From an uncultured Acidobacteriota bacterium (GTDB taxonomy: Bacteria > Acidobacteriota > Terriglobia > UBA7540), in assembly GCA_963804995.1 (NCBI GenBank), contig CAWDSK010000002.1, forward strand, positions 64,001 to 128,000: a stretch of DNA of 64,000 nucleotides. The letters run 5' to 3'. Made by a program: the position numbers and the translations under genes. The notes beneath the pieces were generated by a model. The model was given only the letters and a program-made list of their open reading frames with translations. It ran no database searches and was not told the origin of the DNA. Positions 1-64,000 of this stretch are shown here, piece by piece (the stretch's first letter is position 1; each line of letters opens with the position of its first letter).

Positions 1-698
1 AGGGCACGATGTGCGCGGATTGCCAACGGCGCGCCGACTCGAATCCGCTCCGGGTGCTCAACTGCAAAGTCGAGGCGGACCAACCCATCATCGAGAAGCT
101 ACCCAAGATCATCGACCATCTCGATGCGGATTGCCGCGCGCATTTCGACCGCGTCACGAGTGAACTAGAGGTGCGTGGACTCGCCTACCAACTCTCGCCG
201 CGCCTCGTGCGGGGGCTTGACTACTACACCCGCACGACGTTTGAAATTACCAGCGGGGCTCTGGGGGCGCAGAACGCGGTGGTCGGAGGCGGCCGCTACG
301 ACGGGCTTTCTGAGATGTTGGGCGGTCCGCCCACGCCAGGCATCGGTTTTTCGATTGGCCAGGACCGTTTGATTCTGGCCGTGCAGGCGGCTGCCACGCT
401 CAAGCCTGCGACCGCGCTGGCAGCTTACGTTGTTTGGATGGGCGATGCCGCGCTCGGCGTTGCCGCGCGCCTGGTCCGGGAATTACGCGTGCAGGGTGTG
501 AGCACGGAGATCGATTACGACCCCATAAAGATCAAGAAGGCCATGGGAGTCGCCAACAAACTCCAGGCCCGCTTCGCGATCATTATTGGCGACGGCGAGC
601 TCTTGAGCGGCAAGTACCAAGTGAAGGATATGGCAAGCGGAGAGCAAACGGAGCTGGAGCCCGGCGCTATTGCAGAGTATGTAAGGCAGAAATGCTGA
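1..698 (+). CDS. hisS: Histidyl-tRNA synthetase, 5'-truncated by window edge
   Basis: RLVRGLDYYTRTTFE and GGGRYDGL motifs, C-terminal anticodon-binding domain; followed by aspS. Confidence 0.96.
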   Translation, partial: GTMCADCQRRADSNPLRVLNCKVEADQPIIEKLPKIIDHLDADCRAHFDRVTSELEVRGLAYQLSPRLVRGLDYYTRTTFEITSGALGAQNAVVGGGRYDGLSEMLGGPPTPGIGFSIGQDRLILAVQAAATLKPATALAAYVVWMGDAALGVAARLVRELRVQGVSTEIDYDPIKIKKAMGVANKLQARFAIIIGDGELLSGKYQVKDMASGEQTELEPGAIAEYVRQKC

Positions 699-787
699 AT
701 TATGAATTCTGAAAATAAGAGTTGCAGTCCAGGTCGCATGATGAGCTCTGTTCTTAATTCATAATTCAGAATTCATAATTCGTAATT
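691..787. repeat. Inverted pair of 7-bp tandem arrays (GAATTAT / ATAATTC type)
   Basis: aatgctg aattatg aattctg ... ttcttaa ttcataa ttcagaa ttcataa ttcgtaa; overlaps hisS stop. Confidence 0.75.
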
Positions 788-796
788 CCCTTTACG

Positions 797-2590
797 GTGG
801 TGAGTGTGAAATTAGACCTGCTTGGTGATCGGCAAAGAACGCATTACTGCGGCGAGATTCGCAAGGCCCACGCGGGCCAGACTGTTTTCCTGGCGGGCTG
901 GGTGGACGTCCGGCGCGACCTCGGCAACCTGATTTTTCTCGATCTGCGCGACCACACGGGCCGGGCCCAGATCGTGTGCAATCCCTCGGTGAGCACGGAG
1001 GTGCACGACCGGGCGGAGGAAGTGCGCCCTGAATATGTCGTCGGCGTAGAGGGGGAAGTGGTCGTGCGGGCGGCAGACACGGTCAACCCTCAGCTCGCGA
1101 CCGGCGAAGTGGAAGTCATGGCGCACCGTCTGCTGGTATTGAATGAGGCAAAGACGCCGCCCTTCCCGATCGAGGATGAGACGAAAACCAGCGAAGAGAC
1201 TCGCCTGCGTTATCGCTATCTCGATCTGCGCCGCGGCCGCATGCAACGCAACTTGCGCCTGCGCCATCAGGCGAGCCAAGTGGTGCGCGCGCACTTTGGC
1301 GACCACGGCTTCCAGGAAATCGAAACCCCTTTCATGACCCGCTCCACACCGGAGGGCGCGCGGGACTACCTGGTCCCCAGTCGCCTCCACCACGGTTACT
1401 TTTACGCGCTGCCGCAATCGCCCCAACTTTTCAAACAGATTCTGATGATTGGCGGATTCGACCGCTATTACCAGATCGTGCGCTGCTTCCGCGATGAAGA
1501 CTTGCGCGCCGACCGGCAGCCGGAATTCACCCAAATCGATATCGAAATGGCGTTCCCGCAACGCGATGTGTTGTTCGACATCATCGAACGCCTGATGGAA
1601 AAGCTCTTCGCGATGGTGGACGTCAAAGTGAAACGGCCCTTCCGCCGCATGGCGTATGACGAGGCGATGGAGAAGTACGGCTCTGACAAACCGCACCTGG
1701 GTACGGCGCTCGAATGGAAACGCGTCAGCCTCGCGCCCGAAGCGGCCAACACCGTGCATGTCACCCAGCCGCTCAAGGCCATGCGCGTGCCGGGGTGGGG
1801 TGATGCTTCCCGCAGTCAGCTCAACAAATTGCAGGAAACGGCCAAATCCCTGGGCGCGGATTGGTTTTCCTACATCAAGGTGGCCAGCTCAGGGGCGCAG
1901 TCGCCGCTCACTAAAGCGCTGGGCGAACCCTCTGTGGCGGCGCTCGCAGCATCGCTCGAAGCCCAGCCTGGCGATTTGGTTCTGCTGCTGGGTATCAAGT
2001 CGGCGGCCGGCCGGGGCGCGTTGCAGATGCTCGATTCTGCCTCAGGTGAATTGCGCCTAGATATCGCCCGCAAGCTCAACCTGCTCAAAGGCAGCGCCTG
2101 GAATTTTCTCTGGGTGGTGGATTTCCCGATGTTCGATTACGACGAAAAGGGAAATCGCTTTGCGGCCATGCACCATCCCTTCACGTCGCCGCGCGAAGAG
2201 GATTTGGAAAAGCTGGAAACTGATCCCGGGACGGTAAAAGCCCGCGCGTACGACTTGGTACTGAACGGCTCGGAGATCGGCGGTGGCTCGATTCGTATTC
2301 ATCGCCAGGATATCCAGCGCCGCGTTTTTAGCGTTCTGGGTCTGACTGAGGAGCAGGCGCGGGAGCGTTTCGGATTCTTCCTAGAGGCCCTCGAATACGG
2401 CACGCCACCCCACGGTGGTATCGCGCTCGGATGGGATCGCATCAATGCCCTGATGGCAGGAGAGTCCAACATCCGCGAGGTGATTGCCTTCCCCAAAACC
2501 GCCAGCGCCGTGGATCTGATGTGCGACTCGCCGGCCGGTGTGGACCAAGAGCAACTTGATGAACTGGGGCTGGAGATTAAAAAGGATTGA
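797..2590 (+). CDS. aspS: Aspartyl-tRNA synthetase
   Basis: RTHYCG, STPEGARDYLVPSR, LPQSPQLFKQ, CFRDEDLRADRQPEFTQID, PPHGGIALG. Confidence 0.97.
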   Translation: MVSVKLDLLGDRQRTHYCGEIRKAHAGQTVFLAGWVDVRRDLGNLIFLDLRDHTGRAQIVCNPSVSTEVHDRAEEVRPEYVVGVEGEVVVRAADTVNPQLATGEVEVMAHRLLVLNEAKTPPFPIEDETKTSEETRLRYRYLDLRRGRMQRNLRLRHQASQVVRAHFGDHGFQEIETPFMTRSTPEGARDYLVPSRLHHGYFYALPQSPQLFKQILMIGGFDRYYQIVRCFRDEDLRADRQPEFTQIDIEMAFPQRDVLFDIIERLMEKLFAMVDVKVKRPFRRMAYDEAMEKYGSDKPHLGTALEWKRVSLAPEAANTVHVTQPLKAMRVPGWGDASRSQLNKLQETAKSLGADWFSYIKVASSGAQSPLTKALGEPSVAALAASLEAQPGDLVLLLGIKSAAGRGALQMLDSASGELRLDIARKLNLLKGSAWNFLWVVDFPMFDYDEKGNRFAAMHHPFTSPREEDLEKLETDPGTVKARAYDLVLNGSEIGGGSIRIHRQDIQRRVFSVLGLTEEQARERFGFFLEALEYGTPPHGGIALGWDRINALMAGESNIREVIAFPKTASAVDLMCDSPAGVDQEQLDELGLEIKKD

Positions 2591-2686
2591 CGATTGTCGA
2601 TTGATGATTGTTGATCGAAAGCACGCCTTCCAGGGCAGAAATGAAGAATCGGCAATCGACATTCGTCAATCGTCAATCGACAATCC
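2585..2686. repeat. Inverted pair of 7-bp tandem arrays (GATTGNC / GNCAATC)
   Basis: gattgac gattgtc gattgat gattgtt ... ggcaatc gacattc gtcaatc gtcaatc gacaatc. Confidence 0.8.
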
Positions 2687-2689
2687 CAT

Positions 2690-4636
2690 ATGTCCATTAT
2701 CCGCATCCTTCCTGAAGCAGTCGCCAATAAAATCGCCGCTGGCGAGGTGGTGGAGCGCCCTGCGTCGGTGGTGAAGGAGTTGCTTGAGAACTCGCTTGAT
2801 GCGAGCGCGCGCCGCGCGGAAATTTCCGTGGAGGGCGGGGGCAAGCGCCTGATCCGCATCGTCGATGACGGGCAAGGGATGACTCACGACAACGCGCTGC
2901 TGGCCTTTGAGCGCCACGCAACGAGCAAGATTCGCACTGCGGAAGATCTGTTTGAGATTTCGACGCTGGGATTCCGCGGCGAAGCTTTGCCCTCGATTGC
3001 CGCGGTCTCGCGGCTGGTGCTTGAAACCCGGCACGCGTCAGAAAGTTTCGGGACACGCGTGGAATTCGCGGGGGGCAAGCTGCGCGACGTGAAAGAGGTG
3101 GCGTGGCCACAGGGATCGAGCCTGGAGGTGCGCGACCTGTTCTACAACACTCCGGCGCGCCGCAAATTCCTGAAGTCTGAGTCCACTGAACTCGGCCACA
3201 TCGCCACGTTGGTCACTCACTACGCCCTGGCTCACCCCGAAAAAGGATTCCGCCTGAGCTCCCTTACCAATCAAATCCTCAATGTCACGCCGGTCGCGAG
3301 CCATCGCGAGCGCCTGTATCAGGTGATGGGCGGGCAAACCCTGGAGCAGCTTTTGGAAATGGCGCCGGTGGAGCGCCGGATTCTAACCCAGCCCCTGCCG
3401 GGAATGGACGAAGAAGACGAATCCGCCGGGGAAGCGCCTCTCATCCGCGTCCATGGTTTTGTTTCCCGGCCGGAGGTACAGAAGCTCAACCGCAACAATG
3501 TTTATTTCTTTGTAAACAGGCGGCTGGTGCGCGATCGCCTGATTTTGCACGCCATCACGGAGGCTTATCGAAACATTCTGCCGGCCGGCGTTTTCCCCGT
3601 GGCCCTCATTTTCCTTGAGCTTCCCCCTACGGAAGTGGATGTGAACGTCCACCCCTCGAAGATTGAGGTGCGCTTTCGTCATGGGAATTTCATGCACGAC
3701 CTGGTGCGCGACTCGATTCGGCAGACGCTACTCGCGACCCGCCCCGTCGCCTCGTTCCCAACTTCAAGGTCCCCGATGCCCGCGGGTCTGGCCGTGGAAG
3801 CGGCGGACGTCGCCGAAAAGCTGGCGGAAGAGCCGCCCCTCATGCAAGGAACGATGGCGCCGGCCGCCGGGGGCCGGCCTCCCGCGCGGCGGCCGGGAGG
3901 GGATTTTCATCTTTCCGCCCCTCGTGCCCAGCCCTATGCGCCGCGGCTGCCACTTGATTCCGCGCTTGCACCGTACATGCCGGTGACGCCCTCCGCGCCC
4001 CTGCCTTTCGAGTCGGCGCCAGGGGACGCAGCTCCCAGCCTAACGCCGCGCGAGTTGCCCCTCGATCTCCAACCACTGGGGCAGGTGCAGGAAAGTTTCA
4101 TCGTTGCGGTCAATTCCGAGGGCCTTTGGATTGTCGACCAGCACGCCGCGCACGAGCGCGTGCTCTTCGACTACCACGTGCGGCGGCGGCAGGAAAAGAA
4201 AGTCGAAGTGCAGCGCCTGCTCATGCCCATCATCGTGGAGCTGAAGCCTGAGCAGCAGGTGACCTATCAGGGCATTGCTGATGAGCTGATCGCCAATGGT
4301 TTCGAAGTCGAGCCCTTTGGCCAGCGCACCGTGGCCATCAAGACGGCGCCCGCAGATATTCCCACTGAGGAAGTCGAACAACTGATGATCGAAATCCTGG
4401 ATGGAGCGAGCCAGGAGGGAGCGGCGATTTCCTTGGAGGTTCTGCGGTCCAGGATTGCGGCTTCAATTTCCTGCCACGCCGCCATCAAGGTGAACATGGC
4501 GCTTGAGCGCGGCAAGATGGATTGGCTATTGCAGGCGCTGGGCCGCACCGACTGTCCGATGACCTGCCCGCACGGCCGGCCCACTGTGCTGCGGTACGGG
4601 ACGAAGGATTTGATGAAGGCGTTCAAGCGAATTTAG
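2690..4636 (+). CDS. mutL: DNA mismatch repair endonuclease MutL
   Basis: IAAGEVVERPASVVKELLENSLDA, GFRGEAL, DQHAAHER endonuclease motif, CPHGRP. Confidence 0.97.
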   Translation: MSIIRILPEAVANKIAAGEVVERPASVVKELLENSLDASARRAEISVEGGGKRLIRIVDDGQGMTHDNALLAFERHATSKIRTAEDLFEISTLGFRGEALPSIAAVSRLVLETRHASESFGTRVEFAGGKLRDVKEVAWPQGSSLEVRDLFYNTPARRKFLKSESTELGHIATLVTHYALAHPEKGFRLSSLTNQILNVTPVASHRERLYQVMGGQTLEQLLEMAPVERRILTQPLPGMDEEDESAGEAPLIRVHGFVSRPEVQKLNRNNVYFFVNRRLVRDRLILHAITEAYRNILPAGVFPVALIFLELPPTEVDVNVHPSKIEVRFRHGNFMHDLVRDSIRQTLLATRPVASFPTSRSPMPAGLAVEAADVAEKLAEEPPLMQGTMAPAAGGRPPARRPGGDFHLSAPRAQPYAPRLPLDSALAPYMPVTPSAPLPFESAPGDAAPSLTPRELPLDLQPLGQVQESFIVAVNSEGLWIVDQHAAHERVLFDYHVRRRQEKKVEVQRLLMPIIVELKPEQQVTYQGIADELIANGFEVEPFGQRTVAIKTAPADIPTEEVEQLMIEILDGASQEGAAISLEVLRSRIAASISCHAAIKVNMALERGKMDWLLQALGRTDCPMTCPHGRPTVLRYGTKDLMKAFKRI

Positions 4637-4671
4637 CTATTAGCTTTCAGCTATCAGCGTTCAGCTGTCAG
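4634..4671. repeat. 7-bp tandem array (TCAGCTN)
   Basis: tagctat tagcttt cagctat cagcgtt cagctgt cag, starting at mutL stop. Confidence 0.65.
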
Positions 4672-4785
4672 ATTAGGCAAGTATTCGTTGTCCGTGGTCT
4701 GCGGCCGGGTATTGCCGAAGAGCCAAAATCGAGGCGGGTTTCGAATATCGATTTTCGCAACCCGGACAAGCGACGATTCTGATCC

Positions 4786-4914
4786 ATGACTCGCCCCCTG
4801 GTCATCACCATTGACGGCCCCGCCGGAGCGGGCAAGAGCACGGTGGCGCTGACTCGGAGCAAGAACGCGGACCGCGCCTGCTTGTCGCTGCACGGACCGA
4901 TGGCAGTAGGCTGA
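4786..4914 (+). pseudogene. cmk: N-terminal fragment of cytidylate kinase (42 codons; only ~21 recognisable)
   Basis: MTRPLVITIDGPAGAGKSTVA is a Cmk-type P-loop start, then similarity is lost and TGA overlaps the next ATG. Confidence 0.65.
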
Positions 4915-5291
4915 TGGGAGTTGCTGGAATGGGAGCACTGTCGAACCAATCCGACTGGAACTGGCCTGAGGCGCTGGACGCGTTGACTGCCGCGCCGCAG
5001 TATCACCTGCTGCTTTTCGAGAATGAACAGGTGCGCGTGCTCGATACCAGGGTTCCGCCGGGACACACGGTTCCGGCCCATACGCATCGCTGGCCAAGCG
5101 TTCCGTACATCATGAGTTGGAGTGATTTCGTGCGCCGCGACGGTGAAGGAAACATTGTCATGGACAGTCGCGGACTGGCGAAGGTTCCCCCGGAGAGCGC
5201 CCTCTGGTCAGGGCCGCTTCCACCGCATTCGCTTGAAAATGTGGGCGAAGCAGAGCTCCGCGCGATCAGTGTGGAGCTGAAGAAGCCCTGA
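4914..5291 (+). CDS. Cupin-fold protein
   Basis: [11 protein letters not shown]...PG...HTHRWP...PHSLENVG...AISVELK cupin pattern; start may be 4929. Confidence 0.75.
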
Positions 5292-5429
5292 TTCCCGGGA
5301 CGTTGCCTTGAGCTGGGATAGGGTCGCTCCTTTGGAGCTCAGGACAACAACAGATGACTCAGGGCGACAGCGTTGGAGCGCGTCTCAACAGCCTGACAAC
5401 CCCGAACCCCTGATCCCTAATCCCGGCTC

Positions 5430-6779
5430 TTACGGCCTTCCGCCGGGACCGCCACCGTTGCTCATCGAGGAGAGAAATTCCTGGTTGGACTTGCTCTTGG
5501 CCAGCTTGTCGATGATGAGTTCCATCGATTCCACGGGCGAGAGCGGGTTCAGAACTTTGCGCAGGACCCATATGCGGTTTAACTCGTCGCGGGGCACCAG
5601 CAATTCTTCCTTGCGTGTGCCGGACTTGTTGAGGTCAATGGCGGGGAAGACGCGCTTATCGACCAGCTTGCGGTCGAGGTGGACTTCCATGTTGCCTGTG
5701 CCTTTGAACTCTTCAAAGATTACGTCGTCCATGCGGCTACCAGTATCGATGAGGGCGGTGGCGATGATAGTGAGGCTGCCGCCTTCCTCGATGTTGCGGG
5801 CCGCGCCGAAAAAGCGCTTCGGTCGTTGGAGAGCGTTTGAGTCAACGCCGCCCGAGAGCACTTTGCCGGACGGTGGCACTACAGTGTTGTACGCGCGCGC
5901 CAGGCGGGTGATCGAATCGAGCAAGATCACCACGTCACGCTTGTGCTCGACCAAGCGCTTGGCCTTTTCGAGCACCATTTCCGCCACCTGCACGTGCCGG
6001 GCGGCGGGCTCGTCAAAGGTCGAGCTGATAACCTCACCCTTGACGGTGCGCTGCATGTCGGTAACTTCTTCGGGCCGCTCGTCGATGAGGAGCACGATCA
6101 GCGTGATCTCCGGGTGATTGGCGGTCACGGAGTTGGCAAGGGATTGCAGCAGCATGGTCTTGCCGGTACGTGGCGGCGAGACAATGAGGCCGCGCTGGCC
6201 TTTGCCGACCGGGGTGAGCAGGTCGAGCACGCGCGCCGAGATGTTGTCCTTGATCGTCTCGAGATGAATGCGCTCCTGCGGGTACAGGGGCGTGAGGTTG
6301 TCAAAGAAAATCTTGTTGCGGGACTCGTCCGGGGGTTCAAAGTTGATGGCTTCAACCTTGATGAGCGCAAAATAGCGCTCGCCCTCTTTGGGCGGACGGA
6401 TCTGGCCCGAGATGGTGTCGCCGGTGCGTAAATCAAACTTGCGGATCTGCGAGGGCGAGACGTAGATGTCGTCTGGGCCCGGCAGGTAGTTGTAGTCCGG
6501 GGCGCGGAGGAATCCGAAGCCGTCGGGCAAGCACTCCAGCACACCTTCGGAGAAGATCAGGCCGTTCTTCTCGGTCTGCGCCTGGAGGATCTTGAAGATC
6601 AACTCCTGTTTGCGCAGGCCGGTGGCCCCCACCACGGCCAGGTCTTTCGCGACCTGAGTCAGCGTGGTGATGTTCATCTCCTTGAGCTTGCCGATGTCGA
6701 GGACTTCACCCTCCTTCAGGTCCTCGATTCTTTCTTCTTGAACTTCGTCCGTCTTTACTTCTTGTTTCTTTGCAGGCAT
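5430..6779 (-). CDS. rho: Transcription termination factor Rho
   Basis: [54 protein letters not shown]. Confidence 0.98.
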
Positions 6780-7089
6780 AACTTTTCTCTCAGTTTCGTT
6801 GAAATTTCCGGTCGCAGGACCGTTCGGTTAGTTGTTCAGGCTCTACTGCCAAGTCGCTCGCGGAATCGATCCTCAGAAGTGACGGATTACTGAGATAGCA
6901 AGGCAGTCTTAAAAGGTGCGGCAAGATACGTCGTAAGTAATAGCAAAACTTTGCAGAGTTGATTGTCAGAGATTTAAAACTGGCGCCCTAACGCGAAACG
7001 TGCAGAGCCCATAATCCAATTGCATGGATGCACCTCGGGTCTGATTGGTTTCAAATCCTCCCTTAATAAACAATCTTCCCTGGAACTGT

Positions 7090-9520
7090 CTAGTTGGTCA
7101 TGGGTTCCCGGCCCAAATCTTGAGAGGGAGTATCGATCGTGGACGGGGTCCCCTCTCCGGCAATGAGGAGAGGGCGAGGTTCGAGCTTGGTTTCGAGCGC
7201 AATATCAAGCACTTCGTCCATACTCTCCACAGAACGAATCGTCAACTCTTGCTGGATGTTCACTGGAATGTCCGTCAAGTCTTTCTCGTTGTCGCGGGGC
7301 AGGATAACCGTGCGACTGCCTGCCCGGTGCGCCGCAAGCAGCTTTTCTTTGACCCCACCAATCGGCAGAACCTTGCCGCGCAGAGTGATCTCACCCGTCA
7401 TCGCTACGTCGCGCCTTACGGCAATCTTGGTCAGCGCGCTGATCAATGCCGTGGCCAGCGTGATGCCCGCCGAGGGGCCGTCCTTCGGAATGGCGCCCTC
7501 CGGGATATGGATGTGAACATCGATGTGACGGTAGAAATCGGGGTCCAATCCCAGTAGGGCAGCCCGGGACCGCACGTAAGTCATGGCGGCTTGGGCTGAT
7601 TCTTGCATCACGTCGCCTAGTTTGCCGGTGAGCAGGAGCTTGCCTTTGCCCTGCATCAGGGTCGCTTCGATGTTCAGGATTTGGCCGCCCACTTCCGTCC
7701 AAGCCAAGCCTGTCGCTAAACCCACCTCATTCTTCTCTTCGGCCTTAGTGTCGCGGAACTTGATGACGCCAAGGTATTCCTTGAGGTCGTCCGGACCCAC
7801 TGTGACCTGAAGGTTCCGGCCCTCCTTCACAACTTTGCGGGCCACTTTGCGGCAGACGTTGGCTATTTCGCGCTCGAGGTTGCGAACCCCTGCTTCCCGG
7901 GTGTAATGCCGGATGATGTGAACAATCCCCTCGTCCGGAAGTGTGAGATTTTCTTCCTTCAGGCCGGCAGCCTCGCGCTGCTTTTTGACCAGGAAGCGCT
8001 TGGCGATTTCAAGCTTTTCAGGTTCCGTATAGCCTTCCAGCCGCAGGATTTCCATCCGGTCCTGAAGGGGTTGGGGGATGGTGTGCACGACATTGGCGGT
8101 GGTGATGAAAAACACCTTGGAGAGGTCATACTCAACATCGAGATAATGATCCATGAAGGTGTTATTCTGCTCAGGATCAAGGACCTCCAGCAGCGCCGCG
8201 GAGGGATCGCCACGGAAATCCATGCTCATTTTATCCACTTCATCCAACAGGAAAACAGGGTTTACGGTGCCCGACTTCTTCATCATCTGGATGATTTGGC
8301 CGGGCAGCGCGCCGATGTAAGTACGCCGGTGGCCGCGGATTTCGGCCTCATCTCGGACGCCCCCTAAGGATAGTCGGACGAACTTCCGACCTGTAGCTCT
8401 GGCAATTGACCTGCCAAGAGATGTTTTGCCGACACCTGGGGGGCCCACAAAACAGAGGATCGACCCGCGAGGGTTCTTGACGAGTTGACGCACAGCCAGG
8501 AATTCCAGGATGCGTTCCTTAATCTTCTCCAATCCGTAGTGGTCCTCTTCCAACACCTTTTGGGCGCGGGTAATGTCGCGGATTTCCTTGGATTTCTTCT
8601 TCCAAGGCACGGCCAGCAGCCAATCGAGATAATTGCGCAACGGTGGATTCCGCAGACATGGGCGGCATCATTTCCAGGCGCTTCAACTCTGCCATGGCAT
8701 GCTCCAGCGCATCCTTGGTCATGCCCGCGGTTTCAATTTTCTTCTTTAGCTCATCGATCTCGCTCTTCTCGTTTCGGCCCAATTCCTTCTGGATGGCCTT
8801 GATCTTTTCGTTCAGATAATACTCGCGCTGGGCGCGTTCCATTTGACGCTTCACGCGACCCTGGATCGTGCGGTCCACATTCAGTTTTTCTATCTCGATT
8901 TCCAGGATGTCCGCCAGGCGGGTCAGGCGGTCGACCGGGTCAAAGATCTCAAGCAGTTCCTGCTTTTCCTCGATGCTGACATTCAGATTGGCGGCGATAG
9001 TGTCGGTGAACTTGCCGATTTCGTCCACTTTCACAGCCGCAATCATTGTCTCGTAATTCAGGCTTTGCGAGAGCTTGACATACTGCTCGAAAAGCGAAGT
9101 GGAGCGCTGCACCAGTTGTTCCAGGCTAGGTGTAGTGACCGTCCGGAATTGCTTGGTCTGGACGCTGACCCGGAAGTGGCCTTCCTCGTTCGAAATCTTC
9201 AAAACCTTGGCGCGCTCCGCACCCTCCACTAAGACCTTGATGTTGCCATCGGGCAGCTTCAGGCTCTGAACGATATTGGCAATGGTCCCCACTTGGAAGA
9301 TTTCATTCGGCTTGGGATCATCCACGGCGGCGTCGTGCTGCGTGGCGAGAAAAATCTTCTTTTCGCCCGCCAGTGCTTCCTCAAGGGCCCGAATGGAGCT
9401 TTCGCGTCCCACCACGAAAGGAGTCATCATGTGCGGGAAGATGACCACGTCGCGGATGGGCATCATTGGTAACGTGCGAGTTTCGTTCTTTTCACGGCCA
9501 GAAAACATAGGGGAATCCAT
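7090..9520 (-). CDS. lon: Lon protease, split by a frameshift near 8640
   Basis: 8519..9520 encodes the LON N domain to MSAESTV; 7090..8640 continues [25 protein letters not shown]. Confidence 0.93.
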
Positions 9521-10788
9521 TAACCTGCCTTCTCGAGGAATGTGGAGCTGAAGTTGATCTCGTGGTTCTTGACCATTTCTTCGGTCACGACGAAGTCTCG
9601 GAGTTTGCGCTGGCTGGGAAGGTGATACATCAAGTCAAGCATCAAGTCTTCCAGAATCATACGCAGCCCGCGCGCGCCCACCTTCCTTTCAAGCGCCTGG
9701 GCGGCGATGGTGGAGAGGCTTCCCTCCGTGAACCGCAATTTAACGTTTTCGAATTCAAAGAGCCGCTGGTATTGCCGGACCAGGGCATTTTTGGGTTGAG
9801 TAAGAATCTCCACAAGCGCCGCCTGGTCCAAGTCACTCAGGACACTCACCACGGGCAAGCGGCCCACAAACTCCGGGATCAGTCCGTAGTGGATCAGGTC
9901 CGTCGGCTGCACTTGCTCCAGAATCTCGATGTCGCGTCGGTTGTAAGTCACCGGCGTCGCCTGACTCTCGCCATGAAAGCCTATGGTCTTCTTGCCCATG
10001 CGGTGTTCAATGACCTTTTCCAGCCCCACGAAAGCCCCACCGCAAATAAACAGGATGTTGGTCGTGTCCACCGGGGTGCATTCCTGGTGGGGGTGTTTGC
10101 GGCCACCCTGCGGCGGAACGTTGGCCACGGTACCTTCCAGAATCTTGAGCAGTGCCTGCTGCACGCCCTCGCCCGAAACGTCGCGGGTGATGGAGGGGTT
10201 TTCATCTTTCTTCGAAATCTTATCGATCTCGTCGATGTAGATGATGCCCTGTTGGGCCCGCTGCACGTCGCCGCCGGCGCTTTGCAGGAGCTTCAGGATA
10301 ATATTCTCCACGTCCTCGCCGACGTATCCTGCCTCCGTGAGTGTGGTGGCGTCAGCGATGGCAAACGGCACTTCCAACACACGCGCCAACGTCTGCGCCA
10401 GAAGCGTTTTTCCCGTGCCTGTCGGCCCAATCAGGAGAATGTTGGATTTTGTCAACTCAACGTCGCTGCGGATTCGCGTCAGGATGTTCCGTTTGTAGTG
10501 GTTGTAAACCGCCACAGCAAGTTTCTTCTTGGCCTTTTCCTGTCCCACTACGTACTGATCGAGGAAGGTCTTGACCTCGGTGGGTCGCGGCAATTTAGTT
10601 TGCGTCGAGGGCAGGCGGTCGCCACGGTCTTCTTCCAAGATAGAATTACAAACCGCCACGCACTCGTCGCAAATGTACGCCTGCGGATGCTCCCCCGGCG
10701 AAGAGATAAGCTTCGTCACGGCATCCTGAGGCTTCTGACAGAACGAGCATCGAAGCGCTTCCTCGGAACCAGGGCGTTTCAAAGTCAT
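9520..10788 (-). CDS. clpX: ATP-dependent Clp protease ATP-binding subunit ClpX
   Basis: CSFC...CDEC zinc finger, [35 protein letters not shown] overlap with lon. Confidence 0.98.
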
Positions 10789-10797
10789 CTCCGTGGA

Positions 10798-11403
10798 TCA
10801 CTTGTGCTTGTAAATGATTTCATCGATGATGCCGTATTCGTGCGCCTGCTGGGCGCTCATCCAGAAATCGCGCTCCACATCGCGTTCAATCTTTTCTATT
10901 GGCTGATTGGAATGCTTGGCCATGATTTCGTTTAGGCTGGCACGAATTCGTAGAATTTCGCGGGCGTGGATATCAATGTCGGTGGCCTGCCCAGAGAGTC
11001 CCCCAATCGTGGGCTGATGAATTAAGACGCGAGCGTTGGGGAGGCCATAACGCTTGCCGGGCGTGCCCGCCGCGAGCAGCAGGGCAGCGATACTGGCAGC
11101 CTGGCCGATACAGATCGTGGCCACGTCGGGGCGAATAAACTGCATGGTGTCGTAAATGGCCATGCCCGCCGTAACCACACCTCCCGGGGAATTGATGTAA
11201 AGGGAAACGTCTTTCTCTGGATCCTCGGCTTCCAGGAAGAGTAGTTGGGCCGTCACTAAATTAGCAACGTTATCATCAATCGGCGTTCCGATAAATATGA
11301 TGTTATCTCGCAGAAGGCGGGAGTAAATGTCGTAGGCACGTTCGCCGCGGTTGGTCTGCTCGACCACCATGGGGATCAACGTCATATTGGGCTGATTACT
11401 CAT
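10798..11403 (-). CDS. clpP: Clp protease proteolytic subunit
   Basis: [22 protein letters not shown] catalytic Ser, IHQP. Confidence 0.98.
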
Positions 11404-11442
11404 GGTCTCTATTTGCGGACTCCTTTAACCCGAGCCGACAAC

Positions 11443-12717
11443 TCACACATTTTTCCGAGTGATTTTCGCGTTGCGGTATATGAAGTCCAGCGCTTTTTGA
11501 TTGCGGCGAGTAGACTTCAGTGTATCCAGCTTTCCTTCTTGTGTCAAGCGTGTCTTTAACTCCGCAGCGGTTATGCGGCGCTCCTGCGCGAGTTCCCGAA
11601 TCAAATCATCCACTTCCTCTTCCGCCAGCTCAATCTTTTCCGCCTCAGCCACCCGGGTGAGGATCAAGGCTACTCGTACTTCCTTTTCGGCATCAGGTTT
11701 GGCATCCTCTCGAACCTTGCGCCAATCCACCTGGGTTTCTCGCGGGTCGATCCCCTGGGAAATCAATTGCGTAAGCGTCCGCTCCATCTTGCGGTCCAGC
11801 TGCGTCTCAACCAGCGCCTCCGGCACAGGAAAATCATGCGCCTCCAGAAGTTTTTCTGCCAGCTTCTGCTTGCTGGTCATTTCCACCTGGCGTGCCGCCC
11901 GCTCTGTCAAGCCATGGCGCAGCTTAGTGCGCAACTCCTCCAGCGTCGCAAACTCGCTAACTGACTTGGCGAGCTCATCGTCAGCCGGGGGAACCACTTT
12001 CCTTTTGATGCTTTGGATCTCCACTCGGTAACTCAGGGTTTTCCCTGCCAGGGATTTTTGGGGGTAATCTTCCGGGTAACTCGCTTGGATTTCCCGGACC
12101 TCACCCGCCTTGGTGCCCTGCAGGTTTTCCGTGAAAGCAGCCACGGTTTGCTTACTGCCCAGGTGAACCACAGCGTCTCGGGCTTCCACTGGCGGACTTT
12201 GGGGTGAGTTCACGTCACGCCCATGGTAATTAACCGTGACATAATCATCGTCTTCGGCAGGACGGTCCATTACCACTTCGAAGGTGGCAGCCTGCTCGCG
12301 TAACTCCTCAACGGCTTTTTCCAAGTCGGCATCCGTAACGCTCGCCTTCTCCTCTTCGACTTCCAGTTCCTTGTAGGGCTTCAGCTCAAAATCCGGAAAG
12401 ATCTCAAAGATGGCTTTGCAGGTCAGGGGCTGGTCGTTTTCAAACTTCAAATCGTCGAAACGGGGCTCGCCCACGATCGCCCACTTCTGATCTTTCACGG
12501 CGTTTGTAAAAAACCGCGGAACCAGGTGTTGAACTACCTCACTGCGAATGTCGTCGCGAAAGTGCTCGCGAACTAGCTGGGTAGGCGCGCGCCCGGGGCG
12601 AAAACCGGGGATGCGTGCCCGCTTGGCGATCTGTGCAGCTACCGAATCCGTTTCGCGCTGCACCACGTCTACGGGAATCTCAATAGCGAGTTCTTTTTTG
12701 CAGGTTGTGGCTTCCAC
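11443..12717 (-). CDS. tig: Trigger factor
   Basis: IPGFRPGRAP ribosome-binding motif; upstream of clpP-clpX. Confidence 0.95.
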   Translation of the reverse strand: MEATTCKKELAIEIPVDVVQRETDSVAAQIAKRARIPGFRPGRAPTQLVREHFRDDIRSEVVQHLVPRFFTNAVKDQKWAIVGEPRFDDLKFENDQPLTCKAIFEIFPDFELKPYKELEVEEEKASVTDADLEKAVEELREQAATFEVVMDRPAEDDDYVTVNYHGRDVNSPQSPPVEARDAVVHLGSKQTVAAFTENLQGTKAGEVREIQASYPEDYPQKSLAGKTLSYRVEIQSIKRKVVPPADDELAKSVSEFATLEELRTKLRHGLTERAARQVEMTSKQKLAEKLLEAHDFPVPEALVETQLDRKMERTLTQLISQGIDPRETQVDWRKVREDAKPDAEKEVRVALILTRVAEAEKIELAEEEVDDLIRELAQERRITAAELKTRLTQEGKLDTLKSTRRNQKALDFIYRNAKITRKNV

Positions 12718-12849
12718 AATGCCTCAAAGGTTGATTAATCAAGGAGGTAAAATGCGGACGGCAGGGTTGGTACAGCACTAGCAATTCCGCTATGGTACCC
12801 CGAGTCCCACCTGGTAGGCGTCCGAGCCTCCTCAGACCCGAACTTCCTA

Positions 12850-12877
12850 AGTATAGCACACACCCTCACCCTGTCAA
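12850..12877 (-). promoter_or_regulatory. Sigma70-type promoter for tig-clpP-clpX-lon
   Basis: Minus strand TTGACA-16 nt-TATACT with extended TG. Confidence 0.7.
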
Positions 12878-12962
12878 CGTCCGCTGAACCTCCGACCCCA
12901 CCCGACAGTCCGAAGGTGCCAAACGGCTGCCTGGGTCCCCCTAAGACATTTTTCATACCCCC

Positions 12963-12990
12963 TTGACATTTCGAGAATTGAGTTTAGAGT
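12963..12990 (+). promoter_or_regulatory. Divergent sigma70-type promoter
   Basis: TTGACA-16 nt-TAGAGT. Confidence 0.5.
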
Positions 12991-13167
12991 GTAGACAGGC
13001 ATAGTAGCCAGTTTCGCCGCGTTATCGGCCAAGTAGGATTGCGGGGCGCACGGCTGCAGCGGGCAGTTCGAGTCGCCACGCCCCCTATCGTAACCGATCA
13101 CCCGGCCTGTATCCCTTCCAATGGTCTGCCTCCACGCCCGAGGAAGTGGGCGCGAAAGGAGGTCGCC

Positions 13168-13311
13168 GTGTTCCAGATGATTAACGAGGCTGCATCGGAG
13201 CCCCAAGACCGCAAGACTTTCTTCGTCAAGATTGGTATGTTTCTTGTGGCCTTAGCTGCGCTGGGCGGTGTAGTTTATTTCTTTGGGTTCGTTTCTTACG
13301 CGAATCATTAA
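13168..13311 (+). CDS. Small single-pass membrane protein (47 aa)
   Basis: AGGAGG RBS before GTG; hydrophobic IGMFLVALAALGGVVYFFGFV. Confidence 0.6.
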   Translation: MFQMINEAASEPQDRKTFFVKIGMFLVALAALGGVVYFFGFVSYANH

Positions 13312-14627
13312 GGTGGGGCGAGGGGAAACTGCTCTTCCACGAAGCGTAATGCCTCGGGGCGGGAGTGAATGCGCCCCTCCAACTGGGCATCCTCCACGGC
13401 TTGGAGGATTCTTTTGAAAATCGGGCCGGGATTATACCCCTGTGCGATCAAGTCGTTGCCGCTTACCAACGGTAGCGGCTTGATCTGTTCCTGCGGCGTT
13501 TCCGCCAGCATCTTCCGCGCCATTTCATAGTTCGTCAAATCGCCGTGACTAGCCAAGCAATCCAGCCGGTGGAGTTCCAGGTGTTCCGGGAATCCCTCCA
13601 TGCGCAAGAAACGAAGCTGGGTGGAGCGTTTCATACGGGGAAAATCCTTGAAGCGCAGATGGTGGCGCACGAGTTCCACCACTCGCTCCGCATCGCACGC
13701 CGAAAGCCGCATTCGTCCGCAGATCTCCTCAGCCATTTTCGCGCCCACTTCCACATGATTGTCAAATCGGATGCGCTCGCGGATAGCAAAAGTGGGTGGC
13801 TTGCCAACGTCGTGTAGCAACACGCCCAGCGCCAGCGTGGGGGTTGGGTGACGCAACTCCTCAAGCATCATCAGGGTGTGAATCCATACGTCGCCCTCGG
13901 GGTGAAATTCCGGCGGCTGCTCAACACCTTGCAGGCGCTTAATCTCCGGCAATACCTGTTCCAGTAACCCCGATTCATCCATCAGTTCGAACCCGCGCCG
14001 CGCTGGTCCTTCCGTAAGCAACTTCACGATCTCGTCGCGCACGCGCTCAGCGCTCACCCCGCGGATCTGGGCCGCTAACCGGCGAATTGCCGCCAGCACT
14101 GTGGGATCGATCTTGAGGTTAAAGCGTGCAGTAAAACGCACGGCGCGCAACATCCGCAAGTGGTCTTCGTTGAAGCGCTCCAGCGGGTCGCCAATTGTCC
14201 GCAGGCGGCGCGCGCGGATGTCTGCCTGCCCGCCCACAAAATCCAATACTTGTTCACTTGCCGGATCGTAGAGCAGGCCGTTGATCGTGAAGTCGCGTCG
14301 GCGCACGTCCTCCTGCGGGGTCTGGGAGTAGCGGACCTCGCGCGGGTGCCGCCCGTCTGCGTAAAGACCGTCGCTGCGAAACGTCGCCACCTCAACGTTG
14401 CCCGCCTCGCGCGGCACAATCACCACTCCGAACTGCGCGCCCACGGTGAGCGCGTCAGGATAAAGCTTCAGCACTTGGGGGGGCGTCGCGTCGGTGGCCA
14501 CGTCATAATCTTTGGGTTCGAGGCCCATCACCATGTCGCGCACACACCCGCCCACCAGGTAGGCCTGAAACCCTTCGGACCTGAGACGGCGCACAATCTC
14601 AGTGGCGACTTCACGCTTGGTATCCAT
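13308..14627 (-). CDS. CCA-adding enzyme / poly(A) polymerase family nucleotidyltransferase with HD domain
   Basis: LVGGCVRD, DYDVAT, RRDFTIN, EDHLRMLRAVRF, HPEGDVWIHT, LLHDVGKP; start moved to MDTKRE. Confidence 0.9.
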   Translation of the reverse strand: MDTKREVATEIVRRLRSEGFQAYLVGGCVRDMVMGLEPKDYDVATDATPPQVLKLYPDALTVGAQFGVVIVPREAGNVEVATFRSDGLYADGRHPREVRYSQTPQEDVRRRDFTINGLLYDPASEQVLDFVGGQADIRARRLRTIGDPLERFNEDHLRMLRAVRFTARFNLKIDPTVLAAIRRLAAQIRGVSAERVRDEIVKLLTEGPARRGFELMDESGLLEQVLPEIKRLQGVEQPPEFHPEGDVWIHTLMMLEELRHPTPTLALGVLLHDVGKPPTFAIRERIRFDNHVEVGAKMAEEICGRMRLSACDAERVVELVRHHLRFKDFPRMKRSTQLRFLRMEGFPEHLELHRLDCLASHGDLTNYEMARKMLAETPQEQIKPLPLVSGNDLIAQGYNPGPIFKRILQAVEDAQLEGRIHSRPEALRFVEEQFPLAPP

Positions 14628-14739
14628 CAGGCCTATTACATCCGAGGATGGGCGTCTCTGCAAGTGTTCTGGCAATGGCCGCGGTGGAATTTACTCGGGT
14701 GAGAGGGAGGTTGGCTACCCGCGGTGTGATAACCCGAGG

Positions 14740-15288
14740 CTAACGTGACTGCAGCGCCTCTTCGATGCTGCGCAGCATAAAAACATCTTCCTGGTTATAA
14801 GCCAGCACCTCGTTCTTTAATTGCTCTTCTTGCGTGGCTTCGTATTTCTTCCAGGTTTCGTCTGCCCACTTGCCATCTTTGCCCGGAAGCTTGCGCTTTA
14901 GTCCCAGGCTCTGCTCAACCACCTTCTGCCCTCCCCAGAATCCTTTACGCCAGCACTCGGGGCACAGGTCAACGTGCTTGAACTCTTCGTCCAGCACTAC
15001 TCCGAGTTGTGCTGCGATGACGGGGAAATCGAATCCGGTGTAACCCTTCACTTTATCGGGAATCGACCGCCCATTGTAAGTCACCAGCCGATCTACTCCC
15101 TTGAGCACCAGCATCAAATTGGCCTTCGTCGCATCTTTCCCCACAAGCTGGATGAAGGAGTCGTTCCCACCTTCCAGAATCCGCACACCGATAACCGTGA
15201 TCTGGTGGTGCTTGCAGTCCTTGAACAGCCGCTGGTCGGTGAACTTACCCACGTAGCGTGTTTCGATATCAAGGTAAGCGGTTTTCAT
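14740..15288 (-). CDS. RNase H-fold DEDDy 3'-5' exonuclease (YprB/RNase_H_2-like)
   Basis: ExoI YLDIET, ExoII TYNG...FDFPVI, ExoIII YNQEDV. Confidence 0.8.
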   Translation of the reverse strand: MKTAYLDIETRYVGKFTDQRLFKDCKHHQITVIGVRILEGGNDSFIQLVGKDATKANLMLVLKGVDRLVTYNGRSIPDKVKGYTGFDFPVIAAQLGVVLDEEFKHVDLCPECWRKGFWGGQKVVEQSLGLKRKLPGKDGKWADETWKKYEATQEEQLKNEVLAYNQEDVFMLRSIEEALQSR

Positions 15289-15354
15289 GTCTGCTCCCAG
15301 ACTCATTCCAGTCTACTCCCCTCGGACGCCGCGGCGACAGAGGATGGAGTGGCT

Positions 15355-16563
15355 TTACTCGCGCCCCAGGAACTCACGCCTCTTGCGGGTTTTCGCCTGC
15401 TGGCCTGACTCAACGGAGCGCGCCAGTTGCACGGCATCAAATCCGAACTTTTCCCGAACTTTGTCAGCGGCCTTAAGCACTTTGTCAAGCTTCTCATGCT
15501 GTGCGGCATCGATCAGGCTGCGCTGAAAAGCGGCGCGCCCCAGGTTTGACGATCGCACCCCCACCAGGCGAATCTTCTGCTTGCCGTTCCAGGCATTCTC
15601 AAACAGCCGCAGCACGCTGGCAAAAATGACGGAGTCAAGGTTGGTGGGTTCATCCAGAGTCAGGTCGCGAGTCAGGGTTTTGAATGGGGCGAAACGCAGC
15701 TTCAATCCCACGGTGCGCGCGAAGAGGCGGTGATCGCGCAGGCGGCGGCCCACGAGTTGTGCGAGATAGGAAAGCGTACGCTCAACTTCCTCCGGGTTGT
15801 CGATATCCGTGTCGAAGGTGGTCTCGTGGGAGATTGACTTCGGCTCCTCTTCGTACTGGTAGGCTTCGATATCCAGGCCGCAGGACTTGGTGTAAAGCCA
15901 ATCGCCGAATTTCCCAAAGCGCTCGCGGAGTTTGTCGCGCCCCATCTGCTGCAAGTCGCCAATGGTGACGATGCCAAGCGAGCGGAGTTCCGGCTCCGTG
16001 ACTTTTCCGATTCCCGGCATGCGACGGATGGGCAGAGGGGCCAGGAACGCCGCCTCGCAACCGGGCAGCACATAAAGCAAGCCGTGGGGCTTCGCCTGAT
16101 CCGACGCGATTTTGGAAACCAGGTGCAACGTCGAAAGGCCAATCGAGCAATTCAGGTCGGTTCGTTCCTTAATGGTGCGAATCAAGCGGTCGGCACCTCG
16201 AAACGCCGAACCGTGCAGGCGCTCGCACCCGGTCAAATCGAGGTAAGCTTCATCAATCGAAACCATTTCGACAACGGGAGTGAACTCTTCGAATATTATG
16301 TGGATCTTCCGCGAATACTCCCCGTACTTCCGGTGCTGACCGCGCAGAAAAATGGCATGCGGGCAGAGCTGCTTGGCAGTGCGAATCGGCATGGCGGAAT
16401 GCACACCAAACTTGCGCGCCTCGTAGCTTGCGGCCGCCACCACACCGCGCCCGTCGGGGTCAGCCCCCACAATGACAGCGTTACCTTTGAGGGAGGGATC
16501 TTCCAGTTCCTCAACGGAAACGAAAAACGCATCCATGTCGACGTGCAAGATTTGGCGCAACAT
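15355..16563 (-). CDS. dinB: DNA polymerase IV
   Basis: HVDMDAFFVSVE, AASYEARKFGV, SIDEAYLD. Confidence 0.95.
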   Translation of the reverse strand: MLRQILHVDMDAFFVSVEELEDPSLKGNAVIVGADPDGRGVVAAASYEARKFGVHSAMPIRTAKQLCPHAIFLRGQHRKYGEYSRKIHIIFEEFTPVVEMVSIDEAYLDLTGCERLHGSAFRGADRLIRTIKERTDLNCSIGLSTLHLVSKIASDQAKPHGLLYVLPGCEAAFLAPLPIRRMPGIGKVTEPELRSLGIVTIGDLQQMGRDKLRERFGKFGDWLYTKSCGLDIEAYQYEEEPKSISHETTFDTDIDNPEEVERTLSYLAQLVGRRLRDHRLFARTVGLKLRFAPFKTLTRDLTLDEPTNLDSVIFASVLRLFENAWNGKQKIRLVGVRSSNLGRAAFQRSLIDAAQHEKLDKVLKAADKVREKFGFDAVQLARSVESGQQAKTRKRREFLGRE

Positions 16564-16564
16564 C

Positions 16565-16798
16565 GTCCGTAGTCCGTTGTCAGTAGTCCGTTGCTCGTAG
16601 CCGGTGGTCCGCTCAGATTACCACTCCCAAGGGGAGAAGGCTTCAATAGATAAAGACGAGAATTGGATAAGCGTCCTCACCGGGGGAGAATCCATGATTA
16701 GGGTCGATACTCGTTACCCACATAATCCCAATGAACAGCGGGATGGGCGCAAAAAAAAGGAGTGCTTGGCTACTGACAACGGACCACTGACTACGGAC
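16565..16798. repeat. Inverted 7-bp arrays (GTCCGTN / NACGGAC) enclosing ~170 bp
   Basis: gtccgta gtccgtt gtcagta gtccgtt ... tactgac aacggac cactgac tacggac. Confidence 0.7.
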
Positions 16799-17672
16799 GC
16801 CCTTTCCTCGCGCTCACGACGCGCGGGATTCCCGCCAGATCGGGCACCACTTCGATTTCGTCCCATTCGCCGCACAGTAGCGCCAGCACGCGGTCGCGCA
16901 TATTGTAGCCAATCTCGACAACTATGTATCCGCCCGGCTTGAGCGCCTGGAGCGCCTGGGGAAACAAGCGCGCATAAATCTCCTCCCCGCGCTCGAGGTC
17001 GCCACCCCAGGCGAGGCGTGGCTCAAACTCCCGCACTTCGCGCTGCACCATGTCCACTTCGTGCTTGCCGACGTAAGGAGGATTTGAAACCACGAAGTCG
17101 AATGTCCCGGCAAAGTCCGGCTCAAGCAGCCGCCCCAGCAGATCGCTTTCCAGGAACTTGACGCGCTCCGGCAACTTCAGTCGCACGGCGTTGCGCGAAG
17201 CCACCACCAGTGCGGGGCGCGAGATATCGGCGCCGAACAGAATCGCGCGGGAGAATTCAGAAGCGAGCGCCAGCGCCACGCATCCTGAGCCCGTGCCCAC
17301 ATCCACGATGCGCAGGCGCGCGTCCTTGGCGTGGGCCTGCCGGCGCGCCAGCTCGAGCACACGCTCGACTGTGTGTTCGGTCTCCGGCCGCGGGATCAAC
17401 ACGTCCGGCGTCACCTCAAAATCCAATCCCCAGAATTCCTGATGCCCTGTGATGTACTGCGTAGGCCTGCCCGTGGCGCGTTCCGCGATCAATTGGGAAT
17501 AGCGTTCTAGGACCTCGGGAGGCACCTCCTCCTCCGGGTGGGCGTGGAGGTAGGCACGGTCGCATGCCAAGACGTGCATCAGCAGCAGCTCTGCGGCAAG
17601 CTGCGATGAAGGCACCTGATGGGAGAGAAGGGTCTGGAGTCCTTGCCGAAGTGTGGCGCGGAGTGGAGGCAT
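16791..17672 (-). CDS. prmC: Release factor glutamine methyltransferase
   Basis: VLIPRPETE, DVGTGSG, SNPPY; downstream of prfA. Confidence 0.95.
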   Translation of the reverse strand: MPPLRATLRQGLQTLLSHQVPSSQLAAELLLMHVLACDRAYLHAHPEEEVPPEVLERYSQLIAERATGRPTQYITGHQEFWGLDFEVTPDVLIPRPETEHTVERVLELARRQAHAKDARLRIVDVGTGSGCVALALASEFSRAILFGADISRPALVVASRNAVRLKLPERVKFLESDLLGRLLEPDFAGTFDFVVSNPPYVGKHEVDMVQREVREFEPRLAWGGDLERGEEIYARLFPQALQALKPGGYIVVEIGYNMRDRVLALLCGEWDEIEVVPDLAGIPRVVSARKGRP

Positions 17673-17817
17673 TGTCGATTGCCGATTTTCGATTGTCGAT
17701 TGACGATGGCGCCAGAGGAACCTTCAGTCTTCGGTTCTCAGTTTCAATGAGAGGCGTTTACTGACTACAGAGGACTGACGACTTCCCATCGATAATCGGC
17801 AATCGACAATCGGCAAT
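17670..17817. repeat. Inverted 7-bp arrays (GATTGNC / GNCAATC) with a second degenerate array inside
   Basis: attgtc gattgcc gattttc gattgtc gattgac ... gataatc ggcaatc gacaatc ggcaatt. Confidence 0.75.
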
Positions 17818-17818
17818 T

Positions 17819-18940
17819 CTATCCGGCGAGCGCGGCGGGCGGCTGGTCCTCCTTGGGTTCCCGCGTGGCTGGTCGCTTCAGCTTCTCAGCCTGATAGTGG
17901 GCAATAAGCGCTTCGATGATGTCGTCGATTTTGCCGTCGATGACCCGGTCGAGCTGATGAAGCGTCAAACCGATGCGATGATCCGTGACGCGATTCTGGG
18001 GGAAATTATAAGTCCGGATTTTCTCGCTGCGGTCGCCCGTGCCGATCATCGAGCGGCGCTCCTCGGTGATCTGCTTCTGTTGCTGCTGGAGCTCCAATTC
18101 GTAGAGCCGCGAGCGCAGGACGCGCAACCCCTTGGCGCGGTTCTTGATCTGCGATTTCTCGTCCTGGCAGGAGACGATTGTCCCGGTCGGCAAGTGCGTG
18201 ATGCGTACGGCGGAATACGTAGTGTTCACCGACTGCCCGCCCGGCCCCGAGGAGCAGAACGTATCAATGCGAAGGTCTTTGGGATCGATCTGGATATCCA
18301 CTTCGTCCGCTTCGGGGAGCACGGCCACGGTGATGGCGGAGGTGTGAATGCGTCCTTGCTGCTCCGTTGCCGGAACGCGCTGCACGCGGTGCACGCCGCT
18401 TTCGTACTTGAGCTTGCTGTAAACCTTCTGGCCTTCGACGAGAGCGATGACTTCCTTCAGTCCCCCGACCGCCGACAGGCTGGTGGAGAGCACTTCCACC
18501 CGCCAGCGTTGCGTCTCGGCGTAGCGGGTGTACATGCGGAAGATTTCCTGCGCGAAGAGGGTGGCCTCATCACCGCCCGTGCCGGCGCGGATTTCCAGTA
18601 CTACGTTCTTCTCGTCATTGGGATCTCTGGGCATCAGCAGGATGTTGAGTTCCTGTTCCACCGTCTCCTGGCGCTTTTCGAGTTCCAGCAGCTCCTCGTG
18701 GGCCATCGCTTTCATCTCGGGGTCGGAGGAAGATTCTTCCACCAGAGTTTTGGTGTCCTTGACCGCCTTGTGGACTGTCTTCCACTCCCGGAATTTCTCG
18801 ACAACCTCGGTGAGGTCCGCGCGCGCCTTGGCGGTCTTCTGGTAGACGGAGGGATCCGCCAACACCTCGGCCTTGCCGAGCTGCTCCGTCAGCCCCTCGT
18901 ACTGTGCTTCGATTTCCGCCAGCTTGTCCAAATAATGCAT
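17819..18940 (-). CDS. prfA: Peptide chain release factor 1
   Basis: RVPATE (PxT), [24 protein letters not shown]. Confidence 0.97.
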
Positions 18941-19036
18941 GGCGAGTCAGTCGTCCTCTTCTATTAGTCCTTGCGGGACGAAACTCGAATCTCGCAATGG
19001 GTTTCGAATTCCGCTTTGCGATGACGGCCAGCGTCC

Positions 19037-20056
19037 CTAAGCGACCACCAGCTCGCCGCCACGATTCTGCTCAAGCGCCATCGCTGTTTCGAGGGCCTTG
19101 ATAGCCGTTTCAAGCTGACTGTCATCCGGCTCACGAGTCGTGACCCGCTGTAGCCACAGGCCCGGCTGCGATGCCCAATCCCATAGCTTGCCTTTGGAGC
19201 GCGCCGCAAAGCGGATGAACTCATAGGAAACGCCGGCGATTACCGGCAGCAGAACAATTCGCCCCAGGAATCGCAGCGCGAAGGAATGAAAAGGCAGGAA
19301 CATGTAAAGCACCATGGCGATGAACATCACGACCAGAAGAAAACTCGTTCCGCAGCGGGGATGGAAACGCGTGCAGGCGCGCGCCGCCGCCACGTCAATC
19401 GGGCCGCGTTTTTCAAAAGCCCACACCACCTTGTGCTCGGCGCCGTGGTACTCAAATACCCGCTGGATTTCCTTCCACTGCGCGATGAGGACAAGGAAAA
19501 CCAGGAACAACGCGATTCGAATCGTTCCGTCAATCAGGTTGAAAGTCACGTTGTTGTCAGTGCGCGGATAGTGGTGCGTTACCACCGTGGCCAGATACAG
19601 GGGAACGAGTTTGTAAAGGACGATGAAAAAAACCAGCGAGAACGCGATATTGAGCGCCAGTATCCAGCCGCTCAGCTCAGTTTTCTTTTCCGGTTTGGTC
19701 TCAGCGGAATTTGCTGCTTCCGGGTTCTCCAGTGCCTGCTCAGCGGAGTAGCGCAAGGCGCGAATCCCCAGCACCATCGCCTGGCCCAGTACCCCCAATC
19801 CCCGAAGTACGGGGTACTTCAACCAGGGGTGCTTATCCGACGGGCGGTCCAGGTATTCCTGCGTCACGGCCAGCGAACCACTGGGCTGCCGCACCGCCAC
19901 AGCGTAGGAATGCGGCGAGCGCATCATCACCCCTTCGATGACCGCTTGGCCCCCCATCAGAACCTCTTCCGGCGCCTGGAGGAGTGGGAGCGCCATCAGC
20001 CGCAGAACCTGACGCGCCGTCGCTTTAAAGTCGGTTAATATGGAAATCATTAACAA
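19037..20056 (-). CDS. DUF1385 (YqhQ-like) membrane protein
   Basis: GGQAVIEGVMMR, YHGAEHK, HPRCGTSF, TTREPD; usual neighbour of prfA/prmC. Confidence 0.9.
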   Translation of the reverse strand: MLMISILTDFKATARQVLRLMALPLLQAPEEVLMGGQAVIEGVMMRSPHSYAVAVRQPSGSLAVTQEYLDRPSDKHPWLKYPVLRGLGVLGQAMVLGIRALRYSAEQALENPEAANSAETKPEKKTELSGWILALNIAFSLVFFIVLYKLVPLYLATVVTHHYPRTDNNVTFNLIDGTIRIALFLVFLVLIAQWKEIQRVFEYHGAEHKVVWAFEKRGPIDVAAARACTRFHPRCGTSFLLVVMFIAMVLYMFLPFHSFALRFLGRIVLLPVIAGVSYEFIRFAARSKGKLWDWASQPGLWLQRVTTREPDDSQLETAIKALETAMALEQNRGGELVVA

Positions 20057-20371
20057 TTCGTCTCGCCCGGCCCCGGGGCTTCACACCTCGCCAGTCATTT
20101 CGTGGATGTAACCCCTATTTCTGAAGGTTACGGGAAGCACACCAAGCCCATACGCCAGAATAACTACAATTCCCAGGGGTGTCAAATCACGGGCGCCTGA
20201 TCAGGACGCCCCAGCTAGGGCGCGCCACCCCTAAACAATTTGGCCTGCTCCCCGCCATCAAAAGTGGTCTTTTTGGGGGCCCTGTGGTACAAAAGTGAGA
20301 GTGGGTTGGTTCGGGCTTCTTCACCGGCGGCTTTGGACGCGACAAACTCCATTTACCTAGGACCTTGACGG

Positions 20372-21637
20372 ATGCCGAGGATTCGAAAAGACGTTCTTCC
20401 CAACGGGCTCACGGTTCTCACCGAGTCCATGCCAGCAGTCCGCTCGGTTTCCATCGGCATCTGGTTACGCACGGGCTCACGTCAAGAGAGCATTGAGGAA
20501 AACGGCGTCTCGCATTTCATTGAGCACATGCTTTTCAAGGGGACGAAGAACCGCAGCGCGGAGCAGATCGCGCGCGCCGCGGACTCCATTGGCGGCCAAC
20601 TGGATGCCTTCACCGCCAAGGAGACCACGGGCTTTTCGGTCAAGGTCCTGGATGAGCACCTGCCGCGGGCCTTTGCCATTCTCGCCGACCTGGTGAAAAA
20701 CCCGCTTTTCGAGCCCGCGCACATCACCAATGAATGCCGGGTCATCCGGGAAGAAATCAAGATGGTCGAGGATACACCCGACAACCTGGTGCACGAGATC
20801 TTTACGCAAACTTATTGGCGCGGGCATGCGCTGGGCCGTCCGATTCTGGGCACGCGCCACACCGTGGGCAGCTTCGATCGCAAACAACTGGTCAGCTATT
20901 TTCGCCGGCACTACACGCCCAACAACATGTTGATTGCGGCGGCCGGTCATCTCCGGCATGGTCAGGTGGTGGACCTGATCGCAAAAGAATTTGGTGATCA
21001 GCCGGCGGGCCCTCGCGTCAAGGGCGGCCCCGTCCCCGTGCCGCATCCGCACATTCAGGTGCGGCACAAGAAAGATCTCGAGCAGGTGCATCTTTGCCTG
21101 GGGGCCCCCTCCTATCCCCAGCCGCATAAGAACCGGTACCCCTCTTACATCCTGAATTCCGTGCTGGGCGGCGGCATGAGCTCGCGCTTGTTTCAGAATA
21201 TCCGCGAGAAGCGCGGGTTGGCTTACGCCGTCTTTTCCAGCCTGAGCAGTTTTCACGATGCGGGATGCCTGAGTGTTTATGCGGGCACGGCCACCGACAA
21301 AGCACGCAAGGTCATCGACCTGGTATTGGCGGAATTCTGCGAACTGAAAGCCAATCCCATCAGTGTGGAAGAGTTGCAACGCGCCAAGGACTACCTGAAA
21401 GGCAGCCTGCTGCTGAGCCTCGAGTCGTCCACCAGCCGCATGGGAAACGTGGCCCGGCAGGAAATGTACTTCGGCCATTACACCACTCAGGACGAGATCG
21501 CCCGCCGCGTGGACGCTGTCACTGCCGAGCAAGTGCTGGCAGTGGCGCGGGAGTTCTTTCATCCCGACCGCCTGGCCATCACTGTGCTCGGGCCGCTCAA
21601 CGGCTTCAAGCTCTCGCGCGCCGACCTCGCCTGCTGA
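20372..21637 (+). CDS. M16 family zinc peptidase
   Basis: HFIEHMLFKGT (HxxEH), LGGGMSSRLFQNIREKRGLAY. Confidence 0.93.
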   Translation: MPRIRKDVLPNGLTVLTESMPAVRSVSIGIWLRTGSRQESIEENGVSHFIEHMLFKGTKNRSAEQIARAADSIGGQLDAFTAKETTGFSVKVLDEHLPRAFAILADLVKNPLFEPAHITNECRVIREEIKMVEDTPDNLVHEIFTQTYWRGHALGRPILGTRHTVGSFDRKQLVSYFRRHYTPNNMLIAAAGHLRHGQVVDLIAKEFGDQPAGPRVKGGPVPVPHPHIQVRHKKDLEQVHLCLGAPSYPQPHKNRYPSYILNSVLGGGMSSRLFQNIREKRGLAYAVFSSLSSFHDAGCLSVYAGTATDKARKVIDLVLAEFCELKANPISVEELQRAKDYLKGSLLLSLESSTSRMGNVARQEMYFGHYTTQDEIARRVDAVTAEQVLAVAREFFHPDRLAITVLGPLNGFKLSRADLAC

Positions 21638-21768
21638 AACAACCCCCCCGCTGTTGGTCGCACCACGGCCCCAAATTGCTGTCCAGAAACCAGGGTGATA
21701 AACTGGAATTGCCGGGGATATGGCCCTGCCATCTCTCGGGCGGCCCAAAATCAATTCGAGGTGTAAAC

Positions 21769-22302
21769 ATGCGGAGCAAACTACTGGCGTCTGCGATCCT
21801 TGGGGTATTGTTTGCCCTTTGCGCCCAGGCCCAACGGGAAGCGACCCCGCAAGCGGTGGAGCGCATTGTGAGGGAAGTGCGGCACGAAATCTTGCTGCTT
21901 CCTTACTATGGTGTCTTCGACAACATCACGTATTCGGTTTCCGGTTACAACGTGACCTTGATGGGGCGGGTTACGAACCCGACGCTCAAGCAGGACGCAG
22001 GAAACGTCGTGAAGCATATCGAGGGCGTGGAGAAAGTGGATAACCAGATCGAAGTCCTCCCCCCCTCGCCCATGGATGATGGCCTGCGCCTGAAGCTCTA
22101 TCGTTCCATCTATGGTTTCGGCCCACTCGAAAAGTACGCCATGCCTGTCATCAAGCCCATCCGGATTATCGTGAAGAACGGCAATGTCACACTCGAAGGC
22201 GTAGTGGATAACGAGACCGACAAGAACCTGGCCAATGTCCGGGCCAACACTGTTTCCGGCATCTTCTCAGTCACCAACAATTTGAAGGTGGTCAAACGGT
22301 AG
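21769..22302 (+). CDS. Exported double-BON-domain protein
   Basis: GAGG RBS, signal peptide, VTLMGRV...GVEKVDNQIEV and VTLEGVV...GIFSVTNNLKV. Confidence 0.85.
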   Translation: MRSKLLASAILGVLFALCAQAQREATPQAVERIVREVRHEILLLPYYGVFDNITYSVSGYNVTLMGRVTNPTLKQDAGNVVKHIEGVEKVDNQIEVLPPSPMDDGLRLKLYRSIYGFGPLEKYAMPVIKPIRIIVKNGNVTLEGVVDNETDKNLANVRANTVSGIFSVTNNLKVVKR

Positions 22303-22536
22303 TTAGGATCCATAACCTACGGGCCAGCGTCCATCGCGTTTGTCGCAAGGTATGCGGTAGCCGCGGGTTCACCCTGCCACACTCTGGGAGTTACACGTGT
22401 GCCCGTCAATCCGACATGGAACTAATGCTTCTCTCCATGAATGAACCAAGGAACGTGTGAGTCGGGGAGTTGATGCCGGACAGGCGTCTCATGTGCGTCA
22501 TGGCACGGCCTGCACGATCGGCGCGCCGGACCCCTC

Positions 22537-23265
22537 TTAACTCTTTTTGAAGAGCCCTTTGAGGCGGCCCATAAGTCCTGACTGCGGATCATCGCTGGCG
22601 GGCGCAGGAGCGCGCGGGGGAGGGACTGGGGGCAGGGGCGTGGGATACTTCGGGTCCGCCGCCACGGCATTCTGTGCAGGTTTGGGCCGTAGAGGCGGTG
22701 GCGTGGGCGCCGCTGGATTCTTAACCAGTGCCGGGTCAGGGTCAGGCGGCGGTGGGTCCACAGTAGCGGCAGGCTGGAGCTTGGGCGATTGAGTGCCGGG
22801 TGGCGCAGCGTCCGCCACGGGAGCGCCGCACACATCGCAAAAGTCCCCCGCCAAATCCAAGGGACTTCTACAAAAACGACAGAGCACCACTCCCGGCTGG
22901 GTGGAGCGCTTCTCAAAGGAAGCCTTCAACAATTCCTCGTCGATCTCCACCAAGTCACGGCCCAGGCTGGGGCGCGGACGTTCAAGCGGTGCTCCCGTGC
23001 GAGGAGCAATCACTGGAGAGGGAGAGATTCTCAGGGCGATTGTGGATTGCGGCGTCGGTCGTGGGCGGCGCACTGGCTCAACCGGCGGGGCAACCGCTGC
23101 GGGCGCGGGAGGTGGGGCAGAAGGCGCTGGTGCGGTGCTGAGCGGAGTGCTGGCGTTCGTGGCATTAATCTCCACGGAGCCGACATCTGCTATGGGTGTG
23201 CCGCACTGGAGGCAGAAACGCATCCCCTCCGGAACAGCCGCGTGACACTGGGCACAAGTTGTCAT
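22537..23265 (-). CDS. Zinc-ribbon, proline-rich hypothetical protein
   Basis: CAQC...CLQCG and CRFC...CDVCG separated by Pro-rich linkers. Confidence 0.7.
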   Translation of the reverse strand: MTTCAQCHAAVPEGMRFCLQCGTPIADVGSVEINATNASTPLSTAPAPSAPPPAPAAVAPPVEPVRRPRPTPQSTIALRISPSPVIAPRTGAPLERPRPSLGRDLVEIDEELLKASFEKRSTQPGVVLCRFCRSPLDLAGDFCDVCGAPVADAAPPGTQSPKLQPAATVDPPPPDPDPALVKNPAAPTPPPLRPKPAQNAVAADPKYPTPLPPVPPPRAPAPASDDPQSGLMGRLKGLFKKS

Positions 23266-23423
23266 ACGTCCCGTCTCGAAGCGAAGCCGGAAATCGATCT
23301 CCACTCCCTTTGGGGCATCTTATTACAGCCGACGCGACTTCTCAAGCACCGTTCGCGCTTCGGCTTGACACCCGATTGATAATCGACTGCAGGCTCAAGC
23401 TTGTAATTTCCTGGGAGGCACAG

Positions 23424-24449
23424 ATGGCGGCTTCTGATCGAGTTGGGTACGCGGTGGTTGGGTTGGGGCATTTTGCCGAGGGCGTGGTACTTCCTGGCTT
23501 CCGGAAGAGCCGCAAAGCCAAGCTGGTGGCGCTGGTGAGCGGCGATGAACGGAAGGCGCGGCGGCTGGCGAAGAAATTCGGCCCCAGCGACTGCTACTCC
23601 TATGACGACTACGCGCTCTGCCTGAACCATCCGGAGGTGGAGGCCGTTTACATTGCCACCCCCAACAGCACGCACCTGGGTTTTACCGTGCAGGCGGCGG
23701 CCGCCGGCAGGCACGTGCTCTGCGAGAAGCCCATGGCCAATGATCTGGCGGAATGCCAGCAGATGATTGACGCCTGCCGCTCGAACCACGTGCGGCTGAT
23801 GGTTGCCTATCGCAAGCATTTTGAGCCTGCCGCGCTTGACCTGAAGATGCTGGTGGAGAGCGGAAAACTTGGCCGGCTGAAGATCATTCACTCGGTGTTC
23901 TCAACCTACCTGCGACCCGGGCCGAAGATCCCGAGCTGGCACTTTGAACGGCAGCGGGCGGGTGGTGGAGCGCTGCTGGACGTTGGAATCTACTGCATCA
24001 ACACGGTGCGCTGGGTGACAGGCCAGGAACCGCTGGAAGCCGCGGCTTACCAGTGGACCGTCGATCCCGGAGTCTTCCGCGAAGTGGATGAGAATCTGGC
24101 GTTCCGGCTCAATTTTCCGGACGGCCTGGTGATGCAGGGAACGGCAAGCTGGGGCGCAGCGAAGGCGTCGTTCCTGCATGTCATCGGCGAGAATGGCTGG
24201 GCCAACCTCGACCCCGCCTTCATCCGCAATGAGTCGCGGCGCCTCTGTGGGCGCATTGGCGGGCGATGGTTCGAGAAGAAGTACAAGGTCATGAACGAAG
24301 TGGCGCATGAACTTGACGCCTTTGCGGATTGCGTGCGCCACAACCGCGAGCCGGAACCGAACGGGGCCCAGGGTCTCCGCGATGTGGCGGTGATACAGGC
24401 CATTTACCAGGCGGCACGCGAAGGTCGTCCGGTGGCGATTAAGGCATGA
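23424..24449 (+). CDS. Gfo/Idh/MocA family oxidoreductase
   Basis: VVGLGHFA, VYIATPNSTH, HVLCEKPMA, GGGALLDVGIY; GGAGG RBS. Confidence 0.92.
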   Translation: MAASDRVGYAVVGLGHFAEGVVLPGFRKSRKAKLVALVSGDERKARRLAKKFGPSDCYSYDDYALCLNHPEVEAVYIATPNSTHLGFTVQAAAAGRHVLCEKPMANDLAECQQMIDACRSNHVRLMVAYRKHFEPAALDLKMLVESGKLGRLKIIHSVFSTYLRPGPKIPSWHFERQRAGGGALLDVGIYCINTVRWVTGQEPLEAAAYQWTVDPGVFREVDENLAFRLNFPDGLVMQGTASWGAAKASFLHVIGENGWANLDPAFIRNESRRLCGRIGGRWFEKKYKVMNEVAHELDAFADCVRHNREPEPNGAQGLRDVAVIQAIYQAAREGRPVAIKA

Positions 24450-24480
24450 CGAGATCCTGAGCGGAAGTTTAGCGCGGCGG

Positions 24481-24662
24481 AACCGCACGTCAAAAATCAT
24501 AGGAAGAAAACGCATGAAGTTGGGAAATTAAGTGGGACCTCGCTCGCTATGCCCCGCGGAGAGCAACATGTGGGACAGTCCCACTTCTTTACAAACAGTC
24601 GCGGGCCTACATAAGTAGAGTGGGACAACAGGCGGGGCTCGGCCCGACCTCCCCGCTCCCCG
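24481..24662. repeat. Dispersed ~180-bp element, copy A (core GTGGGACAGTCCCAC)
   Basis: Aligns with 39395..39571. Confidence 0.75.
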
Positions 24663-24752
24663 GCCGGCCGGACATGCAGATTTCCCACCGCCGGGCTTCA
24701 CGTCAACTCTCTTAAGACATCCGAGTCTCGCAGCAGGTGGCGGCGCACTACG

Positions 24753-25323
24753 CTAGAAATTCTCCAGGATGGCGGTGACAAGAGTGCGGGCAAGGTCACG
24801 CGAGAGACGTTCGAGGGCGGGCTTGTCTTCCTCAAAAAGCGCGGAGGGAGATTCGTTTACCTGGTACTGCTCACGAAAGATGTAGTTGTTGTTGGAATAC
24901 AGGACCTTATGCGAGTGCAGATCCTCCAGCCGCACGTTGGCCGTAACCTGAATCTGCAAGGAGGTGGCACGGCCGGTGTTGAGGTCAAAGGTGAGGACGC
25001 CGGAGCGCACATCCTTGACCGTACCCTTCAATACGGCGTCGGCGCCTTCAGGATTGGGCGTGACTTGAAAGTGCGTGCGCTCCAGGAGCTCGCGGGTGAC
25101 GGCAGCGGTGAGCTGCTGCTCGATCCGGAAAGTGGCGGTTTCGTTCTTGAAGGCGGGCACGGCGATGGTCTTGACGTTCGGGCGGGATGAGGTCCCCCCG
25201 GCCGGCTACGTGGTAACCGCAGGCGGACAGGAATAACAGCAGCCAGGAGACGGTAAACAGCAGACCGCGCTGGCTCCTCGAAGAAGTCAAGGGAGTTGTG
25301 GCGGTGGTCAGTTTGGAATTCAT
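24753..25323 (-). CDS. lptE: LptE-family lipoprotein, frameshifted near 25180
   Basis: Lipobox LSACGY; removing one base gives LIPPNVKTIAVPAFKNET...ADAVLKG. Confidence 0.75.
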
Positions 25324-25339
25324 AATTCTATAATGTCAG

Positions 25340-25430
25340 CACCACCCCGGCGCGCGGCCCCGATCATCAATTTGGAAAGAACGCGCTATCGGGGCTCGGC
25401 GCGCCACCCCTCCTCATCTGAGGAGGGGAG
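25340..25430. repeat. CCACCCC...CCCCTCCT-AGGAGGGG palindromic repeat carrying a CCCCGAT...ATCGGGG insert
   Basis: caccaccccggcgcgcgg ccccgat...atcgggg ctcggcgcgccacccctcctcatctgaggaggggag. Confidence 0.5.
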
Positions 25431-25447
25431 TATTTTCACGACAGCTC

Positions 25448-26522
25448 TCAAGCCCGTGGCCCAGCCCGCAAAGTGGCCGCAATTTCAACGGCATTGCTGG
25501 CGGCGAGGTGGAGGTTATCCGCCACCGCCCAAATCCACAGCCCGGTTGGATGCGCGGAGTCGCTCGAAACGCTGTCTACCAGGATATCGTTTGAGCCCGT
25601 GGCCTCGACGGGGGTAGGAGGTTCCTGTGCCGGCCGCCGCACGCGCACCCGCTCACCCCCGAGCGCCGCGGCGGCAGCCTCCGGGGCAACGGGCGCGGCG
25701 GTCTCTACGTAGAGCGATACACCGACGGAATAGAAAATCGGGGCCTGGACCAGGCGCAAGGCAGGCCGCGGGACGCGCTCGCCCAGATAGTCATGCAACT
25801 GGACGCGCAGGCGAGCTTCGAGTGCGGCCATTTCACCCGTGGCCGCGCGCCCCAGGCGCGATAGCACGTTGAAGGCGAGCTGCGTGCCAAAAACCTGGTG
25901 CGGAGTTTTTTGAAAGCTCAGCAAGCCCACCGCCTGCTTCTGGAGCTCTTCGATTCCCCGCGAGCCGGATTCCGACGCTGAAATGAATACCTGGGCCACC
26001 GCGGTCTTAAGCGGAAAGCGCGCCGCAAGACGAAGCAGCAGGCTGCTGATCACGATCACGGCAGGATGTGGGGAAACGTGCAGCAGCGGAAGGGCGGATT
26101 CCAGCCCCTTGACCGGGAAGCGGCGGTCGAGGAACGGCACGCTCACCAGGCTCTCGAACGGGCGGGGCAAGCGGTTCCGCGGCACTTCCGCCCAGGCCTT
26201 CGCCCACCAGATCGATCACCGTGCAGCGTGCCTCAGCGCGATGCTCCTGCCAGGAGCGCAGAAAGGCCGGCACTTGACGCTGGCGGGCCGCCAGGAAGGC
26301 AAAATCCAATTCCGCCTCGCTCACCTCTGCGTCCTCGACAGCAGCCTGGAAGCCGGCGCGCAGATCGATGATGGGGAGTTCAGGCTCGCCCTCTTCGGTG
26401 TCAAGGGTGACCAGTCGGGAGATGGGGAACTTCTCGTCCTCGAGGACAGTCACCAGTTCCTTGCCGAGCAGAGAGGAGGCGCCTACCACCGCCACCCGGT
26501 ACCCTTCTTTCCCAGGTTTCAT
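25448..26522 (-). CDS. Aspartate-semialdehyde dehydrogenase-family protein, frameshifted near 26150-26200
   Basis: RVAVVGASSLLGKEL (26007..26522 frame) joined to QLAFNVL...WAVADNL (25448..26185 frame); catalytic Cys not evident, so possibly Usg-like. Confidence 0.75.
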
Positions 26523-27388
26523 GCGGCATGAACCTCTTCAGGCGCCGGCGGATGGGGACGGAACTTGGAGATAATCCGCAGGACGATCCCCGACAGCCCG
26601 TAGGTAAGGGCCATGGTAAGCAGGACGGGCTCGGAGAAAAGTGCAATGCCCACAACGATGAGGCCGATGAAGATGATGGCCAGGTGAGAACGGCGCCTTT
26701 GCAGGTTGACCGTCTTGAAAGTGTAATAGCGCATGCGGCTGACCATCAGGAAAGCCAGAACGCTGACCACCAGCAGCCAGCCCACCGCGATTTCCCAGAC
26801 GCTCAACGGCGTTTTTTGCCAATGCACGATGGCGGCCACCACGCCCGCGGCGGCGGGAATAGGCATGCCGACAAAGAAGCGGCGATCGGAGTTGGGCTTG
26901 GCGGTATCGATGTTGAAGCGGGCCAGGCGCGCCGCTCCGCAGATCACGTAAGCGAAGGTGGTGATCCAGGCGACTTGCCGCAAATGCAAAAGCAGTGGCC
27001 CGCCGGCATTTTCCATCACCCCGCGCACCCCCCAGACGTAGGCCAGAAAGGCGGGGGCCACGCCGAAAGCGATGACGTCAGCCAGCGAATCGAATTCGCG
27101 TCCGAAGGGCGAAGCGGTGTTGGTAAGGCGAGCGATGCGGCCATCCAGACTGTCAAAAAGAATCGCCAAGCCGATGGCCCGGGCCGCGTTGTCAAACAGC
27201 AAGCGGGCGCTGTCCATGGCCGCCTGGGCCTGGTCAGGCCCGAAAGTGCCAGCCAGTTGCTGCCCGGCGCGCAGGGTGGAGATGATGGCGTAGTAGCCGC
27301 AGACGAGTGTTCCTACGGTGAAAAGGCTGGGGAGAACGTAGATGCCGCGACGTAATCCGCGGCGCTTATTCGCTAGTTGTGGTTCCAA
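26519..27388 (-). CDS. pssA: CDP-diacylglycerol--serine O-phosphatidyltransferase
   Basis: DSLDGRIAR...FGREFDSLADVIAFGVAPA, RLARFN; TTG start with GGAG; follows psd. Confidence 0.93.
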   Translation of the reverse strand: MEPQLANKRRGLRRGIYVLPSLFTVGTLVCGYYAIISTLRAGQQLAGTFGPDQAQAAMDSARLLFDNAARAIGLAILFDSLDGRIARLTNTASPFGREFDSLADVIAFGVAPAFLAYVWGVRGVMENAGGPLLLHLRQVAWITTFAYVICGAARLARFNIDTAKPNSDRRFFVGMPIPAAAGVVAAIVHWQKTPLSVWEIAVGWLLVVSVLAFLMVSRMRYYTFKTVNLQRRRSHLAIIFIGLIVVGIALFSEPVLLTMALTYGLSGIVLRIISKFRPHPPAPEEVHAA

Positions 27389-28004
27389 GGATGCTGCTCC
27401 CTGCCCACACGCGGTCCCCGACCTTGACACGCCACTGGACCGTGGGGGCTACCAGCACGTCAACGCGTGAACCGAACTTAATCATTCCCACGCGCTCGCC
27501 GCGCTCGAGCGTATCGCCCAAGCGTTTCCAGAATACGATACGGCGGGCCAACAAGCCAGCGATTTGCTTGACCACGACCTCACCTTGCTTGCCTTGGAGG
27601 GTGAAAATGTTTTGCTCGTTCTCGACCGAAGCCAGGTCCTGGGAAGCCACCCGGAACGAGCCTTTCTTGTAACTCACCGCTTGGATGACGCCGGCAATGG
27701 GAGCACGGTTCACGTGGACGTCCAGGGGCGACATGAAGATGCTCAACCGCCGCACCGGCCGGCCCTCAAATTCTTCCTCGGCAAGTTGCACCACCCGCCC
27801 ATCCGCGGGAGAAATGAGGGCATGCTCCTCCTGGGGAATGGAGCGCTCCGGGTCACGGAAAAAGTTTAGAACCAGGAAGGCAAGAACCAGAAAGAAGATG
27901 GAGAGGAGAAGAAGAAATAGGCTCCGCTGGCGAAGCCAGAATCCCATCAGGCCGCCAGCAATCAACACCAAGGGCAGACCGTACCAGTAACCTTCCTTGA
28001 TCAT
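27366..28004 (-). CDS. psd: Phosphatidylserine decarboxylase proenzyme
   Basis: FFRDPER, SPADG, IFMSPLDVHVNRAP, FGSRVD cleavage motif. Confidence 0.95.
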   Translation of the reverse strand: MIKEGYWYGLPLVLIAGGLMGFWLRQRSLFLLLLSIFFLVLAFLVLNFFRDPERSIPQEEHALISPADGRVVQLAEEEFEGRPVRRLSIFMSPLDVHVNRAPIAGVIQAVSYKKGSFRVASQDLASVENEQNIFTLQGKQGEVVVKQIAGLLARRIVFWKRLGDTLERGERVGMIKFGSRVDVLVAPTVQWRVKVGDRVWAGSSILGTTTSE

Positions 28005-28139
28005 GGAGCGTCACGTGTTGGCCCAGCGCCACCCGGCACGCTTCGGGAGAGCCTGACGCTAACTACACCTGTCAGGCATCCTCTGGTGTCGCCGGGCAAT
28101 TCGTCCCGAACTCCTGAGCCCACGCCGGTCCCAATACGT

Positions 28140-28367
28140 CTAGTGGACAAGCTGAGCTTGCCGGACCAACGACTCCATCTGATCTTTCACGCGCAGCTTC
28201 AGCTTCTTGAGGCGCACTTCCTCTATCTGCTCTTCTTCAGAGAGATGGTTTTTGGTGGCCAATTGGTCAAGTTGGGAAGCGTATTGGGCGTGTTCGTCGC
28301 GGAGACGTCGATACAGTTCGTTGTTGGCCATCAAATGATCCCGGACGGCCTCGGTAGGGGTGCTCAC
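28140..28367 (-). CDS. DUF465/YdcH-family small coiled-coil protein
   Basis: GGAGG RBS + GTG; EH...LD...RLKKLKLRVKDQM. Confidence 0.8.
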   Translation of the reverse strand: MSTPTEAVRDHLMANNELYRRLRDEHAQYASQLDQLATKNHLSEEEQIEEVRLKKLKLRVKDQMESLVRQAQLVH

Positions 28368-28447
28368 GAGCGTGTCACCTCCTGGCTGTAATAAATGCGT
28401 AACAAAGGTAGCACAGGGCAAGGGGAGGTTCAAGGTAGAAAGGGGGA

Positions 28448-28858
28448 TCACCGCCGAGGCGCGGAGACGCAGAGAAGGAAGGTAGCGCGGACCCCCGTGG
28501 TTGGGGTCCGCGGTTCTTCGTTTGGAATAGTCGCAAATGGTGGTAACGGAGAGCCGCGCTGAGCCTGCATAAACTTGATTGCACGGAGGAAGAGCCGAAC
28601 GAGCAAAAGTATCTCGCGCAGAGACGCAGAGGCGCAGAGAAAACAAATCAGTTATTTGCTTAAAATCTCTGCGCCTCAGCGGCTCTGCGCGAGATTATCT
28701 ATTTTTTTCACAGTTCTTCGTTAGGAATAGCCGCAGAGGGTGGTATCGGAGAGCCGCGCTGAGCCTGCATAAACTTGATTGCACGGAGGAAGAGCCGCAG
28801 ACCTCAAAAGCGGAGGTCTGCGCTGCGTTTCCTCTGCGCCTCCGCGTCTCTGCGGTGA
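28448..28858. repeat. Nested repeat complex: outer inverted repeat, GTAG-REP pair, 85-bp direct duplication, inner inverted repeat
   Basis: Outer IR 28448-28475/28831-28858; REPs 28482-28520 and 28789-28827; direct repeats 28513-28597 and 28713-28797; inner IR 28611-28640/28666-28695. Confidence 0.8.
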
Positions 28859-28888
28859 CGAACAATGATGATTGTGTTTAGGGAAGCG

Positions 28889-29620
28889 TCAGCTTAGCTT
28901 ATTCCCCGCGTGCAGGCCGCACTCTTTCTTGGTGGCTTCTTCCCACCACCAGCGGCCTTCGCGTTCGTGCTGGCCCGGCAGAACGGCTCGCGTGCAGGGT
29001 TCGCACCCGATGGAAATGAAGCCGCGCTCATGCAAGGGATTGAAGGGAACGTTGTTTTCCCGAATGTAGTCCCAAACTTGCTTCGAGCTCCAATTGGCCA
29101 GGGGGTTAAACTTCACCAGGTCCCGTTCCGGGGTCGCGAACGTGGGGTCAGCTTGTACGACGGGGACAACGGCGCGCGTCGACGGACTCTGGTCGCGGCG
29201 CTGCCCGGTGACCCAGGCGTCCATGGTGCCCAGCGCCCGTCGCAGCGGCTCCACCTTGCGAATGCCGCAGCACTCCTGGTGCCCGTCCTTATAGAACGAG
29301 AAGAGGCCTTTCTCGCGCACCAGCTTTTCCACCGCTTCCGGCCGCGGGAAGAAAACCTCGATGGGCAGGTTGTAGTGCTCACGCACCCGGTCGAGGAAGC
29401 GCAGCGTTTCCGTGTGCAGGCGCCCGGTGTCGAGTGAAAAAACGCGGAACTTTCCTCCCAGCTTCGCGGCCAAATCCACCAGCACCACATCTTCCGCGCC
29501 GCTGAAACTGATGCCGATCTGGGGAGAGAACATTTCAAACGCCAGCGCCAGGATCTCCCGCGGATGTCGCTGGGCGTAGGTTTCGGCCAGTTCGGCCCAA
29601 TTTGCAACTTCAGTCTGCAT
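28889..29620 (-). CDS. cysH: Adenylyl-sulfate (APS/PAPS) reductase
   Basis: [42 protein letters not shown]; Fe-S Cys motifs point to APS type. Confidence 0.93.
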
Positions 29621-29651
29621 GGTTGTTTTCCTTTTCGAGTTATAAGTGAAG

Positions 29652-30021
29652 GTAGGAGACAGGAGCGAGGAGCTAGTGTGGTGTCCCGGTTAATATTTGA
29701 CAAGGCTGTCCGACCCCCTCACCCCCCAGCCCCTCTCCCCCAAAGGGGCGAGGGGAGAGTTAATTTTCTTGCCCTCGCCCCTTTGGGGGAGAGGGTGGCT
29801 GGCCGAGGCGTTCTCATCAGCCGAGGCCAGACGGGTGAGGGGGTTCTACCCATTGTCAACTCTAACTCGGGACACTACACTAGGAGTTAGAAGGGTTGTG
29901 GGCAGATTGTGGAGGCATTCAGCTTGCCAACTCCTAACTCCTCACTTCTAGCTCCTTACTCCTGCCTTCTGAGTTCTGACTCCTAACTTCTAGCTCCTAG
30001 CTCTTCACTCCTAGCTCCTGC
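29652..30021. repeat. Inverted 7-bp arrays (AGGAGNT / CTCCTAN) interrupted by a MITE
   Basis: gtaggagacaggagcgaggagct[MITE]aggagttag ... ctcctaa ctcctca cttctag ctcctta ctcctg. Confidence 0.7.
29673..29883. mobile_element. MITE, intact copy (211 bp including terminal CTAG)
   Basis: Ends CTAGTGTGGTGTCCCG / CGGGACACTACACTAG; near-identical inverted copy at 31206..32817. Confidence 0.85.
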
Positions 30022-30024
30022 AGC

Positions 30025-30795
30025 TTATCCCACCAGCAGGCGCGCTCCCAAAGAAAAATAGAGAACACTAAAGAGCCAACTGAAATAGCGCTCCGGAATG
30101 ATGCGGGTCAGGCGGCTCCCCAAAACGACGCCGGGGAGTGACCCCGCCGCCACGCGCAGGAACAGGTGGCTATCAAAATGCCCCAGCCACACGTGCATCG
30201 TTCCCGCCAGCGCCATGGTGGCGAGACCATAGAGAATGTCCGTGCCAACCAACTCGCCCAGCGGGTAAGGCGTGAGCAACAACAGGAAGACCATCAGCAG
30301 GCTGCCGCTGCCAATCGAGGTGAGCGCCACTAGAAATCCCACCAGCGCCCCAGCCAGGACCAGTTTGATGCCGGCAGAGCGGGAAGGCGCATCCACCCAA
30401 ATCTTGGGCGGCTTGATCTTCCCCAACCGCACCAGCGGCAGCACGAAGGCCACAATGAAAAGCGTGACGCCGAGCACACTCCGCAGCACATGATCGAGTT
30501 GGCCGACTCCAAGGTGAGCCTTCAGGTAGTGAATCAGCAGCATTCCGCCCACGGTCCCCGGTACGGTGCCCGCAATCAGGAAAGTCGCGAGTCTCCAGCG
30601 AACTTGCCCGAGCCGGCGGTGCTCAAACACACCCACGAGCTTGGTGAAGGCGCCGTTGACAATGTCCGTGCCGATGATGGTGACCGCGGAATATGGGGTC
30701 AGCACCATCAACAAGGGAGTCAGCAGCACGCCGCCGCCGGTGCCCGTCATTCCGATCAGTGTCCCCGTGATAAAGCCGATGATGGTAATGAACAT
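30025..30795 (-). CDS. TSUP (TauE/SafE) family sulfur-compound transporter
   Basis: GMTGTGGGVLLTP, IGTD, TSIGSGSL, LVGTD, GSLPGVVLGSRL; upstream of cysH. Confidence 0.9.
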   Translation of the reverse strand: MFITIIGFITGTLIGMTGTGGGVLLTPLLMVLTPYSAVTIIGTDIVNGAFTKLVGVFEHRRLGQVRWRLATFLIAGTVPGTVGGMLLIHYLKAHLGVGQLDHVLRSVLGVTLFIVAFVLPLVRLGKIKPPKIWVDAPSRSAGIKLVLAGALVGFLVALTSIGSGSLLMVFLLLLTPYPLGELVGTDILYGLATMALAGTMHVWLGHFDSHLFLRVAAGSLPGVVLGSRLTRIIPERYFSWLFSVLYFSLGARLLVG

Positions 30796-30867
30796 AAGCC
30801 GTTACCGCCGATTGTTCCCGCTGCTTCCCGCCCTGCAAGCTGACTGACTCTCGCCAGAAGGCCACCC

Positions 30868-30911
30868 AAAAACAAAAACGCCCGCTGGCGTTATCTCCGT
30901 CAGCGGGCGTC
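30868..30911 (-). terminator. Intrinsic terminator (attenuator) in the TSUP-cysH leader
   Basis: Minus strand ACGCCCGCTGACG-gagataa-CGCCAGCGGGCGT then TTTTGTTTTT. Confidence 0.85.
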
Positions 30912-30947
30912 TCAGATTAGGAACTGTTTGAGTGGGTCTTACAAGTC

Positions 30948-31043
30948 CTACTTCTCTGAGGTGACAACGCCGCTGCCGGATGGGGTACAACAACACATCC
31001 GCCGGGCGCCCTGGGTCCTCATCGAGTTGGAACTTGTAGCCAT
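30948..31043 (-). CDS. Cys-rich leader peptide MATSSNSMRTQGARRMCCCTPSGSGVVTSEK
   Basis: 31-codon uORF with TGT-TGT-TGT at 30995-30987, between promoter and terminator. Confidence 0.8.
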   Translation of the reverse strand: MATSSNSMRTQGARRMCCCTPSGSGVVTSEK

Positions 31044-31054
31044 TAAGAAAGCAG

Positions 31055-31083
31055 ACGATACCATGGCCACGACACTCTGTCAA
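31055..31083 (-). promoter_or_regulatory. Sigma70-type promoter of the Cys leader / TSUP-cysH transcript
   Basis: TTGACA-17 nt-TATCGT with extended TG, 11 nt before leader ATG. Confidence 0.7.
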
Positions 31084-31367
31084 TACGCCTGGATGAAATT
31101 TTTGATGCATGGTTGTTATTAGCATGATAGGGGTCATTATGTTGGTGCCCGTGCGGTGCTGGCGCGGTTCGGCTAACCATTGTCAAGTAAAGAGCAGACG
31201 CACCCCTAGTGTGGTGTCCCGTGCTAGAGTTGACAATGGGTAGAACCCCCTCACCCGTCTGGCCTCGGCTGATGAGAACGCCTCGGCCAGCCACCCTCTC
31301 CCCCAAAGGGGCGAGGGCAAGAGAATTAACTCTCCCCTCGCCCCTTTGGGGGAGAGGGGCTGGGGGG

Positions 31368-32757
31368 CATAGGCGCTAGAATAGCTCATTCGATGCTCCT
31401 AGGCGAAGTTGTTGCGCGTGGAGGAGGCGGTTCATAAGGAGCGAGAGCGGGTGCCGGAATTTTTCTCGATCGTAGATTCGTTTTCGAGGTGCCTCGGTTA
31501 AAGCCTGACGCGCCAGGGGCCAGCGATGTTGTTTAACCCGCAAGGAGAAGGTCCCGTAAATGGCCAGGATCAAATCCAAATGGTGCAGATGCACCCATCG
31601 CCACAGGCTAAGCCGCGACGCTCCGGCAGCGGGGAACTCCCCAGGGGGAAATAGAAACGGCCTCCTCATGCAAACACTGAATCAGGGCCACCTCAATCAA
31701 CTTGGCCAGACAGTAGGTGCGCACCAAGCCGGGGTCGAAGGCGCGGAGCTGATCAAAATGCAAGAGGCCTTTGCAGCGTTTAAAGAACAGCTCAATCTGC
31801 CAGCGGATGCGGTAGAGTTCCAGGACCACGTCGTCACTGGCGAGGGCTTCCGGCAAAGTGGTCAGCACACAGAAATAGCCGGCCAGACGCAAGGCGGTGG
31901 CCTGCGGGGTGCGGCCTTTTTTGGCGGCATTGCGGCGCAAGCGCTGACGGCTGCGGTGGGCTGCTTCGCTGGGCAGAGGGCGAATCAGCAGTCGCACCGG
32001 AGCAGGGGCTTTACCCGAAAGGGGGACATATGCAACGGTCCCCGTATCTCCAGCGTCCGCCCTTTTCAAGGTCTGGTTCAGATTCAGAGGCTGTCCCTGG
32101 GCGTCGTGCAGCCGAATATTCTGCCAATGCATGCGCAGCAGAACATAGGCTCCGGCTTCGCTCACCGCATGAATACCTTGGGCGCGCGCCAATCCCCGGT
32201 CCCCGCAGACAATGTCCCCCGGCTGCGGGCGGTCGCGATCCAAGCGCTCGCCGCCCTGGTGGTCGGTAATCTCCACCCGTCGGAGACGACACTGGGCGGG
32301 ATCATAGACGGCATGCAAACGCCAATCCGTTCCTTGGCTGCCGGGGATGCTCAGCACGGTGGCGTTGAGGATCCGAAAGGCTGGCCCCGGGGCAGGCTCG
32401 GCCCGCAGTCGCTGCGTCAGCAGATGCGCCAAGACTCGCTCCAGCAGAGGAGGAGCCTTGCGCAAACGATGCAGGATAGAGGTGTCCTTGAGCTCCAGAG
32501 CCGCCTGGGCGGACCAAGCCGCCGTGCTCCGCAAAGAGAGGTCTTCGATGGCATATGCTAGAATAACTCTCAATAACTCCTCACCGCTCTTAAGGTTGCG
32601 CCATCGCGCCACGGCTCCACTGCGCTTAGCCAACTCACTCATATTGGCTGGCAAATACTGGCATAGATACTTCCAGTCGGTATCCATTAGATTCTTGTTC
32701 ATGCCAGAAGCATACATCAGCAGCAGAATAAGTCAATTTCTTATTCTAGCGCATATG
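31368..32757 (-). mobile_element. IS4-family insertion sequence (1390 bp)
   Basis: TIRs CATAGGCGCTAGAATA / CATATGCGCTAGAATA; 11-bp TSD GGGCTGGGGGG at 31357-31367 and 32758-32768. Confidence 0.9.
31608..32717 (-). CDS. IS4-family DDE transposase
   Basis: GDRG second Asp, YRIRWQIELFFKRCK (YREK motif); first Asp position reads N (ILNAT). Confidence 0.88.
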   Translation of the reverse strand: MYASGMNKNLMDTDWKYLCQYLPANMSELAKRSGAVARWRNLKSGEELLRVILAYAIEDLSLRSTAAWSAQAALELKDTSILHRLRKAPPLLERVLAHLLTQRLRAEPAPGPAFRILNATVLSIPGSQGTDWRLHAVYDPAQCRLRRVEITDHQGGERLDRDRPQPGDIVCGDRGLARAQGIHAVSEAGAYVLLRMHWQNIRLHDAQGQPLNLNQTLKRADAGDTGTVAYVPLSGKAPAPVRLLIRPLPSEAAHRSRQRLRRNAAKKGRTPQATALRLAGYFCVLTTLPEALASDDVVLELYRIRWQIELFFKRCKGLLHFDQLRAFDPGLVRTYCLAKLIEVALIQCLHEEAVSISPWGVPRCRSVAA

Positions 32758-32857
32758 GGGCTGGGGGGTGAGGGGGTCGGACAGCCTTGTCAAATATTAA
32801 CCGGGACACCACACTAGGATCAGATATAAGGCGCTGAACACCCTACTGAGGGCTTGT

Positions 32858-32947
32858 TCAGAGATCCGCGACGTTCAAACGGCTCCCCAGCATGACCCCC
32901 GGCAGCGCTCCGACCAGCCGCCGGAAGAAGAGTCCCGAATCGACATT
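32858..32947 (-). pseudogene. Remnant of a second TSUP gene
   Basis: NVDSGLFFRRLVGALPGVMLGSRL aligns with HFDSHLFLRVAAGSLPGVVLGSRL of 30025..30795. Confidence 0.6.
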
Positions 32948-33030
32948 GATTTCGGGCGCGGGCGCGGGGGAATAAGGAACCTTACAGCTAAGGCGTGGAG
33001 CAGGTCTATGACCGCCGTCAGAGGAAGGCG

Positions 33031-33183
33031 TTATACCTTTTCGAGTGCCAGTTCCAGGTCACGGATGATGTCGTGCCAATCTTCCAGGCCGATGGAGAGC
33101 CGGATGCCTTCCGGGTGCATCCCGAAGGCGCGCTTCTGGTTGTCAGGCAGGGCGGAGTGCGTCATCGAGAACGGGTGCTCACA
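33031..33183 (-). pseudogene. C-terminal remnant of a Cys/Met metabolism PLP enzyme (MetB/MetC/Mgl family)
   Basis: EHPFSMTHSALPDNQKRAFGMHPEGIRLSIGLEDWHDIIRDLELALEKV*; in-frame stop shortly upstream. Confidence 0.8.
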
Positions 33184-33603
33184 GAACAAAAACAAGCAGT
33201 TACTTCTATGGCGGTTAATTTCTTAATGTGCTTTGACATTCGAAGCAATTGGAACCTCATTTGCGCTTATTTACGAGGGATTTGCCCGCGAAATAGGCGC
33301 TTTTCCCTTCTGCATGTGTAAGTGAGAACCGGAAACCACAAGCCTTTGGGGTATTTGCCAAGTGCCCACTGCACTTTGGATAGTAAAATTTTATGTTTCA
33401 GGACTCGCTTCTAGCGGTAGAATAAGAGAAGATAGCCTGAAAAACACGAAGGGTAAGAAAAGAGCCGGCAGCGCATGGCTGGCCGGATCGCGGTTTTTTT
33501 GAAATCAGGTTGGGGCAGGGTTTCGTTCGTTTCCAGGTGGCTCAGGGACAGACATAAAATTCAAGTGAATCGCGGCAGGAGCCGCCCATAGGGAGTGTAG
33601 ACT

Positions 33604-36513
33604 ATGTGCAGGAAACTTTTTGGTCTGCTGGCTGTGCTTTCGTTAGCAATGGCCGCGCTGGGACTGGCTGTAACGCCCGCCAGCGCGCAGGGGAACTCAG
33701 GCAAGGCTATCGTCATAAAAGAGGTGAAGCACGACAAGCATGCTTCGAGTCCGGACGACCAACTTCCGTATCCTGGGGGTCAATCGGCCTCCAACCATGA
33801 AAAGGTCCTGCGCCAGACGCATGCCCCAGGAATAATGCGCAAATTGCGGGACCCGGCGTTGCAGACCTCGACTGGTCCCACCGTGGCGACGACCTCGGGA
33901 GTGGGTTTCGCGGGGGTGGGGGCCAATGGCTGGGCGCCGCCAGACACCAATGGCGCGGCAGGATTGACGCAATACGTGCAGTGGGTAAACGTCGAATTCG
34001 CCGCTTTCAATAAATCTAACGGGAGTATCGTGTACGGCCCGGCCGAGGGCAACAGCATCTGGAGCGGCTTCGGCGGCCAATGCCAAAGCAATAACAGCGG
34101 CGACATCATCGCGCAGTTTGACAAGCAAGCGGGCGTTTGGGTGATGATGCAGGCCGCTTTCACTTCTCCCTATACTATTTGCATTGCAGTCTCCACCACT
34201 GCCACCTGGACCAGCAGTGGCATGACCTGGAACCGTTACGCATTTCCCGTTCCGAACGACACGACCAATTTCCCGGACTACCCCAAGCTTTCCGTTTGGC
34301 CCGACGGGTACTACCTTTCCTACAACAGCTTTACCAATGGTAATAGCTGGGCCGGCCCCCAGGCGTGCGTCATGAACCGCGCCGCCATGTTGGCGGGCAC
34401 GACGGCTACGATGCAATGTATGCCGAGTCCCGGGACATCAATTGAAAGCATGCTGCCTTCGGATCTGGATGGCGCCGTCCCGGGAGTCTCCGGGACCACG
34501 CAAGCTCCACCCGCCGGTTCACCCGCCTACTATGTGGGCATCTACGGTGGCAGTAATGCCGAGTTGGCCTTGTTCAAATTCCACGTCGACTGGACGACTC
34601 CTTCCAACTCCACCTTCACCGGCCCGACCTACGTCAGCGTTAGCACATTCAACGAAGCCTGCGGCGGAGGGACTTGCATCCCGCAGCCGAACACGACTCA
34701 GGAACTCGATTCCCTCGCCGATCGGTTGATGTACCGGCTGGCTTACCGCAATTTCGGCAGCCATGAGTCGCTGGTGGTTTCGCACTCCGTCGACCCGGGG
34801 ACGGGGCAGTCCGGCATCCGCTGGTACGAAATCCGCAGCCCCGGCTCTTCGCCGACCGTGTTTCAACAGGGCACTTTTGCACCGTCCGATACCAGCTATC
34901 GCTGGATGCCCAGTATCGCCATGGACAAGGCCGGGGACATCGCGGTGGGATATAGCGAGTCAAGTTCCACCGTGGCACCCTCAATCTTTTACACGGGCCG
35001 GCAGGCGAGCGATCCCGCCGGCACCATGGAGTCCGAGGCGCCCATCCTGAATGGAGCCTTCTCGCAGACCAGCGGCCTTTCCCGGTGGGGCGATTACAGC
35101 GCCATGTCCGTTGACCCCGCGGACGATTGCACCTTCTGGTACACCAACGAATATTTGCCCTCGAATGGCACTTTCAACTGGGCCACACAGATTGCCTCGT
35201 TCGTCTTCCCGGGATGCTCCAGCCCGCCAGGACCCAGCTTCACGCTTTCCCCCAGTCCTTCTTCACGAACAGTGACCGCTGGGAATCCGACGAGCTATAC
35301 CATCAATGTGAATCCCTCCGGTGGATTCACAGGGGACGTCACTTTGGGTGTGACTAACGTGTCGCCTTCGCCTTCGAGCGGCAGCATAGGCACAAGCTTC
35401 GTCGGCAACCCGGTCACTATAAACAGTCCAAACTCCGGCTCGGCGACGCTAAACGTGACGACGACAGCCGATGTAACGCCGGGTACGTACACCATCACCG
35501 TCCAAGGAACCAATGGCAGCTTGAATCCCACCACCAGCGTGACGCTGGTGGTCAACAGCTCTGGACCACCGCCCGACTTTGGTGTCGGCGCTGCTTCCGG
35601 AACCATCACGGTACCGGTCAACTCGAAGGCCACGGATAACATCACCGTGACGCCTTCCGGCGGATTCACGGGCAACGTCAGTCTCAGCCTCACTGGTTTG
35701 CCTTCGCAAACAAGCTCCAGCTTCAGCGTCAATCCGGTTTCGATTACTGGGGCTGGATCGGGAAGCTCCGTCCTGACCATATCGACGAACCGGCATGCCA
35801 CGCAAGGCACTTACTCCCTGTTGCTTACCGCGACCAGCGGCAGCCTGACACACATGCTTCCCCTGACGCTGGTCATTGGGACGCCACCGAACTTTTCGCT
35901 TTCGGCATCGCCATCCAGCCAGACGGTGGTCCAGGGATCACCCACCAGCTATACGGTGACAGTTACTCCATCCGGCGGATTCACGGGAACCGTGGGCTTT
36001 GGCGTCACCGGCTTGCCGAGCGGTGCCGGCTACACCCTTCCTTCGGTTAGCGGCGGCTCCGGCAATTCCACGCTGAACGTCACAACCAGCGGCTCAACGC
36101 CGACAGGCAGCTATCCGTTGACGATTACCGGCACCAGCGGCAGCCTCACTCATACGGCGTCGGTCACGCTGGTGGTCAATGCCCCCCCCACGGGGAGCAT
36201 CTCGCTCAGCCCCAACCCCGGCAGCGTGTCCATCTCACGGGGTAAATCCGGCAGCAGCACTATCACCGTGCAGGGCGCGAGTGGATTCTCGGGATCCGTG
36301 ACGTTGACCATTAGCGGGCTGCCGTCCAAGGTTACCGGCAGCTTCAGCCCCAACCCCGTCACGCTCACCACGAACGGCTCAGCGGGCTCCTCGCTTACGA
36401 TCACAGTCAACAAAAAGGCCGGTACGGTAACCAACCAGACGTTGACGATTACAGGGAGGGACTCCACTGGCACGATCACCAATACGACGACGATACTCCT
36501 GACCATTACTTAG
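33604..36513 (+). CDS. Large secreted protein: N-terminal domain plus four ~100-aa Ig-like repeats
   Basis: Signal peptide (ASA-Q), PPDTNGAAG, PDYPKL, RWGDYSAM; repeats F.LS.SP...TV..G....TI.V.P.GGF.G.V.L. Confidence 0.85.
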   Translation: MCRKLFGLLAVLSLAMAALGLAVTPASAQGNSGKAIVIKEVKHDKHASSPDDQLPYPGGQSASNHEKVLRQTHAPGIMRKLRDPALQTSTGPTVATTSGVGFAGVGANGWAPPDTNGAAGLTQYVQWVNVEFAAFNKSNGSIVYGPAEGNSIWSGFGGQCQSNNSGDIIAQFDKQAGVWVMMQAAFTSPYTICIAVSTTATWTSSGMTWNRYAFPVPNDTTNFPDYPKLSVWPDGYYLSYNSFTNGNSWAGPQACVMNRAAMLAGTTATMQCMPSPGTSIESMLPSDLDGAVPGVSGTTQAPPAGSPAYYVGIYGGSNAELALFKFHVDWTTPSNSTFTGPTYVSVSTFNEACGGGTCIPQPNTTQELDSLADRLMYRLAYRNFGSHESLVVSHSVDPGTGQSGIRWYEIRSPGSSPTVFQQGTFAPSDTSYRWMPSIAMDKAGDIAVGYSESSSTVAPSIFYTGRQASDPAGTMESEAPILNGAFSQTSGLSRWGDYSAMSVDPADDCTFWYTNEYLPSNGTFNWATQIASFVFPGCSSPPGPSFTLSPSPSSRTVTAGNPTSYTINVNPSGGFTGDVTLGVTNVSPSPSSGSIGTSFVGNPVTINSPNSGSATLNVTTTADVTPGTYTITVQGTNGSLNPTTSVTLVVNSSGPPPDFGVGAASGTITVPVNSKATDNITVTPSGGFTGNVSLSLTGLPSQTSSSFSVNPVSITGAGSGSSVLTISTNRHATQGTYSLLLTATSGSLTHMLPLTLVIGTPPNFSLSASPSSQTVVQGSPTSYTVTVTPSGGFTGTVGFGVTGLPSGAGYTLPSVSGGSGNSTLNVTTSGSTPTGSYPLTITGTSGSLTHTASVTLVVNAPPTGSISLSPNPGSVSISRGKSGSSTITVQGASGFSGSVTLTISGLPSKVTGSFSPNPVTLTTNGSAGSSLTITVNKKAGTVTNQTLTITGRDSTGTITNTTTILLTIT

Positions 36514-36556
36514 TTCGCGCTATGCCAACTCGCAAACGTGAGAAGTAGACACTTTC

Positions 36557-36586
36557 AGGGCCCCCGTTAGGGGGCCCTTTCTTTTT
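36557..36586 (+). terminator. Intrinsic terminator
   Basis: AGGGCCCCC-GTTA-GGGGGCCCT then TTCTTTTT. Confidence 0.85.
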
Positions 36587-36744
36587 CCGCGCTGGATGCA
36601 GACTATTCCCTGCCCGGCGCTCAACCCCGCTCGCCAAAAATTTGCATGCGCCATCGAGGGAGAGAAGAAAAAAGGTGTATCCTGTGCGATCCATAGGGAG
36701 GCCGGAAAGCAAGCCAGCACGCTGAGAGAACGGGAGGCCGTCGA

Positions 36745-37635
36745 GTGAGAATCGTCAGCATCGGTGAAGTCCTATGGGATGTTATCGGGGATAAGGAATA
36801 CCTGGGCGGAGCGACCTTCAACTTTTCCGCGCATGCGGCACGGCTCGGGCACAGCGTATTTTTTGTGAGCGCCGTGGGGCAGGACGCACGCGGGCAGCGC
36901 GTCCTGGAGCGCATGGCGGAAATGGGCCTCTCGACGCGCTTCGTTCCGGCGCTGGCCACGCACCCCACGGGTGTGGTCACCGTTGAGCTCGATGCGGCGG
37001 GCCAACCGCGCTTCACACTTCACCACCCCGCGGCTTATGATTCGCCGCAACTCACCGAAGCCGAGATGGCTGAGCTCTTATCTCCCCAGCCTGACTGGAT
37101 CTATTACGGCACTCTGTTTGAGATGAGTCCTCAGGCGAAAGATCTGACCTACAAGTTGCTGGACTCCCGCGGCAGTGCACGGCTTTTCTATGACGTCAAC
37201 CTGCGCAAGGATCACTATCAGGCCCCGCTGGTGGGTGAGCTGATATCGCGCGCTCAGGTGGTGAAGATGAATGCGGACGAAGCGAGCGAAGTTGATCAAA
37301 TGTTCGGCCGAATCCCGCAGTCGCTTGAAGACTTTTGCCGCAACCACGCCCGCGAGTTTGGCTGGGATGCTGTTTGCATCACCCGGGGAGAGAATGGCTG
37401 CGCCCTGCTGGTCGGCCACGAGTATGTGGAAGCGAGCGGTTACCCCGTGCGCACCCAGGATACGGTAGGAGCAGGGGACGCGTTCGCCGCCGCCCTCATG
37501 CACGGCCTGAGCGCCCACTGGAGGCCGCGCGAGATTGCGGACTTCGCGAATCGTCTTGCGGCCCTCGTCGCTAGCCGCCCCGGAGCCATCCCGCCCTGGA
37601 CCCTCGAAGAAGTGCGGGCGCTCTCGAAGCCGTGA
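36745..37635 (+). CDS. PfkB-family carbohydrate kinase (fructokinase-like)
   Basis: IGEVLWD, GGATFN, YDVNLR, DTVGAGDAF. Confidence 0.92.
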   Translation: MRIVSIGEVLWDVIGDKEYLGGATFNFSAHAARLGHSVFFVSAVGQDARGQRVLERMAEMGLSTRFVPALATHPTGVVTVELDAAGQPRFTLHHPAAYDSPQLTEAEMAELLSPQPDWIYYGTLFEMSPQAKDLTYKLLDSRGSARLFYDVNLRKDHYQAPLVGELISRAQVVKMNADEASEVDQMFGRIPQSLEDFCRNHAREFGWDAVCITRGENGCALLVGHEYVEASGYPVRTQDTVGAGDAFAAALMHGLSAHWRPREIADFANRLAALVASRPGAIPPWTLEEVRALSKP

Positions 37636-37750
37636 AGGATTACTATCTTTACCGCAGAGGCGCTGAGACGCAGAGATATGGCCTTTGGACTTCTATTAAG
37701 GCTTGGCCGCGCTGCTACGGCTTGAGAAGGGACCCTCCCACAGGGACTAA

Positions 37751-38659
37751 GAGCTTATCCGTAAATAATAATTGTCTGTCGCCAGCAGATCATGGCCGCG
37801 GCTAAGGTTAGTAGGGCGACGTAGCTTTCCTCGGTCTTTTCAAAGCTCACCAACACCTTGCGGTATCGGTTGAGCCAGGAATGGGTCCGCTCGACCACCC
37901 ATCGGCGAGCCTTGTAACCGGGGACGATACGTTTTGCTTCCATCTCTTCTCGCTGTTGCTTGATATGCGGCCGGTAGTGGCGGTTCGTGGCCGCTTGCCG
38001 AGCGCGGGATCCCTTGTAACCGGCATCGGCACAAAGGTGCTGGGGCTTTCTCGGTCGCGGTGCCGGTCGCGCTCTCACCACCTGGTCGAGGGTGGTGGCC
38101 AGCAGCTTCACATCATGCAGGTTGGCTCCGCTGACGGCGAGCGATAGTGGGACGCCACGCCCGTCGACTAACAAACTTCGCTTGCGCCCATTTTTTTCCC
38201 CGATCGGTGGGATTGGGTCCCACGCAAGTCAAGGCCAGCGGGGCTTTCACCATCGCTCCGTCGATGCTTTGCCAGTCCCAGGCAATGCCCTCCAGCTCAT
38301 CGTACTCGGCCAGCCCCGACCGCCAGAGCGCCAGAAAGAAACCCGCCCGGTGCCACTGTTGAAAATGCTTGTGGACCGCGCTGGCGCTGCCGAATTCCTT
38401 GGGCAAGGCCTTCCACTGACATCCCGTGCGCAGCACATACACAATGGCCGAGAAGATCCGGCGCGCCGGCATTGGCTTCCTCCCACCCCCCGGCTTCCGC
38501 CTATACTTTCGGCCTTTCGACCGCTGTCGAACCGGAATCAGCGGTTCGACTTTCACCCAAAACTCGTCGGATACTTCCCAAGATTTTATCTGCGGCATCT
38601 TGGGTCATAATCATGCATCAAATTGCAGCAGACTTCAATAAGTATTTACGGATAAGCTC
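37751..38659 (-). mobile_element. IS5-family insertion sequence (909 bp)
   Basis: Perfect 17-bp TIR GAGCTTATCCGTAAATA; TSD TAA at 37748-37750 and 38660-38662. Confidence 0.92.
37755..38598 (-). CDS. IS5-family transposase in two ORFs joined by a probable programmed frameshift
   Basis: OrfA YVLRTGCQWKALP...SIDG...PTDRGK; A7 run near 38191-38197; OrfB ADAGY, RWVVERTHSWLNRYR. Confidence 0.88.
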
Positions 38660-39223
38660 TAAGGTTCTCTTGAAGGTGGCGTTCGTCACCTCAGCAAAAG
38701 CCAGATACAAGGCGTCGGCTCCGGTAACTAATCCCACCCAACCTCCTGCCGTGTGCCACCCCGCTCCCATTCCCAGGTCTCCACCTGCCAGCAGGAAGAA
38801 GGTAATCCAAAGGAGAAGGAAGATAGTCCAAAGGGTGAAGTTGGCGCGGAAGGTGGCAACCCACATCAGGAACGTGAAGATCCCCCACATCAGAAGGGTG
38901 ACTCCCACGGCGTTGGCGGCGGGTGGCTTGATCCATCCCGCCCCCACGGTCCAGAGGAGGAAGGCGTACCACCACCAGAACAGACCATAGGAAGTGAAGG
39001 CCACGGTCCCAAAGGTGTTGCCGTTTTTGAACTCCAGTATGCCGGCAATGATTTGCGCCACGCCTCCATATGCGAATGCCAGCGGAACAACCACCGCCAA
39101 AAGCGTTGGAGTGTCTCCCTTCAATAACCCCGCATTAATTGAACTCAGAACCACTGTGGTCAGCCCGAACCCTGCCAGTCCAAGAGGGGCGGGGTTGGCC
39201 GGATGTGCCATCTCCTCAGGCAT
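38618..39223 (-). CDS. satP: SatP/GPR1/FUN34/YaaH acetate transporter, C-terminus replaced by IS sequence
   Basis: ANPAPLGLAGFGLTT, YGGVAQ, NTFG...FTSYGLFW; native last 10 codons at 37718..37747. Confidence 0.9.
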   Translation of the reverse strand: MPEEMAHPANPAPLGLAGFGLTTVVLSSINAGLLKGDTPTLLAVVVPLAFAYGGVAQIIAGILEFKNGNTFGTVAFTSYGLFWWWYAFLLWTVGAGWIKPPAANAVGVTLLMWGIFTFLMWVATFRANFTLWTIFLLLWITFFLLAGGDLGMGAGWHTAGGWVGLVTGADALYLAFAEVTNATFKRTLELIRKYLLKSAAI

Positions 39224-39394
39224 GGAATCCTCCTCGCTGCTGGATTTGACAAGCTAAGCCGCTGGGAATGTAGATTGGTGCACCAGGACTAGATTCAGGC
39301 TTCCCGGCGTGGAGGGATTATATACCTAACGCTTGTGGTTAGGAGAGGCATCCGCGTAATCTGTGGACGCGTACCTATACAGTCGATGCGACTG

Positions 39395-39571
39395 AACCGA
39401 AAATGAAAAGTCCGAGGGAAAAATGCAGGAAGGTGGGGAAGTTGGTGGGACAAGGGCCGCGTAGGGCCGCGGAGAGCTACAAGTGGGACAGTCCCACATT
39501 GACAAAAAGTCGTGGGCCTACAGAAAGTAGAGTCGGAAAGCACGCGATGACGAGCCCGACCTCCTTCCCCG
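39395..39571. repeat. Dispersed ~180-bp element, copy B (core GTGGGACAGTCCCAC)
   Basis: Aligns with 24481..24662. Confidence 0.75.
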
Positions 39572-39626
39572 CAACTATCCTGACCTGGTCGGGAGGGCGT
39601 CCGCATTTGTTCTCCTTCGACCGCCT

Positions 39627-40685
39627 TCAGGGCCGAGCTTCCAGCACCAGGTTGAAGGGCGTCTCGGCGGCGCGGCGGAAGCTCTTGAATCCCCCCTGCA
39701 TCACCACGTCGCGCAGGCGCGCCTCACCCGCTTGGGCTCCGAGCGCCAAGCCCACCTCCTGCGCCCGTGAGGCTGGCGTGCAAATCATTGTGGAAGCGGA
39801 AAAGTAAACCCGCCCAATGGGATTGAGGTTCTGCTCCACGCGGTCGTGCGCAAAGGGTTCGACGATCATCCATGTCCCATTCGGCGCGAGCGTCCCACGC
39901 ACGTGCGCCGCGGCTCCGGCGGGGTCGCCCATATCGTGCAAGCAATCGAAGAACGCCACCAGGTCGTAGCCCTTTCCCGGGAATTCCTTCGCCCAGGCCA
40001 CCTGGAAGCCCACACGGTCGGCAAGCCCTGCCTTCTCCGCGGCCTTCCAGGCATGTTCAATCGAGGGCGCGTGATAATCGAAGCCCACGAACTGCGACTT
40101 CGGGTAGGCCTTGGCCATCAAGATCGTCGACGCTCCGTGCCCGCAGCCCACATCGGCGACCTTGGCGCCCGCCTTCAACTTTGCCTCCACACCGTCGAGC
40201 GCCGGGATCCACGAGCTGATCAGGTTCGCCGCATAGCTGGGCCGGAAAAAGCGCTCGGTGCCTTGAAACAGGTCGGCGCAGTGTTCGTGCCAGCCCACTC
40301 CGGCCCCGGTGCGAAAGGCCTCAGTGATGCGGGGTTCATCTTTCAGGACCGAGGCGACAACTTGAAAAGCCCCGGGCAGGTAGGCGGGACTATCCTCAAC
40401 TGCCAGCGCAAAGGCCTGCTCATCCGGCAGCGTGTAGCGCGCCGTAGCGGCGTCGTAGGTAACGAATCCGCCCGCCGCCTGGGCATTCAGCCACTCGCGC
40501 ACGTAGCGTTCCGTAGTGCTCGTCTTCGCGGCCAACTCCGCGGGAGTCAGGGGTCCGGCCCCTGCCATCGCCTTGTACAATCCCAGCTTGTCGCCGATGA
40601 TCACCAGCGCAGCGTTCATCCCTGCGCCAAGTTCTCCTAGTGCTTGACCCATGAACTTATCGAGTTTGGCTGGATCGATTTGCAT
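39627..40685 (-). CDS. Class I SAM-dependent methyltransferase with N-terminal HTH (Rv2258c-like)
   Basis: IGDKLGLYKAM, ERYVREWL, ADVGCGHG, FDCLHDMGDP. Confidence 0.9.
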   Translation of the reverse strand: MQIDPAKLDKFMGQALGELGAGMNAALVIIGDKLGLYKAMAGAGPLTPAELAAKTSTTERYVREWLNAQAAGGFVTYDAATARYTLPDEQAFALAVEDSPAYLPGAFQVVASVLKDEPRITEAFRTGAGVGWHEHCADLFQGTERFFRPSYAANLISSWIPALDGVEAKLKAGAKVADVGCGHGASTILMAKAYPKSQFVGFDYHAPSIEHAWKAAEKAGLADRVGFQVAWAKEFPGKGYDLVAFFDCLHDMGDPAGAAAHVRGTLAPNGTWMIVEPFAHDRVEQNLNPIGRVYFSASTMICTPASRAQEVGLALGAQAGEARLRDVVMQGGFKSFRRAAETPFNLVLEARP

Positions 40686-40987
40686 GGCTCCTCCATTTTG
40701 TTCAAGTGTATTCGGGAAGAAATACGCACCGAGGGCTCTGCTTCATGAACCAGGCGCACAGGAATTTGAGTTGTCAGGTTTGAGCCCTTACTGCAATAAG
40801 AAGTTTAGCCTGAAAGCCACCGTGAAACAAGAGGAGGTCAACTGCGGTCATACTTGACTCCGCCTTGCCGCCCTGTTCATAATCTCTTGCGCCTCTAAGA
40901 GGGAAGTCTGTCAGGGTGAAAGGGCAAACTGATTGCGACCGGGCCCTATGGGGGGCGATGCGCCGGCGAGCTTGTCGAGGGGGGAAT

Positions 40988-42445
40988 ATGCCAGACGTTT
41001 ATCGGAATTATGTGGCGGGTGAGTGGGTGGAGTGCAGATCGAAAAAAACCTTCCCGAATATCAATCCCGCCAACACTGGTGAAATCATTGGGCACTTCCA
41101 GGCTTCCGGCCCGGACGATGTTCAGGCGGCGTGTGAAGCCGCGGCAAAAGCACAGCCTGCGTGGGCCGCAGCGCCCGCACCCCGGCGGGGGGAATATCTC
41201 TTCAAGGCGGCGGAATTGCTGGAGAGCCGCCTCCAGAAGATCAGCGAAGAGATGACCCGCGAGGAAGGCAAAACCCTGCCCGAAGCCAAAGGCGAGGTAA
41301 AGCGCGCCATCAATATTCTGCGCTACTTCGGCGGCGAGGGCGCGCGCCAGTTCAGCTACCAGATTCCCTCTGAGCGCGAGAAAGTCTTTTGCTACACCCT
41401 GCGCAAGCCTCTGGGTGTGGTGGCCCTGATCACTCCCTGGAATTTTCCGAGCGCCATTCCCGCCTGGAAGATGGCGCCGGCGCTGGTGGCCGGGAACACG
41501 GTGGTCATCAAGCCCGCGTCGCTGGCGCCGCTAAGCGCCTATCGCATCGTCGAGGCGCTGGTCGAGGCGGGAATCCCGGCGGGTGTCCTGAATTACGTGA
41601 CCGGCGCAGGGGGCGCCGTCGGCAACACCCTGATTGAGCACCCCGCCATTCGCGCCGTTTCCTTCACGGGTTCGTGCGACGTGGGCAATGGGCTGTATGA
41701 AAAGGTCACGCGCCGCCGGGTGCGCGTGCAGCTTGAAATGGGCGGCAAGAACCCCACCATTGTCCTGAAGGATGCGGACTTGGATTACGCCGCGGATGTG
41801 CTGGTGAACGGCGCCTTCTTCTCCACCGGGCAAAAGTGCACCGCGTGCAGCCGCGCCATCATTGAAAAATCCATTTACGAGCCCTTGCTCGAAAAACTCA
41901 TCGCCAAGACGCGCAAGCTGAAGGTGGGCAACGGGCTCGAACCCGGCGTGGAGATTGGCCCCGCCGTGGATGCCGCCCAGCTCGAGACCGACCTGAAGTA
42001 CATCGAAATCGCGAAGAACGAGGGCGCCAAGCTGGTGGCGGGCGGCAAGCGGCTGACCGGCGGAATCTACGATCAGGGTTACTTCGTTGAGCCCACGCTC
42101 TTCACGGGTGTGACGCCCGGAATGCGCATCGCGCAGGAGGAAGTCTTTGGCCCCGTACTGGGCTTGATGGTGGCCGAGGATTTCGAGGATGCTATGCGCA
42201 TCGCCAACGGGGTGCGCTTCGGCCTTTCGGCCGCCATCGTCTCACGCGACCTCACACGCGTTCACGAGTTCATCAACCGGATCGAAGCCGGGCTCATCAC
42301 CGTCAACCTGCCGACCGCGGGCGTCGAGTACCAGCTTCCCTTCGGCGGCACCAAGGAGTCGAGTTTCGGCATGCGTGAACAGGGACCGGCGGCGCTCGAT
42401 TTCTATACCGAGACGCGCACGGTGTATATGAGGTATGCGCAGTAA
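40988..42445 (+). CDS. Aldehyde dehydrogenase (2,5-dioxopentanoate dehydrogenase-like)
   Basis: [40 protein letters not shown]. Confidence 0.92.
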
Positions 42446-42450
42446 GGAAT

Positions 42451-42536
42451 GGTCCGTTGTCAGTGGTCAGTGGTCCGTTGCAACCACGGGACGAAGCTGA
42501 GATCTAACAACGGACAACAGACTACGGACAACTGAC
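42451..42536. repeat. Inverted 7-bp arrays (GTCCGTT / AACGGAC)
   Basis: gtccgtt gtcagtg gtcagtg gtccgtt ... aacggac aacagac tacggac aactgac. Confidence 0.75.
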
Positions 42537-42558
42537 GTTCTTCAATCAGGAGCCACTT

Positions 42559-43492
42559 ATGAAAAAGACTCAGCAATTCCTTGCCAAACTCAAACTGCCC
42601 GCGGAAGACAATCATGCTTTGAAGCCCAGTTCCAAACGCTTCAAGGATGGCGGGCAGTATCGCCTGGAAATCCCCAGCGTCGAAGGGCCGCGCGTATTCC
42701 ACGAAGTTCTGGAATCAGCCAAGGCTCACAAGGTGCCGATTCATCGCGTCAGCCAGGGCAGCGGGGTGATGCTGCTGACGCGCAACGAGATTCGCGAAAT
42801 GGCGCGAATGGGGCACGAGGAAGGCATTGAGGTGTGTCTCTTTGTGGGCCCGCGCGCCACGTTTGAGACGGGTGCGCAAACAGCCTCCTCCGCCGGCAAA
42901 GTCATCGGCCTCCAGCATCGCGGCGCGGACCAACTGGTCTACGCCATCGAGGACGTGCGGCACGCCTGCGATCTGGGCATCCGCAGCATTCTCCCTGCCG
43001 ACCTGGGACTCATCTGGGTGCTCGAACCAGATGAAGCAGAAAGGCGAATTGCCGAAGAACCTTGTCATCAAGAGCTCTGTCACGCTGCCCGCCGCCAATC
43101 CCGCCACCGCCAAGATCTTCGAGCAGTGCGGCGTCATGACTATGAATATTCCCACCGATCTAAGCCCGGCGCAGATGGGCGCCATCCGCCAGGCGGTGGA
43201 TATCTGTATCGATATCTACATCGAGGTGCCCGACAACTTCGGCGGGTTCATTCGCTACTACGAGATGCCCAAGATCATCCAGGTGGCCGCGCCGGTCTAC
43301 TTCAAATTCGGGCTGCGCAACGCCCCGGACATCTATCCCTGCGGACGCCACATCGAGGACCTGGCCGTCAACATGGCCCGCGAGCGCCTGCACCGGGCAC
43401 GCATCGCGCTGGACCTGCTCGAGGAATACGCCCCGGATTTGAAGATGTCGCCGCTGGGTTCAAAAGATTTGGGCATCCCCGAATTGGTTTGA
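42559..43492 (+). CDS. U32-peptidase-like TIM-barrel protein, frameshifted near 43023
   Basis: YRLEIPSVEGP, HRVSQGSG, ADLGLIWV in one frame; NQMKQKGELP...DIYIEVPDNFGGFIRYYE...KFGLRNAP in the other. Confidence 0.65.
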
Positions 43493-43499
43493 GTTTGAT

Positions 43500-43595
43500 G
43501 TAGAGGCGGCGGAATTCATCCCGATCTGATCGGGACGGCGCCCGGGTGTAGAGGCGGCTTTACGCCGCCATATGGCGAGGTAAACTCGCCGCTAC
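43500..43595. repeat. GTAG-type REP cluster with TCCCGATCTGATCGGGA insert
   Basis: GTAGAGGCGGC twice; GTAGAGGCGGCTTTACGCCGCCA-TA-TGGCGAGGTAAACTCGCCGCTAC. Confidence 0.75.
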
Positions 43596-43630
43596 ATCAT
43601 CAAAGTGAGGCACTACGGATTCCCAGCGTC

Positions 43631-43652
43631 GCACCTAAAAAGGTGCTAGGAT
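43631..43652 (+). promoter_or_regulatory. Putative TA operator palindrome abutting -10 box
   Basis: GCACCT-AAAA-AGGTGC then TAGGAT, 6 nt before ATG. Confidence 0.6.
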
Positions 43653-43658
43653 AACCCC

Positions 43659-43955
43659 ATGGCTATGCTCAACATCACGCGGGATATCCAATCGCTCACG
43701 ACTTTTCGCCGCCGTTCCGGCGACTTTCTAAAGCAGCTCAAGAAGAGCAAGCGCCCGGTGGTACTCACGGTCAAAGGCCGGGCGGCGGCCGTCGTGCAGG
43801 ACGCCGAAGCCTATCAGCGTCTGCTTGACCTTGCCGCGCGCGCCGATGCCAAGGAAGGGATCCGGCAGGGCCTCGAGGACGCGAAGAAGGGAAGAATGCG
43901 GCCCGTGGGAGAGTTTTTTGACGAGTTTGAAGCCGCCCATGGCCTACGTCGTTAA
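43659..43955 (+). CDS. Phd/YefM family antitoxin
   Basis: IQSLTTFRR...RPVVLTVKGRAAAVVQDAEAYQ. Confidence 0.88.
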   Translation: MAMLNITRDIQSLTTFRRRSGDFLKQLKKSKRPVVLTVKGRAAAVVQDAEAYQRLLDLAARADAKEGIRQGLEDAKKGRMRPVGEFFDEFEAAHGLRR

Positions 43956-44241
43956 CATCACTGCCCGTGCAGAACGCGACCTAATCCAACTCTATGCGGA
44001 CCTCAATGCCGGGAATTCCGAAGCTGCCCTCGCTTGGTACCGCGGTCTCAAGGAAGCCATCCTAAGCCTTAAGGAACAACCCCACCGCTGTCCGGTAACA
44101 CCAGAGAATGTCAAGTTCAGGCACTTGCTGTACGGCCACAAACCTCACATCTATCGCGTGATCTATCAGGTTTTGAAGAGGCAGCAGAGGGTTGAAATTC
44201 TTCACATCCGCCATGGCGCAAGGCAGAGTTTGAATTCATAA
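43939..44241 (+). CDS. RelE/ParE family toxin
   Basis: MAYVVNITARAERDL...P.RCP...YRVIY...VEILHIRHGAR; overlaps antitoxin end. Confidence 0.88.
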   Translation: MAYVVNITARAERDLIQLYADLNAGNSEAALAWYRGLKEAILSLKEQPHRCPVTPENVKFRHLLYGHKPHIYRVIYQVLKRQQRVEILHIRHGARQSLNS

Positions 44242-44276
44242 TTTGCAAATTGTTCCGACGCCCCGCGCCTGTAAGT

Positions 44277-44437
44277 AACCCCTCATCCGGCCTCCTACGT
44301 CAGCCACCTTCTTCCGCCACGGCGGATCTGCGACCCCTGGGAGAAGGCTGGGATTCATGCTGCCTAGCCCTCTCCGAGGGGAGAGGGTGGACCGCAGCCG
44401 GCGTTCTCATCAGCCGGGGCGGGACGGGTGAGGGGTC
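44277..44437. repeat. CCCCTCA...CCCTCTCC/GGAGAGGG...TGAGGGG palindromic element related to the MITE interior
   Basis: Shares ggagagggtgg, ggcgttctcatcagccg and gacgggtgagggg with 29785-29843 but lacks the TIRs. Confidence 0.7.
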
Positions 44438-44546
44438 ACGTAGGCGTTTGAAAATTCCAGGAATTCAAAAACTATCAGGTCGGCGCTACGACATCGACCC
44501 TGACAAGTAAATGTGCCCCGATTTGCGACGTACTACACTAGTTTCC

Positions 44547-46259
44547 CTACCAGAAAATCCACTGCAGCAGGGCGAAAATGGCGAAGGAAATTGCCGCCCA
44601 AAAGATGGGGCGTTTGAGCAGCGGCAGGTGGCCTTCACTGGGGATTGCGGTGCAACCGTAAACCAGACCGGTCAACTCTTCCGCAGATTTCGGGCGCGTC
44701 ACGAGGCTCAAGGCCACGGTAACGATCAAAGCGACGAGGCCTGACCAGAGTTCCCGGTACATGTTTTCGGCCATGGGCTTGGCGTGAACCGAAAGGGCAA
44801 TCCAGGCGAGCTTGGAGGGATCCAGCTTGACCAGCAACCACATGCCCAGCGAGGAAAGCGTTCCCACCAGCAACCCCCAAAAGCCCCCGGCAGGCGTGGC
44901 GCGTTTCCACATCATCCCCAGAAAGACGGTAGAGAAAAACGGCGTGATAAAAAAGCTGAAGACGGCCTGCGCGTAATCCATGATGCTGGCGAACTGCATC
45001 ACCAGATACGCGGTACCGATGCTGATGATCACTCCCAGGATGGTGCACCAGCGCCCCATCAGCACGTAGTGGGCGTCGGACGCGGTCTTGCGGAGGAAAG
45101 GCCGGTAGAGATCGTACGTCCAAACCGTCGCGAAGGCGCTCACGTTGCCCGCCATGCCTGACATGAACCCGGCGATGAGCGCGGTAATCCCGAGCCCCAG
45201 CAAGCCCGGTCCACAATAGCGCGCCAGCATCAACGGCAGCACTTCGTTGTAAGTGTGTTGCCCGGGCCCGGCGGCGCTTTCCGGCAGGAGTTTGAAGGGC
45301 AAAAGGCCGAGCCCCAGCAGCCCGGGCAGGACCACGATGAGCGGCACGGCCATCTTGAAATAGGAAGCAATGACCGGCGCGAGCTTCGCGGCGCGGAGGT
45401 TTTTGGCGGCCAGCGCCCGCTGCACCACCAGGAAATCGGTGGTCCAATAGCCCAGCGACCCCATCAATAATCCAAAGGCGATGCCCGTCCAGTGGATGCC
45501 CATGGGGTTATCCGTAAAATGGGCCATGGGCCGCCACAAGTGGGTGTAGTCGCCTTCGGGAAAGTTGCGATGAATGCGCGCGACCAGGCCCGACCAGCCC
45601 CCCGCCTCCACCATGCCGAGAATCGGAATCATCAGCGCGCCCAGCCAAATCAGGAAGAACTGCAAAACCTCATTGAAGATTGCTGAAGTCAGCCCTCCCA
45701 AGGCGACGTAGATGGCTACCGTCAGCGACGAAATCCAAATGCTCAGGTGAATGTCCCAACCCAGCATTACTTTCATGACGACGGCCATGGCGTACATATT
45801 GATACCGGACATCAGGATGGTCAGGGCGACAAAAGACAACGCTCCAACCAGGCGGGTCGGTTCGCCGAAGCGGAGTTGCAGGTAGCCGGGCACCGAATGG
45901 GTCTTGCAGATGTAATAGAAGGGCATCATCACGACGCCCAGAAAAAGCATGGCGGGAATCGCCCCAAACCAATAATAATGCGCCGCCAGAATTCCGTACT
46001 GGTACGCCGACGCCGCCCATCCCATTAACTCGAGCGCCCCCAGATTGGCGCAAATGAAGCTGAGCCCCGCCACCCAGGCGGTCATATCGCGCCCCGCCAT
46101 GAAGAAATCTTCACCGCTCCTGGTGTAGCGCTTCAAGTAGAAGCCGATGGCGAGCACCACCACGAAATAAATGGCAATGATGAGGAAATCCACGGGGTGC
46201 GTGGAGAGGATCGCCGGCGAGCCGGCCAGAAGCAGGGCAATGGGGAAGCAAGTGGTCAT
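44547..46259 (-). CDS. Sodium:solute symporter (paralog 2)
   Basis: EDFFMAGRDM, LGGLTSAIFNEVLQ, YWTTDFLVVQR. Confidence 0.92.
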   Translation of the reverse strand: MTTCFPIALLLAGSPAILSTHPVDFLIIAIYFVVVLAIGFYLKRYTRSGEDFFMAGRDMTAWVAGLSFICANLGALELMGWAASAYQYGILAAHYYWFGAIPAMLFLGVVMMPFYYICKTHSVPGYLQLRFGEPTRLVGALSFVALTILMSGINMYAMAVVMKVMLGWDIHLSIWISSLTVAIYVALGGLTSAIFNEVLQFFLIWLGALMIPILGMVEAGGWSGLVARIHRNFPEGDYTHLWRPMAHFTDNPMGIHWTGIAFGLLMGSLGYWTTDFLVVQRALAAKNLRAAKLAPVIASYFKMAVPLIVVLPGLLGLGLLPFKLLPESAAGPGQHTYNEVLPLMLARYCGPGLLGLGITALIAGFMSGMAGNVSAFATVWTYDLYRPFLRKTASDAHYVLMGRWCTILGVIISIGTAYLVMQFASIMDYAQAVFSFFITPFFSTVFLGMMWKRATPAGGFWGLLVGTLSSLGMWLLVKLDPSKLAWIALSVHAKPMAENMYRELWSGLVALIVTVALSLVTRPKSAEELTGLVYGCTAIPSEGHLPLLKRPIFWAAISFAIFALLQWIFW

Positions 46260-46352
46260 GCGGCGTTTTCCGCGGCAGATCGAAAGGTGAAGCTAAATGT
46301 TTCGAACCAGCCGTTGTTACCCTGTGCAACCACCCCCACCCTCGGCCAGCCC

Positions 46353-46565
46353 TTAAGACTTCTTCGGCAGGTAAAGGTAAACATAAATGCCGCCGATGAC
46401 GGTAAGCAGCGCTCCCCACCACACGGCCGGATGCGTGCTGGCGAGCACCGTGGGAGGGGGGCTGGAGAACTCGTAGATGCCGGTACCGAAAATGATTAAC
46501 CCGTAAATCAGCAGAATGACGCCCACGAAAAACCAGACGGGAATCATGTGGTGATCTTCAGCCAT
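46353..46565 (-). CDS. Small two-TM membrane protein
   Basis: GAGG RBS; two hydrophobic segments; between the SSS genes. Confidence 0.75.
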   Translation of the reverse strand: MAEDHHMIPVWFFVGVILLIYGLIIFGTGIYEFSSPPPTVLASTHPAVWWGALLTVIGGIYVYLYLPKKS

Positions 46566-46620
46566 AAACTTAGACCTCGCGGTTCAAGCAACCAGCTCAA
46601 AGTGGCCAATAATCGTAGCG

Positions 46621-48533
46621 GTTGCGGTAGGGATACCGGTTACCCGGTACCCCCCGCACGGATCCGTACGTGCGCTGGTTAGCGCATACGGCTCTTATCT
46701 CGGATGTGTGGCGGCGAACCGTTGGGATGGCCAAGGATGCACAACGTGCGGAGCAGGCAACCAGCAGGCCGCAAGCTTCCCCAGTCGGTCCCAGTTGAGG
46801 CGGTGGCGTTGACTGCGTTGACGCAGTTGTGTTCGCCACAGTCGGGTCAACCGTTCCCGAAAGATTCGCAGGCGGTTGAGGTTTCCCGGTACCGCGTGAT
46901 AGTTGAAGTAGCCTTGCACGACCGACCGGAGCCATTTACCCGTATCCGCGATGGGATCGTGCCGACGCTGCCGGAGTTGTTGCTTGAGTTCCTGCAACTT
47001 CCCCCGCAGGCGCTTGCTGATCGTCTTCCGCTTCACGGTAAATTGCCCCCTCCGGTTCTTCCCGCTGATATGCGTGAAGCCCAGAAAGTCGAACGTCTCC
47101 GGCTTACCTTCTCCTCTCCGTTTCCGGTAAAGTTCGGCAAACGGCCCGAACTCGATCCGGCGCGTTTTGTCAGGATGCAGTTCCAATCCAAACTTCCCCA
47201 CCCGCTCCCGGAAATCCTCCAGAAAGCGGTCGGCTTCCGTCTGCGATTGGAATCCAAGGACCGTATCGTCGGCATACCGCACCACGACCACGTCTCCCCG
47301 GGCGTGCTTCTTGCGCCACGCCTGCACCCACAGGTCAAAGACGTAGTGCAGATAGATATTCGCCAGCAGGGGCGAGACCACCGCCCCTTGTGGCGTACCC
47401 ATCTCCGTCTCCGACCATTCGCCTTCCTCCCTCACCCCGGCTTTCAGCCATTTCTGGATGAGCCGGAGAATCCGGGGGTCGGCGACGCGATGCTGCACGA
47501 ACTTGAGCATCCATTCGTGGGATATCGAATCGAAAAATCCACGAATGTCCGCGTCAAGAACGTAGTTCACGTGCTTCACCGTGAGCGCGTACGAGAGCGC
47601 GTCCAGCGCTTGATGCTGGCTGCATCCCGGTCGAAAGCCATACGAGAAGCCCAGAAAGTCTTCCTCGTAAATCGCATTGAGGATGGTGACCACGGCCTGT
47701 TGGACGATCTTGTCCTCCAGTGCCGCAACCCCCAACGGACGTTGCCGCCCGTCGCCTTTCGGGATATACGCCCTTCGCGAGGGCTTCGCTCGGAATGCTC
47801 CGCGGTGGACCCGGCTGTGCAGATCGACGAGTCGACCTTCCAGCCCGCTTTCATACTCCTGCCACGTCATGCCGTCTACTCCCGGTGCAGCTTTTCGCTT
47901 CAAGGCGTAAAAGCTTTCCCGCAGCAGATCGACCGTTAAGTGGTGGAGCAAGGCCGTGAACTTCATCTCCCTGTGTTCCTTCGCGGCTTTCCGCACACCC
48001 GCGAGTCCCTGGGACACGCGTGCCCCGCTCTGTGTCGGGTGCGTGTTAGGCCAACGGGTGTTCTCCTTGATCAGCGGCCTTCCCTCCTCATTCTCCGCCA
48101 ACGGCTTCCCGTCTTTGTTCAAATGATTCATCGGTACTGTTCCGCTGTCCGACTCCTCGAAAGCGTGCAGGCGGGCTGTACGGCCATCGCCTTTTCCCGC
48201 CGTCCGGCCACGATCTACGGCGGCCGGCGCCTCCGAGGTCTCCCGGTTCTCGTGCAGAAAGTGTCTAGGCGTGTCTGGGGTCTACGACTACGCAGGACTG
48301 TGCCGGAACTCGCGTTGGCGTCCCGGCCTCATGTTGCCTTCCGTTTAGTCTGAAAACGTCGGCGTCCTGATTGGACATTTTCGAAGCTCAATACCCAGCC
48401 CACCTATTCCCCTGTTTACGCTTCACCGTGCGCCTCACGACGCCCAGCGCAAAACTCGGGGCCGAGTGGATCGCTGCTCCTTCCTCGTGAGAAATTTTCA
48501 TTCTCTGCTTTCTGCCGGTTTATCCCGGCGCAC
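46621..48533 (-). mobile_element. Complete group II intron (1913 nt), probably bacterial class E
   Basis: 5' GTGCG at 48533; domain V GAGCCGTATGCG...CGTACGGATC; domain VI ending CCCTACCGCAAC at 46621; EBS1 CAGACT 48352-48347. Class is inferred from IEP/RNA style. Confidence 0.93.
46695..48131 (-). CDS. ltrA: Group II intron reverse transcriptase/maturase, no HNH domain
   Basis: APGVDG, RPLG, FSYGFRPG, GTPQGAVVSPLLANIYL, RYADD, FDFLGF, GYFNYH. Confidence 0.95.
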   Translation of the reverse strand: MNHLNKDGKPLAENEEGRPLIKENTRWPNTHPTQSGARVSQGLAGVRKAAKEHREMKFTALLHHLTVDLLRESFYALKRKAAPGVDGMTWQEYESGLEGRLVDLHSRVHRGAFRAKPSRRAYIPKGDGRQRPLGVAALEDKIVQQAVVTILNAIYEEDFLGFSYGFRPGCSQHQALDALSYALTVKHVNYVLDADIRGFFDSISHEWMLKFVQHRVADPRILRLIQKWLKAGVREEGEWSETEMGTPQGAVVSPLLANIYLHYVFDLWVQAWRKKHARGDVVVVRYADDTVLGFQSQTEADRFLEDFRERVGKFGLELHPDKTRRIEFGPFAELYRKRRGEGKPETFDFLGFTHISGKNRRGQFTVKRKTISKRLRGKLQELKQQLRQRRHDPIADTGKWLRSVVQGYFNYHAVPGNLNRLRIFRERLTRLWRTQLRQRSQRHRLNWDRLGKLAACWLPAPHVVHPWPSQRFAATHPR

Positions 48534-48666
48534 CAGACCTCCGCTTTTGAGGTCTGCGGTTCTTCCTTAGTTTCACACTACCAAATCCACCGGCAGCCCC
48601 CCGTCGTTGAGAGCTGGGTCTTTCGTACGAAGAGCCGCGGACCTCAAAAGCGGAGGTCCGCGCTAC
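48534..48666. repeat. GTAG-type REP doublet whose left arm is split by the intron
   Basis: GTAGCG (46615-46620) + CAGACCTCCGCTTTTGAGGTCTGCGGTTCTTC; right arm GAAGAGCCGCGGACCTCAAAAGCGGAGGTCCGCGCTAC. Confidence 0.88.
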
Positions 48667-48671
48667 GCTCG

Positions 48672-50402
48672 CTACCAAAAGATCCACTGCAAGATCACGA
48701 ACAGCCCGGCGGAAATCGCGGCCCAGAAGATCGGCCGTTTCCACAGGGGCAAATGTCCCTCGCCAGGCAGTTCCGTGCAACCGTAGACCAAGTTCGTCAA
48801 CTCTTCCACGGGCTTGGGCTTCGTAAGGTAGCTGACCACCACCGTGACGATGACGCAAATCAGCCACGACCACAAGGCGCGATACATATTCTCCGCCATG
48901 TCCTTGGCATCTGGCGAAAGGGCTATGACGGCAAGCATGCGGTGATTGAATTTCACCATCAGGAACATGGCAATGGAGGAAACGCTGCCGGCAAGCAGTC
49001 CCCAGAATCCACCCGCGCTGGTGGTGCGCTTCCACAACATGCCGAGCAGCACGGTGCCAAACAGCGGCGCAATGAAAAAGCTGAAGAGCGCCTGGACGTA
49101 ATCCATGATGCTGCCGAACTGCATGACGAGGTAGGCGGTGCCGATGGAGACGACGACGCCCAAAATCGTGCACCAGCGCCCCATGCTGACGTAATGGCCG
49201 TCCGAAGCCTGCTTGCGGATGAAGGGACGGTAAAGGTCGTAAGTCCAGACCGTGGCAAAGGCGCTGACATTGCCCGCCATGCCCGACATGAATCCGGCGA
49301 TGAGCGCAGTGATGCCCAACCCCAGCAGGCCAGGGCCGCAATAACGCGCCAGCATCAGCGGCAGGACCTCGTTGTAGCTATGCTGCCCGGCGGTGACCGC
49401 GCTCTCCGGAAAGAGCTTGAAGGGCAACAGGCCAAGACCAAGCAAGCCCGGCAGGATAACGATGAAGGGCACAGCCATCTTGAAGTACGAACCAATGATG
49501 GGCGCCATCTTGGCGGCGCGAATATCCTTGGCGGCAAAGATGCGTTGCACGACGAGAAAATCGGTATTCCAGTAGCCGAAGGAAATCACCCAGCCGAGGC
49601 CTAACACGATGCCGGTCCAGTGGATGCCCATGGGATTGTCGGCAAAGTGGCCCATGTTCCGCCACAGGTGAGTGTAATCTCCTTGCGGAAGATTCTGGTG
49701 GATGCGCGCGACGAGGCCGGACCAGCCGCCCGTCTCGACCAAGCCCAGAATGGGAATCAGCAGCGCGCCCAGCCAGATGAGGAAGAACTGCAGGACCTCA
49801 TTGAAGATCGCGGAGAAGAGGCCGCCCAGGGCGACGTAAATCCCCACCGTGAGAGAAGATACCCAGATGCTGAAATGAATGTTCCAGCCCAGCACAACCT
49901 TCATCACCAAGGCCATTGCATACATATTAATGCCGGACATCAAAACAGTCATGAAGGCGAAGGAAATGGCGCTGAGCGCGCGCGTGGATTCACCATAGCG
50001 GAGCTGGAGATAACCCGGAACGGAATGGGTTTTGGAGATGTAGTAGAACGGCATCATGACCAGGCCCAGGAACAGAATGGCTGGGATCGCGCCCACCCAA
50101 TACCAATGGGTCGCCAGAATGCCGTACTGGTAGGAGGCGGCCGCCCAGCCCATCAGCTCCAGGGCGCCGAGGTTCGCGGAGATGAAACTCAGGCCCGCCA
50201 CCCAGGCGGTCATTTCGCGGCCCGCCAGGAAAAAGTCCTCACCACTTTTGGTGTAGCGCTTCAGGTAGAAGCCAATCCCCAACACCATCAGGAAGTAGAT
50301 GGCGACGATGGCCATGTCCACCGGATTCAGGAGAATAAGTCGCGGGCCGGCCGGGGCGGCGAACCAGAACAGGGCCAAGGGAATCGAAATAGGCAAGTTC
50401 AT
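48672..50402 (-). CDS. Sodium:solute symporter (paralog 1)
   Basis: EDFFLAGREM, YWNTDFLVVQR; highly similar to 44547..46259. Confidence 0.92.
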   Translation of the reverse strand: MNLPISIPLALFWFAAPAGPRLILLNPVDMAIVAIYFLMVLGIGFYLKRYTKSGEDFFLAGREMTAWVAGLSFISANLGALELMGWAAASYQYGILATHWYWVGAIPAILFLGLVMMPFYYISKTHSVPGYLQLRYGESTRALSAISFAFMTVLMSGINMYAMALVMKVVLGWNIHFSIWVSSLTVGIYVALGGLFSAIFNEVLQFFLIWLGALLIPILGLVETGGWSGLVARIHQNLPQGDYTHLWRNMGHFADNPMGIHWTGIVLGLGWVISFGYWNTDFLVVQRIFAAKDIRAAKMAPIIGSYFKMAVPFIVILPGLLGLGLLPFKLFPESAVTAGQHSYNEVLPLMLARYCGPGLLGLGITALIAGFMSGMAGNVSAFATVWTYDLYRPFIRKQASDGHYVSMGRWCTILGVVVSIGTAYLVMQFGSIMDYVQALFSFFIAPLFGTVLLGMLWKRTTSAGGFWGLLAGSVSSIAMFLMVKFNHRMLAVIALSPDAKDMAENMYRALWSWLICVIVTVVVSYLTKPKPVEELTNLVYGCTELPGEGHLPLWKRPIFWAAISAGLFVILQWIFW

Positions 50403-50532
50403 GATGGGGCCTTAAGAGCGCAGGGCTGCCTTCCTGTGACCTGTCCGGCAACCAGACTCCAGCGCCGCGGCTGGTGCAATCGCTAAACGCTTCGCGTGCG
50501 GGGCGGCGAATTTCTTACCCGCAACCTCCGCA

Positions 50533-51195
50533 CTAACGCTTCTTCCCTGGCTGGCCGTAAGTCGTGTGGTAGCGATTCCACCACTTCTCCACTTCCTGGG
50601 GCGGCAAGGCCGTGGGTTTGCCGAGCAGCAGGGCCAGGTGAACGGTCTTGGCTATGTCTTCGAGCATCACGGCGGCCTTGAGCGCGGCGCGGGGCGTCGG
50701 TCCCCAGGTGAAAGCGCCGTGCTGGCCCAGGAGAATCGCGGGCGCGCGTTTCCTGTACTGCACGATCGCCTGGCCGATATGGTCGGCTTGGTTATCGACG
50801 TACGGCGCGCAAGGAATCTCCTCGCCAAACTCGTCGGCGATTGCTGTCAGATACGCAGGGATCGACTTGCCCAGCAGCGCCAGGCTGGTGGCGTAATTCG
50901 AATGTGTGTGGATGACTCCGCCCACCTCCGGGCAGTGCTGGTAGATGTAAAGGTGATCGGGCAGGTCCACGGAGGGATTCCACTTGCCGCGGATTTTGCG
51001 GCCCGCGAGGTCCGTCACCACCATGTCGGCCGGGCGCATGCGGTCGTAATCCATGCCACTTGGTTTGATCAGCACGAGGCCGCGTTTCCGGTCGATGCCG
51101 CTGGCGTTGCCGCTATGCATGGTGACCAGGCCCCCGCGCCAAATGCCGAGGTTGGCGTGCCAGACTTCGCGCCGGAGTTGTACGAGGGTCAGCAT
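50533..51195 (-). CDS. araD: L-ribulose-5-phosphate 4-epimerase / class II aldolase family
   Basis: SGNAS, IKPSG, PSVD, HTHSNYAT, TAIADEFG, HGAFTWG. Confidence 0.8.
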   Translation of the reverse strand: MLTLVQLRREVWHANLGIWRGGLVTMHSGNASGIDRKRGLVLIKPSGMDYDRMRPADMVVTDLAGRKIRGKWNPSVDLPDHLYIYQHCPEVGGVIHTHSNYATSLALLGKSIPAYLTAIADEFGEEIPCAPYVDNQADHIGQAIVQYRKRAPAILLGQHGAFTWGPTPRAALKAAVMLEDIAKTVHLALLLGKPTALPPQEVEKWWNRYHTTYGQPGKKR

Positions 51196-51219
51196 GGAAG
51201 AAAGCTCTCAGCGATCAGC

Positions 51220-52899
51220 TTATTTTGCCGCTGTCTCCCGCTTCAGCGATTTCAGCCGCTTCATCGCGTCGTTTCCACCGCGCCCGAAGTAATCGTGAAG
51301 CGCCTGGTATTCCGTAAAAAGCTTATTGTAAGTCGCGTGGTGCTCTGCGCGCGGCCGGAAGGTGTGCTTCTGCACCCTGGCCATGTGCTGGGCGGCTTCA
51401 AAAATCGAGTCGTAGCCGCCGGCAGCGCGTCCCGCGGCAACGGCGCCGTGCATCGCTGCTCCCAGCGCCGAGCAAGTCTGGAGCGGGTCAGCCAGCTTGA
51501 TTTCGCGCCCCGTGACATCGGCGTAAATCTGCATCAAGAGCCGGCTCTTCTCCGGCAAGCCGCCGCACGCCACAAGTTCCTTTACGGCGATACCCTTCGA
51601 CTCGAACGCCTCGATGATGGTGCGTGTACCAAAGGCGGTGGCCTCAATCAGGGCACGGTAAATCTCTTCCGCGCGCGTCGAGAGCGTCATGCCCAGGAGT
51701 ACGCCGGAGACGTCAACATCCACCAGGATGGAACGATTGCCATTCCACCAGTCGAGCGCCACCAGGCCCGACGCGCCGGGCTTAAGCGCCGCGGCACGCT
51801 TTTCCAGCGCCACTTGGAATGGCACTTTCAGCCGGCGCGCGTCACGATGTATGTAATCCGGCACCCCGTGCTCAAAGAACCAGGCGAAGATGTCACCGAC
51901 AGCGGATTGCCCCGCCTCATAACCCCAAAGGCCGGGGACAATGCCGTCCTCGACGACGCCACACATGCCCTCCACCATCTGCCGCTCCTTCGCGAGCAGC
52001 ATGTGGCAGATTGACGTGCCCATGATCATCACGAGCGAACCGGGCTCGGTCACCGTGCAGGCCGGCACCCCCACGTGAGCATCAACATTACCGATGGAGA
52101 CCGGCGTCCCTTCCTGGAGACCGGTTTGCTTCGCCCAAAATGCGGTCAGGCCGCCAGCCCTCGCGCCCAGCGGATAGTACGTTTCACCAACCTTCTCCGC
52201 GATGACGTTCTCAAGCCGGGGGTCAAGCGCGCGGAAGAAATCTGACGAAGGAAATCCCTGACCCTTCACCCACATGGCTTTGTATCCAGCCGTGCAAGTG
52301 TTGCGCTTCTGTTCACCGGTCAATTGCCACACGATCCAATCCGCCGCCTCAATAAAGCGATCGGTGGCGGCGTAGACATCCGGGGCTTCGTTCAGCACCT
52401 GCAAAAGTTTTGAGAAGAACCACTCGGAGGAGTACTTCCCCCCATAGATGCGAATGAATTCCTCGTTGCGCTCGCGGCCGACCTCGTTGATGCGATTGGC
52501 TTCGGCTTGAGCGGCGTGGTGTTTCCAAAGTTTGACATACGCGTGCGGATGCTTGCGGAATCTGGTAACCCCACAGAGCGGCACTCCGCCCGGCGTTGTA
52601 GGCATGGGGCTGGAGGCGGTGAAGTCCGTGCCAATGCCGACCACATCCTCCGCCTTTACTCGCGCTTCCTTCAGCGCTTTCGGTACCCCCTTCTCCAGGA
52701 CGCGCAAATAGTCGAAGGGATTCTGGAGCGCCCAGTCAGGTTCCAGCGCAGGACCACCGGGGAGACGCTCGTCAATCACGCCGTTGGGGTAAGCGACCAC
52801 TGAGGACGCCACCAGCTTGCCGTCGCGCGCGCGAACCACAACCACGCGCCCTGATTCCGTCCCGAAATCAATTCCCAGCACGAACTTGTCTTTGGACAT
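51220..52899 (-). CDS. araB: Ribulokinase
   Basis: GIDFGTESGR, LWKHHAA, YGGKYSSEW, GYKA, MGTS, EAGQSAVGD, DWWNGNRS. Confidence 0.92.
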   Translation of the reverse strand: MSKDKFVLGIDFGTESGRVVVVRARDGKLVASSVVAYPNGVIDERLPGGPALEPDWALQNPFDYLRVLEKGVPKALKEARVKAEDVVGIGTDFTASSPMPTTPGGVPLCGVTRFRKHPHAYVKLWKHHAAQAEANRINEVGRERNEEFIRIYGGKYSSEWFFSKLLQVLNEAPDVYAATDRFIEAADWIVWQLTGEQKRNTCTAGYKAMWVKGQGFPSSDFFRALDPRLENVIAEKVGETYYPLGARAGGLTAFWAKQTGLQEGTPVSIGNVDAHVGVPACTVTEPGSLVMIMGTSICHMLLAKERQMVEGMCGVVEDGIVPGLWGYEAGQSAVGDIFAWFFEHGVPDYIHRDARRLKVPFQVALEKRAAALKPGASGLVALDWWNGNRSILVDVDVSGVLLGMTLSTRAEEIYRALIEATAFGTRTIIEAFESKGIAVKELVACGGLPEKSRLLMQIYADVTGREIKLADPLQTCSALGAAMHGAVAAGRAAGGYDSIFEAAQHMARVQKHTFRPRAEHHATYNKLFTEYQALHDYFGRGGNDAMKRLKSLKRETAAK

Positions 52900-53173
52900 G
52901 GGGGCCTCGGCCTGAGAGCACTAACACCGCAGAGCAGCGGATCGCAGGGCCAACTCGCCTGGGCGAAGGTCCACCAAGACCCATTCGAGTGGCCGGCCGA
53001 ACATCATCGCCCACCGTGGGGAGGAGCGCAAGAAGGAAAAGCTGCTCTGGGTGTAAACACTTACCACAGGTTGTTTGCTGTGTCCTGTTAGCCCCAAATC
53101 GCCATTTCTTACCATTGACGCCGGGCCGCCACTTGGTGTACGAATCCCACTTACCCTCAAATCGGAGGTGCTT

Positions 53174-54121
53174 GTGGAACTCTATCCCCACGTCTATCAG
53201 ATCCAATCCTTGTACGGTGGCCGAAACCTCTTTCAGTACCTGTTTGTTGGCGACAACACGGTGCTGGTCGATACAGGCATCGCGGAAACGCCCGAAAAGG
53301 TGATCTTCCCTTACCTGGATTCACTCCAGCTCAAACCTCAGCGCCTGACGCTGGCGGTGACGACCCACTCTGACCTCGACCACCAGGGTGGGAATGACTC
53401 GATCAAGCGCGCCTCGCCCGGCACGTGGCTCAGTTGCGGCGCCGCCGACCGGGAACTGGTGGAGGACCCACGCGCGCTCTTCGACGTCCGCTACAACTTT
53501 TTGCGCGCCGAGCATGACGTGGGTATGAGCCCTGAACCGCGGCCCGAGGCCGGCCGGCGGCGCCCGATGGACGTTTGCTTTACGGGAGGTGAAATCATTC
53601 GCTTGCGTGAGGACTGGCACCTGGAGGTCCTTCACGTGCCCGGCCACTCGCACGGCCATCTGGCGCTCTATGATCCTCAACACCACGCGGCGTTCGTGGG
53701 CGACGCCATTCACGGCCGCGGTTGCCCAAAAGCCACGGGCGGTATGGGCATCCCCGTAACTTACTACTACGTGGATATCTACCTTTCGACCCTCCGTTAC
53801 TTCGAGCATCTACCGCTTGATGTCCTTTACTCCGGGCATTGGCCCATCATGCGCGGCGAGGAGATCCGCGACTTCATCGCCCTGTCGCGGCAGACCGTCG
53901 AGTTGTTGGATCGCGTGATCCTGGAGAGCCTCCGAAAGACCCCCACTGGGCTCAGCATGAAAGAGCTTATCGATGCGGTCGCGAACGCCGTGGGTGATTG
54001 GCCGCCCGATTCCTGGACGCTTGCCATGTTTCCCGTCAAGGGCCACATGGATCGCTTGGAAGAGCAAGGCAAGGTACACGCGCTGCGGGGGACGCGGCCG
54101 GTAAAGTGGGAGCTGGCTTGA
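53174..54121 (+). CDS. Metallo-beta-lactamase-fold hydrolase
   Basis: THSDLDHQGG, PGHSHGH, GDA, SGHW; GGAGG RBS + GTG. Confidence 0.88.
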   Translation: MELYPHVYQIQSLYGGRNLFQYLFVGDNTVLVDTGIAETPEKVIFPYLDSLQLKPQRLTLAVTTHSDLDHQGGNDSIKRASPGTWLSCGAADRELVEDPRALFDVRYNFLRAEHDVGMSPEPRPEAGRRRPMDVCFTGGEIIRLREDWHLEVLHVPGHSHGHLALYDPQHHAAFVGDAIHGRGCPKATGGMGIPVTYYYVDIYLSTLRYFEHLPLDVLYSGHWPIMRGEEIRDFIALSRQTVELLDRVILESLRKTPTGLSMKELIDAVANAVGDWPPDSWTLAMFPVKGHMDRLEEQGKVHALRGTRPVKWELA

Positions 54122-54277
54122 AGGCTTGGGATTTGGGGTTCGCGATTCGGGAAGGAATGTGGGCAGTAAGCAGAAGGCAGTAGGCAGTCGCAAATTCTGA
54201 ATTATGAATTCAGAATTAAGATTTCCAGACGATCGTTTATGCAGCTTTTTCAGAATTCAGCATTCAGAATTTAGAAC
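54122..54277. repeat. Three adjacent 7-bp arrays, the last an inverted pair of the GAATTAT family
   Basis: ggcttgg gatttgg ggttcgc gattcgg; gcagtaa gcagaag gcagtag; aattctg aattatg aattcag ... ttcagaa ttcagca ttcagaa. Confidence 0.7.
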
Positions 54278-54296
54278 ATCGCTAAGGAGAAAGCCG

Positions 54297-55268
54297 TCAG
54301 CGATTGTATTTCGGCGTGATGCCGCGCAGGCGCTTCCACACTGCGTCGCAGCGAGAGAGAACAGACTCATCCAGCGGCACACCTTCTGCGGCCTTCAGAT
54401 TTTCCGCAAGTTGCTCGACCCGCGAAGCTCCCAAGATGATGGAATCGACCGCAGGCCGCGAAAGCAGCCACTGGAGCGCGAGTTCGACCAGGGTTTTGCC
54501 TGACTCCGCCGCGATCGAGCGCAACTCTTCCACGGCGGCGAAGTTGTCGTCAAGCCAGTAGCGATCCTGGTACATCTTGTTGCCATCGAAGCGCGTGCCG
54601 GCGATGGGACCGCTGGCGCGGGAGTGTTTTCCGGTCAGCAATCCGCCCGCCAGGGGATTGTAAGGCACGACCGCGACGCCCAAGCGCTGGCAGAACGGCA
54701 GGTATTCCTCCTCGATGCCACGCGCTAGCAGGTTGTACATGGGTTGTGAGATGTAGTAGGGCTGGTAACCGCGTTTTTCACAATTCCACAGAATTTCGCA
54801 CACTTGCCACGCGGCGTAATTCGAAACAGCCGGAAAGCGTACCTTACCCGCCCGCACCAAGCTCTCAATCGCCTCCAGCGTTTCCTCGATGGGCACGCCG
54901 TAGTCGGGTTGATGCAAGTAGTAAAGATCCAGGTAATCGGTCCCCAGTCGCGCCAAGCTGGCGTCTATGGCTTTGGTGATGGCCGCGCGCGACAGGCCCT
55001 CGTCGTCGAGTGCGTCTCCCATCTTGCCGCGGACCTTGGAGGTCAGAACGATTTTGTCGCGCCGGCCCTTGAGCGCCTTGCCCAGGATCGTCTCCGACGC
55101 TCCCCTATTGTAAATATTTGCGGTATCAAAAAAATTGATGCCCGCATCAAAGCAGATGTCCACCATGCGGGTAGCGTTGGCTGGGTCAGTCTGCGCGCCA
55201 AAAGTCATGGTGCCGAAAGAGAGGCGAGATACTTTGAGTCCGGTCTTGGGAAGAGTGCGATACTCCAT
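54297..55268 (-). CDS. Aldo/keto reductase
   Basis: FGTMTFG, FDTANIY, TDYLDLYYLHQPD, YNPLAGGLLTGK. Confidence 0.92.
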   Translation of the reverse strand: MEYRTLPKTGLKVSRLSFGTMTFGAQTDPANATRMVDICFDAGINFFDTANIYNRGASETILGKALKGRRDKIVLTSKVRGKMGDALDDEGLSRAAITKAIDASLARLGTDYLDLYYLHQPDYGVPIEETLEAIESLVRAGKVRFPAVSNYAAWQVCEILWNCEKRGYQPYYISQPMYNLLARGIEEEYLPFCQRLGVAVVPYNPLAGGLLTGKHSRASGPIAGTRFDGNKMYQDRYWLDDNFAAVEELRSIAAESGKTLVELALQWLLSRPAVDSIILGASRVEQLAENLKAAEGVPLDESVLSRCDAVWKRLRGITPKYNR

Positions 55269-55452
55269 GTTCACCTCATTGGGATTGAGTGCGGCGCCGG
55301 ATGCTGCGCGGTCAGACGCCACTTTCGATGACGTTCTACCGAGGGGGGGCCAGCGCGCCATGACGGCCGGAAAACATCGGGTGGAACGTCCGGCTCCGCC
55401 CAACCTCCTTTTCAATCTCTCACATTCCCGTGGTGTATTACAATACCTGTGC

Positions 55453-55842
55453 ATGCCGGAGCCGCCGCTGTTACAGCTCGCCCAGGAACTCGAGTGGTTG
55501 GGATGCGAGCTCGAGCATTACGGCCAACTGCACGCCGAGCAGGGGTTTCCTCAATCCGGGCCTGCCTGGGAAGCGTTCTGCGAAAAGCAGCGCGGCGTGT
55601 TGGTGACGACAGACAAGATCGAGCGCGAAGTGAAGAGCGGCGTCCGGTATAATCCGGCGCGACTGGTAGGGGTTGAGTATCCGCTGGAGGACACCTTCAA
55701 CTCGATTGCGAACCTGATTGGTGCGGTCGAAGAGATCAAGCAGTGCACAGTCTTCGCCGTCGACGCGCTCCCCGCCCAGGTTCGTGCCTTCACCAAGCTG
55801 GTCGAGGGATATCTCCAGGCAATGGGGAGCGTGGCACGTTAG
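55453..55842 (+). CDS. Hypothetical helical protein (129 aa)
   Basis: Fills intergenic gap; TACAAT 8 nt before ATG. Confidence 0.6.
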   Translation: MPEPPLLQLAQELEWLGCELEHYGQLHAEQGFPQSGPAWEAFCEKQRGVLVTTDKIEREVKSGVRYNPARLVGVEYPLEDTFNSIANLIGAVEEIKQCTVFAVDALPAQVRAFTKLVEGYLQAMGSVAR

Positions 55843-56073
55843 CGTAAGGGCGGGGCCACCCACGCGCTATGTTTCAACGCAAAGGAGAGGCGGTCACCTC
55901 TCCAGCCCGCAGCGTCGCCCAAGTGGGGGTTGCAACCCCCCGGTCAAATGTTGAGGGATTGGTATAGAGTTTAAGAATTCAGTATTTCTAGAAGAGAAGC
56001 ACAACGCGCTTTCAGGCGGGTGGCGAGCCTTTCACACCGAGCTTCCCGGGAAAGCTCAAGGAGATTCTGCAAT

Positions 56074-56340
56074 ATGGACGAACAACAGTTGACGAAGCAG
56101 TTGCTGGATGAGGGATTCGACGATGTTTACGTTTGGGAGGACGGTCCCAACGTATTCTACCCGGAGCATCGGCATCCCGGCGTCTCAGCTCACATCATCC
56201 TGGAAGGCGAGATGACTGTCACCCTCGATGGGCAGGAGCATACTTACAAGCCTGGTGAGCGCTTCGATGTACCGGGCAAGACGGGTCACACCGCCCGCGT
56301 GGGGCCGGAAGGTTGTAAGTACCTGGTTGGAGAAATGTAG
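56074..56340 (+). CDS. Small cupin protein
   Basis: AGGAG RBS; YPEHRH...ILEGEM...PG...VP...HTA. Confidence 0.8.
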   Translation: MDEQQLTKQLLDEGFDDVYVWEDGPNVFYPEHRHPGVSAHIILEGEMTVTLDGQEHTYKPGERFDVPGKTGHTARVGPEGCKYLVGEM

Positions 56341-56503
56341 AATCCGCCGGATGCGCGACCGCTTCGAGGATCAGACCTAAGACGCGTTTGCTCCGACAAT
56401 TATCACTCCTCTTAACGTAAGAAACGGTCGGATTTACCCCGGCGTTTGGGGTTATTGATTCTGTCGGCTGAGTGCCTCCTGCTTGGCGCTTAGCCTTTCC
56501 CGC

Positions 56504-57580
56504 CTATCCCTGTCGCCAATCTTCCCAGTCCTTTCGCACAGCGTCGGCCATTTTCTTGGCTGCCTCGTGCAGCCATCCTGACTTACGCCGGGCAAAGTCG
56601 CGGCGCACCGCCTTGATGGCGCGCTTGCTGCCCAGATGAATGTTGGCCGTCTCATAACCCATAGCGTGCAGCAAACGCTCTTCGTCGGGCTGCTTGGGAA
56701 GCGCCGTGAGCTCAATCCGTGAGCAGTGCGGCGCGAGGCGACGGACGATCCAACGCCCCCGCAAGTGAACGTAGGGATCCAGGGCGCGGGCCGCCCCGGT
56801 GATGATTTCCTCGTAGAGAATCTTTTTCGAACCCTTGTCATCTTTTGCCCACACGCACGCGGAGGGCAGCAAGGCCTTGGCCTCGCGCGCCACGCGGCCT
56901 CCACTCCAATCCGCCAGCGCAACGTAACGCTCGCGGCCCAGACTCCCGAGGCCAGCCACGCGATGCGCAACGCGATAAATCAGTCCCGGTGCGGGCAGGA
57001 GATCCTCCAGCGCCTTGCGCGCACTCTTGGGAACTTCGCCACGCACGGAAGGAAGTTCGTTCATCTTCCCCCAGAAATGCACCGGGTCGCGCAGTTCGCC
57101 GGTCGCTGCCTCACGCAACCATCGGTTGTTTTCTTCCAGCACGAAGGGCTTACCGCCGGACTCCAACCCCTCGCGATACCCCGCCAGGATGGCACTGCAG
57201 GCTTCCTCGTGTGAAAGGACCAGGTGGTTGGCGCTGATCGCCAAGTGCGCGCTGACGGCGAGCCGAACCAAGTCGTTCGTGTAGGCCATGGGATAGGCTT
57301 CATCGAAATCGTTCACACCCCAGATCAGTCGCGATTCCTGATCGCGCCAGGTGCCGAAATTCTCCACATGCAGGTCACCCACTGCCAGCACACGCGGCGC
57401 TCGCACCAGCTCCGCACAGACCTCGGGCCATACCTGCACCCATCGGTAGAAGGTGGCGCGCAGAAACGAGAAGGCGCCTTCAGCCATCCGAGTGTGCTTC
57501 AGGGCCAGATCATTCTGAACGATCGTAATGTGTTTAGCCAGCCACGCTTCATACTTCTTGGTCGCTTTTTTGATGCGCAT
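56504..57580 (-). CDS. DUF2252 family protein
   Basis: FSFLRATF, GDLHVENFGTW, NDFDEA, GLGSLG. Confidence 0.82.
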   Translation of the reverse strand: MRIKKATKKYEAWLAKHITIVQNDLALKHTRMAEGAFSFLRATFYRWVQVWPEVCAELVRAPRVLAVGDLHVENFGTWRDQESRLIWGVNDFDEAYPMAYTNDLVRLAVSAHLAISANHLVLSHEEACSAILAGYREGLESGGKPFVLEENNRWLREAATGELRDPVHFWGKMNELPSVRGEVPKSARKALEDLLPAPGLIYRVAHRVAGLGSLGRERYVALADWSGGRVAREAKALLPSACVWAKDDKGSKKILYEEIITGAARALDPYVHLRGRWIVRRLAPHCSRIELTALPKQPDEERLLHAMGYETANIHLGSKRAIKAVRRDFARRKSGWLHEAAKKMADAVRKDWEDWRQG

Positions 57581-57586
57581 AACGCG

Positions 57587-58333
57587 TCACCTTCCTGGCT
57601 CTTGTTGCTGCCGACGGAAATACGACTCGACCTTTTCGAGGTCCTCTTCCGTATCCACTCCGATGGTATCGAGAGGGGTCTCCACAACCGCGATGCTAAT
57701 GCCGTTTTCAAGAAAGCGTAGTTGCTCGAGCTTTTCGAGTAGTTCGAGCGCGGAAGGCGGCAGGTGGTGGAATCTCTCCAGTGCCGCCGCCCGAAAAGCA
57801 TAGATCCCCAAGTGCTTAAAATAAGGCGCGTCTCCACTTCCATCACGGTCGTGAGGGATAAGAGCGCGGGAAAAGTAGAGTGCCAGGCCACGAGCATCGG
57901 TCACGACTTTCACATTGTTCGGATCACGGGCGCGCTCCACGTCGATGGCAACTTTGAGGGTTGAAACCTGGGCCCCAGGGTCGTCGTGGAAGGGGCCGAG
58001 GAGGCGCTCCAGGTGGTCCGGAGTGATCATCGGTTCGTCACCCTGGATATTGACGTAGACCTCAGCCGGTTCGCGGCTCATAACTTCCACCACCCGATCC
58101 GTGCCGGAGCGATGGGCGCTTGAGGTCATCATTACCGGTATCGCCTGGGCGCGGCAATAGGATTCGACCTCCGCGGAATCGGTGGCCACCACGAGATGAT
58201 CGAGACTGGCCGCTTGGCGGGCACGCTCATACACCCAGGCAATCATGGGGCGGCCGCAAATCGCTCGCAGCGGTTTGCGAGGCAGCCTCGTAGACTCCAG
58301 TCGCGCCGGGATTACTCCCAAGACTCTGTGCAT
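57587..58333 (-). CDS. kdsB: 3-deoxy-manno-octulosonate cytidylyltransferase
   Basis: IPARLESTRLPRKPL, SGTDR, NIQGDEP, LYFSR, EKLEQLR. Confidence 0.96.
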   Translation of the reverse strand: MHRVLGVIPARLESTRLPRKPLRAICGRPMIAWVYERARQAASLDHLVVATDSAEVESYCRAQAIPVMMTSSAHRSGTDRVVEVMSREPAEVYVNIQGDEPMITPDHLERLLGPFHDDPGAQVSTLKVAIDVERARDPNNVKVVTDARGLALYFSRALIPHDRDGSGDAPYFKHLGIYAFRAAALERFHHLPPSALELLEKLEQLRFLENGISIAVVETPLDTIGVDTEEDLEKVESYFRRQQQEPGR

Positions 58334-58455
58334 GGTGAGAAGCCAAAGGGAGATTATGCTTAGTTATGGCCGGTTTGCAAGACCCTGATCGACTGAGGAC
58401 AAGTTCCCTCAGAAAAGTGGCCAGATCCACACCAGGGAGCTATACTCGCCTGACG

Positions 58456-59478
58456 ATGCCTGCACCCTCTCATTTTCCGGTCGGCAAATTGCCGGCGGCT
58501 GTCCTCCGGAGTCTTCTCCGGGCGTGCCGGCCGCCCGCATCGTCCCGCGTGGTGATTGGCCCGCGCTACGGGGAAGATGCCGCCGTAATTGATTTCGGGG
58601 AAAAATACCTGATCGCCAAGACCGACCCCATCACCTTCACCGAGGAGCGCATCGGCTGGTACGCCGTCAACATCAACGCCAATGACATCGCGACCATGGG
58701 CGCGCGGCCGCGCTGGTTCCTGGCCACGCTGCTCCTCCCGGAGAACCGCTCCACACCTGCCCTGGCACGCCGAATTTTTAGGGACACGCTCCGCGCCTGC
58801 CGTTCGCTGGGCGTCACGCTATGCGGGGGCCATACGGAAATCACCACGGGCCTGCAGCGGCCTATCGTTGTGGGCCAGATGCTGGGTGAGGTTGAGAAAT
58901 CGAAACTCATCCGGAAGGATAGTCAGCGCCCCGGCGACCTGGTGATTCTGACACGCGGCGTGGCGCTTGAAGGCACAGCCATTCTGGCGCGGGCCAAACG
59001 GGCAGAGCTCGAACGGAAGCTCGGCCCCAGCGTGGTTCAGAGAGCCAAGCGATTGCTCTTCGATCCTGGAATCAGTGTGGTTCGCGACGCAACACTCGCG
59101 GTTCGATGGGGGGAAATCCACGCCATGCACGACCCGACCGAAGGCGGGCTGCTGGCTGGCTTGGACGAGATCGCCCGAGCCGGACGAGTGGGTCTCCGGG
59201 TGTGGAGAGAAGAGATCCCCGTTTTGGCGGAGACGCGCGCCTTCAGCCAGGTGCTGCGTTTCGATCCCCTGGGGCTTATCGCCTCAGGCGCACTTCTGAT
59301 CGTTGCAACTGCAGAATCCGCTCCGCGCCTCCTGCGGGCCTATGGGCGGCGAGGAACTCCCGCCACCGTAATTGGAGAAGTCCGCCGTGAGAGCGAAGGC
59401 ATCATGCTTTTCCAAGACGGTCAAGCGAAGCCTTTGCGGGTTCCCAAGCGGGATGAAATTGCGCGGCTTCTGGGTTGA
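58456..59478 (+). CDS. AIR synthase-related / HypE-like protein
   Basis: GKLP, GEDAAV, TDPIT, NDIATMGARP, GGHTE, MHDPTEGG. Confidence 0.85.
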   Translation: MPAPSHFPVGKLPAAVLRSLLRACRPPASSRVVIGPRYGEDAAVIDFGEKYLIAKTDPITFTEERIGWYAVNINANDIATMGARPRWFLATLLLPENRSTPALARRIFRDTLRACRSLGVTLCGGHTEITTGLQRPIVVGQMLGEVEKSKLIRKDSQRPGDLVILTRGVALEGTAILARAKRAELERKLGPSVVQRAKRLLFDPGISVVRDATLAVRWGEIHAMHDPTEGGLLAGLDEIARAGRVGLRVWREEIPVLAETRAFSQVLRFDPLGLIASGALLIVATAESAPRLLRAYGRRGTPATVIGEVRRESEGIMLFQDGQAKPLRVPKRDEIARLLG

Positions 59479-59915
59479 AAGGTTGCCAGAGGAGTTCATT
59501 CAGTCGTTGTGCCGGCACGCTTTTCAGCGCAAAGTCGAGGGAAAAAGCTGGCAATTCTAGGGTTTAAAAAGTGCTGTGAATGGGTTAAATTTTTCGTCGT
59601 CGGGAAAAGCGGGCATTGGCGCGCCCCGAAAGGCCTCGGAACCTCTCAGAGGCGCTATTTTCAAGGCTCCGGAGGGGTATGCACGCGCCTGGATTCGTGC
59701 TATATTAGAAGAGTGAAACGAGTCAATTCCGGCAAGTTATTGCGCCTTCTTAGGACCGTCTCAACACACAAAAATGGGAAAACCCGTGGACAGGTAGCGA
59801 TGTTTGAGGCGCCTTAGTGACGCCAGTTCTTTCACGCTCGCAAAAGGGGCTAGTCTCGGACCAGCAGAGCTCCTACCCGGTAGGGGCGGGCGGTTGTTTT
59901 CCCTCTGAAAGCACC

Positions 59916-61238
59916 ATGAACGCTTGGCAAGAAATCCTGGGTTACCTGAAGACCAAGGTGAACACGCAGAGTTACCAGACGTGGTTGCGGCCGACCCGCT
60001 TCAGCCACGTTGACCAGGGAGCACTCGTGGTGCGAGTTCCTAACCGCGAGTTTCAGGATTGGATTCAGGAGCACTACGGCGGGATGATTCATGATGCGGT
60101 CACTGAGCTCCAGTTAGACTTGCAGAAAGTCCGCTACGTGGTGGAAGAAAGCACCGACAAGAAGCCCATGGAGAGCGGGGAGGGAAAAACCTTTCAGGCT
60201 AAGCTGGATTTTGAATCTGTCGACCACCAACTGAACCCCCGCTACACTTTTGACACTTTTGTGGTCGGGAATTGCAACCAGTTTGCCCACGCCGCTGCGC
60301 AAGCCGTGGCGGAAACGCCGGCCAAGGCCTACAACCCGTTGTTCCTCTATGGCGGAGTAGGGCTGGGAAAGACGCACCTCATGCAAGCCGTCGGCCACAT
60401 GATCAAGGGTAAGTGGAGAGAAATGCGGTTGGCCTATGTTTCCTCCGAAAGTTTTACGAACGAGGTGATAAACTCTCTCCGCTACGACCGCATGGTTTCT
60501 TTCCGTGATAAATACCGTAATGTGGACGTCCTGCTGATGGATGATATTGAGTTCATCGGTGGCAAGGAGCGAACCCAGGAAGAGTTTTTCCACACCTTCA
60601 ACACTTTGTACGAGGCGCAAAAGCAGGTCGTGATCTCCAGTGACTGCCCGCCCAAAGAGATCACGGGACTGGAAGAGCGTCTCCGTTCGCGCTTCGCCTG
60701 GGGTCTAACCGCGGATTTGCAAGCACCGGACCTGGAGACGAAGCGGGCGATCCTGGCCAAGAAGACAGAATCGCAGAGCGTGGTTCTGCCTGACGATGTC
60801 AGTGAGTTTATCGCCCGCAAGATCAAATCGAGTGTTCGCGACTTGGAAGGGGCACTGACGCGTCTGATTGCCTACTCCTCATTGACGGGCGCCTCCATCT
60901 CCCTCGTCATGGCGCAGCAGGTACTCAAGAACCTGATTGACCTGGAGGATCGGCGAGTTTCCATTGAGAATGTTCAGCGGGCGGTTTGCAGGGAGTTTGG
61001 ACTTACCTTGCCGCAGTTAAAGGCCAAGGATAACAGCCGAGCGGTTGCCTATCCGCGGCAGATCGCGATGTTCCTTACCAAGGAACTGACTCCGGCGTCG
61101 TTGCCTCAGATCGGCAGGGAGTTTGGCGGAAAACATCACACCACGGTTCTGCACTCGATCAATAAAATCGCGGAGATGCGGGAAAGTGACAGGGATTTGA
61201 ACAGACTTCTTAACAAGCTACGTGATGGCCTGAATTGA
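59916..61238 (+). CDS. dnaA: Chromosomal replication initiator DnaA
   Basis: YTFDTFVVGNCN, NPLFLYGGVGLGKTHL, TQEEFFHTFN, FGGKHHTTVLH. Confidence 0.98.
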   Translation: MNAWQEILGYLKTKVNTQSYQTWLRPTRFSHVDQGALVVRVPNREFQDWIQEHYGGMIHDAVTELQLDLQKVRYVVEESTDKKPMESGEGKTFQAKLDFESVDHQLNPRYTFDTFVVGNCNQFAHAAAQAVAETPAKAYNPLFLYGGVGLGKTHLMQAVGHMIKGKWREMRLAYVSSESFTNEVINSLRYDRMVSFRDKYRNVDVLLMDDIEFIGGKERTQEEFFHTFNTLYEAQKQVVISSDCPPKEITGLEERLRSRFAWGLTADLQAPDLETKRAILAKKTESQSVVLPDDVSEFIARKIKSSVRDLEGALTRLIAYSSLTGASISLVMAQQVLKNLIDLEDRRVSIENVQRAVCREFGLTLPQLKAKDNSRAVAYPRQIAMFLTKELTPASLPQIGREFGGKHHTTVLHSINKIAEMRESDRDLNRLLNKLRDGLN

Positions 61239-61440
61239 ACTTAAGGGGTTATCCAATTTTTTGGTAAGTGGGAAATTTGTGAATTCCGAGGATCGGGTCG
61301 AAGTGTTATGGTAATCCTCAAAACCCTGAAAGCAATCCACACAGGGAGGACAGGTAAGTTACGGTGACCATAGAGCTTCGCGGATTTTCCACAAATCCAC
61401 AGCACTACGACTAAATACTATCTCTTGAGGGAAAATCTTT
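61239..61440 (+). other. Probable oriC (DnaA boxes and DnaA-trios)
   Basis: TTTTCCACA 61385, AAATCCACA 61393, CAATCCACA ~61333, then CTACGACTAAATACTA 61405-61420. Confidence 0.8.
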
Positions 61441-62556
61441 ATGGAATTTTCTACTAGCAAATCTGATCTCCTCAAAGAGTTGACACTGACTCAGGGAGTC
61501 GTGGAAAAAAAGACGACCATTCCCATCCTCTCCAACCTATTGTTTGAGGTTGAGGAATCCACCCTGCGCATCAGCGCTACGGATCTTGACTTGGGCATTC
61601 GCTGTGGATGTCCCGCCAAGGTGAAAGAGGGTGGTTCGGGGACGATCCCGGCGAAACGGTTGTTTGAAATTGTCCGCTCCTTGCCCGACGCGGAAGTTCG
61701 CTTCAAGGTTCTGGAAAACCACTGGGTACAGGTGACGTGCGAGCGCTCATCCTTCAAATTGGTGGGAATGGCCCGGGATAACTTCCCGGTCCTCCCGGTC
61801 GTCCCCAAACCCCTTGCCACCCTTCCGGCGAGCGTGTGTGGCGGGATGATCCAGAAGACCATCTTCGCAATCTCCAACGAAGAATCCCGATACACCTTGA
61901 ATGGCGCGTTGCTGATCTTGAAGCCGGAAAGCGCCAGCATGGTGGCGACGGATGGGCATCGGCTGGCGCTGGTCGAGCGTGATGTTCAGGTGCAGGGACT
62001 GAAGAATGAGTTGCGTGTTCTGGTGCCCAAGAAAGCGATGGCTGAACTTCTCCGTCTGCTATCGGAAGTCGAAGAGGATACGCCCGTGGATCTTTCGAAA
62101 GATGACAGCCATCTCTTTTTCGAAATTGGCAGCCGCGTCTTGATTTCGCGCATGCTGACCGGGCAGTTCCCCAACTATGAGGCGGTCCTCCCCCGCGACA
62201 ATACCCGGATTGTGGAATTAGACAAGGAGCAGATTGCTGCGGCCATCCGCCGTGTCGCTCTGCTTGCGGATGAACGTTCACATGCCGTGCGCATGCAGGT
62301 GGAAAAGGATCGCGTGGAAATATTCTCCTCCAGTGGCGAGTACGGTGAAGCGCACGAAGTGGTGGACGCCACCTACGACCAGGAATCCATGCAGATTGGT
62401 TTTAACTACCAGTACCTGCTGGATTTCATGGCCGTCGTCGGCGATGGGGGGAAAATCCGGTTGGAGTTGAAAGACGAGCAAAGCGCGGGGCAACTACGCC
62501 CGGCTGAGCAGGGCGCTTATCGGTACCGCTACGTTGTCATGCCCATGCGGATCTAG
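61441..62556 (+). CDS. dnaN: DNA polymerase III beta clamp
   Basis: TIPILSN, SATDLD, VATDGHRLA, YVVMPMR. Confidence 0.98.
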   Translation: MEFSTSKSDLLKELTLTQGVVEKKTTIPILSNLLFEVEESTLRISATDLDLGIRCGCPAKVKEGGSGTIPAKRLFEIVRSLPDAEVRFKVLENHWVQVTCERSSFKLVGMARDNFPVLPVVPKPLATLPASVCGGMIQKTIFAISNEESRYTLNGALLILKPESASMVATDGHRLALVERDVQVQGLKNELRVLVPKKAMAELLRLLSEVEEDTPVDLSKDDSHLFFEIGSRVLISRMLTGQFPNYEAVLPRDNTRIVELDKEQIAAAIRRVALLADERSHAVRMQVEKDRVEIFSSSGEYGEAHEVVDATYDQESMQIGFNYQYLLDFMAVVGDGGKIRLELKDEQSAGQLRPAEQGAYRYRYVVMPMRI

Positions 62557-62564
62557 CCGAAGTT

Positions 62565-62614
62565 GTAGCGTCCCGACCTGTCGGGATACCTGCCGACCTG
62601 AAGGTCGGCGCTAC
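62565..62614. repeat. GTAG-type REP doublet
   Basis: GTAGCGTCCCGACCTGTCGGGA...GCCGACCTGAAGGTCGGCGCTAC. Confidence 0.7.
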
Positions 62615-62793
62615 AAGTGCGGGAAGGCGGCAGCGGGGGAAGCAGGATGCGCAGAGGACCGAAGTGAGAAGGGTCCGCCTGAAACTACCTAACGATTCTC
62701 GAGGGTGTCGGATGGCCAGCGGCCGGCAGGGAATCTTATTCTCCGCCGGCGTTTTCGTCTAAGAGTGAGCCCTTCAGGAGGTTGTCGACCCAC

Positions 62794-64000
62794 GTGAGCA
62801 AGCAGAAGGAGCCAGAAGTAAACGGAGCTCATGCCTATGATGCCACAAGCATCAAGGTGCTGGGTGGGATGGAGGCAGTGCAGAAGCGGCCGGCCATGTA
62901 CATTGGCTCAACCGGGGCCATGGGACTGCATCACCTGGTGTGGGAGGTGGTCGACAACGCCGTGGACGAGGCCTTGGCGGGCTTCTGCGACCTCGTGATC
63001 GTCGTCGTGCACGGCGACAACTCCGTGACCGTGACCGACAACGGGCGCGGCATTCCTGTGGATTTGCACAAAGAGGAGGGCCGCTCCGCCGCGGAAGTCG
63101 TCATGACCGTCCTGCACGCGGGCGGGAAGTTTGATTCCAAGAGCTACAAGGTCTCCGGCGGATTGCACGGCGTAGGCGTTTCGGTGGTAAACGCTCTCTC
63201 GGAGTCGCTCGAACTTGAAATCTGGCGTGACGGTTACACTTGGGAGCAATCGTACGAGCGCGGGAAGCCGCTCGCTCCCCTCAAGCGGGCCGGCAAGACT
63301 GAAAAACGTGGCACCAAAGTAACTTTCCTACCCGACTCCAAAATCTTTGACTCGATCGAATTTAACTTCGATACACTGGCGCAGCGCCTGCGCGAACTCT
63401 CGTTCCTGAATCGGGGCCTGACCATCCGCCTCAAGGACGAGCGCAGCAACAAGCAGAGCGAGTTTCATTACAACGGCGGCATCTCCGAGTTCGTCAAGCA
63501 TCTCAACAAGAACAAAGAGGTGCTGCACGCGACGCCCATCTACGCGGAAATCGACCGCGACGACACCCACATGGAGTTCGCTCTCCAATACAACGACGGC
63601 TATGCGGAAAACGTTTTCTCTTTCGCCAACAACATCAACACCGTGGATGGCGGCACGCACCTCTCCGGCTTCCGTTCCGCCCTGACGCGGGGCATCAATC
63701 AATTTGGTCAGAACCAGGGCCTCTTCAAGGACGTGAAAGAGAACCTGCAGGGTGAGGACGTTCGCGAGGGCTTGGTGGCGGTCATCAGCGTGAAGTTGCC
63801 GCAGCCGCAGTTTGAAGGTCAAACCAAAGGAAAACTCAATAGCGACATCCAGAGCACCGTGGCCAGCTTCGTTTATGAGAAGCTCATGGAAAGTTTCGAG
63901 AAGAATCCCACGGTGGGCCGCAAGATTTGCGCCAAGGCCATCGACGCGTCGCGGGCGCGGGAAGCCGCTCGCAAGGCGCGGGAGCTCACCAGACGCAAAG
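62794..64000 (+). CDS. gyrB: DNA gyrase subunit B, 3'-truncated by window edge
   Basis: [69 protein letters not shown]; absent from ORF track because no stop. Confidence 0.96.

Follow-up and report, generated by a model that had tools for sequence, protein, structure and literature searches.

A predicted cysteine-sensing leader-peptide attenuator upstream of a TSUP permease gene and cysH in an uncultured Acidobacteriota bacterium

How might an acidobacterium couple the expression of its sulfur-assimilation genes to its supply of cysteine? Known control of sulfur assimilation runs through CysB/Cbl, CymR, S-box/SAM riboswitches and T-box elements. To our knowledge, gene regulation in the Acidobacteriota, a dominant soil phylum, is almost unstudied, and the textbooks known to us list only protein regulators, S-box and T-box control for the cysteine pathway. 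A ribosome-mediated cysteine sensor with a classical terminator would bring leader-peptide attenuation to this pathway. The question is raised by one locus in the window, the whole stretch of 64,000 nucleotides that was analysed. On the basis of sequence comparison and fold predictions, we propose that positions 31083-30868 of the minus strand form a leader-peptide transcription attenuator, a predicted sensor of cysteinyl-tRNA supply, located before a TSUP permease gene and cysH. We put the probability of this reading at roughly 0.8.

The preliminary description of this DNA had named a promoter, a 31-codon upstream open reading frame (uORF), a run of TGT codons, a hairpin, the pairing segments and a terminator, and every one of its coordinates proves exact on the minus strand (Table 1). 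The sigma-70-type promoter agrees with the consensus at 10 of 12 positions. Two promoter-like sites occur in the 3 kb scanned, compared with 0.8 +/- 0.8 in shuffled sequences, and relatives carry TTGAC(G/A) and TGnTAnnnT at the equivalent place. The -10 element lies 11 nt from the ATG in the window and 11-16 nt from it in the genus; from this short distance, the 5' UTR is predicted to comprise a few bases and the mRNA to be nearly leaderless. No Shine-Dalgarno sequence was found before the uORF in the genus of the window. The methionine codon directly before the Cys run is replaced by alanine in two of the 24 leaders aligned below, which indicates that the upstream ATG is the conserved start. 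About 35 nt past the uORF and about 73 nt before the TSUP gene lies the terminator, whose hairpin has a predicted energy of about -22 to -26 kcal/mol. The 196-nt leader as a whole folds at -79 kcal/mol, versus -62.2 +/- 4.6 for its shuffles (z = -3.66; 0 of 200 as good).

Table 1. Features of the predicted attenuator and of the genes downstream of it, in window coordinates.
Feature	Coordinates	Strand	Description
Promoter	31055..31083	-	-35 TTGACA 31083-31078, 17-nt spacer, -10 TATCGT 31060-31055; TG precedes the -10
Leader ORF (uORF)	30948..31043	-	ATG at 31043, TAG 30950-30948; 31 codons, peptide MATSSNSMRTQGARRMCCCTPSGSGVVTSEK
Regulatory codons	30987..30995	-	TGT-TGT-TGT (Cys17-19), read in the sequence
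Inner hairpin	30977..31001	-	CGGATG 31001-30996 with CATCCG 30982-30977; Cys codons in the loop
Segment 1	31016..31037	-	5' half of the uORF; 5' strand of the predicted anti-antiterminator (RNAalifold consensus)
Segment 2	30941..30975	-	CAGCGGCGT 30975-30967 and CTCAGA 30960-30955 pair with segment 3
Segment 3	30901..30916	-	TCTGAGACGCCCGCTG; 3' strand of the predicted antiterminator and 5' arm of the terminator
Segment 4 and T tract	30868..30887	-	3' arm CAGCGGGCGT 30887-30878, then TTTTTGTTTTT to 30868
Intrinsic terminator (segments 3 and 4 with T tract)	30916-30868	-	13-15-bp G+C-rich stem plus TTTTTGTTTTT
TSUP/TauE-SafE family permease gene	30025..30795	-	256 aa, predicted first regulated gene; Pfam PF01925, E = 2.1e-42
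cysH (PAPS/APS reductase family)	28889..29620	-	243 aa, presumed second operon gene; Pfam PF01507, E = 9e-54

Close relatives of the TSUP protein (75-84% identity) come from Terriglobia or Acidobacteriota MAGs, and the leader is found with the gene across the genus. A 295-nt leader DNA query matched 23 of the 28 same-genus genomes (E <= 1e-10), and the match always extends from the Cys codons to the terminator; at the same threshold there was no match in G007, G011, G015, G022 and G026. The preliminary description had pointed to relatives as the place to look for poly-Cys uORFs before TSUP-cysH, and they are there. Of 29 loci from relatives, 26 have a Cys-run uORF and a terminator immediately before the TSUP orthologue, and 26 keep or expand the Cys run. 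In G033, uORF and terminator stand before the gene preceding TSUP. G026 and G022 show no such leader upstream; their TSUP proteins are 55-57% identical to that of the window and lie behind another gene. The Cys run comprises three to five codons in the congeners and two in G017, where it reads Cys-Ser-Cys.

We aligned 24 leaders (alignment A1), namely those of the window, 22 congeners and G033; one sequence identical over the aligned span was dropped. The ATG and the frame are kept in 24 of 24, no gaps occur up to the Cys run, and the stop codon falls within three codons of its place in the window. All indels within the uORF measure 3 or 6 nt and bring in further Cys codons (CCCC, CCCTC, CCCMCC and CCCTCC), whereas the spacer after the stop codon has indels of 1-3 nt. 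Segment 3 is invariant in 22 of the 24 leaders, apart from a compensated C-to-T change in the window.

RNAalifold, run on A1, returned the terminator and one further element, a long-range helix that connects the 5' half of the uORF with its stop-codon region. In this helix, segment 1 (31037-31016) pairs with the part of segment 2 that includes the stop codon (30962-30941), and it is referred to as helix 1:2. Helix 1:2 and the terminator together are 95.6% paired in the alignment, compared with 41-50% in slid controls. Taken by itself, helix 1:2 is 91-95% paired with six compensated pairs (10 cells), and 0-2 of 500 column shuffles reach these values when 1:2 and the terminator are counted together. 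The terminator is 98.3% paired across the 24 sequences. The CGGATG/CATCCG hairpin, which had been described as enclosing the Cys codons, is present and 80% paired in the 24 sequences, against 27-48% with slid partners; however, it is just the inner part of the larger anti-antiterminator that helix 1:2 closes.

The antiterminator consists of CAGCGGCGT and CTCAGA on the one side and TCTGAG.ACGCCCGCTG on the other, with 15 pairs and one bulged C. The complementarity of segment 2 to segment 3, and the identity of segment 3 with the 5' arm of the terminator, were part of the first account of the leader, and both are borne out. The 2:3 duplex has an energy of -20.1 kcal/mol, versus -11.7 +/- 2.5 when the 70 nt upstream are dinucleotide-shuffled; 2 in 1000 shuffles are as good. 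Across the 24 sequences it is 94.2% paired, and with slid partners 29-43%. Only one pair is compensated, CTCAGA/TCTGAG in the window versus CTCAGG/CCTGAG in relatives, a count that 77 of 500 shuffles equal. The one-sided changes all keep standard pairs, mostly G-U wobbles. Covariation, which had been suggested as a check on the stems, is thus found for helix 1:2, but it is thin for the antiterminator because segment 3 is nearly invariant.

Among the 23 same-genus rows, the predicted energies are about -4 to -17 kcal/mol for the outer helix 1:2, -10 to -20 for 2:3 and -20.5 to -26 for 3:4. The row of G033 was misaligned here and was left out; its terminator has -19.6 kcal/mol. In the minimum-energy fold of the full-length leader, all 24 sequences form the terminator and none the antiterminator. 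When the transcript is truncated ahead of segment 4 and carries no ribosome, 5 of 24 sequences fold into 2:3 instead of 1:2.

Outside the genus, three leaders of a sister family (L047, L049 and L050) have little sequence in common with the window except in the terminator. Their uORFs contain eight to nine Cys codons, encoding CCCCCMCCC, CCCCCCICC and CCCICCCACAC, respectively, and each is followed by its own terminator and then by TSUP-cysH. GGAG is found upstream of the ATG in L047 and L049. The poly-Cys frame before TSUP-cysH therefore extends to leaders of unrelated sequence, and the preservation of a Cys-rich frame and a terminator across such leaders is expected of a translation sensor, not of an aptamer.

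This bears on the possibility that the open frame is incidental and that a translation-independent RNA switch, either a riboswitch or a protein- or tRNA-binding element, acts on the same terminator. The leader is indeed highly structured with covarying helices, it has no Shine-Dalgarno sequence before the uORF, and within the genus the nucleotides of the uORF are as conserved as the peptide. A switch of this kind gives no reason for uORF indels that are all multiples of three and add Cys codons. Nor is there a common aptamer-like core in the sister family, whose leaders keep only the Cys-rich ORF and the terminator, and a second leader family, found before a sulfite reductase gene and described below, again joins a CCC uORF to a different terminator. 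A cmscan search of the region 29500-32500 placed no Rfam family inside 30868-31083 even at E <= 10. We consider such a switch very unlikely.

The same cmscan search argues against a known sulfur riboswitch or T-box leader, neither of which has a covariance-model match in the leader. Its microRNA matches are spurious and sit only on two palindromic repeats outside the leader. Like control by CysB/Cbl, CymR, S-box or T-box, the attenuator would induce sulfate assimilation and sulfur scavenging in response to a shortage of sulfur amino acids. It differs from the S-box and T-box in the absence of an aptamer or T-box signature, as judged from the Rfam result, and sensing would run through the translating ribosome.

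Conservation of the peptide raises the further idea that the small ORF encodes a functional cysteine-rich peptide, a metal-binding one or a precursor, and that the terminator merely ends a small gene. The genus consensus, MTTNLHSVRSSDxRxMCCCTPSASGxLSSGNRDL, is well conserved. The window peptide departs from it at most positions outside MCCCTPS, while compensatory changes keep the base pairing, and the peptides of the sister family are unrelated save for the Cys run. Moreover, the element always lies in the sense orientation before sulfur-assimilation genes, and the 3-kb scan found no promoter between the leader and TSUP. A functional peptide as the explanation of this leader is scarcely plausible.

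The attenuator that we favor resembles the classical leader-peptide attenuators of Proteobacteria, that is, trpL, hisL, pheL, leuL, thrL and the ilv leaders, as described by the Yanofsky model. As in these systems, the segments can pair as 1:2, 2:3 or 3:4, and an intrinsic terminator follows. When Cys-tRNA is plentiful, the ribosome would reach the stop codon and cover segment 2. Segment 3 would then be free for segment 4, and RNA polymerase would terminate at the T tract (30878-30868). When Cys-tRNA is scarce, the ribosome would stall with a Cys codon in the A site and the inner hairpin melted. Segment 2 would remain free beyond the leading edge of the stalled ribosome, and 2:3 would pair before segment 4 is made, allowing read-through into TSUP and, probably, cysH. 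With no ribosome on the leader, segment 1 would hold segment 2, and the terminator 3:4 would form. The predicted release of segment 2 by a stall at the regulatory codons, and its predicted occlusion by a ribosome at the stop codon, are likewise shared with the classical systems.

From the parts described above, their conservation, their covariation and the predicted folds, we infer that the uORF is translated, that ribosomes stall on it, that transcription terminates and that the system responds to cysteine. The leader unites the features of a classical attenuator, namely a uORF with regulatory codons, an intrinsic terminator, an antiterminator, an anti-antiterminator and, by fold prediction, the geometry of the stall. 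The trp/his-type logic first assigned to it is supported by the genus-wide presence of uORF, Cys run, frame, terminator and alternative pairings, and by the leaders of the sister family. Several properties set it apart from the classical cases. The amino acid is cysteine and the host belongs to the Acidobacteriota; the predicted targets are a permease and cysH instead of a whole biosynthetic operon. The loop of the inner hairpin contains the regulatory codons, and the helix of the anti-antiterminator joins the beginning of the uORF to its end over a long range. The absence of a Shine-Dalgarno sequence and the very short predicted 5' UTR are further differences.

In order to model the position of the ribosome, we let it act as a barrier: folding was restricted to the RNA that begins 13 nt beyond the A-site codon and ends at the terminator loop. 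When the A site holds the first or the third Cys codon, all 24 leaders form the antiterminator with at least 5 of its 15 pairs. At least 9 pairs are reached in 23 of 24 with the first Cys codon and in 21 of 24 with the third. With the stop codon in the A site, the antiterminator forms in 0 of 24. These folds of both states agree with the earlier suggestion that stalling at the Cys codons would free segment 2.

A codon-by-codon profile was then calculated for five independent leaders: that of the window, the three of the sister family and the sulfite-reductase leader of the same genome. In all five, the 5' arm of the terminator is sequestered up to the Cys run and becomes free two to six codons past the last Cys codon. 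The Cys codons are thus predicted to be the last positions at which a stall would still allow read-through. Taken singly, the four leaders other than that of the window have antiterminator duplexes that only modestly beat their shuffles, of which 24 to 68 in 1000 are as good.

A ribosome stalled at the Cys codons would not cover segment 1, which is located more than 15 nt farther upstream, and this segment could re-pair behind it. We notice this effect in folds in which only the footprint is masked. With the first Cys codon in the A site, a clean 2:3 forms in 9 of 13 cases and ambiguously in one more; with the last Cys codon, it is clean in 1 of 13 and ambiguous in four, both counts depending on a noisy heuristic detection of the arms. 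From the mask-only folds and the position of segment 1, the model needs either a ribosome that acts as a barrier or a trailing ribosome over segment 1. Such a trailing ribosome would just find room on the 15 codons that precede the Cys run.

In another reading, the translated uORF would control the terminator while reporting something other than Cys-tRNA charging, such as general translation capacity or coupling, or it would act mainly through Rho or mRNA stability. Helix 1:2 could re-form behind a ribosome stalled at the Cys codons, the leader has only three Cys codons, and the polycysteine sORFs of mycobacteria act on translation, not termination (10.1101/834739). These points are outweighed by the Cys run itself, which is the one feature kept across unrelated leaders, expands to eight or nine codons, and lies exactly at the boundary where stalling is predicted still to free the antiterminator. 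The targets are all sulfur-acquisition genes, and the terminator has a 13-bp G+C-rich stem with a T tract. We regard either version of this reading as unlikely.

The preliminary description placed both TSUP and cysH under the control of the leader. Between the two genes this genome has a 404-nt gap with a palindromic repeat, and control of cysH is therefore inferred from the relatives, where TSUP is followed by cysH in 25 of 29 loci. G017 lacks TSUP at this place, and its leader is located immediately before cysH. Read-through would probably reach cysH as well as TSUP.

Leaders with consecutive Cys codons have been described in other phyla, and the closest in outline are the polycysteine leaderless sORFs of mycobacteria, one of which was tested in M. 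smegmatis as a translational attenuator (Canestrari et al. 2020, 10.1101/834739). According to that study, no attenuation by uORFs had previously been reported for cysteine. The two systems share consecutive Cys codons in a short first ORF upstream of genes of cysteine or sulfur metabolism, the proposed sensing of Cys-tRNA supply and a leaderless or near-leaderless start. The mycobacterial sORFs have no intrinsic terminator, whereas the acidobacterial leader has a strong one between uORF and TSUP. The Cys tract of the tested sORF pairs with the Shine-Dalgarno sequence of the next gene; in the acidobacterial leader, the Cys codons pair locally, at a distance of about 190 nt before the TSUP start. 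The strong terminator and this distance exclude the leader from the mycobacterial type. Actinobacterial leader candidates with Cys codons were first listed by Seliverstov et al. 2005 (PMC1262725) and appear there without terminators.

A second comparison is the uORFC-8-2 motif, in which a Cys-Cys uORF and an intrinsic terminator are predicted before cysS in Rhodobacterales (Brewer et al. 2021, PMC8632094). Both are ribosome-mediated attenuators predicted by bioinformatics only, with tandem Cys codons in the first stem and a terminator at the end. The motif differs from the acidobacterial leader in its target, cysteinyl-tRNA synthetase, in its occurrence in Alphaproteobacteria and in having two Cys codons. 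We set the window's leader apart from uORFC-8-2 by its downstream TSUP and cysH genes and its lack of an Rfam match. The view that Cys-rich leaders are reported mainly from actinobacteria therefore needs to be narrowed: actinobacterial cases are in print, but such leaders are not confined to that group, as uORFC-8-2 (PMC8632094) illustrates.

A full-text search, with subscription journals outside its scope, found no description of Cys leaders in Acidobacteriota or, combined with terminators, before sulfate-assimilation genes; Russian-language attenuation studies might hold such predictions. Within that scope, the result agrees with the earlier statement that no such leader was known in this lineage. 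The mechanism is of a textbook type; the phylum and the target pair TSUP-cysH are new for a cysteine attenuator. With about 180 nt, three codons and four segments, the leader would also be a compact reporter part.

We further scanned the genome (7.55 Mb, 9 contigs) for related leaders. It contains 201 small ORFs (<= 70 aa) with at least three consecutive Cys codons. The two of the 201 with the strongest terminator hairpin downstream are the TSUP leader and a leader at 307631-307708 of contig C3; the latter is separated by 88 nt from the 751-aa sulfite/nitrite reductase gene that follows it (NIR_SIR, E = 2.6e-55). Motif searches of this genome for both terminator types gave these two leaders alone. 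Cys accounts for 0.89% of the codons in long ORFs, and TGT is the minor Cys codon with 26%. The genome has 58.5% G+C and two tRNA-Cys(GCA) genes.

The sulfite-reductase leader encodes M..LQ.G.AMCCCT.P.PACGG.A, followed by a terminator of the CCCACCGTCGG type; its CCC uORF is thus joined to a terminator different from that of the TSUP leader. It matched 17 of 28 congeners and G033. Among the sulfite-reductase orthologues across the class, we examined 20 of about 37 full-length ones and left out a second type with 50-54% identity. A Cys-rich uORF and a terminator lie upstream in 8 of the 20, distributed over families f1, f2, f7, f9 and f12. No such leader was found upstream in the other 12, including all six from f4 and all four from f6. 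The presence of a second leader before sulfite reductase suggests that the device likely coordinates several sulfur-assimilation units.

It is possible, though short of probable, that in this Terriglobia order sulfur-starvation control is largely carried by Cys-tRNA-sensing leader attenuators and not by a protein of the CysB or CymR type. A single RNA-level regulon of paralogous leaders would then cover sulfite reductase, TSUP-cysH, a sulfatase operon and TonB-type outer-membrane receptors. The targets identified all have sulfur-acquisition functions, which fits a signal of cysteine limitation. Because the leader is easily recognised, it may help to flag genes of uncultured bacteria that sulfur limitation induces. 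Genes so marked are those of the TSUP permease and, in relatives, TonB-type receptors and a sulfatase operon. If such a regulon exists, Cys leaders would mark otherwise unannotated sulfur-scavenging genes in uncultured soil acidobacteria.

The paralogues behind this suggestion belong to the sulfite-reductase leader type. In G028, G008 and G021 they precede genes of outer-membrane proteins that resemble TonB-dependent receptors; G021 has a tandem pair. On contig 18 of G028, three leaders are found within 32 kb. One precedes a sulfatase-TPR gene followed by genes for an oxidoreductase and MFS transporters, another a small unknown gene with TIM-barrel and oxidoreductase genes behind it, and another the gene of a 1215-aa receptor.

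Nearly all Cys codons of the leader are TGT, both in the window (30995-30987) and in the relatives of alignment A1 (24 leader sequences: the window, 22 congeners and the relative G033). In the source genome, TGT is the minor, wobble-read codon, accounting for 26% of Cys codons genome-wide, and tRNA-Cys(GCA) is the single tRNA-Cys species. The TGT preference would slow decoding of the leader by this tRNA.

A second Cys leader is located on contig C3 of the source genome (G000). It displays a TTGACA/TATGCT promoter, a uORF encoding MRTPFQPGMAMCCCTVPAPTCGERA, and a terminator, CCCACCGCCGG...GAGCGGTGGG, followed by a T tract. The uORF stop lies 88 nt upstream of the gene of a 751-aa sulfite reductase. 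Paralogous Cys leaders also occur in three relatives. Their downstream genes are variously a sulfatase-TPR gene accompanied by MFS transporters, a group of TIM-barrel/GFO oxidoreductase genes, or genes for outer-membrane proteins resembling TonB-dependent receptors; G021 carries a tandem pair of such leaders.

Coordinates of the repeats, the transposase ORF and the additional Cys leaders
Feature	Position	Strand
Palindromic repeat, 92 nt, G+C-rich, two inverted copies	window 31276-31367 and 29722-29813	
DDE_Tnp_1 transposase ORF, 369 aa	window 31608-32717	minus
Second Cys leader, source genome	G000:C3:307596-307795 (= L081:1596-1795)	
Paralogous Cys leaders, relative G028	L132/L133, G028:C18:14707, 42720, 46210	
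Paralogous Cys leaders, two further relatives	L107 (G021:C134); L105 (G008:C10)	

The TSUP-cysH locus diverges in two relatives. At L015 (G017:C11), the TSUP gene is absent, cysH directly follows the leader, and the Cys run reads Cys-Ser-Cys (TGT AGT TGT). At L041 (G013:C41), a single in-frame TGA interrupts the TSUP orthologue, and cysH is matched only as two separate fragments; judged from these sequence lesions, the G013 operon may be decaying despite its intact leader.

In the window, inverted copies of a REP- or MITE-like palindromic repeat, found at ~180 sites in the source genome, bracket the promoter-leader-TSUP unit, and one copy fills the 404-nt gap between TSUP and cysH. These palindromes gave rise to Rfam microRNA matches near the leader, which we rejected as spurious. 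A DDE_Tnp_1 transposase ORF lies a short distance upstream of the leader's promoter region and, together with the flanking repeats, suggests local rearrangement around the unit.

What the first reader, a model, noticed from the sequence alone, without database searches (positions are those of the whole stretch)
46615..48666. Group II intron that targets a REP palindrome
Seen: excising 46621-48533 rejoins (minus) AAGAACCGCAGACCTCAAAAGCGGAGGTCTG|CGCTAC, one full arm of a GTAG REP doublet. The EBS1 loop (CGTTT-TCAGACT-AAACG, 48358-48342) pairs CAGACU with exon end GGUCUG. The partner arm has GGTCCG (one mismatch) and is empty. The intron is sense to the operon and has no En domain. Known: class C introns target terminators/attC and some ISs target REPs; I know of no characterised REP-homing intron. 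Inference: a multicopy repeat serves as a safe, abundant homing site.
Basis: partly seen in the sequence, partly recalled or inferred. Interest (0 to 1): 0.88.

Follow-up and report, generated by a model that had tools for sequence, protein, structure and literature searches.

The report
Group II intron homing into REPs
A self-splicing mobile intron has copied itself about forty times in this bacterium, landing at the same spot of a small repeated DNA hairpin between genes; it most likely finds that spot by ordinary RNA-DNA base pairing at the replication fork, so the landing site is unusual but the machinery is familiar.

Summary
Confirmed. The 1,913-nt element (48533-46621, minus strand) is a class E group II intron with no endonuclease domain. 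The genome holds 40 copies, at least 99.6% identical (38 complete). All 36 complete copies with full flanks sit at one position inside REP hairpins of two families, each also found beside a RAYT transposase gene. EBS1, EBS2 and EBS3 covary with the target across relatives. A same-genus relative with a changed EBS1 uses the CCG variant. Occupancy depends on EBS1 match and on replication: 31 of 32 assignable copies lie on the lagging-strand template, and orientation flips across dnaA. Best reading: standard EBS-guided, fork-primed retrohoming aimed at an abundant intergenic repeat. Whether the hairpin itself is read remains unresolved; sister lineages use non-hairpin repeats. My searches of the open-access library found no REP-homing intron, but RmInt2 in IS inverted repeats is a close precedent. 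The scan already reported this element from other copies in this genome, and similar cases in other genomes.

The parts
46621..48533 (-). Group II intron, class E, 1,913 nt; one of 40 near-identical copies in the genome
46695..48131 (-). Intron-encoded RT/maturase, 478 aa, YADD, no En domain; the frame stays open further upstream, so the true start may be earlier (inference)
48347..48352 (-). EBS1 (CAGACU), pairs with exon positions -6..-1; the U at 48353 is the presumed delta base
48373..48377 (-). EBS2 (UGUCC), pairs with exon positions -9..-13, which lie in the REP loop
48285..48285 (-). EBS3 (G), pairs with exon +1
   Evidence: (pairs with +1 in 58 of 62 rows, 15 of 19 where +1 is not C)
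46661..46694 (-). Domain V with AGC triad
46624..46657 (-). Domain VI with bulged A (branch point inferred)
48534..48560 (+). Hairpin body of the interrupted GTAG REP arm (5' exon end on the minus strand; IBS1 lies in its stem)
46615..46620 (+). GTAG foot of the interrupted REP arm (first 6 nt of the 3' exon on the minus strand)
48634..48666 (-). Partner GTAG REP arm of the inverted doublet, GGTCCG variant, empty; its target strand is the leading-strand template
48672..50402 (-). Upstream sodium:solute symporter gene (SSF)
46353..46565 (-). Downstream 70-aa hydrophobic ORF with no Pfam match, followed by a second SSF gene at 44547-46259

Best explanation
This is a recently and strongly active class E group II intron whose exon-binding sites match the iREP (CTAC-side) strand of two abundant, RAYT-associated REP families. 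Shown by sequence: EBS1 pairs -6..-1, EBS2 pairs -9..-13 (in the REP loop) and EBS3 pairs +1; insertion is 2 nt above the foot of the stem; occupancy falls with EBS1 mismatch; copies lie on the lagging-strand template. Inferred from RmInt1 and RmInt2: the spliced RNA-protein particle reverse-splices into single-stranded DNA at the replication fork and is copied from a lagging-strand primer, with the protein reading exon +2..+5. The REP is therefore a homing site read mainly as a linear sequence. Its use to the intron is many intergenic copies, often in inverted pairs, so that one arm faces the favoured strand.
For: 40 copies at 99.6% identity or better, 38 complete. In 37 of 37 flanks -5..-3, -1, +1..+3 and +5 are invariant. 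Occupancy of hairpin sites: GGTCTG|CGCTAC 18 of 95, GGTCCG 4 of 101, GGACCG 0 of 101, GGTCTG|CGCCAG 11 of 35; the opposite end of the same palindromes 0 of 145. Strand: 26 of 60 versus 1 of 76, p=2e-10; 31 of 32 copies on the lagging template; the five C2 copies flip across dnaA at C2:124231. Covariation over 50 distinct EBS sets: EBS1 4.56 of 5 Watson-Crick pairs versus 2.97 shuffled; EBS2 2.40 of 3 versus 1.31; 0 of 5000 shuffles reached either. G005/G061 has EBS1 CGGACU and 6 of 6 copies at sites ending CCG. Sister lineages home to non-hairpin repeats: 51 of 104 metagenome sites, none with a stem of 7/8 or better. IEP is 57% identical to S.ma.I1 of class E versus 30-36% to class D, F and g1 references. 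Lagging-strand bias and use of inverted repeats are published for RmInt1/RmInt2 (passages).
Against: IBS1 is predicted paired in the exon's own stem in nearly all copies, which should hinder both splicing and reverse splicing, so the linear model needs the stem to be open. Linear GTCTG|CGCYA sites without a hairpin are empty on the favoured strand (0 of 16 versus 26 of 60, p=7e-4), although none of these 16 has the IBS2 core and 10 of all 28 such sites are one repeated element. Five of the six G005 sites mismatch EBS1 at -4. Five occupied TG sites lack the IBS2 core. Relatives share ancestry, so shuffle counts overstate significance. Replichore direction for C3-C6 rests on weak whole-contig GC skew, assigned after the orientations had been seen; C1, C7 and C9 (8 copies) were left out. 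No splicing or mobility was observed.
Confidence: 0.78

Rival explanations
1. The folded REP is part of the signal. EBS2 first pairs with the single-stranded loop as a toehold, and EBS1, which is nearly identical to the REP's own 5' arm, then displaces that arm; or the protein binds the hairpin as class C proteins are thought to.
For: IBS2 falls in the loop and IBS1 in the 3' arm in all own-genome copies. Non-hairpin linear sites are 0 of 16 occupied. The same geometry recurs in sequence-divergent palindrome families: 40 of 53 metagenome sites ending GTCYG, CTCTG or GTATG have a stem of 7/8 or better, against a shuffle mean of 1.0 per 104 sites.
Against: 13 of those 53 sites score below 7/8, including L222, which has no 5' arm. 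The other 51 sites of the same clade have no hairpin. Among favoured-strand sites lacking the IBS2 core the contrast is only 4 of 15 versus 0 of 12. A palindromic target gives this geometry automatically.
Confidence: 0.17
2. The intron inserts at a short linear motif anywhere, and selection removes insertions in genes, leaving only those in REPs.
For: The full linear motif is rare outside REPs (4 non-hairpin sites with TG, IBS2 core and CGCYA), so the genome cannot test it well. Selection against intron insertions is argued for Enterobacteriales (PMC3522654, passages).
Against: 265 sites with EBS1, EBS2 and EBS3 matches but another 3' exon are all empty. Two other intron families in this genome use non-REP sites. 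The motif is in practice the REP, so this differs from the best reading only in emphasis.
Confidence: 0.04
3. The intron is spread passively with REP/REPIN units moved by the RAYT transposase or by gene conversion.
For: Two copies sit in REPs that flank RAYT genes.
Against: Flanks beyond the REP differ between copies, two REP families are used, occupancy follows EBS1 pairing and replication strand, and 36 of the 38 complete copies encode a full-length ORF at 99% identity or better.
Confidence: 0.01

Closest known systems
Bacterial class E (IIE) group II introns, e.g. S.ma.I1 of plasmid R478 and Cl.be.I2 (PMC4244168 supplement parts 3-4; PMC3753933 parts 1-2 and passages)
   Same: IEP 57% identical to the 495-aa R478 protein and in the same clade (98/94 support with a second class E reference); RT-X without En; EBS1, EBS2 and EBS3 present.
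   Different: No REP target is described in what I read. About 40 copies here. EBS2 was dispensable for class E splicing in vitro and was proposed to matter for homing; here it covaries with the target. The R478 intron's 5' exon ends in a LexA-box-like palindrome upstream of umuD (the LexA consensus is recalled).
RmInt1 and RmInt2 of Sinorhizobium meliloti (class D; PMC4615759 and PMC5894124, passages)
   Same: No En domain, lagging-template bias, a two-base linker before IBS2 in RmInt2, and RmInt2 uses both inverted repeats of ISRm17 so that one faces the lagging strand.
   Different: Class D protein (33% identity to a class D reference). The target is an insertion sequence, not a 30-nt non-autonomous REP, and IBS1 is not described as lying in a local hairpin stem.
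Class C (IIC) introns that insert after terminators or in attC sites (PMC4424553, PMC7923331, passages)
   Same: No En domain; intergenic hairpin targets.
   Different: IIC introns have a 3-4 bp IBS1 downstream of the stem and no EBS2. Here IBS1 is 6 nt, lies inside the stem, and EBS2 covaries with the target.
Insertion sequences that target REPs (Tobes and Pareja 2006, PMC1525189, table passage)
   Same: REPs used as multicopy landing sites; the table lists ISs with 100% REP association and a P. putida KT2440 group II intron at 2 of 9.
   Different: Those are DNA transposases; the one intron listed is only partly associated, whereas here 36 of 36 copies are at one position.

Membership tests
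Group II intron | GUGYG...AY ends, domain I, domain V with catalytic triad, domain VI with bulged A | tested here: met
Group II intron | RT/maturase ORF with YADD | tested here: met
   TIGR04416 343 bits, cut-off 300; RVT_1
Group II intron | Self-splicing and mobility shown by experiment | not testable with these tools
   Only contigs were available; recent mobility is inferred from 40 near-identical copies with different flanks
Class E (IIE) | IEP groups with named class E proteins | tested here: met
   57% to S.ma.I1 (matched by plasmid and size), clade support 98/94 with the A. caldus class E fragment; 30-36% to D, F and g1 references. No class C row was in the tree.
Class E (IIE) | No En domain | tested here: met
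Class E (IIE) | RNA signatures (alpha' at a stem-loop end, 5-nt domain V loop) | tested here: inconclusive
   The domain V loop is not GNRA and folds as 4 nt closed by U-A; alpha' was not examined
Class C (IIC) | Short IBS1 downstream of a stem-loop and no EBS2 | tested here: not met
   6-nt IBS1 inside the stem; EBS2 covaries with -9..-11
Class C (IIC) | IEP of class C | tested here: not met
   GsI-IIC RT scores 137.5 bits in phmmer, like other distant maturases (118-144 bits), whereas the class E protein is 57% identical
GTAG REP / REPIN (target) | Multicopy extragenic palindrome with GTAG foot, in inverted doublets and clusters | tested here: met
   About 300 GTAG-type arms (202 plus 105 by two patterns); doublets and arrays; occupied sites lie between long ORFs by a rough heuristic
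GTAG REP / REPIN (target) | Cognate RAYT flanked by the repeat | tested here: met
   NF047646 above cut-off at C5:58.4k (GTAG repeats) and C6:722.5k (CTGG-type repeats); 2 of 14 Y1_Tnp matches are closely flanked
GTAG REP / REPIN (target) | RAYT binds and cleaves the repeat | not testable with these tools
   needs biochemistry

The most novel reading that the evidence does not exclude
A class E lineage has repeatedly re-aimed itself at host REP families and reads them as folded single-stranded DNA: EBS2 takes a toehold in the loop and EBS1, a mimic of the REP's own 5' arm, invades the stem. It uses the iREP strand, which TnpAREP is reported not to bind (PMC8266576, passage). The same stem would hide IBS1 in the precursor RNA and damp splicing, and each insertion parts the GTAG foot from its hairpin, which could take that REP out of RAYT's reach. 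This would be a further targeting mode beside homing sites, terminators and attC.
Probability: 0.17. Interest if true: 0.82.

Novelty: new variant of a known kind. Interest (0 to 1): 0.62.

Why it matters
It adds REP elements to the natural targets of group II introns and shows a retroelement living on a transposase-spread host repeat. One genome supplies a natural selection experiment: about 350 near-identical targets that differ in single bases and in strand, with 40 filled, give homing rules for class E, whose EBS2 was found dispensable for splicing in vitro. The clade shows guide sites switching among several repeat families, so retargeting can be followed in evolution. Forty 1.9-kb identical repeats also provide substrates for rearrangement.

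Tried and rejected
Local GC skew (plus or minus 100 kb) was noisy, with 30 of 40 copies on the G-rich strand; contig-level skew and dnaA were used instead. A naive complement search for EBS2 directly upstream of IBS1 gave nothing credible; the site was found by alignment with relatives. Co-orientation with transcription as the orientation rule was rejected (21 of 34). 'GGTCCG arms are immune' was rejected (4 occupied). Sequencing runs were contigs only, none holding half of the words; one RNA run has related intron pieces at low depth, which shows neither expression nor splicing; no joint skips exactly the intron; contigs in two runs of one study (depth 3.6 and 5.4, short side 26 nt) join the flanking genes without the REP-intron stretch, a weak hint only. 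The disrupted class E intron of pRmeGR4b was not among plasmid hits. The supplement part read of PMC4028801 listed only program options. I did not find the ORF-less REP intron that note e1-7689323 reports for this genome with my patterns. Literature searches that found no REP-homing intron; PMC3733652 has no occurrence of 'intron'. The library holds only open-licence papers; subscription papers (Toro 2002, Simon 2008, Robart 2007) and bioRxiv supplements were not seen.

Full report
Observation. The minus strand carries a 1,913-nt group II intron from 48533 to 46621, between a sodium:solute symporter gene and a 70-aa ORF. Rfam RF02005 matches domain I at 170 bits. The 478-aa ORF is an RT/maturase with YADD and no endonuclease domain. 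Domains V and VI fold as expected.

Copies in the genome. The 7.55-Mb assembly holds 40 copies at 99.6% identity or better; 38 are complete and 2 are cut by contig ends. All 36 complete copies with at least 50 nt of flank on both sides sit at the same position of a hairpin arm. In the 37 copies with at least 34 nt upstream, positions -5..-3, -1, +1..+3 and +5 are invariant; 23 belong to a GTAG family, 13 to a CTGG-type family, and 1 is a variant of the latter. Each family also flanks a gene that scores above the cut-off for REP-associated tyrosine transposase, and in both cases one flanking repeat holds an intron copy; the other 12 of 14 Y1 matches are not closely flanked. Two unrelated intron families in the same genome use non-REP sites.

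What decides occupancy. Among hairpin sites, GGTCTG|CGCTAC is filled in 18 of 95, GGTCCG in 4 of 101, GGACCG in 0 of 101 and GGTCTG|CGCCAG in 11 of 35. The opposite end of the same palindromes also reads GTCTG|CG but is filled in 0 of 145. dnaA lies at C2:124231, inside this window; the two C2 copies to its left are on the minus strand and the three to its right on the plus strand. Taking direction from dnaA for C2 and from whole-contig GC skew for C3-C6, 31 of 32 copies lie on the lagging-strand template, and TG hairpin sites are filled in 26 of 60 on that strand versus 1 of 76 on the other (p=2e-10); CG sites are filled in 3 of 53 and GACCG sites in 0 of 51 on the favoured strand. The skew is weak, I assigned it after seeing the orientations, and C1, C7 and C9 (8 copies) were left out as ambiguous. 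The upstream gene is co-oriented in 21 of 34 scorable copies, so transcription is not the rule.

Guide sites. EBS1 is CAGACU (48352-48347). Alignment of domain I from relatives shows a second variable stretch (48377-48373) that pairs with -9..-13, in the REP loop, and one column (48285) that pairs with +1. Over 50 distinct EBS sets drawn from 76 rows (six loci or rows with false starts dropped), EBS1 makes 4.56 of 5 Watson-Crick pairs versus 2.97 shuffled and the first three EBS2 bases 2.40 of 3 versus 1.31, allowing two registers; 0 of 5000 shuffles reached either value. EBS3 pairs with +1 in 58 of 62 rows (three loci with doubtful 3' ends dropped). Rows are related, so these counts are not probabilities. 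Sites with all three pairings but another 3' exon are empty in 265 of 265, which points to protein contacts at +2..+5, other context, or selection.

Relatives. A scan of species genomes returned 79 loci, nearly all Acidobacteriota. The nearest relative (93% protein identity, genome G005/G061, same genus) has EBS1 CGGACU, and its 6 of 6 copies are in REPs at sites ending CCG, five of them mismatched at -4. G026, G002 and a Ca. Angelobacter MAG carry EBS1 CAGAC and sit at GTCTG sites, and ORF-less 650-nt relatives do the same. Of 104 distinct sites, 40 have the exon end in a stem of 7/8 or better (shuffle mean 1.0, maximum 6 in 2000). All 40 fall among the 53 sites ending GTCYG, CTCTG or GTATG; 0 of the other 51 do. 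Sister lineages use other repeats, some without hairpins. The clade therefore retargets among intergenic repeats, and its scaffold does not need a hairpin.

Class. The protein is 57% identical to the 495-aa intron protein of plasmid R478, which I match by plasmid and size to S.ma.I1, listed as class E in the supplement of PMC4244168. It is 30-36% identical to class D, F and g1 references taken from the tables of PMC3552965 and groups with the class E rows at 98/94 support. Class C features are not met.

Mechanism. Shown: position, guide pairings, dependence on EBS1 match and on strand. Inferred from RmInt1 and RmInt2 (passages): reverse splicing into single-stranded DNA at the fork and priming by the nascent lagging strand. 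Open: IBS1 is predicted paired in the exon's own stem in nearly all copies. Either the target is read unfolded, or EBS2 uses the loop as a toehold and EBS1 displaces the 5' arm. Non-hairpin linear sites are empty (0 of 16 on the favoured strand) but lack the IBS2 core, while 13 of 53 related insertions have weak or no stems. I favour the linear reading.

Literature, with what I saw. PMC4424553 (passages) lists three specificities: homing sites, terminators, attC. PMC1525189 (table passage) reports REP-targeting ISs and a P. putida intron at 2 of 9. PMC4615759 and PMC5894124 (passages) describe RmInt2 in IS inverted repeats. PMC3753933 (parts 1-2 of 7 and passages) found EBS2 dispensable for class E splicing in vitro. 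PMC8266576 (passages) reports that TnpAREP binds REP and not iREP. PMC7923331, PMC3733652, PMC3522654, PMC12584367 and bioRxiv 10.64898/2026.10.21.760802 were seen as passages; PMC3552965 as parts 1-3 of 4 plus tables. Searches found no REP-homing intron; subscription papers and bioRxiv supplements could not be seen.

Earlier notes of this scan. Four notes describe this element from other copies in this genome, and several describe REP-homing introns of other classes in other genomes. They are not independent support; the numbers above come from my own calls.

Verdict. A real, well-supported new target class for a known kind of retroelement, most likely reached by the standard mechanism. New variant of a known kind; interest 0.62.

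Noticed in passing
window about 60231-60713 (G000:C2:124231-124713): The genome's single dnaA match lies in this window, about 11.7 kb from the intron, near the minimum of cumulative GC skew.
   Followed up: yes
L016, L026, L151, L160, L161, L163, L164, L166 and many of L216-L335: Relatives have 5' ends lengthened by 1-2 nt (GAAAGCG in 41 of 104 sites, also GUAGCG, GAAGCG, GUAAGCG); 32 of the 41 are at palindrome-type targets, and those with a readable 3' end keep the domain VI A.
   Followed up: partly
L017, L018, L025, L032, L127-L132; remnants at G000 C2:652257 and C1:206552: A sister lineage homes into an A-rich tandem repeat of about 40 nt with no hairpin, common in these genomes.
   Followed up: partly
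L019-L093 (many): A large Acidobacteriaceae lineage homes into one conserved site of about 30 nt, with sub-lineages using opposite strands; possibly the cassette-boundary site of note e1-2478804, not checked.
   Followed up: partly
L098, L165, L168; remnant at G000 C5:460087: Another sister lineage (EBS1 UGGCUA) inserts near the GTAG foot of a different palindrome family, on the GTAG strand.
   Followed up: partly
L337:12115-14000 (plasmid R478): The class E intron S.ma.I1 has a 5' exon ending in a LexA-box-like palindrome upstream of umuD; search found no paper with these terms.
   Followed up: partly
G000 C6:294-297 kb, C5:1.087 and 1.126 Mb, C1:26 kb, C4:161 kb; C3:1.126 Mb, C1:98 and 289 kb: Two other multicopy group II intron families with non-REP targets; one has a head-to-tail pair on C6.
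   Followed up: partly
G000 C2 start, C6 end, C7 start, C9 end: Four contig ends fall in or beside copies of this intron; the tandem pairs at the C6 end and C7 start may be assembly artefacts.
   Followed up: no
G000 C1:441114: A 5' remnant of a related intron with EBS1 CAGAG sits in a CTCTG-type palindrome.
   Followed up: partly
window 37755-38598: Two overlapping ORFs that look like a frameshift-split IS5-type transposase (family recalled, not searched).
   Followed up: no
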